A stretch of 54,870 nucleotides of DNA, the filler included, from Ginglymostoma cirratum (Eukaryota): the NCBI GenBank assembly GCA_024137785.1. It is 3 parts of 3 records of this genome, joined end to end, with 100 filler letters (N's around TTAATTAATTAA, not from the genome) between each part and the next. Parts side by side here need not be neighbours in the genome. Positions count along the whole stretch, not along the records: positions 1 to 15,797 come from JAHRHZ010000084.1; 2 more parts are not named here. One strand, given 5' to 3'. This document shows, piece after piece, positions 1-54,870 of the stretch. The notes below the pieces were generated by a model, which worked only from the letters and a program-made list of their open reading frames with translations, had not been told where the DNA came from and did no database searches. A program made the position numbers and the translations under genes. Within the stretch, counting starts at the first letter, position 1. Every line of letters starts with the position of its first letter.

Positions 1-769
1 TATTCCACAGATAGGAGAATAAGGAGCAGAATTCTTGGCTGAAAGGATACCGAAGTTGGGAATGACACGGCCAAGAGGGAATTGAAATGGGTATCAGGAT
101 TTTAAATTTGAGCCAACAGAGCATAAAAAACATTTGTAGGTCAACCAGGATCGGGGAGATGGGTGAGCACGAATTTGAGTAGGATTGCCTACGGGCAGCG
201 ACATTTCGGATGGAAGTCGTTTTCGGCAAATTGGATGTGGGTGGTGGTACAAGGTCGGCATTTGGTGAAAACGGTTAAAATGTGATTTGTTTGGTGCTTA
301 ACTTTGTCAACAGTCTGTTTACATTTTTTCAGATTATTTATTTCTTTAATTTATTTCGCTAATATTGCTATTTAGAGGATTGAGGTAAGGTGAATGCAGG
401 TAATGTTGCAGAGGTAGAAGGAAACAATCTTTCCAATTAAGAGAGTCACCCTCACAGAGAAAATAATTTGTTAATTTAATTACGCTGCTGCGCTGGGACA
501 GAAACCCGAATTACCAGAGTGTTGCAACAGGACCTGCGTGAAAAAAGCGGGTAAGAGTGACAGGAAAATAGCTATATTGTTTGAGCGAGGAAAGACAATG
601 GCCCCTGTACTCCTATTTAACACTTTACCATTGCGCCCTTTGTATGTACGTGTGTGTGAATATGTGCATAGCGCCAAGTCATCTGTGACAGTTGCGAGGT
701 GAAGCGGCTGTGGCAGAGAAAGGAGTAAGCGTGCCAGTACAGGGCTGCGAATTCTATTTCTCTTTGTTA

Positions 770-888
770 CAATGTGCTCCCACTGTGGAAAAACAAGTGA
801 ATCAGGAATTGGGCTTCTCACTCATCTGAGGTCACACTAACCTGACTGCCGTCATTCTCGATTCCAAGGGACTGCCACGGAGATGATG
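770..888 (+). mobile_element. RTE-like LINE 3' end remnant
   Basis: Encodes CSHCGKTSESGIGLLTHLRSH-stop followed by a short UTR ending GATGATG. Confidence 0.45.
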
Positions 889-2469
889 CTTACATCTGCG
901 CATCTGGATGCGATGTCTGTTGGTGTACATGTGCACGAGGCTGCATGTGTCTTTGAAATCTTGTAACATAACAGTGGCTTTACCTTATTGGCTTTCTAGG
1001 GCTTTGGAAACTCTTGACTCCCGTTGTTATAGATAGAAGTCATTTAATTTGTAAGTGTGTGTGAACTTGTGAGCGCGCCGGTTTTGTGTATGCGTCTTTG
1101 TCTTTACGTGCTTTTTTTTCCAGTGCATGCTACAGTGTATGTACGTATAACTCATCCAAAGTCCAATTCGTTCATTGTTTCATGTTCGTTGAGTCACATT
1201 GCCTCCTGATTCTGCAACGTCTTACGTTTGAATTCCTCTTTAATATTTTTAACCGGTCCATTGCCTTTGGCGGCAATGTCTTGAACCGCACGTTGGAAGT
1301 TCAGCCCATACCCAAGTCTGGTTTTGTCTCCTATTTTAAAACCTGCCTCTTTCACCAAGCTTTTTTCATCAACACATCAATTTGTTCAGTCCATGATATT
1401 CCCTGCCAATCACCATTTTACTACATTGCAAGCGCCGTATGCGTACGTCAGTTTCGTTCTGCATACGTGTGGGAGTGCCTCCATTTTCATTTGCTCCCTT
1501 TCTCAACGTTATTTTTATTTGTTACGCATTCTACGTTGACGGAGAGTTCTGACCACTCAGGCATCTATTTTCGATTTATGCTTCGGATGAGCGATTATCG
1601 CTGCACAACTTTGAAAGTTTAGAACATATTTAAAGAAAGGTTCCGCACAGTTGAAGAGAATGGAAACTCTTGTGGTTAGATGTTGAGTCCGTCTCAGAGC
1701 GTGCAAAGTTACTAATTGAACGGAGCGTAATTTTTAAAAATGCATTTCAAGCCTGGCATATACCAAAACAAGCTTCTCCAAACACATTTTGCAAGTTTTA
1801 TATTTAGCAATGTCCCAGGGCGCTAACTCTGAAAAATAAATGAAATCCGAAGCAATCGTCTTTACACCACCTTTCTTTGAACGCCACATATAACTAACTT
1901 TAGACACGTGTAGCTCCTTGAGAACGTTCTATTGAGGGGGGCAGGAGAGAGGCGGTAATCTATAAATTACAGAGAGCCATCATTCTGCGTATTGACCTCT
2001 CCATTGTTTTTAGCTTAATCATCCAGCAAGTTCTCGTGGTGCATAAAGTTATAGAACACTGGATTATATATTTGAACTGAGAGATGGCCTTACTGTAGAC
2101 TGGTAACAGCACTGGTGAAATAGTGAATTCAAACGAAACATGCATTTGTGGTTAAAAAGCAGTTACCGTTTCGAGTCCAGTGACCCTTCTTCAAACAAAA
2201 ATGTATTTATATGGTTCACTTCATGACTTCTTAAGATTCCAGAAGTTTCACAACCAGATAAGCACTCGCAGCAAGTCCTACAACAGAAACATTACAACAA
2301 GTAGATACAAAGAGCTGAGGATGCTGGAAATCAGAAACAAAAACGGAAATTGCTGGAAAACCCCAGTAGACCTGGCAACATCAGCGGAAAGAAAGCAGAG
2401 TTGACATTTCGGGTCCAGTGAACCTTGTTCAGAACGTCAACTCTGCTTTCTTTCCGAAGACGTCTTGGG

Positions 2470-3720
2470 GACTTATCTATCTTCATACTTTGTAAGACAC
2501 ACAACACCTCTTCCTTTTTTTTAGCAACTTGGCTTAGAAACTCGCCACTCCCTTCCCTCCACCAATTCTTTCTCTTTGGTGAATGCCGACACAAAGTATT
2601 CGTTGAGGGCCTCGCCTACCTCTTCTGGCTCCACATACAGATTGCCTCCTTTGTCCTTCAGTGGGCCAAACCCTTCCCTGGCTACCCTCTTGTTTTTTAT
2701 ATATGTATGAAGAGCCTTGGGATTCTCCTCAATCCAGTTTGCTAACGACTTTTCATGACCCCTTATAAAGCCCTTCTAATTCCTTGCTTCAGGTTCTTTC
2801 CTGCTTTCCTTATATACTTCAAAGGTTTCAGGAGTTCCCATCCACCTAGGGATTACGTATGTTTGAACAAAAACAGAAGTTGCTTGAAAAACTCAGTCGG
2901 TCTGGCAGCATATGTGAAGAAAAAATCGTAGTTAACGTTTCGGATCCGATGACCCTTCCTCAGAACGTATGCTCCCTTTGTCTTCCTGATCAAGGTCATA
3001 ACATCCCTGGCCATCCAAGGATCACGTAACTTGCTATAGCTATCCTTCATTCTCGCAGGAACTTGCCGTTCTTGAACTCTTATCAACTGCCGTTTGAAAT
3101 ACTCCCGCATGTCCGATGTAAATTTACACTTAAACAGCCACCTCCAATCAAAATTCTCCAGTTCCTCCTTAATATTGTTGCAGCTCGTCATCCCCCAATT
3201 TAACACCTTCACCCGAGGACTGCTGTTATCCCTGTCCATGAGTATCTCAGGACTCACGGTATCGCTACTCCAAAAATGTTCACCCACTGAAACGTCGCTC
3301 CCCTAGACGGGCCCATTTCCCAAAACAAGGTGCAGTATAACACCTTACTTGGTTGGACTGTTTATATTTTGTGTCAAGAATCTCTCCTGAATGCTCCTTA
3401 CAAATCATGCCCCATCCAAGTCTGTAGCACGTGGCGAGTCCCAGTCAATCTCGCGTTAAGTTAAAATCACCCGCCACAACAATCTTGCTGTTTTTACATC
3501 TCTCCAAAATCTGTGTACATATTCTCTACTCTATCTCCCGCTGGCTATTGGAGGCCTGTGGTATACCCCAAGCATTATGATTTCACCTTTCCTATACCCA
3601 CCATCGCATCACAGGAGTCCTCTGACGTATCCTCCTTCAGAGCAGCTGTGACATTCTCCTTCATCAGTAATGCAACTCTCCCACCCCTTCTACCTGCCTT
3701 TCTGTCACACTTGAAATTGA
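2470..3720 (-). mobile_element. Degenerate CR1-type LINE ORF2 (endonuclease/tether region) with a nested short repeat
   Basis: Minus-strand peptides DRKAGRRGGRVALLMKEN, MGEHFWSSD, KVLNWG, DPWMARDV. Confidence 0.7.
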
Positions 3721-5903
3721 TGATGCTTGGACCAAGGCTGTAATGTGCTCCGAGGAGGAGTAAATTGGTGAAACTCAAACTGAACATTACTGAGTAGATT
3801 ATTGTCATGCAAGTTTCACCTCAAAGCACTGTGGATCGCACATTTCAGACCTCTGCTGAAATAAGGGGTAGGCTGATGGAACGTTACTTGCCCAGTTTGA
3901 TTTCTGCTGCCTTCTTTTTCTGGACGGGACATTAAAGTGGGCTACATTACAAACTGTTGGGTAGACGCCACTTGTGTGGGTGCGCTGGAAGAGCTTAGCT
4001 AGGGCCCTTCCACGTTCCGGAACGCGCGTCTTTCGTATTAATATAAGGAGGTTGTCTGAGTCCACAGTTTTTGCAGTAGCTGTGGCGAGATACACCTCAA
4101 CAGCCGAGATACTCAGCCTGGTGTTATGAAGCTGCACTCTGCTCCAGCGAAAAATATCATGAGATTCTTCCTTTTTTTTTCAGGAGAGCTACCACTGAGG
4201 GTAAGCGATTGGTACATGTGGCGCACTGCAGACCAGTGACTGGGGTTGATAGAGGAGTGAGGCTGGGGATGGGTGGTGCATTTGAAGTAACAATCATGCT
4301 TCATGATCGAACTGTAACTGTACTTCTTCAGAATAGAGTCGCTTCTTCAAAATAGAATCGTCTCAAATTCTTTGCATTAACGCACACCTCGCAAAAGCCT
4401 AAACCTTGTATTCATATTGTTATCCAAGAATAGCATTGGGCATAGCTATGACTTCCAACACTAACTAATTCAGATATCAGGGCTTCTATACTTATACTTC
4501 TGAAACAGCTGCAGTCATAACTAACCTATCTAAAGATAAAACTGTGAGTAAAAAATTTAAATAATGGAATTACTCACATTTTACTATTGCAAAAAGATAG
4601 GAGATATCGATGGAAGTTACAATCTGGGGTACATGTACGTTCTTTGAGAGCAACAGGACAAATGAAAAGGCTGAGAGGCAACGAGGATTCCTGACATCAT
4701 TAGAGAGACGGTGAATAAAGCAAGGAAGTTGCGCAACACATTTGTTGAGAACTATTTCGGTCTCAACTGGGATCTTCTGTAGAAATCTGTCGCGACCCTT
4801 TAGGGAAATTTCACGAAAATGGAAACACCGCAGATGTTTGCCAGAATGTAAACAAAGTCGTGGGATTTAACTATGTGATGAGACTTGAGAAGCAAGGGAT
4901 TTTCTCGTTGCGGTTGAGGAGGATGAAGCGAATTGATGCTGCGGTGCAGAGTTCACAATAGCTTTAAAAGGCAAATTAAAGAAAACTTCGCAGTTACAGA
5001 AGGGTCGGAAACTAAATTACAAAGAGGTAAGGCGATTGACAAAAGCACTAGAGGCTACAGGGAAAAAGTGGCGTACAATCTAGTCCTGTCCCGTTTTTAC
5101 CCATGCTACGACGAACAAAACTTCTGAATAATTTGCACCTGCAGGTTTAGAATAAAGCCAATAGAAGAAGTAACTGATTTGGAAACTACAAGCAGCTGAA
5201 CACTGTAAGTAAGCAAAGTCCTATTTCTATTTGATGAACTTTCGTACTCGAAACGTTAACTTTGCGTTCTTCTCACAGAAGATGCAAGACCTTGAGTTGC
5301 TCCAGCAATTTCTGCTGTTGTTCCCATTTTCATTGTTATCTTTTCTTTTAATTGTTTCTAACAGCAAAATGATTGTCTCTTTATTCCTCCTCTCCTCGCA
5401 CTTCCATCTGGAAATGCCTGAACACCACCCTGAAAAATATTTGTTGCTTTTCAGGCTGCTGCATTAATGGCAGTAACTATGAACCACGTGAACAGGGGTC
5501 TCGAATTTCACGCCTGCCGTGAGTGAAAATAATATTATCGTCGAAAGCCCTGGGCCGGAGATTGGGAATTGAGCAGAGTTATCAATCCTAACTGCTATTT
5601 CAATGATTTCTGCTTGAGATCGGAAGGGACTTGGAGATCCCAATTCTAAATATATTACCACTTTCACTGTCTTGCACATAGGTGAATACTTTAGGTGAGG
5701 TACTGGAAAAATAGCCATGCTTGCGACCTGAATCATTATTTTCAGACAGAGTCAAGGCTCGAAAGTTATTGTTCATAACTGATCGGAAAGCATTGTTCCG
5801 GCAGCGTCAGAAACACATTGTCTTCAGATAGAAATTTCTCAACGAGCAGTGAGCAAGGAGCCTCCCACTTCCCAGACTTCTGGGACTCAACACTCGTCAT
5901 GTG

Positions 5904-5930
5904 ATGACTCAGGTCATTATCATAGGCTTG
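5904..5930 (+). CDS. IgSF gene A, candidate leader exon 1 (MTQVIIIGL)
   Basis: ATG at 5904, 9 codons, GTAAGG donor at 5931 (phase 0); phase-compatible with the candidate exon at 6151. Confidence 0.35.
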
Positions 5931-6150
5931 GTAAGGTTTTCCGACAAACCATTCTGGACACCATCCTCATTTACAACAAGAAACCAACGAACTTTTCTTT
6001 ACGTCTGAAATATGTTCGTGACAGTTACAGTACAGTACATGACTCTACTTGGCATAATTTGGTCAGGTACATTTCGTTGCTATATGTCCCATGTCAAAAT
6101 CCGTTATATCCTATTTTAGGAGATAATGCAATGGTTCTGTATTGTTTCAG

Positions 6151-6238
6151 GAAACACTGTGCTGCTCCACTTCGATTGCTAAAACGTTCAATAGCTCTTG
6201 CATTTTACTTTGCGAAGTTCTTTTCCTGATGTACTTAT
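6151..6238 (+). CDS. IgSF gene A, candidate leader exon 2 (hydrophobic ILLCEVLFLMYL)
   Basis: TTGTTTCAG acceptor, 88-nt open exon, phase 0 to 1, GTTAAG donor; splices in frame to the V exon giving ...FLMYLSAEATSG-KVKQ, signal-peptide-like. Confidence 0.4.
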
Positions 6239-6421
6239 GTTAAGCAGGGGACTGAAAGCTTGTCGGCTTAAGAGAAGAAAGCGGATTTGTGGCTACAATT
6301 AGAACAGCCATTATTGAATAGCCGAGTAGGTGCGAAGGGCAGAATGGCCTATTCTTTCTCTATTCGTGTGGTGTACGTTGATTTGCAAATATTATCATCG
6401 CTCTTCTTTCTTTTCTGATAG

Positions 6422-6727
6422 CCGCTGAAGCAACTTCGGGTAAAGTGAAACAGTTCCCTAAATTTTTGAGCGTTAACAGAGGTGGGAATGTTTCCATCTT
6501 CTGCACGTTTCCTATCTTTGAAGAAACTCCTGATGTTTATTGGCGGAGACGGGGTGAGGAGTCGGTTCTGGAGGCAGACAGCAGAAAGCGATTCAGTGCT
6601 AACAAGGGAACAAGTTCTTTCTCAGTCCTAAACGCTAGTTTTGCTGATGCCGGTGTGTATTTCTGTGAAGTTAAGCACCAGCGAAGGTCGATTGGAGATG
6701 GGGGTGGCACACAACTGACTGTTTATG
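6422..6727 (+). CDS. IgSF gene A, V-set exon with built-in J-like G strand (germline VJ)
   Basis: Polypyrimidine+AG at 6420-21, GTAAG donor at 6728, phase 1/1; B-strand C (SIFC), C-strand W (VYW), DAGVYFC, GDGGGTQLTVY. Confidence 0.9.
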
Positions 6728-8611
6728 GTAAGGATCATTGTACCGGACAGGCTGCTTTTCAGTTTTATTAGATACTTTCACTTTTTTTAATCTCGAACAT
6801 TCTTCCAATTGCTTTTACACGGGTTTGTATTTTCGTTGTCATTGAGCTCGTGTTAAAACTGCAGATGCTGGAGTCAGAGTAGATACAATGTGGAGCTGGA
6901 GGAACACAGCAGGTCAGGCTGCTTGAGAGAAGTAAGACAGTCGGCGTTTCGGGCCTAGACCCTTCATTAGAACTTCACGAGTCCTTTTGTGGGGTCTTGG
7001 CCCGAAACCTTGACTCTCCTACTCCTTTGATGCTGCCTGACCTGCTGTGTCCGTCCGGCTCCACGCTGTATAGAGATAACAAGCATGGGGCTGGATGATC
7101 ACAGCAGGTCAAGCAGCATCACAGGAGCTGTGTTCATCCAGCCCCATGCTTGTTACCTCAGATTCTCCAGCATCTGCAGTACCTTTTATCTCCCACACTG
7201 TATAGACTCCAGTTATATAACAGCTGGTTCACTCTCGCCATTTGAGCACTTTTGTCTAAAAGCAATTTCACTCGCTTGCTCTCCTGATAGTTGAAAGGGT
7301 TCTATCTCCAACAGTTTTATTTGTGTCCAGTTGCAATTGTTTTCAAACCAAGATACCGGTAGAATAAAAGTTTAAATTTTGGCTTCAAAAGAACCAATGA
7401 GCGAAGAAAACGAAGTCCCTTCTTGCCAAAGTAACGATACCAGTATGTGACAACTAATTTACGCAAATCGAGGGTTAAAGAATGATGGAATTCTGAGTCT
7501 TGGCTATGCACTTAATGCAGTCCTGTTGGCCATAAGATCTAAGGAAACTTGCAAATTGGTAATGTCCTTAATTTATATTTCGAAAATTTCGGAAAGATAT
7601 GCATGTAAAGAAAACATTCAAATTGTTCTCAATAATATCACAAACAATTCAAAGTTAACAGGTTCATATATCAGGTATATAACGCCTATAGATTGTGCGG
7701 ACACTGTTTCACATCTGTTAGAGGTAAAAATAGAGCTGGTAAAAGCAGCGTGGAAATGAGTCCAACAGACAGAAAGAACAGAGAGACTTGCGAATTATAC
7801 AAGACATGCGCTCACAGTTAGATTTTTCCATCTCGGATACCCCATCTCTGCTAAAGTTATAAACTTCACACTGATCAATAATTAATAAAAGCTAAGGACA
7901 GTGTGAGGCCAGAGAAGCTGTTCCGATTGGTGAGGGAAAAAACAGAGAACACACATTTAAGATAACGCGCTATACAGTTGGGCACAACCGTCGGAAATCT
8001 TTTAAGTTTTTCAAGGATCTGGAATGCACTGCCGGAGACTCCGGTGCTATTGTGGCGTTCAAAGGCAAATTTATAATTTCCCCAAAAATGATTAAACGCT
8101 GCAGAGATGTGGTGAAGGGGATGAAACCAACAACCAGAACCGCAGTAGATCTGGCTACACTTGTGGAGAGAAATGGAATTAACGTTTCCAGTTTGGTTTG
8201 ACTCTTATTCAGGAGAAGTTTTGAGCATTGTGCGAAACAAAATGTTTGGTGCCGCAAAGCTTTATTACTGCAGTCAGGGGAGAGAGGATTCAGTGACAGA
8301 CTGGCGTGTACTGTCTCCGATAGATTTGGTCAGGAATCTGACTGTTGCTAATCCCAATCCCGCTCCACGACCTCATTCAGACCAATGTCCCTGCCTCCAT
8401 ACATGTAACCAGTCCTGGCAGATCAACCTTTTAGTTTATCTTTTCAAATATTCCTACAATTTTGCTGTGGTGCTGGAGCACTTCAACGTTTAAAATTAAA
8501 CGATAAAGAGCATAAGTATTGTCACTGTATGTATGTAGCAGCGTCACGGGTGCAGTCAAATGAGGATGTGTTCCACTAAACTTAAAAGAGAAAATTTTTC
8601 CCTCTTTTAAG

Positions 8612-8905
8612 TGTCACCATTGCCACTGAAACTCGTTCAAGTTGAAGGGATTTCCGCGGCTTCTTTGAAACTCGTGTGTAAAACTGCTGCCTGTTACCCG
8701 GAGCCTGTCGGTATCTCCTGGCGAAGAAATGGTGCCGCAAATCTGACCGGAATACAAACGGTAATAAAGACGGCAGATGGACTGTATGAGGTTTCCAGCT
8801 CTTTGGAAGAAGCGCAGCCTGTGCGAAGCGATGTGGTTTATACCTGTCTGGTATCACATGTTTCCCTTCCTGTACCCGCCAGTGTCAACTACACCGTCAA
8901 TCCAG
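8612..8905 (+). CDS. IgSF gene A, C1-set exon
   Basis: AG at 8610-11, GTAAG at 8906, phase 1/1; LVCKTAACYPEPVGISW...DGLYEVSSSL...YTCLVSHVSL is a C1-set pattern. Confidence 0.9.
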
Positions 8906-9149
8906 GTAAGGCAGGAAATATTTGCAGCAGTGAGAGGGACCCGTGCTCCAGCTTGGATTTATAGAGCAGATATATGGCTGAACAGCTGTCCAAACCAGAG
9001 AGAGGGGGTGAATGTGGACTGCATTAACACCAAAGCGGTATAAATGGAAAAGAAATTACAATGTTCAAAATGGTTGTCGGTGTAGGATAGAGAATATTCC
9101 CCTGAAGAGGTCTGAAAGGGAGGTGATGTGTGAGCTGCTCGAAAGCTAA

Positions 9150-10626
9150 AGATCATTCTTCATCAAAATCTTAGCGAGTAAAATGAAATCATACCTACAA
9201 AGACATTGTAGGAACTTAGGGAAGAAATTGCGCGGCGTGGGAGAGATCTTTATATCATCTATAACCACTGGTGAGGTGCTGGTGGACGGGCGGGTGGGTA
9301 ATATTGTGCCTTTACTTAAGAAAGCCTGAAAAGAGAAGTCTGGGAACAATGGACACTTGAGTGTGATATCAGTTGTGAGTAATTTGTTGGAGGGGGTTTT
9401 GAGAGACAGGATTTGCATGCAATTGAAAGGCAAGGACTGACTAGGGATAGTCAGCAGACTTTGTGTCCGGGAAAATGTGGGCTACATGACCAAGAAGATA
9501 GATGGAGGACAGAGTGGTAGATGTTGTCTACATGGACTTCAATAAAGCCTTTAACAAGGTTCTGCCTGGTAGACTGGTGACTAAAGTTAGATTGCATGGG
9601 ATTCGGGGATCTTGCCAATTGGATACAATATTGGCTTGATGGTAAAATAGACAGAGGGTAGAGTTAGAAGTTTGTTTTCCGAGACGTCACCAGTGGTGTT
9701 CCACTAGCATAGATGCTGCATCCACTGTTGTTTATCGTTTATATAAACAATTTTAATGAAAACTTAGGAAGCATGACAAATTTGGAGATGGCATCAAAAT
9801 TGGTGGATTCATGGACAGTGAAAAGAGTCATCTAAGATTACAAAGGGATCGTGATCAATTGAGCCAATGGGGCGACAAATGGCAGATGGAGTTTAATTTG
9901 GATAAATGCAAGGTATTGCACTTAGCAAGATGAACAATTGCAGGATATATACAGTTAATTAGTAGGACCCTGCGGATTGTTGCCTAACAAAGATACCTAG
10001 GGCTTATGGTATATATTTCTTTGAAGGTTGCATTGCACGTACACAGAGTGGTAAAGCAGGCATTTAGCATGCTTGTCTTCATTGCTCAGACTATTGAATA
10101 TAGAAGTTCGGACATCATGTGGTTGGTGAAGCTACTTTTGAAGTATTGTGTGCAGTCTGGTCGCCCTGCTATTGCAAGGATATTACTAAATTAGAGAGGG
10201 TGCTGGAAAGATTTATAAGGATATTACCTCGACCAGAGGGTTTGAGTGAAAGGGATAGGGTGGATAAACTTGGATTTTTTTCACTAGAGCATAGGTGGTT
10301 GATGGATGACCTTATAGAGGTTTATAAAATCATGAGAGGTATCGATAACGTGAATTGCAAACCTCGTTTTCTCGTGATGGGGAGTTCAAGCCTAGAGGGC
10401 ATATTTTTCAGGTGATAGAGTCTACATTTTCACACAGAGTGTGGTTGGTGTGGAATGAACTGCCAGGGGAAATGGTAGATGCAGGTATAATTACAACACT
10501 TGCACAGGCAAATGAATAGGAAACGGTTCGACACAGGTAAATGGGATTAGTTTAGTTTGGGAAACTTGGTCGGCACAGATAAATTGGACTGAAAGGTTTG
10601 TTTCCATGTTGTATGACTCCATGACT
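9150..10626 (+). mobile_element. CR1-type LINE, degenerate RT and 3' UTR
   Basis: VDVVYMDFNKAFNKV, WSPCYCKDITKLERVLERFIRILP...DDLIEVYKIMRG; ends in (ATGACTC/T)n tail. Confidence 0.85.
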
Positions 10627-10719
10627 TTATAAAAGCTGAATAAGTGATAATAGGATCTATGAGTAGGAGAGAATATGTGAGATGCAATTGAAAACAACAC
10701 ATGTCATGACAAGACTGGG

Positions 10720-11755
10720 TGTGGGGAGGGTAAAAAAGAAGGAAGGAAGAATCAGGCTCTAAAGTTCTTTAACTCCATGTTGAGTCCCTGAATGTTGCAG
10801 GGTCCCCAAGCAGAAAACTATATATTGTTCTTCAAGCTTGTGCTGAGGTTCACTGGAACACTGCAGCAAGACTGTGTTGAAGTGTTAGGCAACTCTGGAT
10901 CATTTTTGTAGAAAGAATGTAACTATTCTGCAAAACTGTCACACAGCCTGCATTTCGTCTCCCCAGTGTAGAAGCGACAACATTATGAGCAATGAATACA
11001 GTAGGCTATATTGAGTCAAATGCAAATAAATCTGCTTCACCTAGAATCATATAACTCATAGAACATGGAAGCTACGCCTGGAGCTTTGGATAGTGAGGAG
11101 GAAGGAAGAAAACATCCATAAACATGCAGTTGTCACACCTTTCGCCATTGCATGTGAAGGAGTGGGCAAGAGTGTCCCAGAGGCAATGGTCCAGCGGAAG
11201 GCTGGCAAGGGAGGGGAGGGTACATATGTCTGATGGTGGCTAATGATATTTTGTATGTGGACGTTGGTGGAATGGTAGGTGAGCACCAGGGGGTCTTTGA
11301 CATTGTTGAAGGAGGGACGGGTAAGAGTGAGGGCCGAAGTGCGAAAGATGGGTCAAATGCGGCTAAAGGCTCCGAGGACCACAGTGGCAGGAATCCACCT
11401 TGAGGAGAAAGGTGGCTTTTCTGAGGCCCCTGCCGAAGTTGGCATCATCAGAACAAATGTGTTGGAGATGGAGAAACTGGGAGAATGTGTTGGAATCCTG
11501 GCAGAAGCAGGGTATGAGGATGTAAAGATGAGGTAATTGTGGGAATGATGGATTTGTAACGGGTATCAGTGGCCAACCTATCCCAGAAATTGATGTGTTT
11601 CCACTTCACAGCGGGAAGGGGAAGCAGCACTAATGATGCCATCAATATGCTAGAGAAAGAGTTGTGGGTGGGAACTGCAATAGGATTGGAATAATCCATG
11701 TATCCCACAAAGTGACAGGCATAACTGAAGCCCATTCAGATAGCCATGGCCACGC
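10720..11755 (-). mobile_element. Penelope-like retroelement fragment
   Basis: Minus-strand VAM...MGFSYACHFVGYM resembles the PLE RT motif GTRMGPSYACLFVG; decayed GIY-YIG-region sequence follows. Confidence 0.6.
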
Positions 11756-12813
11756 TACGTTAAAGTATGGATTGTTTTTAATATAGTCACACGTTCTCAC
11801 ATACTTTTTGGCTTACTATCACATTATATGGATTGCTTTCAGTGCAGCTCGGCCATTCTTTCCTGCTCTTAGCTCCTATTATCATTTTGTCAGCTTTCCG
11901 TCTTTCCTAGCCTGCTCTCCATAATCTCCCAGCTGACTTACCTCTTTCACATCTCCCTCTTTCTGGGCTCCATCTCCACGTATCTACTCACCTGTCTTTT
12001 CATCCATTTCGTCTTCAGCATAAATGCCACGTGTTCCTAGCTGCTAACAGTACTGGTGGAGAGCGACAGGACCGAAACGTTATTCTGCTTTCTTCTCCCA
12101 GATGTTGCCAGACCTGCTGAATTTCGCCAGCAATTTCTGTTTTTGTTTCAGATTTCTAGCACCCATAGTTCTTTGTGTTGTTAAGAATAAATCAGTTCGA
12201 CGAGTTGCGTTTAGATCTCTGTTTACACATTTAAAATATGGAAATGTACTTGTGTCCATCTGGTATCTCCGCATTATAAACTTCAGATTTCCCGCCCGAA
12301 GAACCTTCGCACGTCTTTGCCCATCTCTCCGCTTACACACTCCCGAACTGTCTCCACCTCTTCTATTATCACTTTTGTATCAGGATTGTGTTTGATAACG
12401 CTGCCGTGGAGTGCGCTGGGACGTTTTGCCATGTCATCGGGGTTTTAGAAAATGTAAGATGTTCGTATTAACTGCGGAAGGCTGCTAAGGGAAGTCCTAT
12501 GTAGCACAGCACGTTTACTTTTTTAAAAAGTAGGACCTTTTACTCTTGACAAACAGCCCAGAGACAAGTCTCTTGTGTCCTTCTGGAATTGTTCCCTCCA
12601 TAAATTTGCATTATAGGCCTGTAGCTGATTTTTCATTTGAAACACGTTGTAATCCTTGTATACATACTACGCACAGAAACGAGTATTTATGGAACGCAAT
12701 GGTCCTGGGATACTCTTTGGCATCTCACCGTCCTGTGTCTGCTCCACGATGCTCTGCATATAAATCCCACTGTGCTCTGCAGTTTCTTATTCAAATATTT
12801 ATCAATTCTGTAG

Positions 12814-12918
12814 GTAAAGTTGGCACTCTCCCTTTGGTGTTTGGATGGACGGGTGGCGTGTTGGCAATTTTACTGTTGATATTCATTTTGACAAGACTCA
12901 AATTAAAGACATCATCTG
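12814..12918 (+). CDS. IgSF gene A, transmembrane exon
   Basis: TAG acceptor, GTAAG donor at 12919, phase 1/1; GKVGTLPLVFGWTGGVLAILLLIFILTRLKLKTSS: uncharged hydrophobic span then basic stop-transfer. Confidence 0.8.
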
Positions 12919-13044
12919 GTAAGAATCTTTATTATTTCGCCGAATACTGTCAGTTTCTAAGGCCCAATGTCTTTTTATCTTAATTTTTTAAATGATTTTA
13001 GCGTCTATAAAAAGCCAAAGCGCAGATGAACAGTGATTAGTCAT

Positions 13045-13357
13045 TTGATCAGATTCCCTACAAAGTAGAAACAGGCCCTTTGGCTCAAGAAGTCCACCCC
13101 GACCCTCACAGCATCCCACCCAGACCCATACCCTATTACCCAGCTAACCTACACATCCATTAATACTGCGGGCAATTTAGCATAGCCAATCCACCCAGCC
13201 TGCACATTTTGGACTGTGGGAGGAAACCGGAGCACCCGAAGGAAACCCATGCAGACACGGGGAAAATGTGCAAACTTCACACGGACAGTCGCCCAACGGT
13301 GGAATCGAACCCGGGTTCCCGGCGCTGTGATCTTGCTAACCACTGAGCCACCGGGCC
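13045..13357 (-). mobile_element. tRNA-derived SINE (HE1/V-SINE-like)
   Basis: Pol III A/B-box-like GTGGCTCAGTGG / GGTTCGATTCC and core GGGTGCTCCGGTTTCCTCCCACAGTCC on the minus strand. Confidence 0.85.
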
Positions 13358-15380
13358 ACCATTTTTTCCCTAAATCTCATCCTCTATTTCTCAACTTGTA
13401 TTTGTAGAAGTTGTAGAAGAATAACGAGCATTTAGAGCATTTTAAAGAATGAAGTGACTATTACAAGCCCGCTATGCGATCGGCAGTTCAATAGGACATT
13501 ATAAACCGAATATGTGGTTTTAAAGATGAATATTTCACCCTCCGATTCAATATATTTACTCGATTTCTACACGAACTCCCGTTCTTAAATTAGAAGAGTC
13601 CAGACCTTGCTATATATTAATTTTGAAATGGTACAACCTGAATAGCATTCCAGATTTTATTTCAAATGTAACTTTGTAATGCAAAATGGTCTGTCGACTT
13701 ATCACCGGTTGGCCACCATCCCTCCGAAGCAAAGTCTGCTCTGTTGTGTATAGCGCCACTATGATTTTACGAAGGTAACGCACAGCATTTTGTGAGTTGG
13801 ACTTGTTCATACTAGGTAACAAGCATGGGGCTGGATGAACACAGCAGGTCAAGCAGCATCATAGGAGCAGGAAAACTTGACGTTTCGGGCCGAAACCCTT
13901 CATCAGAAATGGGGGAGGGGAAGAGGGTTCTGAAATAAATAGGGAGAGAGGGGGAGGTGGATAGAGGATGGATAGAGGAGAGGATAGGTGGAGAGGAGGC
14001 TTCGACTTGTCTGCCTCCTCTCCACCTATCATAACTATCTAATCAGTGCAATTCCTCACTCTTTACACCGAACCCCGTATTTTTGCGACTATTAAATCGC
14101 CCGTATTCGTTCTCTGTCCGAAGGAAAGAAGTCGCATGTTGTCTAGTCTCTTCAACGTGACGGCAGTCCCTCATCCACAACACGATTGCAAAAAAATCTC
14201 TTCTGCATCCTTTCCCGTGTGTTACATCACCCTTCAAAATGTAGCGGCCAGTATGCGGCACCATGGTTCAATTGAGCTCTAACCAATGACTTACAGTGCT
14301 AAACATAAATGACTTGCTTTGGCATACTATATCATTATTTAGAAAGGTCAAGATAACCCCTTGCATTTAGTGTAACATACACTTCTGATTAGGGTACCAG
14401 TTGGGTTAATCGGGGGGGCCTGTGTGTCAGATTAATGAACACAGCACGGAATTTGGACCCTCTCTGACTTAGGTTGAGGTGAAGGCAGGACCTGCTGGCT
14501 TACCACACTTTAGGATGACTACGTGTGTTCTTGAGAAAAGATCGTTCTGGGAATAGGTGATCTTATCTATGAAATTAGGTTGTCAGAGTTGCATTGTTCA
14601 CTGTTACGCAGAGGAGAGTGAGGATGTGATATAGGTGTCCAAGATTGCGACAGGTTTAGGTATAACAGACAAGTGAAAAAAACGAATCTCAATCATTGTA
14701 AGGAGACTGCATGCTAGAGGTTTTGGGAAAGAGGTTGAGAGGAATGCTGGGATTTTTGTTTTAAAACTAGCTGTGGTAATGATCCAGAACTTAATGGCCA
14801 GGAGGGTACGAGAAATTGAGATGAGCACTGATTACAAAAGGAAATCAGAGGGGCACTTTAAAGAAATAAATTTGCAGACCTTCACTGATGAAGCATGGGA
14901 GTGGGACAAACTGAAGCACGCTGGGGAAGAGACTGTAAACTTGATTGACTTTTCCCTCTGCCTCCAATTGACTCCATATATTTTAAAGTTAATCTTAACT
15001 TGTTGAGGGGATGTGGGTGTTACTGGCTGGCCAGCATTTAATCTCCATACACAATGACCCTGAAACTGCAGCAGCTCCTTTGGTATAGGTACATGCATCG
15101 TGATATTAAGAAGTAACTGATCCAGCAACAGTGCAAGAAAGGTTGCATAAAACCAGCTGTGGATAGTGTGCAATCGGGAAGTGAATGTGTAGGTGGTAGC
15201 ACTTCCACGGAGCAACTGTTTACATGCTTGTTGATGGAAGGTGTCACAGGGTTAGGTGGTGCTTTCAAAGTGGTGATTGACAGCAGGAAATTTCATTCCA
15301 TTCTTATTATTAAGCTTACTTGCCTCAAGCTATGAACTGATGAACTAATGCATTATATTAAATATTACTTTCACAGATAG

Positions 15381-15524
15381 AACAAAGCTATGAAGATAAT
15401 AGTGTCCTATACCACGTTAGAGCTTGGTCATTTGAAGAAAGCAACAAAACCTAAACAACCAGACAACTGTACAGTATATGCACAAGTAAAAGTGGCAAAA
15501 GGAAGACAGAAGCAGAGAATCTAA
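15381..15524 (+). CDS. IgSF gene A, terminal cytoplasmic exon with ITIM and ITSM-like motif
   Basis: After TTTCACAGATAG reads NKAMKIIVSYTTLELGHLKKATKPKQPDNCTVYAQVKVAKGRQKQRI-stop; VSYTTL fits ITIM, TVYAQV fits TxYxxV; needs an unlocated phase-shifting exon. Confidence 0.65.
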   Translation, partial: NKAMKIIVSYTTLELGHLKKATKPKQPDNCTVYAQVKVAKGRQKQRI

Positions 15525-15797
15525 AAAAAAAATCTGAAGATGTGAACTATTTAAATGGTACAGGACCAAGATAATTACTTATACATAATAGATCATGCAA
15601 TTTTTTGCAGCTAGTCCAAAGACCAAGAGATGGCAACTTCACAGGCAATGTACGTGGATATTGAGTAGTGAGAGCAAAACTAAATATCACCTTCAAACAG
15701 AGGTAAAAAGGTACTGCAGATGCTGGAGAATCTGAGATAACAAGGTGTGGGGCTGGATGAACACAGCAGGCCAAGCAGCATCATAGGAGCAGGAAAG

Positions 15798-15897
15798 NNN
15801 NNNNNNNNNNNNNNNNNNNNNNNNNNNNNNNNNNNNNNNNNTTAATTAATTAANNNNNNNNNNNNNNNNNNNNNNNNNNNNNNNNNNNNNNNNNNNN
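15798..15897. other. Artificial spacer/gap (44 N + TTAATTAATTAA + 44 N)
   Basis: Directly visible; the 12-mer gives stops in all six frames. Confidence 0.95.
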
Positions 15898-17849
15898 GCA
15901 GAGAAACGACACAAAGAGCGAGATCAACATTAATTTAGTAACTTAAGAGCTCCATGGAGAAGTCCAAAAACAGCAGGGTAGAAGCAGTTTCTGAATCTGA
16001 TAATATGTGTGCTTCAAGTTTTGTATCTTTTGCCTAATGTGATTATGTTGGCTGTCTTCCCGAGGCAGTGAGAAATATAACTGGAGCCAATGGATGTAAG
16101 GTTGGTAGGCATGACGTACTGGGTTGTGTTCACAACTGTCTGCAGATGGCTACGGTCCTGGGCAGAGCAGTTGCAATAGCAAGCCATGATCCATCCCTAC
16201 AGAATGCGTTCTATGGTGCATCTATAAAACTTGGTAAAAACGCCTTTATGGACTTGCAGAATTTCCTGATCTTCCTGAGGAAGTAGAGCGTCGGTGTGCT
16301 TTCTTCATATTAGTATCCACGTTGGTGGAACAAGAACGATTGTCATTGATCAACATGATTAGGAATTCAACACTCTCGATCATCTCCACCTTAGCACACT
16401 TGACGTAGAATGATACAGTGAAAAGTATTTTGCCTTAATAGTACTGTGTCATTTTGAGTTACTAAAACAACAGAATTAAATTATATTAATAGAGGTTATC
16501 GTCTGTACAAGAGGCTGTCAATCAGTTCCAAGGCATCTGCAGGGTCTCTGCAAGATGTTCTGTCCTCGAGGAGTCCCTGGTCTAGGTACAGCAATGATAA
16601 AACCTCCAAGTATTCACGCTTCAGGCATGCAACCATATGTCTGTGTTCTGGACACAATCTCTACCTCAGCGATGTGGCACTGCTGCCAGCATTCCCTGTT
16701 CTGGGAACCACCACCACCAGCAGCAATTCCAGCTCAGATGTGGAATTGAATACTTCCCTGCAGTCCGTGCATGTGCTCAAGTTCTCGCTGTTATAACTAT
16801 GTGACTGATGTATATTTTCAAACCAATGGCTGGAGAAACTCTGACTGATATATATCATCATCCCTGCTGGCTGGTGCTGTATCAAATATACATTATATCG
16901 ACACAGTAATCTCTGCTGGTATGTAGCAATGTGAGTGATATATTTTTATTAATATATGCATATTCATCCCTGCTGCTGATGACACTGAAACTGAAACTTA
17001 CTTTGATCTCTGCTGGGCGAGATTTAACTGCTATATATCACCACCCGAACTCTCGGCGCTGCTGAGACGAATATCACTCACTGGCCCAAATGTTGGGAGG
17101 GGCTATGATTGCTGGGTGAGACAGTAGATGCTATATTTCTTCAGCCCGCAGGATGCGGAAAGCTGAGAATAACGATTTTCTCCCATCACTCATCACTTAT
17201 CTTACATACTGCCAAAAGTCGACATTTCCAGGCCTGTGTCATCTCAAATCATAATCTTTGCAACTGTTTGTCCACATCCGTCCAGTTCAACGGAAAGACC
17301 TATGAGTGAGTCTGTGGCAAAGATAGAAGCTGCTGGAAAAATTGAGCTGATCTAGCAGCATCCCTAAGGAGAAATCAAAGTTAACGTTTTGGGTCCAGTG
17401 ACCCTTTGTCAGAACTGGGACTTCGTCTGTCAGGCCGCCCTCAGAGGGATCATCAACTGCAGTTGCACTAATTACATCAACAATTTTGATGCAGGCATCA
17501 ACTTTCCTGGTCTTACGAGTTGCTTACTTGCAGATTGGAAAATCTGTGTTCCCATGCAGAAGGACCATTAGTACTCTTCTTCTCTCCCAAATTCCTCCCC
17601 AGTGGATTGACAGCAAAATTGTTTGCGTCCCGACACTCCTTGTTGCTCGTCGTTCCTACCACTTGGTGGCACTTCGGTACGTGTTTATCCATTGCTGTGC
17701 TGAACTGACTGGCTTTAACCCTTGCAGGTGCTGTCGTCTGCCGACATGGAGCTACCGGGTCTGCAGTAGTGCAGATCCCCAGACATTGCCATACTGTATG
17801 ACTTGTCTCCCTTCACCTGCAACAGCGTGAACACAAAACTTCAGCATGT

Positions 17850-18640
17850 CTTTCTCATTTCGTTGTCACTCACGCTTCCCCCACTGTCATCCTCTCTCTG
17901 TCCCTCTCAACCGCGTTCTCTGACTCTGAATTGCCATTTCTCCCCCTGTACTTTGTCTGTCACTGACTTTCTGTCACACATTCCCCTTGCTCACTGAGAT
18001 TCTCTCTCCATCACACTCTGTTCCCTTAATCCTTTCTCCCAATAGCAACTCTCTCTCACTCTCTCTCCGTCACTCTCCGTCTCTCTCTCCCTCCCCACCC
18101 TCCTTTACCACCTCTATCTTTCCCTGTCTCTCTGTCTTTGTCTCACTCCCTCTCTCACACACATTGTCTCTTACCGTCTATCACTCTCATTTATTTCTTT
18201 CCCTCCCTCTGTTTCTCTCCCTCTGTACCCCTTCACTCTCCACCTTTTTCCAAACCACTAACTCCTCTCACATATCTCTCCATAACTCTCTCTCAGAGCA
18301 TCCTCTCCCTATCACTCTCTGTCTCTCTTTCTCTCATCTTTTCTGTTTCACTCTCTCCCAAATCCCTCCTCTCACTCTTTGCCTGTCTTTGTCTGGATTG
18401 CTGCAATCCCTTTCACCCTCTCTAAACCAGTCCATCACTCACAGGCTCTCTCTTCCCACCCCCTTCCCTCCCAACCACTCCATGTTCTTTTCTTTCTATC
18501 TCTCACATTCCTCCTTGTCCAGTCACTCCCTCCAACCTTCTCTATCACAGTCTGATTCTCTCTTAAGCACACTCTCTGTCTCACCCTTCCCGACCTTGCA
18601 CTTGGACGCTTCCTTTCTATCTGACTGCATCTCTGACTGC
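17850..18640. repeat. CT-rich low-complexity tract
   Basis: Degenerate (CT)n / TCAC repeats. Confidence 0.9.
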
Positions 18641-21600
18641 ATTCTTCTAATATTCCATTGTCTGATGTCACCTTCGTACTTTTCTTCTTCTACATACGTG
18701 AAAACTGAAGCACATTTCAACGAGTGTCGCCAACAGACTGAAGTCACTGCCCTCATGACTTTAAGCTTTGGCCTGTATTGCACTGAGTGAGTGCAGCACT
18801 GCCAGAGGTGTCTTCTGATTGGCCCTGGGATTGAAGGTTCAACTCAGCCATAATCAACTGAGGAAGGAAGGATAAAATGTGGCCCAGGGTGGAGGAATAA
18901 TTTCAGAATGTCTGATGTATATTGAGAACCAATATCCCTGGTTTGACCTTGGGAACTGTAGTTGGCTACCTACGAATGTTAATGTACTTGCAAAGCTTAG
19001 GTGAAGGAGCCTTGCACATGCACACACTGGTTTTAATCCCAAAATAGGGTTAATAAATCTCTTGATCAGTAACTCTGGAGTTTCATCTGCTTCGTGGTAA
19101 TTGTGACAACTGCCGATGATTGTTACGCAAGAAAAGAAAACACAATCGAGGAGTTCACAAATGAGGGAAATTACTCTACCCTCATTTCCCTGGTCTAAAC
19201 CTATACATGATGCCAGACCCAGACAGCGATGGGAGGAAGGGGGCTACTCAGATGTACCCTCGGAGGAAGCCAAGGGTCAATTAGCGATGGACAGCGATGC
19301 TGGACCCAACTGGTGGAAGTGCATTCAAAGAATGAAGTCGAGTGGGAATAAATTCTGACAGTAGGACTTTCCTGAGCTGCCATGTTTTCCCCAGCACCTT
19401 CCAATATTATTGGTCTTGGTGCAATCTGTCTCTCTCTCGCTTTTTTCCTTTTCTGGCCGGTTAATAGAATAATAGATTAACTTATAGATAATAAAGACTT
19501 CAAGGCAGAAAGTGGGGATATGATATTAAGGAATGGTCAGATTGAATGCTGAACAGGCTCGGCAGGCGGAATGGCTTCCTTCTGCTTCTAGTTCCTGTAT
19601 CACACTCCCTGTTGCTCTCTGGTTTTCGTTCTATCTCATAGATTTGGAACGGGCCTGGGAAATGAGGCTGGATCATGTGTTCTTTGTTTGTGTTCATCCT
19701 CAGCTGGAAGTTCTTCTGCTGTAGTAAATGAACGGTGTGTAATGCTAACTGTGTGTGTACTGAAAACGTGTACAAGTCCAAAGAGAACTTCAGCTCGCTT
19801 GTCTTGGAGAGTTTTTACCTGGTGGAATTTGCATGTTACCATGACAGTGATAGTGAGTATTTATCATCCTCTCCCCCTCATTGCAATCCTTTTGGATTCA
19901 ACAGTTCACATTCTCCTTCACTTGGCATTCTCTTTTCTTCCAAGTACACAAAATCTCTCTCAATTTTCCTCCCTTCCATCAGCACACAATAATCCCACAC
20001 TAGACGAAAAAATATAAATCAGCAATTTAGCTGTGGGCTCCATTATGGTGTGATCCGAAACTGTTCTCTCTCTCTCTCTGCTACGCCGCAGTCTTAAATC
20101 AGGAACAAAAACAAAGTTGCTGGAAAAGCTCAGCAGGTCTGTCAGCATCTGTGAAAGTAAAAGCAGAGTTAACAGTCGGGTCCAGTGACTCTTCCTCAGA
20201 ACTGCAACTTTGGATAGCCAAGTAATTGGTCTATGCTATAAACGTTAAATTCCAGTCCAATTCACAGAAAATACAGGTAGTCAAATGAATACAGTTAAGG
20301 ACTAAACAATAAAAACAATCTGGTCAGATTACTTAATCATTTTTCATAGTGCATTCTTCCACAGCCATAGGATAATGGTTTGTTGGTTGATTTTCCAAAG
20401 ACGTCCATCAGGAAGACTTTTACAATTTACTCAGATAAAGGCAGTAATATTTATAACTTAGTTTTCTATCCCCTGACCTTCCAAAATCAGATAAGGGAGG
20501 TTAGACAGGGAACCTTCAAATCGGCATGCTGTACCATCAACAGCAAAGGTGTTTTTTTTTCCCACAGAAAACAGTCTAAAACTCAATTCAAAATCTGAAC
20601 ACTCCTGAAACGCTGGCCATCTTCGAGTCCGATTCAATATCCTTAGTTGGTCTGGCCTACATGTGCAACCCACAGCAAAGTGGCTGACTTCGAACTGCCC
20701 TCTGGGCAATTAGAGATGGGCAATAAATTCTGGCCTAACCAGCGACGCCCTTATCTTGTGAATGAATAAAGGTTAACGATACTGTGTGATTTTCCCATTG
20801 TATTGCCAACCTTATGATTCTTTTTGTGAGTCTAAAGTTGCAATAAAGAGAATGACAAGTCCACTGTAGCTGGCGAGTCTCATCATGATTCATTCCTGTC
20901 TCCTCTCGGAATGGCGCTTAGTTGCCGCCGACGGGCTCTGTCTGGACTGGGAGACGTGGCACTCAAACTGGTTGGGGGTTGGGTCACTAATGCAAAGGTG
21001 ATGAAAGGCCGTTCGGGGGCTGTTATTGGTGGGAGGCGGGCAGTCAGAGATAGGGAAGCACCAAAAGTTATCAGGCGTACTTGTGCCAAAATGAACTAGA
21101 CTGCACATAATGATTGACGAATTGTATCAAATAGTGCATCCCTTTGTCTCTAATCAATAGACAGGATACTGACCTAACTCAATAAATGTGAAAAACACAG
21201 AACAGAACACTAACGTCAGATATAATTCCAAAGTTGGACAAAACTAGCTCAACAATTGCAACTGAACGATGAATTCCAATGGCAGCCAATTTAGGGTTAT
21301 CAATCGGACTTAGAAAGTGGTTCACTTATGCATACTACCTCTATACTTGTAGATAGGAAGGGACCTAACTTCTGCAGCCAAAAAGAACATCTCTGTTCCT
21401 TAGTCATTCCCCACATTGGACGAGGCACTGGACCTTGTTGTAAATTAATCATAGGCATGAAGGCGGGATGAGGATGTGGTGTATAAGTTCCTGTCGATTC
21501 TCCATGGCAAAGTCTCAGACAAACTGAGTCAACAGACATCCAATCATCCTCATTTTCCCTTGTGGTAAAAATAATTGTTCTGTATGAAATGTAGTAATCT

Positions 21601-22109
21601 TGTGTCTTGACTTGTTGAATGCAAGATTCAAGTATTTGACAGCTTCAGTAAGACACAGTACTGAGTCAGATGTCAGTCACTACGAGGCCATTCAGCTGAT
21701 ACCAGACCACATAAATGCTGATGCTCCACGCGAGCCTCCTCGTAACTTTTGTCATTTATGTATACCATTGTGACCCTCTACTCCCACGTCAACCCCGCTT
21801 GTCTATATTCCCCACAAATATATCGATACTCTTCACTTCACTATCAATCACTCTTTTGAGACCAAATTCCATTTTCTCACCACTCTTTGTCTGAGCAAAT
21901 TGATTCCAAAAGAATAGGAGGTCACTGTTCAGGTCTTCAAACCTCATTGGCCCTTCAATAAAAGAATGGGGCTGAGTAGTCTCTCAACTCCCCCAAACCA
22001 CATGAATATTTATTGAAATGTTTAATCTCCTTACCCAACACAATCATTCTAATCAGTTGGGCTGGGGTGGCGGGTAGGGGAAATAGCTTTGTTCAGAAGC
22101 TAAACTGGA

Positions 22110-22720
22110 TCAGCCACATAAATACTGTGGCTACAAAAGCAGGGCAGAAGCTGGGAATTACGCAGTGAGTACCTCATCTCCTGACTCTCCAAAGCCTGTC
22201 TACCACCAGAAAGGTACAAGTCGTGAGAGTGATGGCATACTCTTAACTTGCCTCACTGGGTGCAGTCCAACAGCACTTGAGAAGCTGGACACCATCGAAG
22301 ATAAAGTGACCCGCTTGATTGGCACCTCATCCACAAATAATCACCCACTCAATCACCGATGGTCAACAGCAACAGTAAGTATCATCTACAAGACAAACTG
22401 CACCAACTCAGCAAGGTCTTTTACAACAGCTTTGAAACCTACAACTTCTATCCCCTAAGAGGGCAAGGACAGCAAATACATGGGAGTACCACCACCTGCA
22501 ATTTCGCCTCCAAGCCACACATTCTAACTTAAAATATGTCTGCCATTCATTCAGATTGGCTGGGTCAAAATGCTGGAATCCCCTGCCCAACAGCATTCTG
22601 AGTCACCCTCCATACCGCACAGCTCCTGTGGTGGTTGAAGAGGATGGCTCAGCACCATTGTCTCAAGGGGGAGCGAGCATTAGATAATAAAATGTTGCCC
22701 AGCTAGCAAAGCCCACATCA
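22110..22720 (+). mobile_element. LINE 3' fragment (CR1/L2 group)
   Basis: KLDTIEDKVTRLIG...LNHRWSTATVSIIYK peptide; related 3' UTR copy at ~32220-32465. Confidence 0.55.
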
Positions 22721-22940
22721 TAAAGCAAACAAAATACCTTGAGTTTGCAAAAGTTTGCTGTGCACAAATTGGCTGCCATGTCAGCATCAACACAAAGTGA
22801 CCACACGACTGAAAAGTAATTCATTGGCTGTTAAGCACGTTGGGACATGCTGAGGCTGTGAAAGGTGCTATGTAAATGCAATTCTCTCACTTATTCAGAG
22901 TCAGGAGCTTGCAATTTATCAGTCATGCCATTAACGATTT

Positions 22941-23490
22941 AGAGTAGATTTGTAGCTCAGGTTGTGAATGTTGTGGTTGGTTGGCTCGCCGAGCTGGTTC
23001 GTTGTTCCGCAGATGTTTCAATACCCAGCTGGATAACATCATCAGTGTAGCCTCCAATGAAGCGCTGTTGTGTTTTCATGCCTGTTATTTAAACTCTGAT
23101 GTCCGTTGAGCTGGATTACCTCACTTCCGGTTTTTCTTCGCAATGGAGTGTATATGGGGTCTCGATCTATGTGTTTATTGATGGCTTTCTTAATGGAGTA
23201 CCAGGCTTCTAGGAAATCCCTTGCTTCTCTCTGCTTTGCTTGTCCCAGGATCCTGGTGTCCCAATCGAATTGGTCGTTCTCCTTATCCATGTGGATGGAG
23301 ATAGGTGAGTATTGGTCGTGTCTTTTTGTTCCCAATTGGTGTTCGTGTACCCTTGTGGTTAATTTCCTTCCTGTTTCTTCAATGTCGTGTTTGTCACAGT
23401 ATTTGCAGGGAAATTTACAGATGACATTCACGTTGTCCATAGCGGGTAGTGGGTCTTTGGTTTGGGTGAGCGGTTGGCTGTTTTAACACA
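22941..23490 (-). mobile_element. Penelope-like element, GIY-YIG endonuclease 3' end
   Basis: NVICKFPCKYCDKHDIEETGRKLTTRVHEH...FDWDTRILGQ...RDFLEAWYS; hammerhead-like core at 23010-23047. Confidence 0.8.
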
Positions 23491-23512
23491 TTCTCCAGTG
23501 GAAAAGTTTCTG

Positions 23513-23552
23513 ATGATGCATCTCCTGTGGGCCCTGCTGCTCCATGTAACAG
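23513..23552 (+). pseudogene. Ig light chain leader exon (MMHLLWALLLHVT)
   Basis: Hydrophobic 13 codons +1 nt, GT at 23553, ~106-nt intron to the V exon. Confidence 0.65.
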
Positions 23553-23658
23553 GTCAAAATTTGTTCTGGATTAATGTCTGTCCGTTAAATACTGGTCGAT
23601 TTTGTTTCACACACGCTGGAAAAGTCACTCAATGTTGTGTGTGCCTGTGTTTCTTTAG

Positions 23659-23981
23659 TTGTAAGTATCTTGGATGTTCCTGTCCTCAGTCAGAGTCCAA
23701 TGTCTGACCTAATCTCCTCTCGTCAGACCACCTGGTTGAAATGTGAGAACGGTAATGTGGGCAGCTACGATGTGTATTGGTACCGACAGAGTCCCGGAGA
23801 AGCTCTGGTGTGGAAGATCAGACATGATACTGATGGTGATATATTCAGAAGCATTGTCTTCACTGACAGTTTCCAACCTTCTCGAGACTCCGCCAGCAAC
23901 AGTCACATCCTAACCATTGGAAACCTGGTGTCCAGTGACTCCAGCATCTATTACTGTCAAATGTGGGACAGTTCAGCTGGT
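23659..23981 (+). pseudogene. Ig light chain V segment, shark type I/NS5 (sigma-cart)-like, no RSS and no J
   Basis: VPVLSQSPMSD...LKCENGNVGSYDVYWYRQSPGE...HDTDGDIFR...FQPSRDSASNSHILTIGNL...DSSIYYCQMWDSSAG matches my recollection of elasmobranch type I VL; runs to a stop at 24050 without FGxG. Confidence 0.8.
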
Positions 23982-24224
23982 TATCATCATGAGATAGGCC
24001 AACACAACAAGGCAGTGTGCAGGATCATTCAGAATTCCAACAATATCTGAAACATCACAGGCTGGGGTATGTCAGCTCCTCCAGCAATACCCCTCAGCGC
24101 AATTTCTTTCATAGCCCAGGTGAAGTTTTAGGAATTTCTGTCATATCTCCAGAGGTACTAGACTTTGAATCAGACCCTGTGCTGTCAGTATTCTCAGAGA
24201 CAAGAGAGCTTTGGGAATCTCACA

Positions 24225-25546
24225 TGCACAACATATACATTTATATATCACCCACTCATACAGGTCGAAGTATGGTTTATATTAATAATTCTCGCACAGT
24301 GTCACACATATCGGTGCGTTATATATGCATTAATTGGCTTTTTTTCTCTCTCTCACGGACACACAAAGATCAGTTTTATTTATACAATCATTCTCACTCT
24401 TACACACGCACAGGTCAGTTAGATTCGTAGAATTGAACCTAGGTTCCTGGCACGGTGAGGCAGCAGTGCTAACCACTGACCAACCATGCCGCCTCAATTC
24501 CCACTGCCAGTGGAGGTGTTGCCTGGAAGACTTATGCTGCCGAGAGGAGCACACTCAAAGATTATATCAGTAACTCTCTCACATACATACAGGCCAGTGT
24601 TCTCTCAATAACTCTGTCTCTCTCACAGTGTTATTTATATTAATTAATCTCTCTTCATCTTCCTCTCCTTCTCTCACACACTCATAGGTCACTGTAGCAT
24701 TAACAATTCTCTCTCACATACACACACACAGTTGCACATCCGCGCAGGTCTGTCTGTTTTATATATCTTAATAATTCTATCTGTCTCTCCCACTCACAGG
24801 TCAGAGATTACAACACTAATTCTCTCTCACAGGCATTGGTCAGTATAACATTAAAAATTCTCGATCTCTTACAGACACACGCAGGTCAGAAATTCCAAAA
24901 ATTATTCTCTGTCACATATACAGATCAGAATTCCTTTAATAATTCCATTCCTCTCTCTGTCTCTCTCTCTCTCTCGTTTGCACACAAAACACATAGAGGT
25001 CAGGGTTTATATCAATAATTCCCACTCAAGCAAGCAGGTCAAGGTGTTTTATATATATTAGTAATTCTTTCTCTCTTAGACACACACAGGCCAGCATGCT
25101 TTATATTAATGTTAATGATTCTCTCTCTCTCACCAACATTGAGCTTATGTCAATAATCATCCCACACTTGCAGGTCGATATTCCATGGATCATTTTCTTT
25201 CTCACAAACGCGCACAGATCAGAGAATATTACAAGAATTCGCTCCCTCATTCGCAGGTCAGTGTTATATTAATAATTCTTCCTTACACAGACATACACAG
25301 ATCAAAGTTTTACTTACATTAATTATTCTCTGTCTCCCTCTCCGTCACACTCACGGGTCAGTGTGAGTTTTTTGCATAAGTAATTCTCTCTCATGCAAAA
25401 ACACACAGGTAAGAATGATGGTTATATTAATAATTGTCTCTCCCTGTCTGTCGCTCACACACAAATCACACACAGGTCAGAGATTACATTAATAAGTCTT
25501 TCACACAGAGAGAGAGCAGAGTGTTATTTAAATTAATAATTCTCTT

Positions 25547-25597
<51 letters not shown>

Positions 25598-27480
25598 TAT
25601 ATATAGTTCAGTGTGATTATTATATTAATAACTCTTTCACACAGTCACAGGTCAGTGTTGCATTAATAATTTTCTCTGACACAAACACACACAGGTCAGA
25701 GTGCTATTTACATTTATAATCCCCTCTCTTCACTCTCCCTATCCCTCTCTCACACAGGTCAGACATTATATTAATAATTCTCTCACACACAAAAACACAG
25801 CGATCAGTTTGTTATTCACATTAATAATCTCACTCTTTCTCTCACACACGCAGACACAAACAAACACGCGCACACGTTATTCTTTTATGTATGTCAATAC
25901 TTCTCTCCCTCACAAACACAAACAGTTCGGAGATTATATCAATAATTCTCTCTTACACGCAGCGGTCAGTGTTACATTGATAATGCTCTCACTCACGCAG
26001 GTCAGAGTGTAATTTATATTAATGATTCTCCCTCTCTCGCGCTCTCTCCCTCTCTTTCTGACACACACACACACACACCACACACACACAGACACACATA
26101 CATACACACACACACACACAGAGCGCGATTACATCAATAATTCTTTCTCACACATATTCGTCAGTGTTAGATTAAAGATTTCCATGACAAACACACACAG
26201 TTCAAAGTTTCTAACAGTAATTCTGTCATATGTACAGGTCAGTGTTTCATTAATAATATTGTTTCTCATACAAATGCTCAAGACAGAGTTTATAACAGTA
26301 ATTCTCTCACAGACTCACAGGTCAGTGTTAGATTCATAATTCTCTGTCTCACAAAATCACACAGGTCAGAGCCTTTATTACATTAATAATTCTCTTCGCC
26401 TTGCTGTCACTCACACACAGAACACGCACAGCTCAGAGATCAGGTCAATAATTCTGTCACACGCTCAGTTCAGTATTACATTAATAATTCCCTCAGTCAC
26501 AGACACACAGGTCAGACTGTTATTGAAATTAATAATTCTCTTTGTCTCTCTCTCTCTCTCTTTCCCTTCCTCTAACACACACTGGTCAAGATGTTATTTA
26601 TATTAATAATTCCGTCTCACACAAATGTACACAGATCAGAGATTATACCCATAATTCTATTACACACCCAGGCCCGTGTTACATTAATATTTCTCTCTTG
26701 CACGATAACACGTGGTCAGGGATCATAACAATTTTAATAATTCTATGTCTCTCTCTCACACGCACACAGGTCAACGATATATTAATGATTCTCTCTCACT
26801 CACAAAAACACAAAGCTCAGAGTGTTACTTCTGTTAATACATCTGTCCCTCGCTCTCTCTCTCTCATATAAAATCGATAATTTTCTTTCACACAGGTTAC
26901 TTATTTTAATAACTTACTTTCTTCCTTTCTCCCTCTCTCCCTCTCCCTCACACACACAAACACACACAACACACACAAACAAACACACACACACACACAC
27001 ACACACAAAGACAGACACACACACAGACAAATACAAGTCAGCTGTTATATTAAGACCCCACTCACTCACTCTCTCAGTTACAGAGTCAGACATTTATATA
27101 TAATAGAACTGCGAATGCTATAAATCCGGAAGAAAAGCAGAAGTTGCTGGAAAAGCTCAGCAGGTCTGGCAGCATCTGTGAAGAAAAATGAGAGTACTGT
27201 GACCCTTCCTTAGAACCGGACCTGAAACGTTAACTCAGATTTCTCTTCATAGATACTGACAGACCTGCTGAGCTTTGCCAGCAACTTCTGTTTTTGTTAC
27301 ATATGTGTAAATAATTAAAACACGCATGGTGCAAATAGTTATGTTAATAATTTTCTGTCTCTGTCCCTCACAAATACACAGTTCAGAATCATATAGATGA
27401 GAAATTCTGCCTCACACGTAGGTCACTTTTTTTATTAATTAATATAATCCTCTCTCTCTCTCCCTCTCTCTGTTTCTGTC
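24225..27480 (+). repeat. Degenerate minisatellite filling the IgL V-C interval
   Basis: Dozens of units like ACACAGGTCAG(T/A)G...ATTAATAATTCTCTCTC with CA/CT expansions; interrupted by short repeat insertions. Confidence 0.9.
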
Positions 27481-27501
27481 GGTGTTCTTCCACACACACA
27501 G

Positions 27502-27823
27502 GTAGTAATGATTGTAAACCATCTGTCCTTCTGTTCCCACCTTCGCCAGACCAAATAGACCTGGAATTATCGACTCTTTCCTGTCTGGTGAGTCGCTTTA
27601 AGCCGGGCCTCGTAGGGTCCTCTGGAGTGTGGATGCCAAAGAGACAGACAGCGGGGTGACTACAAGCACCGTGTCCCTGGACAGTGATGAAAGCTACAGC
27701 CTGACCAGTTACCTGAGAGTCCGGGGCACTGATTGGAAGAAAGGTTCCAGATATTCCTGCAATATGAGGCACAGTTCACTGAACTCGCTTCTCCTCAACA
27801 CCATTAATTCCAGCCACTGTTAG
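27502..27823 (+). pseudogene. Ig light chain constant exon, type I/sigma-cart-like, 1-nt frameshift
   Basis: CAG acceptor; SNDCKPSVLLFPPSPDQIDLELSTLSCLVSRFKPGL, then a frame change at ~27612-14 to RVLWSVDAKETDSGVTT...SYSLTSYLRV...YSCNMRHSSL...INSSHC-stop with terminal Cys. Confidence 0.85.
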
Positions 27824-28087
27824 CTCTGAGGCACACAATGTCACGGGACAGTCATTGTGCGTCATTCGGCATTTTGTTGTTTGTTTTTGTCTTGCAATGT
27901 AATTTCTGCATCAATGTCAGTGTTTGGTGAACAACCTGAATAGTGAAGGATGTTAGGAGTGAGTGAAACTTTTCTTTCATGTGGTGAGTGGTGATTTCCT
28001 GCTGCAATTGTCCCCAGCATTTTGTATGTAAACTCTTGTATTGGGTACAGTGGGGAACAATATCCCCCTTTAGACAATGACCATGTT

Positions 28088-28713
28088 ACATAGAACATAG
28101 AACAATACAGTGCAGAACAGGCCCTTCGGCCCTCGATGTTGCGCCGACCTGTGAACTAATCTAAGCCCATCCCCCTACACTATCCCATCATCATCCATAT
28201 GCTTATCCAAGGACTGTTTAAATGCCCCTAATGTGGCTGAGTTAACTACATTGGCAGGCAGGGCATTCCACGCCCTTACCACTCTGTGAGTAAAGAACCT
28301 GCCTCTGACGTCTGACTTAAATCTATCACCCCTCAATTTGCAGCTATGCCCCCTCGTACTAGCCGACGTCATCATCCTAGGAAAAAGACTCTCACTGTCC
28401 ACCCTATCTAATCCTCTGATCATTTTGTATGTCTCTATTAAATCCCCTCTTAGCCTTCTTCTCTCCAATGAGAACAGACCCAAGTCCCTCAGCCTTTCCT
28501 CATAAGACCTTCGCTCCAGACCAGGCAACATCCTGGTAAATCTCCTCTGCACCTTTTCCAATGCTTCCACATCCTTCCTGTAAAGGGGGACCAGAACTGT
28601 ACGCAATATTCCAAGTGAGGCCGCACTAGCGATTTGTACAGTTGCAGCATGACATCACGGCTCCGGAACTCAATCCCTCTACCAATGAAACCTAACACAC
28701 CGTATGCCTTCAA
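28088..28713 (-). mobile_element. Young CR1-type LINE, 5'-truncated
   Basis: LYKSLVRPHLEYCVQFWSP...KVQRRFTRMLPGL...RRLRGDLIETYK, one frameshift, (TGTTCTA)n tail. Confidence 0.95.
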
Positions 28714-31700
28714 TCGTGAACTTTATAAACGCAGGTCTGAATAAATATGAAATGGTTCCACGAAATGACTGAACATCATTATTGAGTACTGAAAAAGATA
28801 CTGTGGTGCTTGGCAGGGGATAGTTTACACCTTACAGGATTACACAGAATTGCATCAAATAATGGCATGGGAAAGTGCATCATTCATATTCACCTCAATC
28901 ACTCCCGGTGGGAACAAGTCCCCTTAACCTCGTGGGAGTGCATCTTGCATTCGCCCCACTCCTCGTGGGAGCAGGTCCCCCTCTCCCCAATTCCTGTTGT
29001 AGAGAGTCCCGCATGATCGGAACTGACATGAGACTGAGTCTATTTATCTCCCTGTCTGAGGGGCTTTCTCCTGAATTCCTGAATGATTTTTATAGGACTG
29101 AATGATATTGCTCAACTTTGGTTGTGTTCGCTCCAGAAACAGAACATTCTACTCTATCGAACGCCAAAATTTTTTTTTAAAAAATCCTCATTCAGGTAAT
29201 GTCCTCGAACTCTCTGTTTTCTAGAGAGAAGTGTCCCAGGCTGGTCACTCTCTCCTGATTAGCCTAATTTCCCAGTTCTGTCATTTTACTTGTTACTAAT
29301 AGACCCTTTCCGTGTGTCTCTGCAAATAGATAGAATTGGATGCCCTGGACTGTATACCTCTGTGCAGTTTAACAAACCAAGAATGGAGAGAGGGTTCACT
29401 GTGTAAAATATGTTGAGTCAAGGAACTGCAGGAAGTTCAGACGGAGTCAATAGAAGGAAGGCTAATATTTAATATATTAATTAATTTAACATTTAATATA
29501 TTTAAAAAAGGATTTCCTACTTAAAAGCAACAGACTTCATTCTAAGCACATGGGTCACACGCACACACCTCTTATGTACAGATTTTTTAAAAAAAATGAA
29601 CTGAAGTACTGGAGGTGAGCTGGGTTTCAGTCTGTGTCAGGAAGCTGCAAAGAAACGTGGTAGTGATATCTAGACAGGAAAGCAGTGTACTGTGGTTGTC
29701 TTCTTTCTGCTCGCGGACTGTGAAACTCGCTGGCCTAGATTGTGACCACCTCGAGCTGGGGCTGAAAATGTGGGGTTTGGGTAAGAGCGTCTGAGTGGCC
29801 TCACATCGGCCCACTCTCACCGACAGATCTATCAGCGTATGTCCAACGCGCAAACCACACGCGCAAGTCTGTTAGTAATCACGGTGCACTTGGGGGGGAT
29901 GGGGGGAGGGGATGGGAGGGAGTCGATTCAGTCCGATCAGAGCATAGGTGCAAACACTTTGGCCCGTTGTTTCACTGCTAGCCGTATGCAAGAGCCCCTC
30001 AAATGTGCAGAAGAAAACGCTATCGGAGAGATAAAGTTTTTGAAAAATACAACTTTCAGAGAGAGATAGTAAGAACTGCCAATGCTGGAGTCAGAGATAA
30101 CACAGTGTGGAGCTGGAGGGACACAGCAGGCCAGGCAAACTCAGAGGAGGTTGCCCAACTTTCGGAGAGGGCTTGTTCTTGAGAGGCAGTTTCCCCTATC
30201 GGGATACTTCATGTCAGGGACAGGGTTTCAGAATGAGGGTCCCATTTAAAACTTAGATGGGGAGGAATTTCTGTTGTGAGAGGGTGCCATTCTTTCCCTT
30301 AAGAGCAATGAGAGTGGCCACTGAATCATTGAAGGGATTAGAAGAGGGGCTGTTACGTGAGAATGAAGTCCTGAGTTTGGATTTGGAGTGTTATGAAGGA
30401 GAGACTGGATAATAGATTGGTCACCACAAACAGTCCCTCATAATCTTATTGACGGGAAGGAGACGCTCGATGGCTGAACTGACTTTTCCTGCCTCAAATC
30501 TTCGTATTTCAGTGCTGTATGCCCCCAAGAATTTACTTTTTAGAATTAAAATCAGAACGAGCCTCTTTTAGAATCAAAAGAAACATCTCCAGCACTTCAC
30601 TGAAGGAATCTGTACTCCCCAACACCAATACAACAGACTCATCCCACCCACACATAGCCCCGGCCCCAATCCCAGGTTTTGAAGACTGGGTTGAAATTGC
30701 TTTCACGAATTCTCTCTTCTGAGACGTTCCCTCATTGTGGCACTCTATGAAGTATTTATTGTTGTTGTCTCAGAGCGACGTTCCTGAGAGAAAGCAATAG
30801 CAACACGAGATAAAAAGCAGAGAGAAAACAGGGTTTCAGGGAAATTTGCCCCAACCAATCCGAACTCCCGTCACCCCACAGCCTCAGCGACATACAGAAG
30901 ACTCTACCCCAGTTATTTACAAACAGGGACAATCTAGGACCACAGGACACAATGTCAGAATGGGGGATCACCAATTCAAAACAGCAATGAGGAAGAATTT
31001 CTTCTCGCAGTGGAGGGTGAATCTGTGGAGTTCGTTACCACAGAGGGCTGGGTCATTCAGCATGTTCGAGGCTGAGATAGGAATGTGTTTAATCGGGAAG
31101 GGAATCAAGGGTTATGCAGAAAAGGCAGGCAAGTGGAAGCGAGTGGTCAGATCAGCCACAACCTCATTGAATGGTGGCGCAGATTCAGTGGGCTGAATGG
31201 CGTGGTTCTGCTGCTATGCATAGTGAGCTGCCTCCCTCCTCGTTTGGACCTTTGAATACAACATCGCATGGAGAGACGCCGTAGGATTTAGCCGGTTCGT
31301 GTGTTTGTTTTCTCACTCGAAAGAGAAAGGGATAGAAAGATAAGAGGAGAGCAATGAAGCACGAAGACACAATACAAAGTGGCAGGATGCCCTGTATACT
31401 TCTGTGCAAATTCTAAAAGCTGTCTGATGAGGAAGCTGTATTTCTATTACAAAGAGACAGAACTGTGCAGTGAATTTTCCAGTGAGCTGCGAGTAACATG
31501 CCTCGGTTAAAATGCAAAGAGAAACTTGAGACTCTGATTCGAACTGCTTTGCCCATCTCAAGTCAAACTACCATCTCTAGAATGATACTGTGAGAACTGC
31601 TCGCCAAATGTGGGTTCGTTGTCAGCCCTGCTTAATATCGGAGATTCAGTTGTAAGAGGAAGTCTGAGGGAAAGAAACTGGACAGGAAGGCGACTCTCTC

Positions 31701-32940
31701 TCTCTCTCTCTCTTTCTCTTCCCCATCCCCACCCTCACCAAACTGGTGCTGCCAGACCTGCTGAGTGTGAGCGACTTTAACTCTTTCTGTCTTTATTCCA
31801 GTTTTCCAGAAAGCTAAACTTTCTGTATTGCTTTGACAGATTAATCAGTGGATCTCAATTCTGAAAGAGACTCTCCTCAAACTCTGCCGAAGGGCGGGGA
31901 ACGAATGCATTGGAATAGTTTGAATTCTTCAGAATTCTTCACAAACCTTTCTTCAGTCCCTTTCTGAAGAAGGGTCCAGACGTGAAACGTCAGCTTTACT
32001 GCTCTTCTGATGCTGCATGGCCTGCTGTGTTCACCCAGGTCTACACTTTGTTATCTCAGACTCCAGCATTGGCAGTTCCTACTATCTCATCATTTTCCAG
32101 TCTGTGTTTAGTAGGTTGTACAAGGGATCATGGACAAACTCTTTACTCAGAACAAATTGTACTCCATATTATTACACTACATTGCACTACACCTGGCTTT
32201 CACTGTCCATCCACTACTTAAAACGACAAGGGCACTAATGCATGGGAACACCACACCCTCGACATTCCTGTACCGGTCACACTCGATCCTGACTTTGAAA
32301 TATATGGACTGTTCCTCCAGCATTGTGGGTTAAAATCCTGAAACTCCGTCCCTATCAGCACTGGGGACTGCCGTAGGTCAAGAAGGCGTCTCACCCCACC
32401 ATCTCAAGGGGAAACTAGGAACGGGCAATAAATGATGGCCCAGCCAGAGACACCCACAGTCCATGACGCACGTAGGCCATGAATGAATTGAAAAGATAAC
32501 GAGGTCAATTTTAACTAATCACCTAAATATCTCGCACAGTGACCACGGCAGACTTGAACTTCTCTCGCCTTCCCTGGATGTCACTCCCATGTGGAGATCT
32601 TCAGAGGTGGGCAGGTTGGCCGTCTTCTGCGCGATGCTTAACTCGCTGAAATGTTCATTCGGCATGCATTCTATCACATGTTCGGACCGCAAGCGTGAGG
32701 AAAGTAATGGGAGGGTTGGCGTGGGGTTATGGGGGAAGATGGGAACCAATGACAGAATACAGCCCCAAGTGCGGGCTCATCACATTAACCAGTGGAGTCT
32801 GAAAAAGGCTAGTCTTTCCGGCCCTGAGATCAGCTCAGCTGGTGCTCCACACATCCCTCTTCAACTGTGCACGCACCTTCTCTCCAACCACCCCACAGCC
32901 AGCGCAGGGAGCAGAGGGAGAATTCTCCACATCCCGGAAA

Positions 32941-32995
32941 ATGGCCAAGGAAGCCCTGTTCTTAGCACTCCTAGTACAATTGTTGGCTGTTTATG
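32941..32995 (+). CDS. IgSF gene B, leader exon (MAKEALFLALLVQLLAVY)
   Basis: AAAATGG start context, hydrophobic core, phase-1 GTGAGT donor at 32996. Confidence 0.85.
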
Positions 32996-33283
32996 GTGAG
33001 TTAAATGGGGGGTGGGAAACTCAAACAGCTACAGCTCCCCCCAGACTCGGGCAGACTGCACTCCCCACCTCCACAGAACAACAGCCCGGCCTTATCTTGT
33101 GTACATATTTACCTGGGGTCACCTCTAAATGGAAGAGTTCCCAAATTCCAGGATTGAAGTAGACAATAGTGTTGAAAAGGATAACATAACCAAAGTACAC
33201 AATAACGCAGAGGCTCTCAAATGGGTCTCAAAGAGGCTCCACTTACAACTCTCAACAACCACTTTTATTTTCACTGTTGTCAG

Positions 33284-33613
33284 TTGCAGATTCCCAGCTC
33301 ACTGCGTCTCAGGGACTCCTCGCCAAGACGGCAGAAGTCGGAGATACGGTCGAATTGGAGTGCCATCACAGCTATGCAGTGGTGTTGGTTGATAGCTATT
33401 TCTGGTACAAACAGACTGTAGGTGAAGCCCCGGTGGTAATCAACACCAACTGTGGCGGGACCAATTGTAAATTTATTTCAAAAAAAGGTCACAGCGAGCG
33501 CCTGCTGGTACTGGAAATTCGCAATGTCCAGGTGGATGACTCTGGGACCTACTACTGTGCTGATAGGGATGGCTATGCTCCACTACAAAATGGACCAAAA
33601 CTGCTTGTTGGAG
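33284..33613 (+). CDS. IgSF gene B, V-set exon with built-in degenerate J (germline VJ)
   Basis: CAG acceptor, GTAAG donor at 33614, phase 1/1; VELEC, FWYKQ, GEAP, DDSGTYYC, LQNGPKLLVG. Confidence 0.9.
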
Positions 33614-33703
33614 GTAAGAGAAACACCAAAATCAACCCTAACCGTTCACAAAATTTTCAGTTTGCTTTCGTTTTTCCTTAACTGTGTCCCATTCACTGCC
33701 CAG

Positions 33704-34027
33704 ACAGTTCCACCAACAACACGTCTATCTTAGTCTTCGTCCCACTGTCTGAGCCTGCCCAGAATGGCACCGTCCCCTTGGTGTGTCTAGTCAGCGGCGT
33801 CTCTTCCAACCAGATTGTCATTTTCTGGAATATTTCCGGCGAGGTCACCGAGGGGGCGAGCGATGTCGGGAAGAAGGAGCCGGACGGCACCTGGAACATC
33901 ACGAGTCAGGTCACAGTGACGAGTGAACAGTGGGAAAGCGGTGCCCTCTGTTCTTGTGTCGTTCAACTGGGAAAAGAAATCCGGACAAAGAGTGTGTCCT
34001 TCACCAAACAGGCAGCATCAAGGGGAG
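33704..34027 (+). CDS. IgSF gene B, C1-set exon
   Basis: 90-nt intron, CAG acceptor, GTGAGT donor at 34028, phase 1/1; DSSTNNTSILVFVP...LVCLVSG...IFW...DGTWNITSQVTV...WESGALCSCVVQ. Confidence 0.9.
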
Positions 34028-36651
34028 GTGAGTTATCGAGGTGCACGTTGTGGGGGGTTATAGACCCCCAGTTTCTGAAAACTGGCAGTCCACCAGTGAA
34101 ATGCCTCTATCAAGTAAAGGAATATAGATGGGTTTATGGATTAGAGTGCGCGTGAAAATGAACTTGTTCATATGTCAGTGTGTTTGTGTGCCTCTGAGGA
34201 AAACGGTGTGTATATGACTCTGTGTGTGTGTGTGTGTGTCTATTTGCAGGTAACTGTGTTTATGCACGTATTAGTTGTGTGCAATTTTCGATATCTGTGT
34301 TTGTATCATTACCTAAGCAGATGGATCTATTCACATACACGTGAGTGTATACCCGTGAGGGCATGTCTGTGTTTGTAAGGCTAAGTCTATACATGCTTGA
34401 CTGTGTATGGACTTGCGTGTAAATATATTCCTGTGTATATTAGGTATGTGTGTGTGTCAATATCTGAGTAAGTATTCAAGACTGTATATATGGCCCTGTG
34501 CATATATGTGTTTCTGCGTAGTTTATGCCCTTTATTCATTCACGGGATGAAAGCGTTGCTGGTTAAGCAGCTTTCATCACCCGTCCGCAATTTCCCAGAG
34601 GTCAGTTAAGAGTCAACCACATTGTTGTGGGTCTGGAGTCACATGTCGGCAAGACCATTTAAGGATGGCAGTTTCTTTCCCTGAAGGACATTAGTGAACC
34701 AGGTGAGTTTCCACCCCCCCAAAAAAATCAACAATAGATTCACAGTCATCATTAGAATTTTAATTCTGGATCTATATTGAATTCAAATTCAACTGGTTGT
34801 CATGCTAGGATTTGAACCCAGGCCCCCCATCACGCTACGTGGGGCTCAGGAATGATAGCCCAGCGATAACACCACTATGTCATCGCCAACCCCCGTACAC
34901 GCAAAAAATCGAAAGCCCAGGAGAAACACAAAAGGTCTGACAGCATTTGTGGAGAGACACAGTTAAAGATTCGAGCGTGTCTTGACTCTTCTTCAGAACT
35001 GTGTGTGTATGCATGTTTGTTTCATTTGTCTGATTATGTATGTATGTTTGTGTGTATGTAACTGCCTCGTACGCACGTAGCCATTTGTGTGCTGAGCCTT
35101 AATGTGTGCATTTGAGCATTTAAGTGCCTCTGTGTGCATGTGTAAAGTGTGCTTGTGCATTTGTGTGAGTGTGTGTATTTCTGCCTGCGTTTGTATCTAT
35201 GTGTGCTTGCCATAACAATTGCTTTTTAGCATTGTGTACTCAGGCAGTAGGTTCTGGGAAATGGTTTGTGATAAATCCATATACACGATGAGGCAATTTT
35301 GAGGCATGAGATTACCAGTGACCTGGGTGGCGGCTGCTTCAGCAGGGGTTTTACACTCGCACACTTCTACTCAACTCATAACTATATCGGACAATTGGGC
35401 TTAGGGCAAGGAATAGACATTCGGCCCCTTTAGGCTTTTCTGCCACCATTGAAACAGTGGTTACGTTCAGAATATCACTTTCTTGCCTGCCCACTTTGGG
35501 TTGATGCCCTTTACAATTTACTGGGATCTTCACTTTCAATCCCTGGCTGAGCCAAAACCAAGCTTAATATTCAGTTCATTTGTGATATCAGCGATTGAAT
35601 GTCAGGGCAACGTTACATTATGAATGTTCATTGCAATTGATTCACTGGAAGCAGTTCCAGGTTAACCCTGAGGAAGAAGATTGGCGATGGCGCATTAACA
35701 TCTGAAGGTGTTGGGGCAGATGGAAATGACTATTAAAGGACATATGGAAATGTTCCCTTTAGTAATACAGGAATCAACTACAACTAACTGTTATCCTAGC
35801 CTTTATAAATCTCTGGTGAGACCACGACGGTGGGCCCAAGTCTGCGACCCAAATATTTAGAAAAGATATCAAGATCCTTGGAGAGAGCGCGGAGGCTGAT
35901 TTCTCAGAAAGGGACTCGGGAACATGTAGCTTCAGTTTGTGTGCAGAGATTGAAAGAAGCGGGGATCATTCTCCTCGGATCATGGAACGTTAAGGGGAAT
36001 GGTGAACGGACGTGTTCAAAATTGCGAGGGCGGGTAACGGAGTTTTGATCGTGTGCATGAGGCAGAAACTGTTTCCGCAAGGTTAGGCAACAGAGAGGGA
36101 GGCGAACAGAAAAGAATCACAACAAGAACTGGGTGGAGGCAGATGGGAAGAATTTGATTGTTTCACCCAGCCAATTGTTGTGGTCTGGAATGTGCTGTCT
36201 GAAATAGTGGTAGAAGCAAATTCAACAAAAGAAATTGGGGGCTTCTGGGAATATTAGAAAAGATCCCATTCATACGGCTGTGGGTAAATGCAACAGATTA
36301 GATAACCTGCCAAGGAATTGGCGTGCACACAATGGGAAAAATAGCCTCATTCTGCGCTTCATCAGCCTAAGATTCCGTATAAGTTTTCACAATTTATTTT
36401 TGTAATTATTGAGTTGCACTACCTGTACCGTCAGTGAATTTGTCTGAACTGACAACGACTGTGTTAATTCCTGAATCCTGTGTCCCCTTCAGCTCAATGC
36501 TCCCGGTAACATTAGCTGTTTTGTGCTGCTCTTCACCCTTAAGTTTCATTATGAAATAAAGTCAACATTCCCATTAGATAATCCAGGATAATAATAATAC
36601 TTGGACTGAACCGTGTTTTCTCTCTCTCTTTCTCTCTCTTCCTCTCGGCAG

Positions 36652-36753
36652 AAACGTGCATTTCGGCCAGTAACGTTCTCAGAATCACCATGGCAATCCT
36701 TATCGTAATTTTCATCCTGATTTTTGCCTGGTTGGCTAAGGGCTGTCGATCAG
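36652..36753 (+). CDS. IgSF gene B, connecting peptide/transmembrane exon
   Basis: Long pyrimidine tract+CAG, GTAAG donor at 36754, phase 1/1; ETCISASNVLRITMAILIVIFILIFAWLAKGCRS. Confidence 0.85.
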
Positions 36754-36845
36754 GTAAGGGATTACCATTTAGCAGGATCCGTTGACGATCCTTTGTTCCT
36801 CACTGCCTATTCCCGGTTGTTAATTCCACTTTCTTGTTCCGACAG

Positions 36846-36873
36846 AGAGAGGCAGGAGACCCCACTATAAAAG
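36846..36873 (+). CDS. IgSF gene B, short cytoplasmic exon (ERGRRPHYK)
   Basis: Pyrimidine tract+CAG, 28 nt, AG/GTAAGT donor; following exon not identified before the gap. Confidence 0.65.
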
Positions 36874-37309
36874 GTAAGTAGCTGAACCATTTGCAGAGTG
36901 CATCACTGGGACTCCAAGTGCTGGCATAGCCAGCGATGCCGTCATCCCACGAAAGAATTTTAAAAAACTCTCCAGTCATTTAAATCCCAGATAAAAGAAA
37001 AATACTACGTGTGATGAAAAACTGAGTTAAGTAGAGAACACAGGAGGAGCCAGAGTACACTATGACTCTTTTTGGGCCTAGTTTTTCCAGCATTCTGTAG
37101 GTTATTGAACCGGACACAGATTCCAGTATTGCACTACCTTTCCAGATTAATTGTGAGACCGCTCAACAACGCCCTGCTCAGCTCTTTCTGGCACCCAAGT
37201 GCGGATTCTAACTGTAACACGGTACTAAGGTGTGGAGCTGGATGAACACAGCAGGCCAAGCAGCATCATAGGAGCAGGAAAGCTTGACGTTTCGGGCCTA
37301 GACCCTTCA

Positions 37310-37409
37310 NNNNNNNNNNNNNNNNNNNNNNNNNNNNNNNNNNNNNNNNNNNNTTAATTAATTAANNNNNNNNNNNNNNNNNNNNNNNNNNNNNNNNNNN
37401 NNNNNNNNN
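37310..37409. other. Artificial spacer/gap (44 N + TTAATTAATTAA + 44 N)
   Basis: Directly visible. Confidence 0.95.
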
Positions 37410-37759
37410 GAGATCACAGTCCAGTCTGTTTTGACATGCCTCTTCTCCACCTTGAAGGGATGTTGTTTAACATTCTCTTTGTATCCAAAGGTAATATTCC
37501 ATGGGTGTATCTTTCTCCAGAATGTCACTTAATTCATATCCACAGCCATTTTTGACTGTATTAGTCCTCTTTTTAAAAAAAAACACATTTTAGAGTTACA
37601 AAGTTTAAAATGTACACTATACTGACCCATGGTTTCATTAATGTACCCAAGTCAGTTAATATTTTGCTTTTGCTTTAATAATAAACCTAAAAGTTGACTA
37701 CATCTAAGAAACTAATTGCAAATTGAAGGGCCCAGAGGCGATGAGCTCCTTCACTTAAA

Positions 37760-38082
37760 AGGGGCAACACAATGGCTCAATGGTTAGCACTGCTGCCTCA
37801 CAGCGCCAGGGACCCAGGTTCAATTCCACCCTCGGGCGACTGTCTGTGTGGAGTTTGCATATTCTCCCCTTGTCTGCGTGGGTTTCCTCCGGGTGCTCTG
37901 GTTTCCTCCCACAGTCCAAAGATGTGCAGGCCAGGTGGATTGGCCATGATAAATTGCCCATAGTGTTCAGGGATGCGTAGCTTAGGTGGGTTAGAGGGGA
38001 ATGGGTCAGGGTGGGATGCTCCTAGGGTCGGTGTGGACTTGTTGCACCGAAGGACCTGTTTCCACACTGTAGGGATTCTATG
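37760..38082 (+). mobile_element. tRNA-derived SINE (HE1/V-SINE-like)
   Basis: TGGCTCAATGGTTAGCAC, GGTTCAATTCC and conserved core; same family as 13045-13357. Confidence 0.9.
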
Positions 38083-39714
38083 AAGCTTTCCCAAAAATTA
38101 CAATCAGTATGATAACTAGCAAAGGGAATTTAATTTGAAGGATATGATCAAGTTTTGAGGTGGTTAGAGTAATGATAAAGATAAGGTGCTACAGATGTAT
38201 TGTAGTGTAGTATCTTTATATTGGTTATCTTGTACCTTTAGAACATCCAATGTCATCGTTGCATCTGTTGTACTCCAGCAATCAGCCAGTTATACGCATC
38301 ACGGTTGTGCTTAGTACCATCTGCACCCAGCTGTAAATGCCCAGAAATATCTTCTACACCGCCTGTACGCTGCATATTTGCCAAGTGTTCGGCACCTTCT
38401 AATTCTACAAGCAACTTCAGTCTCCTTTGCACTTGACAGGTAATATTGTTTAAAGAAAGTGATCAGAGGTAAGAATGCAGCAGCTGATAGCAATCATTTT
38501 CAAAAGATAGTTTTTTTTAAACCTTACTTAAAGTAGTACAGCTGTTTTCAAACAAGGTTCTTGTTATTGACTAATTTATCACAGGATTTTAAACTATACA
38601 AAAGTTATTGAGTGATGTCCCATTATTATCTTTACATCAGTCTCTGCAAACTTTCCTTAGTCTAGAAAAACATAAATACACTTTGTCAACAAAATTTTAT
38701 CTACTAACAATGTTCGGGTTAAACAAAAATATATACACCTATTAATGCCATCATGTTATTTATTGAAAAGAAACAAGTTTAAAAGTTAGAACACTAATGT
38801 AATTACCATATTATTTATAGGCACAGTCCAGAAAATCCAGTAGGGCAAAAACTGGCATGTCATTATAGAGGTGACCAAATCTGGTTGTTATATTTGTGCC
38901 CTACTCACCTTGCTTCTACATTTATAAGAACAATGAAGGTTGCCAACCTAAACTAACATAAAAATGATGTATTAATATTAATCAAGTGCAACTTCTGCAT
39001 TCAAAGAATAGTATGGCATTAAGCAAAGTGGATCAAGAGATAGAAAAAGCTATTGGCTAATGTGCTCAAGTATTGTTTAAAGAAAATCCAGAATCAGAAA
39101 ACACAGTAATTAAAAACCTATACTTTCACAGCTGTTATTTCATTGTACGAAGCTAAAGTAACTCGAAATACATTTTGCTCAAAAGGACAGGAAAAAAGAT
39201 AAATGTAACATTAACTATAGACAATTACAAGCAACTACTTCTTAAACCCAAATTGTCATAATCAAATTTAAACAAAGAATCAAATTTGTATTAAGTTTAA
39301 TCTTCTGGTAGACTTTTGTCTAAATTGTTCACTTTATAAAACAGTATCACATATTTTAGTTACCCTTAAACCTGCTGGATCACAGTCTGGGTGCTAATTC
39401 TCCAAATAGATCAACCAGATCATTTACAATTCTAATTGTCTCAGAATTTAAATCCAAGTCCCATTAAAATGGTGACTGTAGTTGTTTGAACCCTGTCAAG
39501 TTTGAAATTTGAAGATAGATGTGAGGCGAATCCACAATGAAGGCTGGCCTCATGCATGAAGAATGCTCAAACGGGTGAGGCACCATAGGACGGTTGAAAC
39601 TGTCGCAATCTCGGAGAAGGAGAAAACAGTGAAAAAAGATGAGGATCAGGGAAGGACAGACCACAGGCTACATTCTGTTTATATTATGTGAAGACTGCAA
39701 TTTAAAAACCAGAT

Positions 39715-42545
39715 AGGGGCAGTTAGCAGTTTTATGGGAGGCAAATGGAATGTTGTTGTTTATTGCAAGGGGAATGGAATATTAAAAAATTTAAAATTTT
39801 ATTGCAACTATATAAAGTAGCTGATGAGACTTCATCTGGTTTACTGTGTACAATTTTGGTCTCTTTATTTGAAAAAAATATAATTGTGTTAGAAACAATG
39901 TGAAGGTTCACCTGGATTATTTATTGTTTTACTTTCATTTAATAAAAAAAGTCTCCCTTTTTTAATGAAGAGGAGGAAAAAATGTTCTCATTCAGAGGGT
40001 TGTTAGTATGTGAAATTCTCTTTTCCAGACAGCAGTGGAGCTGTGCCATTGAATGTATTCAAGGTTGAGTAACATAGACTTTTTGATAGAGAAGAGTCAA
40101 ATATTATGCATGCAGAAAGGAAGCTCTGGAGAGGAGACCACAAACAGGTCAAACATGATCTTACTGAATGGCAGAGCAGGCCCTAAGGGTCAAATGGCTG
40201 GTCAATGTCTTATGTTCCAAGATATTGGTTGGTTTTCCATTTCAGAAAAGATGCAAAATTCGAAATGATTTCCATTCTTAGAATGACCAAGGGCTACTCT
40301 ACACACAAAACCAAACTAGTTGTAAATGTGGGGCAAAGACGACTATGAGCATAAATTATGCCAAAAATGTTAAATTTTAGCTCAAACCCTGGTACAAGGG
40401 AAACATTACTCAATACCAGAACTGCCTTGGTCATCAGTCTGTTCAGTCACAACATTCAGAACCAACAGTAGATGCACTAGTGGGTAGTACTATTGAAATT
40501 TAAAAGAAAAGTTTTAAGTTCACTCGGTTTTGGAAATAACACCACTGTCAAATATCATTTAGTACAATTATATTACAGCAGTTGTATTAAATCAACTTTG
40601 CTAAAAGCCAAAATACATGAATTATGTAGAACCAAGCCTTCCTGCGTTAGATCTTCCAAAATGCATCACTTTGTATTTGTCTGGATTAAGTTTCATCTGC
40701 CACTTCTTTGCCCAAGTCTCCAGGCTATTTATATCCTGCTGTATCCTCTGACAATCCTCACTATCTGCAGCTCCGCCAAACTTTGTGTCGTCCACAAACT
40801 TAATAAAGAGGCCACCTACATTCTCCTCCAAATCATTTGTGTACAATATACAAGTTCAGCAGCTAGTAGGAAGGCAAATGCAATGCGGACCTTCATTTCT
40901 AAGGGGATGGAGTATAAAAATAGTGAAAAATCTTGCTAAAAATAATTAGACCACATGTAAAATACTGTATCTCAGGAAAGATATACTGGCAATGCAGAGA
41001 GTCCAGAAAAGGTTCATCAGGCTGATTCCATGTGTGAAAAGATTTTCTTATGAGGGAAGCTTGTGTAGATTAGGTCTTCACTGAAGTTTAGAAGAATGAG
41101 AGGTGACCTTATTGGGAAAATATAAGATTCGTAGGGGACTTGACAGGGTAGATGCGGAGAGACTTTTTTTCTCCTTGTGGGATAGTCTACAGCCAAACAT
41201 CATAATCTCACAGTAAGAGGTCAACCTTATAAAACAAAAATGAGGAGTATTTTATTCTCTCAGTGGGCAGTGAATCTCTGGAGGGCTGTAAAGGCTGTGT
41301 CATAAACTATGTTCGAGACTGAGGCACAGCAGATTTTTAATCAGTAAGGGAATCAAGGATCGTGGAGAAAAAGAAGGAAAGTGGAGTTGACATTAGCCAT
41401 GACCTCACTGACTGGCAGACGAGGGTTTATGGCCTACTTTTGCTTCTACATTTTATGGTTTTGTGAGCTGTCCCTCTTCAAATGACAGCACTGATTGTTC
41501 ACATTCACTTTACCCTTGAAAATATCATCTGAAAGACAGCAATTCGAACAAAAAAGTATTCCCTCTGTTCTACACTAGAGTGGCAGACGAGATTATGCGC
41601 TCAAGTCTTTGGAATGAGAGTCGAACCTACAACTTTGTTTCAAAGAATTGTGAGAAAATTGGAGAGACATCACAAACAAGAGCTCTCCCCTTTAAGAGGG
41701 AGAGAAGGCAAATGTCTTTTTCCTTCTCTCAGATGGTCTGTGGAATTCTTTTCTCTAAAAAGCAGTGGGGCCAGGGTCACTGAATTTAGTTCAGGCTGGG
41801 TTCGATAGATTTTCGATAGACGAGGGTTATGGGGTCAGACATGAAAGTAGAGATGAGACCACAGTCGCGATCTCATTAAAAGGCTGTGCAGGCTCAGATG
41901 TTTGAATGGCTTGATCCTGCTCCTATGTTCCTAGGGTTACAGCTTGGCTGAGCCAAGACTGACAATCTGGTGAAGACATGACAAATAAAAATAAGTGCCA
42001 AAGTACCTTTTTTGCCCTGTAGGTTTGTAAAAAAGACATCCTGTAGACTACCTCATCAATTGCTTTTCATATTAATACCAAAGAATAAATACAACAAAGG
42101 GTCCTCAAACTAATTCTGGAAGTGGAGGCATTGTCTTATGAGGAAAGATTAAATATTCTCAGACTTTATTTTCTGGAAATTAGAGGAATCAGAGGTGATC
42201 TCATTCAAACATACATTTTATGGAGATTGACAAGATAGATGAGGTAGGATGTTTCTCTTGCTAGGGAGTCTAGATTTGGGCGTACAGCCCCTAGTAAGGA
42301 ACAGATCATTCAGGACTGAAGTGAGGAAGAATTTCTTCACTCATGGAGCAATCTTTGGAATTCTCAGTCCCGGAAGGCTGTGGATGATCAGATGTTAAGT
42401 ATATTCAAGATGAAAATCAATTGATTTCTACATAGAAAGGATAAGGGACAATGCAGGAAAGTAGTATTGAAATAGAAGATCTTATCAAATGGCCAAGCAG
42501 GCTTGAAGAGCTGAACGGCCTACTTCTGCTCCTACTTCTTATGCG
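39715..42545. mobile_element. Cluster of CR1 fragments in both orientations
   Basis: KFVDDTKFGG...CQRIQQDINSLETWAKKWQMKLN (40622-40846, minus) plus several plus-strand CR1 3' ends. Confidence 0.75.
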
Positions 42546-42824
42546 CTCTTAAGAATTGGCATTTTTTTTGCCATTGTTGAAAAAGGCTACTTTTGTCAAA
42601 GCTTTTAGACTGTACTCGTCGGGACATTTTGCAAAAATGCCAATTCAATGGCAAAACCAACATTTATGCTGCAGAAAAGCAAATTGCTGATTGGTTGGCC
42701 AGTGTATTCTGATTGATAGAGATGTTGCCAATGATAATATACCCAATAATTGATAGTTAACAGATAGGTTTGATTAAGTTTCAAACTATGCAGGTTGACT
42801 ATGATTGGTCAGGACACTGCTCTT

Positions 42825-43340
42825 AGAAATTAATCGACAAATGGCTGAAACAGATACAGTGCATATACATGTTTTTCCTAGCTGCAAAGAATAGGCCTCC
42901 ATGTAATAAGCTTCCAGTACATACAAGTGTGCCATACTGAACTATCATAAATTGGCTGTCAGCATAATCTGTTGCACATTCAGGATTATCCAGCAAGTAT
43001 CCAATTTTAGACTCGCATCTAATCTTAGACACTGCCGTGGGTTTTGCAAGTACAGGCTGGCTGTGGACAGCGAGTACCTTGCTTGTTGGGAGCAGCCAAA
43101 GAGACGTGCTATTTGATTTGATCCACTAGTCTTTGGGATGTACCACCTACATGCCTGGCATCACAGCTAAACCGAAATGCATCTACCACATTATCCATTT
43201 GTGATAGACAAATCATCTTTTTGACTTGATGACACCATAAATTTAGTGTCAAACAGCACTCATGTTATTACTGTATTGTAGCTGCAGGGTAATCTGAGGT
43301 GAATTGGACACTGTTCAGGGCCAAGGATGACCACCTTGAG
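42825..43340 (-). mobile_element. Penelope-like element fragment
   Basis: IRCESKIGYLLDNPECATDYADSQF resembles a PLE endonuclease C-terminus. Confidence 0.5.
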
Positions 43341-43711
43341 AGTGATTAGTAACTACAAAAGGTTAAATTCCAATTATTTAATATGCTGATTACAGTTCAG
43401 TATAAATACTTATTGTGAAATTGGAGAATTTCAATCAAAAGTTCATGTTAAAAATCAATTTTCAGATCAATTTTGGAAATGATAGGACAGTATTGTCAGA
43501 TTTATTGCACAAACTATAAGAACACGTGCCACAACGTTGGTTTCTTATAGCAAACCAGATTCCTTAACAGAATGGTTTCACAACACTAACAAAAAGGTAA
43601 AAACTAGATTACTTAGCTGTCCAGGTGGCACGGTGGTTAACACCATTTCTTTTTGCAACAAGTACCTCTCAGGCCATGTTGCAATACACTGCAATTCAGG
43701 AGAAAACTTAC

Positions 43712-43768
43712 ATTCACTTCACAAGCTTTTGCAAAGCATTTCTTTCCAAGACCTCCACATGAACCAAA
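43712..43768 (-). other. Candidate 57-nt minus-strand exon
   Basis: TGTTTTTCAG acceptor and GTAAGT donor on the minus strand; no recognisable protein. Confidence 0.3.
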
Positions 43769-44903
43769 CTGAAAAACAGCAGCATTAGAATTCAAAGAGA
43801 AAATGAAATGCTCACAACAAAACTTCTTTGTAAAATGTTGTAAATATGCAAAATGGATAAATGTAAAACCTTCCTTCCTTTTGCAATATAATTAACATGT
43901 AGATGGGGTAGGTTTCTACCAGCCATGAAACCAAATCAACTTAATATCATCACAGTGAGAAATCTATAAAAGGCAAGTCATAGCTGACAAATTGCATCAA
44001 GTGCTTGAGGAAATAATACAGTGTATAGTGACAGGAATTGCAGTACAAGTGGATTCTCAAAAGCAATTTGGTAAACCATTACACAAGAGACTTCTGGTTA
44101 TAAGATTAAGGTACATGGCATTAAAATCATATTAATGGTCGAGAACTTTAGAGCACTTGGCACTGGTCTATATATGTATTACAACCATTTATTATTTAAC
44201 AACATAATATCAACTTACAGACATTAAGATAGAAAGCCTGGTTAGCTTTGGAATGATTTGTATGACTTTAGGCGATAAAGACGGATTAGCAAACAGAATG
44301 AATTGATGTCAGATGAAGTTTAACCCAGAAAAATGGACGGTCTGCCAGAACAATAAAGAGGTAATGGTTCTGATGGTTAAAGGGAGATAAATCAGTAATT
44401 GAAAGAAATAAAATCATACAGTAAACAGCCAAGAGCTGAAACTGAATGGAATACTCTTTCAAAATGGCACAAATGGCAGAATTCTCCAAATGGCATCCTT
44501 CTGTTCAGTATAAATCAAAAGTCCACAGTGGTACCTGGATGATAGCAACCAATTAAAGCTCACAAGTGGACTGATAAACCCCCACCCCCACATCAGCACC
44601 CAGCCAAATACAATGTGTGGGCACCTCAACACACACACACACGGCGTAGAGACACCGACACCACCACCACCACCACCACCACCGCCACCGCCCCCATAGT
44701 ATAGAAAGATTACACCCTCTCCCACAACCACACAGTGTAGAAAGCCCACACGAACCTGCCACCCAGAGCATAGAGACCATCGAAACTAACCCCGCCCCCC
44801 CCCCCAACACACACACAGATACAGACATGCAGCGTGGACAGACCGCCCCACCTCCCCCAGTGTAGAGATTACCATTACCCTTACCCGGACCCGGACCCCT
44901 CAC

Positions 44904-45010
44904 GGTAGATGATCTTTAACTCTTCCCCGACCACCACTTGTACTGTGTATTATTTATTGATGACGAGGATTCAGGCGGTTGTTAGACGCAACTTCTTGTT
45001 ATAATCTTCA
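44904..45010 (-). other. Candidate non-coding first exon of an antisense transcript (NWC/IFTAP-like)
   Basis: Minus-strand donor CATCTACC/GTGAGG at 44903 next to the ZNF143 pair, followed by G-rich intron-start sequence; 5' end approximate. Confidence 0.45.
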
Positions 45011-45081
45011 TGAGTTTTGCTGCGCGATCTCCAAAGGTCCTACCTGCCTGCTCCTGTCGCCAGGCAACGCCGACGGTGCGG

Positions 45082-45143
45082 GGAATGCTGGGACATGTAG
45101 TCTAGATGAGCGCGGTCTGAGAACTACAGATCCCGCAAAGCCT
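45082..45143. promoter_or_regulatory. Two divergent ZNF143/Staf motifs in a GC/CpG-rich patch; probable bidirectional NWC/IFTAP promoter
   Basis: Minus strand ACTACATGTCCCAGCATTCC (~45083-45101) and plus strand ACTACAGATCCCGCAAAGCC (~45123-45142), ~2.9 kb upstream of the RAG2 coding exon. Confidence 0.75.
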
Positions 45144-48045
45144 GCGGGCGGGTCCCCCTGGAATCGAATTCCTGAAGCAATATAGCCACAGAATATTGGT
45201 TCCGGAATCAAGAGAAAGGTGTTATAAAGAGATTACACTGAATAGTGAATAATGAGTGATGCAGTCTAAAATATGTTGATTATTTTACTCTTAGCAGCGC
45301 TCCCGAAAATTAATCTATTGCTCTTTTCTCTTTCTGCTGCAATAAAATATTATGATGTTAAAATTACATTGGCAATTTTGTGTGATTACGTTCAGTGAAT
45401 GACCACCACAAGTCAGACTTCCTTTCTGAATTGTCTAATATGACCATCAGCTAGGATCATAACAGGTGTTAGTGTGGAAAAGGTTAGATAAATTGTATTC
45501 GGGCCACATCATTCAGAATCCTGGATGCATTGATGGTATATCGGTCAGAGATTAAGACCTATAAATTGACCGATGGAGACAGGCCAGTGGAAAATGGCTG
45601 CAGGAAAGAATCACCATGGTAGATGAGGTTGGGAGACTGGAGATGCTTTGCCAGATTTGCCCACACAGTATTAAACCCTGGGGAATTCCATAGCAATATG
45701 AAAACAGCCTTTCACTGCATCACTCTGCATTTGTAACCATGATGCTACTGCCTTGTTTGTCCCCGCTGGACTTCAATTTTGCTACTCTGTTGTCCTTTAT
45801 CAAACACCTTTTGGAAATCCATATACACATCCACAAACTTTTTTCATCCAGTCTGTCTCCACTACTTCATCAAGACCTCAGTCCAATTAGTCAAACAGGA
45901 TTTCTCCTTTATGACTCTCTGCCAGCTCTCCCCTAATTGGTCTTCACTCGTCTAAGACGCTGTTAATTTTACTTGTGGATTTTGTTTTTAAGTTCTTCTC
46001 TGTTGCTGACAATAAACTGACTGCCGGGTTAATCCTTCCTCTACTTTTGGAAAGAGGTTTGTGATGCTTGGAGTTCTCCATCCTTTGGTAACAGCCATTT
46101 ATCAAAGGAGGATCTGGTTTTCCTTAACCACTTTGCTTGTATCATCCTCAAAAAACTCATCAGGTTTTTCTCATTCTGCTGTAGTTATTCAATGCTACTG
46201 ATCAAGTTGTTTTCATTTCCCTTTCAGGCAATGGATTCCAAATTACCTCCCTACATAAACAAAGATTTCTCATATTATCACCAAGTTTGCCGATTACCAT
46301 AAATCTGTACTTTCTGGCCCTTCTGATTTTTTTGCATCAATAATGACATGTATTCTGCAATGAATATTTAGGCCGATGTGTAGGAGCTGTATGTTCGTAT
46401 TAAATATATAGAATATAGGAGGTATTAGAGACATGAATTAACCTGTACTACTAGTCTACTTCTGCTCCTAAATCTTAAGTAGTGGAAGCTGGGTCTTTGT
46501 TCAAGTCTGATTTGGATAGACTTTTGATAGACAAGGGACTCAAAGGTATTGGATGCAGATAAAAAGTGGACCTGAGACCACAAGCAGATCAGCCATGATA
46601 TTATTGAAGGATGGAACAGGCCTGAAGGGTGAAATTACCCAAAGAAAAATCTAGTAATACTTGCAAATGGCGCACACCAGTCCAACTTGTTTTGTACATT
46701 TCAGAACAATGCTCCAGTACGATTAGTATGATCATTTCCAAGTGTTAAACTGTTTCTTCCCTCTGTTCTGCTACCATTTCCGATGACTACATCATATTCA
46801 AAGCTATTTTGCTGACAATGTGTTAAATCACCGTGATATTTGTGTGATTAACAATTTTTAAAGACCTTATCACAAACAACAAAAATAAAGATTCATTCTT
46901 TTTCTCCCAGAAATATCCTTTACAGATACCCAACATTAGTGATATCTCACTCCTAATTTCACTCTCTGATTTCTCATTCAACTGACAAGGTCACATGCAT
47001 TTCCTTTTGGCAACATTTTGCACATTCACCAGATGCGATTCTCTTTATTTCCCTTCAAGATACACGATAAGGTTAACACACTGACTTTAATCTGACTTTG
47101 ACTATTCCGAGACTGCATTTCTTCTGAACAATCCTGCTTCTGGCTTTGTAGATTCTAAAACCTGAATTCAATAATCACCTCAGCAATTATCTCACCAGGT
47201 AGCTTATCTAGTTAAAAACCAAAAGAACTGCGGATGCTGTAAATCAGGAACAAAAACAAAGTTGCTGGAAAAGCTCAGCAGGTCTGGCAGCATCTGTGGA
47301 GGAGAAAACAGAGTTAACGTTTTGGGTCTGGTGACCCTTCCTCAGAACTCAGTTTTGAGTTCTGAGGAAGGGTCACTGGACCTGAAACATTAGCTTTTCT
47401 AGTTATTTAGCCCATGTCTTAGGATTTATTAGAAAATCTATTTGATCCACTGCAAAAACTATGGGTTTCTAACCCTTACAGATCTAAAAATGAAAAACCC
47501 ATTTACATCTACTTTAAAACCCAAGTCCCCAAATAATAATATAAATCTTAATCATACACTGTTCCACCTCTGGACTCCCCCCACTTATGTTCCTAAGATA
47601 GAGGAATGATAAAAAGATTTGGTTATTTGAAGATTTCATGTCCTGAACTGGAATTGGAAAGAAACTAAGTTTGCTGAATGAAGATTTATTGAAACTGAAT
47701 TGCAGTAATACGGTTGGAGGAAATTACACTTTGTGCTTGACAAATAATTGATTTATTTAAACAAAAAAATCAATGCAGTACAATATTTTCCTCATTTAAT
47801 AACGTAAAAGAATTTTATACCCTATAGTAATCGAATTTTGAAACTATAAAGTGAGTCTTTTTTAATTGTTGATTTATCACACAGATTGCAGCCAAAACCA
47901 GCATTTTTGCACTTAATAAAAGCTGCCGAATCGTTAGTTCTGCACCATCAGAATCCATAATAATTAATTTTGTTATAAATATTTAATTCTAAATCATTTT
48001 ATGTTTCTTTTCTTCCATAGATACTGTCAGCTTTTCACCGCTACA

Positions 48046-49605
48046 ATGTCTCTGCAAATGGTTTCAGAGAGTAACAAAACTGGACTCATCTACCCAGGCT
48101 TTTCTTTATTCAATTTTAACGGTGAGGTCTTCCTTTTTGGTCAGAAAGGGTGGCCAAAAAGATCATGCAGCACTGGAGTTTTTCTTCTTCATCTCAAAGG
48201 CCATAATTTCAAACTGAAAGCGGTTTCATTTTCACATGACTCCTGCTACCTTCCCCCACTGCGTTGTCCTGCAATAACACATTACTCAGATCCCTCAGAA
48301 CCTAAGAGCCCTTTATATTTCATCCATGGCGGGAGAGATCCAAATAATGACTTGACTAATTCACTTTATTTAATGATGGTTTACAGCAGCACTGGCAACA
48401 AGAGAACATCGCTTCGTTGCATTGAAAAAAGTCTTGAAGGAGACATTCCCCAAGGAAGATATGGTCACAGCATCAATGTGGTTCAGTGCAAGGGGCAAAT
48501 GTTATGTGTCTTGTTTGGGGGTAGATGTTTCCGGCCCCCAGGGCAAAGAACCACGGAAAACTGGAACAGTGTAGTTGATTGTTTGCCGGAAGCTTTTCTG
48601 ATTGATATAAACACCGGCCATTGCACATCCCACATACTTCCCGAAGTAGAAGATGGGTTTTCATTTCATATCGCCATTGCAAAAATTGACAGAGTGTACA
48701 TATTAGGTGGCCATTCAATTGAAACTAATTGTCGCCCTGCAAGGTTGCTTTGTCTGAAGGTTGATTTATTAGAGACTTCTCCAAGTGTACAGTGCACAAT
48801 ACTGCAAGGTGGCATCTCTGTGTCAAGTGCAATTGTGACCCCAACTGGAAAAGATGAATTCATAGTTGTGGGTGGCTACGAGTCAGAGATCAAGAAGCGA
48901 ATGATTTGCAACACCATCACTGTGGAGAACGACAACATTCAGATTTTGGAAAAGGAGCCCCCAGCATGGACCACTGATATTAAAGCAAGCAAAACCTGGT
49001 TTGGTAGCAGCATGGGAAGTAATGCAGTGTTAATCGGCATTCCTGGAGAAAGCAAACAAGATGCAGCCGAGGCAAACTTCTTCTACATAGCAAAGTTTGG
49101 ACAATTAGACGAAGAAAGTCAAATTCCTTGCAGTCAGGAATCCTTTACTGATCCAGAAGAATGCAGCACTTTTGAAGATTCAGAAGAATTTAACTTTGAA
49201 GTAGAGGGCGAGGGTTCTGAATTTGCAGAGAACCGAGATAATGCTGACGAGGAAGGTTATTGGATTAAATGCAGCTCCAAGTGTAATGTGAACGTCAACA
49301 TCTGGGAGCCTTATTACTCCACAGAATTAAATAAGCCTGCAATGATTTTCTGCTCTAGCGGAGGCGATGATGGACACTGGGTACATGCTCAGTGCATGAA
49401 TCTTGCAGAATCGCAGCTGATTCAGTTTTCTGAAGAAAACACAAAGTATTTTTGCAATGAGCATTACATCGATAGAGGAATTCAAACGCCTCAAAAGAAG
49501 AAACAGATAAAGCGAACACCAATTAAATCTCCGCGTAAGAAATCGCCAGCCACTCTGAAAAGGACACCAATGAAGAAAAGCTTTCTGAAGAGACTATTTG
49601 ACTGA
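48046..49605 (+). CDS. RAG2: V(D)J recombination-activating protein 2, 519 aa, single coding exon
   Basis: MSLQMV start after TTCCATAG acceptor (exon starts 48021); FGQKGWPKRSCSTGVF, LPPLRCPA, RYGHS, RTTENWNSVVDC, acidic hinge FEDSEEF, PHD GYWIKC...HWVHAQCM...YFCNEH, C-terminus KKSFLKRLFD. Confidence 0.99.
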   Translation: MSLQMVSESNKTGLIYPGFSLFNFNGEVFLFGQKGWPKRSCSTGVFLLHLKGHNFKLKAVSFSHDSCYLPPLRCPAITHYSDPSEPKSPLYFIHGGRDPNNDLTNSLYLMMVYSSTGNKRTSLRCIEKSLEGDIPQGRYGHSINVVQCKGQMLCVLFGGRCFRPPGQRTTENWNSVVDCLPEAFLIDINTGHCTSHILPEVEDGFSFHIAIAKIDRVYILGGHSIETNCRPARLLCLKVDLLETSPSVQCTILQGGISVSSAIVTPTGKDEFIVVGGYESEIKKRMICNTITVENDNIQILEKEPPAWTTDIKASKTWFGSSMGSNAVLIGIPGESKQDAAEANFFYIAKFGQLDEESQIPCSQESFTDPEECSTFEDSEEFNFEVEGEGSEFAENRDNADEEGYWIKCSSKCNVNVNIWEPYYSTELNKPAMIFCSSGGDDGHWVHAQCMNLAESQLIQFSEENTKYFCNEHYIDRGIQTPQKKKQIKRTPIKSPRKKSPATLKRTPMKKSFLKRLFD

Positions 49606-50137
49606 AATTGTAAGATTCTAACAGTGATACACAATTTGGAAAGGACTGACAATTAAATCATTTGCAACTTAACATTTGGGGTCGCAGCAATATGCGTGCT
49701 TTCTGATGTCTAGCTTACGCTAAACTTGTTGCTACCTAAAGATATCCAAGATAAGCGTACAGACTGTATATGCAACACACAACAAACGGTGAGCCACAAG
49801 TCAAATCTCTGTCAGCATTATATAGTCCACATGGTATGGATTCTTTCTTGTTAACTGAAACAATGTACTTTTTCTTATTTAACAAGAAATCTAATAGACT
49901 TGTCATGTGATCGACGATACCATCATACTATGCAATATCGATATACTGCAGATGCTGGAACCCTGAAATAAAAAGTAAACCGGAAATGCTCAACAGGAAA
50001 GGCAGCCTCTGTACAGAGAGGTCAAAGACGTCTCATTCAGAATAAACGTTCAGAAAGATATAAACAAAATGTTCCGACAATAAGTCATCGGCCCAGACTG
50101 TTTCCCTATCCCAAACTGTTAGATTTTCCCAATATTA

Positions 50138-50400
50138 GAATCATAGGATCCTGACAATACAGAAAGAGGCCATTTAGCCCATTGAGTCTGCACCAACCCT
50201 CCAAAAAGCATCTGATCCAAACCCCTATCCAGTCCCAGGAACCCTGCATTTCCCATGGCTAATCCACCTACCTGCTTATCCCTGGATACCACAGGGCAAT
50301 ATAGGATGGCAAATCCACTGACCTGCACATCTTTGGCCTGTGGGAGGAAACCAGAGCACCCAGCAGAAACAAGGAGAACATGTACACAAACAGTCAACCC
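50138..50400 (-). mobile_element. HE1/V-SINE-like copy
   Basis: Core TGTGGGAGGAAACCAGAGCACCC, as in the other copies. Confidence 0.75.
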
Positions 50401-50519
50401 ATGCCACCCATATTCTAAGAGTGGATTATATAGGAGGGTGGATTCCATTCCCTCAACCCGTAGTACACCCTGGGGGATGTGGGTAGGCGTGGCTGGGAGA
50501 CACCAGTGTGGTGGGGAAT

Positions 50520-50904
50520 AGAGATAAAAGGTACTGCAGATGCTGGAGAATCTGAGATAACAAGGTGTGGGGCTGGATGAACACAGCAGGCCAAGCAGCA
50601 TCATAGGAGCAGGAAAGCTTGACATTTCGGGCCTGGACCCTTCATCCCCGAAACGTCAAGCTTTCCTGCTCCTATGATGCTTCTTGGCCTGCTGTGTTCA
50701 TCCAGCCCCACACCTTGTTATCTTGGTTCTCCAGCATCTGCAGTACCTTTTATCNNNNNNNNNNNNNNNNNNNNNNNNNNNNNNNNNNNNNNNNNNNNNN
50801 NNNNNNNNNNNNNNNNNNNNNNNNNNNNNNNNNNNNNNNNNNNNNNNNNNNNNNCCACACCTTGTTATCTTGGTTCTCCAGCATCTGCAGTACCTTTTAT
50901 CTCT
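50520..50904. repeat. Palindromic repeat (~110-nt inverted arms) at an assembly gap
   Basis: GAGATAAAAGGTACTGCAGATGCTGG...TTTCGGG followed by its reverse complement; family members at ~2320, 6860, 12060, 13815, 15705, 20100, 27110, 31960, 37230, 47220 and 54780. Confidence 0.85.
50755..50854. other. 100-N scaffold gap with duplicated flanks
   Basis: The same ~47 nt (CCACACCTTG...TTTTATC) lies on both sides. Confidence 0.95.
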
Positions 50905-51599
50905 GATAAGAACAAAGTATTTGGCTGTGTTGCTTTTGTCAGATAGCAGTTTCTGACTGAATGCATCCCTCCTGAATTGAAGCATGGTTTCAGAACTAGA
51001 AGGATTATGATTTTCTGGTTAGCAATGCAAGTCATGGTTGCAGATAGGATTCAGATTCCCCACAATCTAAAGCCACTCAGGCATTCTAAGAGACTCCATA
51101 TGTGAACAGACACCTAATTCCATTCACTATTCATCCCATGATTCCCAATCTATATTGATTCCCATCCAGCTACACCTCAGTTTTAACTTTATTACTGTTA
51201 TCTTCAAATCCTTCCATTGCTTACCCCTCTCAATTTCTGCAACTTTTCACAGCCTCTATTCTATCCCCAAAACCTATGTGCACCTCAAGTTCTGACCTCC
51301 TAACATGCCTGAAACATCAGCTTGTGTCTGCACCCTAGGTGCAACCTGACCTGCTGAATTTCTCTGCCACTTTTTATTTTAATTTCTGGTTGTAATTACC
51401 CCGGCCCGCTGGCTCTGCTTAGTTCCCCAGACCCTTAGCTCTAACATTCTCTTCCGAAACTCTTTGGCCAAGGTTTTGGTCATGGTTTTGACTTTTCCTA
51501 ATGTGGGTTGGTGACTGAGAGGCCATGACTACCTCAGAACTCAGTCAGAACTTCCAGGTGTCCTTTGGCACAGGGGAAGTCAAGGGCATGAGTGAAAGG

Positions 51600-52170
51600 T
51601 TCTAAAAAGCAACAGTTCCCTCAGCAAAAGAAGCAGCTCTACAGCAAGAAATGATAGTGGAGGTCATCATCACCTGCATAGAAAGCCTGCCTGTCATGGC
51701 AGACCTGGACGAAGAATGCACAGTGGGGGAGCTTGACAAAGCTATTACAAAGGTAGGGGCAGAGATCTGGCAGCTGATGTTATACTGCCTGAACTCATCA
51801 AGGATGGGAAACTTGCACTCCTGCAGCATCCACCTGAATGTCTCTGTCTCTGCTGGAGAGACAGCACAGTTTCTCAGCCTACATACAATGCTGAGATTGG
51901 AACCCTGCACAAGAACAAAGACAGCTGCGGTGATTGCAACAGCTATTGCAAGCATCACAGGAAAAGCATTTGTCTGTGTTGCCTTTATCATATTGCAGAT
52001 TCTGACTGAATGTATCTCTCCTGAATGAAAGTGTGGTTTCAGAACCAGAAGGTTTATAATCGGCATGATCTTCTAGTCTGGAACTGCAAAAGAATTGTCA
52101 TGAAGGAAGAGGACCACTATATGTTGCCTTCAGGCATTCACTCAGGTGAAGAGAGATGGACTATTTCAAC
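51600..52170 (+). mobile_element. RTE-clade LINE RT fragment
   Basis: ELDKAITK...ASITGKAFVCV...LQILTECISPE*KCGFR. Confidence 0.6.
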
Positions 52171-52470
52171 AGCTGGAGAAAATTGGCTCCTGGCTAAAGC
52201 TGCTCAATGTGATCTTCATTTCTCATTGCATTAAGGTCAGCTTTGTCAGAGCAAATGTCAGTTTCAAAGTCAAACAGGTTTGTGTCCTGGCACTGACATA
52301 TTTTGGCAAATTTTACAAAAAATAGCTTGTAAAGGCAAGTCCTGCAAGTATAGATTAATAAATTTAACCTCACTGATGAGGGAGGTTTTAGAAACAAATT
52401 CTGGATAAAATTAATAATCATCTGAGCAAATGCAAATTGAATAAGGAAAGCCACTAAGGATTTTAGTGAT

Positions 52471-52711
52471 TGTAACAAAGTCAACCAGGCAGATCTCGCA
52501 GAAAGTGAGATCCCTAAAAGTGAGTTCCCTAATTGAGGCTGTTAACTTGTACAATCAGGGAGCCCTGAGTGACAGATATAAACAGGAGTGCCAGGGATTC
52601 TGTTCACTCTAGAAGCTGGCTCTAAGCTGGCTGGGTCAATGTCATATACAATGTATTTGTCAGTAAAGGATGACTTGGTGACAGGGTATCGGCCTTCATT
52701 GAGTTATTTCA
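52471..52711 (+). mobile_element. Possible solo LTR
   Basis: TGTAAC...TTATTTCA termini, internal TATAAA and AGTAAA; no clear TSD. Confidence 0.35.
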
Positions 52712-53756
52712 GACTTATTTACTGCAAATCATGTTTAACTAACTGGCTGGAGGTTTTAAAGAGGTAACAGGAAGAATTGGCGGTGATAAAGTTATTGATG
52801 TGTTGTATATGGATTCCCAAAAGACATTTGGTAAAGTGCTGCACAACAGACTTGTGTGAAAAGTTGGAGCACATGGAATAAATTCTTTGAATTAATTACT
52901 TGACAATATCAACTTTAATTTATGCAGCACTTTTAAAACCATAAAACATTCCAAGATGTTTCATGTGAGCATTTTAGGTTATTACATCACATAAGGTAAT
53001 AGATTGGATGACTAAGACATGGTCAAAGAAGTCTGTTTTTAGTAGTGTCTCAGATGGGAAAGGTTCAGGGAGCCCCAGAGTTTGGGGTCTAGGCATCTGA
53101 TGATACAGCATAGAAGAGATTAAAAGCAGTGATTATCAAGATATCAGAATTCGTAATGTGTGGAAATCTTGGAGTGTTCAAAGAATGGAAGGAAACAGCG
53201 GAGAATGAAAGGGGCATTAGCAACATGGACACAAACATGAGCTGTGTGACAGGAAATTAAAAGTAGCATTGAATGATTGTTTTTCATTATGGATAAGAGT
53301 CTGTAATAGAGCTCCTCAGACATCTGGATGCTCTTCATGAACTTCATGCTAATATCCTGGAATCTGGTGCACAGGGCACAATTTCAGAATTTGCAAGTGA
53401 CATGAAACTTGGAAGTATTGTGAAATATATGGAGGATAGTGTAGAAGTTCAAAAGGACCTAGTCAGGTTAGTGGAATGAGTGAACAAGCAGCAGACAAAA
53501 TTTAATGTAGACAACTGTGAAGTGATTCATTTTGACAAGATGAACATTGGTTCGGGACAGGGATGAGCGGGAAGTGAAAACATTTTCTCCTTTCACTCTT
53601 TGTCAATGACCAGTGTGTATTTTTTGGAATGGAAGGTGTAATGTGTGTCACCCACATTCAATTTACTATAACTAGCAAAAAACATTAATAGATTTAAATA
53701 CAGAGGATTATTCATTCACATGTTGACCCCATGAGTGTAAACACTCTAAACTCACT

Positions 53757-53788
<32 letters not shown>

Positions 53789-53864
53789 CACATATTCTCA
53801 CTCGAAAAATATGCAATTGAAGAGGACAGTCTACTTTTACAAGTTGTAACAAAAAAGAATCATA

Positions 53865-54066
53865 AGTGGTAAGGGCGTGGAATGCCCTGCCTGCCAATGT
53901 AGTTAACTCAGCCACATTAGGGGCATTTAAACAGTCCTTGGATAAGCATATGGATGATGATGGGATAGTGTAGGGGGATGGGCTTTGATTAGTTCACAGG
54001 TCGGCGCAACATCGAGGGCCGAAGGGCCTGTTCTGCGCTGTATTGTTCTATGTTCTATGTTCTATA
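53865..54066 (+). mobile_element. Young CR1 3' end
   Basis: Near-identical to the reverse complement of 28091-28283 (about 2 mismatches by eye). Confidence 0.9.
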
Positions 54067-54870
54067 ATTCATGTGTTTGGCTCATCATAGGGAAAACAAT
54101 CATCACAAAGGCATTTGTTTGTTAAACAAAAGAAAGAAAGATAAAATAAAGCAGACCAAGCTATCTAAATATAGATCACAGTTTGAGAGATCTGAAAAAG
54201 TGTAACAAAACAAACACCATGTCCACTGCATCAGTGAATGCAAGAGTATCAGTATGTCTTAACTATTCTCATTTTTTGTTTGCTTCTGAAACCAAGTGTG
54301 ATTTTTCACAGTCTCTCCCCTGAACTCACCAGCATCAGAAGAACCATCACCAAGGCTGCCATGCAAGGCGTCAATAAAACAACTTGGACTTTTACTGTCA
54401 TTGTCATCTCTGGTCCCGAGATCCAGGAGGTCCGTCTGTTTTCATTCCTTTTTACTGATTGATACAACTGAATGGAATTTCAGGGGGCTGTTAAGAGTCA
54501 ACCACATTGCTGTGGGTCTGGAATCACTTGATAGCTAGACCAGGTAAGGACAGAAGATTTCCTTCCCCAAAGAAGGGTGACCAATATTATCTCACCATCT
54601 GCAGCAATTGGTGTTGAAGGATAGCCAGACCAAATGTTGAGTGGTTTGGCAATGAATATATATTTTGGACATGGAGTACATTTCGTGATCATAGACAAGT
54701 TACTAGGAAGCGATGGCCCAGTGGTATTAGTGCTTGACTATTAATCCAGAGATCCAGGTAATGTTCTGGAGCTAGCAGGAACTGCAGATGCTGGAGAATC
54801 TGAGATAACAAGGTGTAGAGCTGGATGAACACAGCAGGCCAAGCAGCATCGGAGGAGCAGGAAAGCTGAC

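What the first reader, a model, noticed from the sequence alone, without database searches (positions are those of the whole stretch)
5904..15524. Germline-joined VJ-C1 receptor with inhibitory ITIM + ITSM tail
Seen: VJ exon with intact diglycine bulge (GDGGGTQLTV), a true C1 exon, an uncharged TM and a tail with VSYTTL and TVYAQV. Known: ITIM followed by ITSM is the PD-1/SIRP/Siglec SHP-recruiting layout, and VJ+C1 outside Ig/TCR is rare (SIRP, tapasin-like). Inference: an antigen-receptor-shaped checkpoint or NK-type receptor, possibly the inhibitory counterpart of gene B in a paired system.
Basis: partly seen in the sequence, partly recalled or inferred. Interest (0 to 1): 0.75.

Follow-up and report, generated by a model that had tools for sequence, protein, structure and literature searches.

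The report
Shark SIRP-like V-C1 receptor, tail unlinked
This is one more copy of a shark gene family for surface receptors built from one antibody-like variable domain and one constant domain; it still carries an inhibitory tail piece in its DNA, but the small exon that would connect that tail in the right reading frame cannot be found.

Summary
The V exon (6422-6727), C1 exon (8612-8905), uncharged TM exon (12814-12918) and a tail ORF with VSYTTL and TVYAQV (15381-15524) are all real. The V, C1 and TM exons are phase 1 with canonical splice sites.

The family-like leader is 6012-6066.

The gene belongs to a family found only in cartilaginous fishes here, which NCBI mostly labels [quoted passage not shown] (SIRP-alpha-like). 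The closest relative is a Heterodontus protein, 68% identical in V and 64% in C1. It is neither a SIRP orthologue (one C1, not two) nor a UrIg.

Isoforms of relatives indicate that the last exon is entered in phase 0, through a roughly 44-nt juxtamembrane exon. No such exon is detectable in the 2.46-kb intron:
- Splicing TM directly to 15377 gives 5 codons then a stop.
- Splicing to 15381 gives 24 codons then a stop.
- Only the weak AG at 15386-87 restores the ITIM frame.

No RNA evidence was obtainable.

My odds: about 0.55 that the inhibitory tail is uncoupled, about 0.33 that it is translated.

This scan has already found the family many times on other DNA of the same genome.

The parts
6012..6066 (+). 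Leader (signal peptide) exon: 18 codons plus 1 base, with donor CAG|GTACAT and phase 1
   Evidence: This was the only upstream ATG-started hydrophobic segment ending in phase 1 near the V exon. It resembles family leaders: tblastn against P0026 gives E 0.007 and against P0024 17 residues at 41% identity. The HMM match alone is not significant, at i-E 1.5.
6422..6727 (+). V-set exon with a J-like G strand (GDGGGTQLTV at 6694-6723), phase 1 at both ends
   Evidence: Pfam V-set scores 1.9e-10. It is 67.5% identical to P0027 at E 3.4e-32, and the family HMM gives i-E 1.1e-41. The canonical Cys, Trp and Cys fall in the family's invariant columns.
8612..8905 (+). C1-set exon, phase 1 at both ends
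   Evidence: Pfam C1-set scores 4.3e-8. It is 64% identical to P0027 at E 3.6e-31, and the HMM gives i-E 1.9e-42. One nearly invariant Phe is Cys here, at 8692-8694.
12814..12918 (+). Transmembrane exon of 105 nt, uncharged core, phase 1 at both ends
   Evidence: It has the same length as the exon skipped between isoforms P0151 and P0161. It is 66.7% identical to P0027 over 36 residues, and the HMM gives i-E 9.4e-6.
15375..15387 (+). Three tandem AG acceptors (exon starts 15377, 15381, 15388) in front of the tail module
   Evidence: See the sequence. From the phase-1 TM exon, start 15377 gives a split codon, 4 codons and a stop. Start 15381 gives a split codon, 23 codons and a stop. Start 15388 gives the ITIM frame. 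Crude acceptor scores are 2.4, 0.7 and -2.8.
15381..15524 (+). Terminal cytoplasmic module: ITIM-like VSYTTL (15402-15419), ITSM-like TVYAQV (15471-15488), stop at 15522-24
   Evidence: See the translation. tblastn to the last modules of P0027 gives E 0.001 at 48% identity, and of P0149 E 4e-4. It matches HMM positions 323-358 at i-E 1.7e-5.

Best explanation
This is a genuine member of the cartilaginous-fish 'SIRP-like' V-C1 receptor family. It has a split leader, a non-rearranging VJ-type V domain, one C1 domain, an uncharged inhibitory-type TM segment and one terminal ITIM/ITSM-type module.

In intact long-tailed relatives the likely mechanism is as follows (inferred from motifs, not tested). 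The V domain binds an unknown ligand, the paired tyrosines are phosphorylated, and they recruit the tandem-SH2 phosphatases SHP-1/SHP-2.

In this copy, however, the tail is most likely uncoupled:
- The family reaches its last exon in phase 0, through a roughly 44-nt juxtamembrane exon and usually one or two further modules.
- None of these is present in the 2.46-kb TM-to-tail intron.
- A transcript spliced at the two better acceptors therefore ends after 5 or 24 out-of-frame codons.

The product, if made, would be a short-tailed receptor without ITIM/ITSM, either non-signalling or decoy-like, or a copy at the start of decay.
For: Family membership:
- The big HMMER search with the V exon gave 529 proteins at E<=1e-3. 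I fetched 28 of the 150 listed, choosing the short ones with one or two matched stretches. Most are V-C1-TM proteins, and a few are V-only or lack C1.
- 7 of the 10 I looked up are named 'tyrosine-protein phosphatase non-receptor type substrate 1-like'.
- All 31 of 31 hits to P0151 are chondrichthyan.
- All five exons match the family.

Phase of the last exon:
- P0189 and P0163 end in the same last-exon sequence after different upstream residues (Q and L). This excludes phase 1.
- P0192 and P0193 differ by one 37-residue module, with ...Q|TKQ on both sides.
- P0151 and P0161 differ by the 35-residue TM exon.
- P0182 and P0190 differ by one residue at the junction after the TM exon.
- Module exons end in Q or K codons, as expected for ...AG|GT in phase 0 (inference).

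Missing link:
- The family HMM finds nothing for profile positions 266-322 anywhere in the window.
- tblastn of 28 whole relatives finds nothing better than E 0.035 outside the five exons.
- In 72 stop-to-stop intron segments the best score is -1.3 bits, against a top of 3.5 among 1440 shuffles.
- The best of 82 splice-compatible phase 1-to-0 candidates scores 2.8 by my crude measure, against 6.6-8.2 for the real exons.
- Motif scans found one hit, inside a repeat.
- There is no second module copy at the DNA level; the best match has E 0.93.

Frames.
Against: - Leader, V, C1 and TM exons are all intact with good splice sites, which argues for a gene still under selection.
- The tail module is open for 47 codons, keeps both tyrosine motifs 23 residues apart, and stops where the family stops.
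- The AG at 15386-87 happens to be in the right phase for a direct TM-to-ITIM join.
- A 44-nt exon that has diverged could escape every search I ran.
- One in-frame candidate, 14849-14934, shows faint colinear resemblance to relatives, with best E 0.022 for 13 queries.
- My splice scores use consensus frequencies recalled from memory.
- No RNA data covered any exon.
Confidence: 0.55

Rival explanations
1. One reading: a functional inhibitory receptor. The TM exon is joined in frame to the ITIM/ITSM module, either directly at the third AG (exon start 15388) or through an unrecognised exon of 2+3n nt. The tail then recruits SHP-1/SHP-2.
For: - The four upstream exons are intact.
- The module ORF is intact, with VSYTTL and TVYAQV 23 residues apart and a family-like stop position.
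- Exon start 15388 is in the right phase.
- The C1 exon of this same gene also uses an AAG acceptor.
- The candidate exon 14849-14934 is in frame and shows faint similarity to relatives.
Against: - The acceptor at 15388 is the weakest of the three (-2.8 against 2.4 and 0.7). It has two AGs within the 11 nt upstream and no pyrimidine tract.
- Every tail-bearing relative in alignment A1 (17 of its 18 sequences) has a juxtamembrane segment that is absent here.
- The candidate exon has poor splice scores (-0.6 and -2.6). It is not significant by HMM shuffles or by hhalign, which gives probability 0.09 and E 0.6.
Confidence: 0.33
2. It is a straightforward orthologue, or a fragment, of tetrapod SIRP-alpha.
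For: - A profile of the family finds SIRP-alpha D1-D2 (2wng) at rank 6 of 11,815 matched PDB sequences (E 6e-26), and SIRP-gamma at rank 21. These are among the few non-antibody entries in the 60 shown.
- NCBI pipelines name most members SHPS-1-like.
Against: - There is only one C1 exon, and no second Ig exon anywhere between C1 and TM or elsewhere in the window.
- Neither exon alone lists SIRP among its 60 best PDB hits.
- UrIg2 and antibody chains score as well or better.
- Pipeline names are inconsistent. Of 31 proteins, 11 are SHPS-1-like, 7 NCR3LG1-like, 3 tapasin-related, 2 TCR-beta-like, 1 Ig-lambda-like, 1 SIRP-beta-like and 6 unnamed.
- A 2026 survey table, of which I saw passages only, places the SIRP family's appearance at Tetrapoda.
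- The word search with the relative's tail found only 5 Heterodontus proteins and no SIRP.
Confidence: 0.04
3. It is a UrIg/UrIg2-type gene or a rearranging Ig/TCR segment.
For: - The C1 exon hits UrIg2 (9dmx) at E 1e-10, rank 3.
- The family profile hits UrIg2 at rank 2.
- It has a split leader and a VJ exon, as UrIg does.
Against: - Nurse shark UrIg2 has a VJ plus nine C1-type domains (section read in full). This gene has one C1.
- The UrIg2 paper has 0 occurrences of ITIM, ITSM or SIRP.
- V and the J-like strand lie in one exon that ends at a splice donor, so no rearrangement is needed.
- The closest proteins are the SIRP-like family at 55-69% identity, not UrIg.
Confidence: 0.02

Closest known systems
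Predicted chondrichthyan 'tyrosine-protein phosphatase non-receptor type substrate 1-like' proteins, e.g. Heterodontus francisci XP_067906043.1 (P0151)
   Same: They share the split leader, VJ-type V, single C1, 105-nt TM exon and a terminal module with an ITIM followed about 22 residues later by xVYAxV. Identity is 69% in V, 66% in C1 and 67% in TM.
   Different: The relative has a 14-residue juxtamembrane segment and two more tyrosine modules before the last exon. This gene has neither.
Mammalian SIRP-alpha / SIRP-gamma
   Same: SIRP also has a non-rearranging VJ-like V followed by C1-set domains. It is the best non-antibody V-C1 match in the PDB for the family profile. Its tail has an ITIM-type design that recruits SHP-1/2 (established knowledge, recalled). 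A tail-less reading of this gene would resemble SIRP-gamma in layout (recalled).
   Different: SIRPs have two C1 domains and this gene has one. Orthology, CD47 binding and SHP binding were not tested. A 2026 survey (passages seen) dates SIRPs to tetrapods.
UrIg / UrIg2 of elasmobranchs (Flajnik et al. 2025, PMC12227049)
   Same: It is a non-rearranging VJ exon with a split leader and C1-type domains, from the same animals.
   Different: UrIg2 has nine C domains in nurse shark, and the paper's text never mentions ITIM or ITSM. This gene has one C1 and an ITIM-type module.
PD-1-type ITIM + ITSM tail layout
   Same: The order is the same: an (S/I/V/L)xYxx(I/V/L) motif followed by TxYxx(V/I), spaced 23 residues apart. 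The motif definitions are recalled.
   Different: PD-1 has a lone V domain. The resemblance is one of motif logic only, and there is no sequence relationship shown by any search.

Membership tests
Chondrichthyan SIRP-like V-C1 receptor family | VJ-type V-set exon with the family's invariant Cys/Trp/Asp/Tyr/Cys and a GxGxG...L.V G strand | tested here: met
   The second Trp of the family's WW pair is Arg here, as it is in P0068.
Chondrichthyan SIRP-like V-C1 receptor family | A single C1-set exon following V, in phase 1 | tested here: met
Chondrichthyan SIRP-like V-C1 receptor family | A 105-nt TM exon of the uncharged (long-tail) type | tested here: met
   It has the same length as the exon skipped in isoform P0161.
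Chondrichthyan SIRP-like V-C1 receptor family | A juxtamembrane exon bridging phase 1 to phase 0 before the tyrosine modules | tested here: not met
   It was not detected by HMM, tblastn, splice enumeration or motif scan. A diverged microexon cannot be excluded.
Chondrichthyan SIRP-like V-C1 receptor family | A terminal ITIM...xVYAxV module, translated in frame | tested here: inconclusive
   The module is present and intact. It is in frame only via exon start 15388. No RNA data were available.
SIRP family proper (SIRP-alpha/beta/gamma) | An ectodomain of V plus two C1 domains | tested here: not met
   There is one C1 exon only, and no other Ig-like match in the window.
SIRP family proper (SIRP-alpha/beta/gamma) | Orthology (tree position or synteny) and CD47 binding | not testable with these tools
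   There is no flanking gene in the window, no SIRP sequence was returned as a usable protein id, and binding needs experiments.
SIRP family proper (SIRP-alpha/beta/gamma) | A tail that binds SHP-1/SHP-2 when phosphorylated | not testable with these tools
   Only the motifs are seen.
UrIg / UrIg2 | VJ followed by several C domains (nine in nurse shark UrIg2) | tested here: not met
   One C1 exon, against the description in PMC12227049 section 7.
Rearranging Ig/TCR V gene segment | A V segment ending before the J motif, with separate J segments | tested here: not met
   V and the J-like strand are one exon ending at a GT donor in phase 1.

The most novel reading that the evidence does not exclude
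The locus may be the inhibitory-type half of a SIRP-alpha/beta-style pair. Its partner would be the Arg-TM neighbour that an earlier scan note places about 11 kb upstream. Both would sit inside a chondrichthyan-wide, apparently unpublished family of single-V, single-C1 receptors that are not rearranged. This copy would then show how such families make tail-less members: by losing a 44-nt juxtamembrane microexon, which throws an otherwise intact ITIM/ITSM exon out of frame.
Probability: 0.25. Interest if true: 0.5.

Novelty: new member of a known kind. Interest (0 to 1): 0.3.

Why it matters
The family is of interest for two questions. One is what non-rearranging V-C1 genes looked like near the origin of antigen receptors. 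The other is how early paired inhibitory/activating receptor families arose. I found no description of it in the held library, only pipeline names.

This copy adds little on its own. It is one more member, and the scan has met the family repeatedly in this genome. Its one particular point is that the inhibitory module is intact in the DNA but apparently disconnected. That makes it a simple test case for how tails are lost in such families.

Tried and rejected
**Tried without result**
- The word search with the V exon alone found nothing. Its length window of 56-177 aa excludes full-length relatives, so this says little.
- The word search with the tail of relative P0151 found 5 proteins, all Heterodontus, and no SIRP.
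- Only two small runs were listed, each holding next to none of the words. Laid on 12500-15797, their contigs covered only repeated elements (13050-13380, 13820-14040, 15690-15797) and no exon. There is therefore no evidence for or against expression or any junction.
- The open frame 14677-15003 gave the best faint hits to relatives' TM and juxtamembrane parts (E 0.022). I rejected it as unproven because it has no Pfam match, scores below shuffles, and hhalign gives probability 0.09.
- There are no Pfam hits for the reverse-transcriptase-looking ORFs at 9502-10415 or for the minus-strand ORFs at 2853-3808.

**Literature searches**
- Searches: (0 papers for 'signal regulatory protein' + 'cartilaginous fish' + 'itim').
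- None of the listed titles or abstracts describes this family.
- I read PMC12227049 (outline and abstract, section 7 in full, one term search), passages of PMC13262535, and one passage of PMC11599192.
- Supplements were not requested. The supplementary tables of PMC12227049 and PMC13262535 might list such genes.

The exon phases of relatives are therefore inferred from predicted isoforms only.

**Joined model**
Every search used single exons.

Full report
**What is in the sequence**

On the + strand there are four exons with canonical AG/GT borders:
- a leader at 6012-6066, 18 codons plus one base;
- a V exon at 6422-6727;
- a C1 exon at 8612-8905;
- a transmembrane exon at 12814-12918.

The V, C1 and TM exons are phase 1 at both ends, and the leader ends in phase 1.

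Pfam calls the V exon V-set (1.9e-10; 41.3 bits against a cut-off of 26). It calls the C1 exon C1-set (4.3e-8; 33.8 bits against 21). The TM and tail pieces have no family.

The G strand carries the J-like GDGGGTQLTV (6694-6723), inside the same exon as the rest of V and followed directly by a splice donor. No rearrangement is therefore involved.

The TM core has no charged residue.

A further open frame, 15381-15521 with its stop at 15522-24, holds VSYTTL and TVYAQV with the tyrosines 23 residues apart.

The segment at 6012-6066 fits in phase and looks like the leaders of relatives. Its statistical support alone is weak (HMM i-E 1.5).

**Relatives**

The word search with the V exon alone was blank, as expected from its length window.

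The full HMMER search with the V exon returned 529 proteins at E<=1e-3. The top of the list is crowded by giant multi-Ig proteins. I fetched 28 of the 150 listed, picking the short ones with one or two matched stretches. Most are V-C1-TM proteins, many with tyrosine-rich tails, and a few are V-only fragments or lack C1.

Ten were looked up:
- 7 of 10 are named 'tyrosine-protein phosphatase non-receptor type substrate 1-like';
- one is named NCR3LG1-like;
- one is uncharacterised;
- one comes from an unnamed ENA contig.

The species are Heterodontus, Scyliorhinus, Narcine, Mobula, Callorhinchus, Heptranchias and Mustelus.

A search with the full-length Heterodontus relative P0151 gave 31 proteins at E<=1e-10 among 3463 candidates. 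All are chondrichthyan, and their pipeline names are inconsistent.

tblastn of the relatives onto the window hits exactly the five parts listed above. For P0027 the values are:
- V: 67.5% identity, E 3e-32;
- C1: 64%, E 4e-31;
- TM: 66.7% over 36 residues;
- tail: 48% over 33 residues, E 1e-3.

An HMM of 18 relatives gives 1e-41 (V), 2e-42 (C1), 9e-6 (TM) and 2e-5 (tail, profile positions 323-358, which is the terminal module).

In FastTree trees of the V and C1 columns the window sits inside a shark group with Heterodontus, Scyliorhinus and one Heptranchias sequence. That group mixes long-tailed, short-tailed and Arg-TM members. I did not print support values and no rows were dropped.

I did not verify the species of the window. 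An earlier scan note calls the genome nurse shark.

**The tail problem**

The TM exon ends one base into a codon. Three AGs stand in front of the tail module (15375-76, 15379-80 and 15386-87):
- Joining TM to 15377 gives a split codon, four codons and a stop.
- Joining TM to 15381 gives a split codon, 23 codons and a stop, with no ITIM.
- Only 15388 gives the ITIM frame.

By a crude score built on recalled consensus frequencies, the three acceptors rate 2.4, 0.7 and -2.8. The third has two AGs within 11 nt upstream and no pyrimidine tract.

**How relatives reach the last exon**

- The TM exon is 35 residues in relatives, seen from P0151 against P0161.
- P0182 against P0190 shows a one-residue choice at the junction after the TM exon.
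- P0192 against P0193 shows one 37-residue module skipped, with ...Q|TKQ on both sides.
- P0189 and P0163 carry the same last-exon sequence after different upstream residues (Q and L). This is impossible if two bases of that codon came from the shared exon, so phase 1 is excluded.
- Module exons end in Q or K codons throughout the alignment. This is what ...AG|GT in phase 0 would give (inference).

On this reading the last exon starts in phase 0 with T-K-Q. The window's equivalent is the phase-0 start at 15381, and the TAG at 15378-80 is simply the end of the intron. What relatives have between TM and that exon is a juxtamembrane exon of about 14 codons plus two bases (phase 1 to 0), usually followed by one or two more modules.

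**Looking for the link**

Nothing in 12919-15380 matches that segment:
- The family HMM has no match to profile positions 266-322 anywhere in the window.
- tblastn of 28 whole relatives finds nothing better than E 0.035 outside the five exons.
- Among 72 stop-to-stop segments of the intron the best HMM score is -1.3 bits, against a maximum of 3.5 among 1440 shuffles.
- The best of 82 splice-compatible phase 1-to-0 candidates has a crude summed score of 2.8, against 6.6-8.2 for the three real internal exons.
- Six short patterns gave one hit, inside a repeat.
- The module has no second copy at the DNA level; the best match has E 0.93.

The only lead is the long open frame 14677-15003. Three relatives align faintly and colinearly to it, with best E 0.022 among 13 queries and 111 retained HSPs. 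It contains an in-frame candidate exon at 14849-14934. However, its splice scores are poor (-0.6 and -2.6), hhalign gives probability 0.09, and Pfam finds nothing. I treat it as chance.

**RNA**

Only two small runs were offered, both holding next to none of the words. Their contigs covered only repeats in 12500-15797. Expression and junctions are therefore untested.

**Weighing**

For a working inhibitory receptor:
- four intact upstream exons;
- an intact 47-codon module with both motifs and a family-like stop position;
- an AG in the right phase.

For an uncoupled tail:
- every tail-bearing relative in A1 (17 of 18) has the bridging segment, and this gene has none;
- the two better acceptors give early stops;
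- the rescuing acceptor is poor;
- earlier scan notes, which I did not check, report many decaying copies in this genome.

I put about 0.55 on an uncoupled tail (a short-tailed product or early decay). I put about 0.33 on a translated ITIM/ITSM tail. The rest goes to other readings.

The signalling mechanism is inferred from motifs and from established knowledge of ITIM/ITSM receptors: tyrosine phosphorylation followed by SHP-1/2 recruitment through tandem SH2 domains. Nothing here tests it.

**Comparison with known systems**

A profile of the family finds SIRP-alpha D1-D2 (2wng) at rank 6 and SIRP-gamma at rank 21 among 11,815 matched PDB sequences. UrIg2 is at rank 2, and antibody chains fill the rest of the 60 shown.

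The single exons do not list SIRP in their top 60.

The gene has one C1 where SIRPs have two. UrIg2 has nine C domains, and the paper describing it never mentions ITIM.

A 2024 paper lists SIRP among the joined-VJ IgSF members together with CD79, NITR, CD8, NKp30 and PRARP (one passage). A 2026 survey table places the SIRP family at Tetrapoda (passages).

So the gene works, or once worked, like a SIRP-type inhibitory receptor, but it is not shown to be a SIRP.

My five literature searches listed no paper on this chondrichthyan family. Supplements were not seen.

**Limits**

All searches were exon by exon.

Noticed in passing
window 8692-8694: The C1 exon has Cys where at least 90% of 30 aligned family sequences have the Phe of the A-F-Y-P stretch. 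This leaves an extra, probably unpaired cysteine.
   Followed up: partly
window 6544-6546: The second Trp of the family's nearly invariant W-W pair in the V domain is Arg here. The elephant-shark relative P0068 has the same change.
   Followed up: partly
window 14677-15003 (+): There is a 109-codon open frame inside the TM-to-tail intron, unusually long for this AT-rich DNA. It has faint colinear hits to relatives' TM and juxtamembrane parts (best E 0.022). It is not significant by HMM shuffles, hhalign or Pfam.
   Followed up: yes
window 13050-13380, 13820-14040, 15690-15797: Short elements here are covered at very high summed depth by hundreds of contigs of runs X1 and X2, at 90-99% likeness. 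These are interspersed repeats of this genome, and no exon was covered.
   Followed up: no
window 9500-10520 (+) and 2850-3810 (-): These ORF fragments look to me like LINE reverse-transcriptase and endonuclease remnants (from recall). Pfam found nothing at E<=0.1, so they are unconfirmed.
   Followed up: partly
proteins P0015 / P0155 (ENA contigs of about 1 kb): These two unnamed 135-aa predictions are read-throughs of a related V exon into its intron. The first roughly ten intron codons resemble those after 6727 in the window, so the start of that intron is conserved with some other shark.
   Followed up: no
relatives P0163 / P0164 / P0189 (Heterodontus): Three 'isoforms' with consecutive accessions combine two different V exons and two different last exons. 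The predicted gene models there probably merge neighbouring family members.
   Followed up: no
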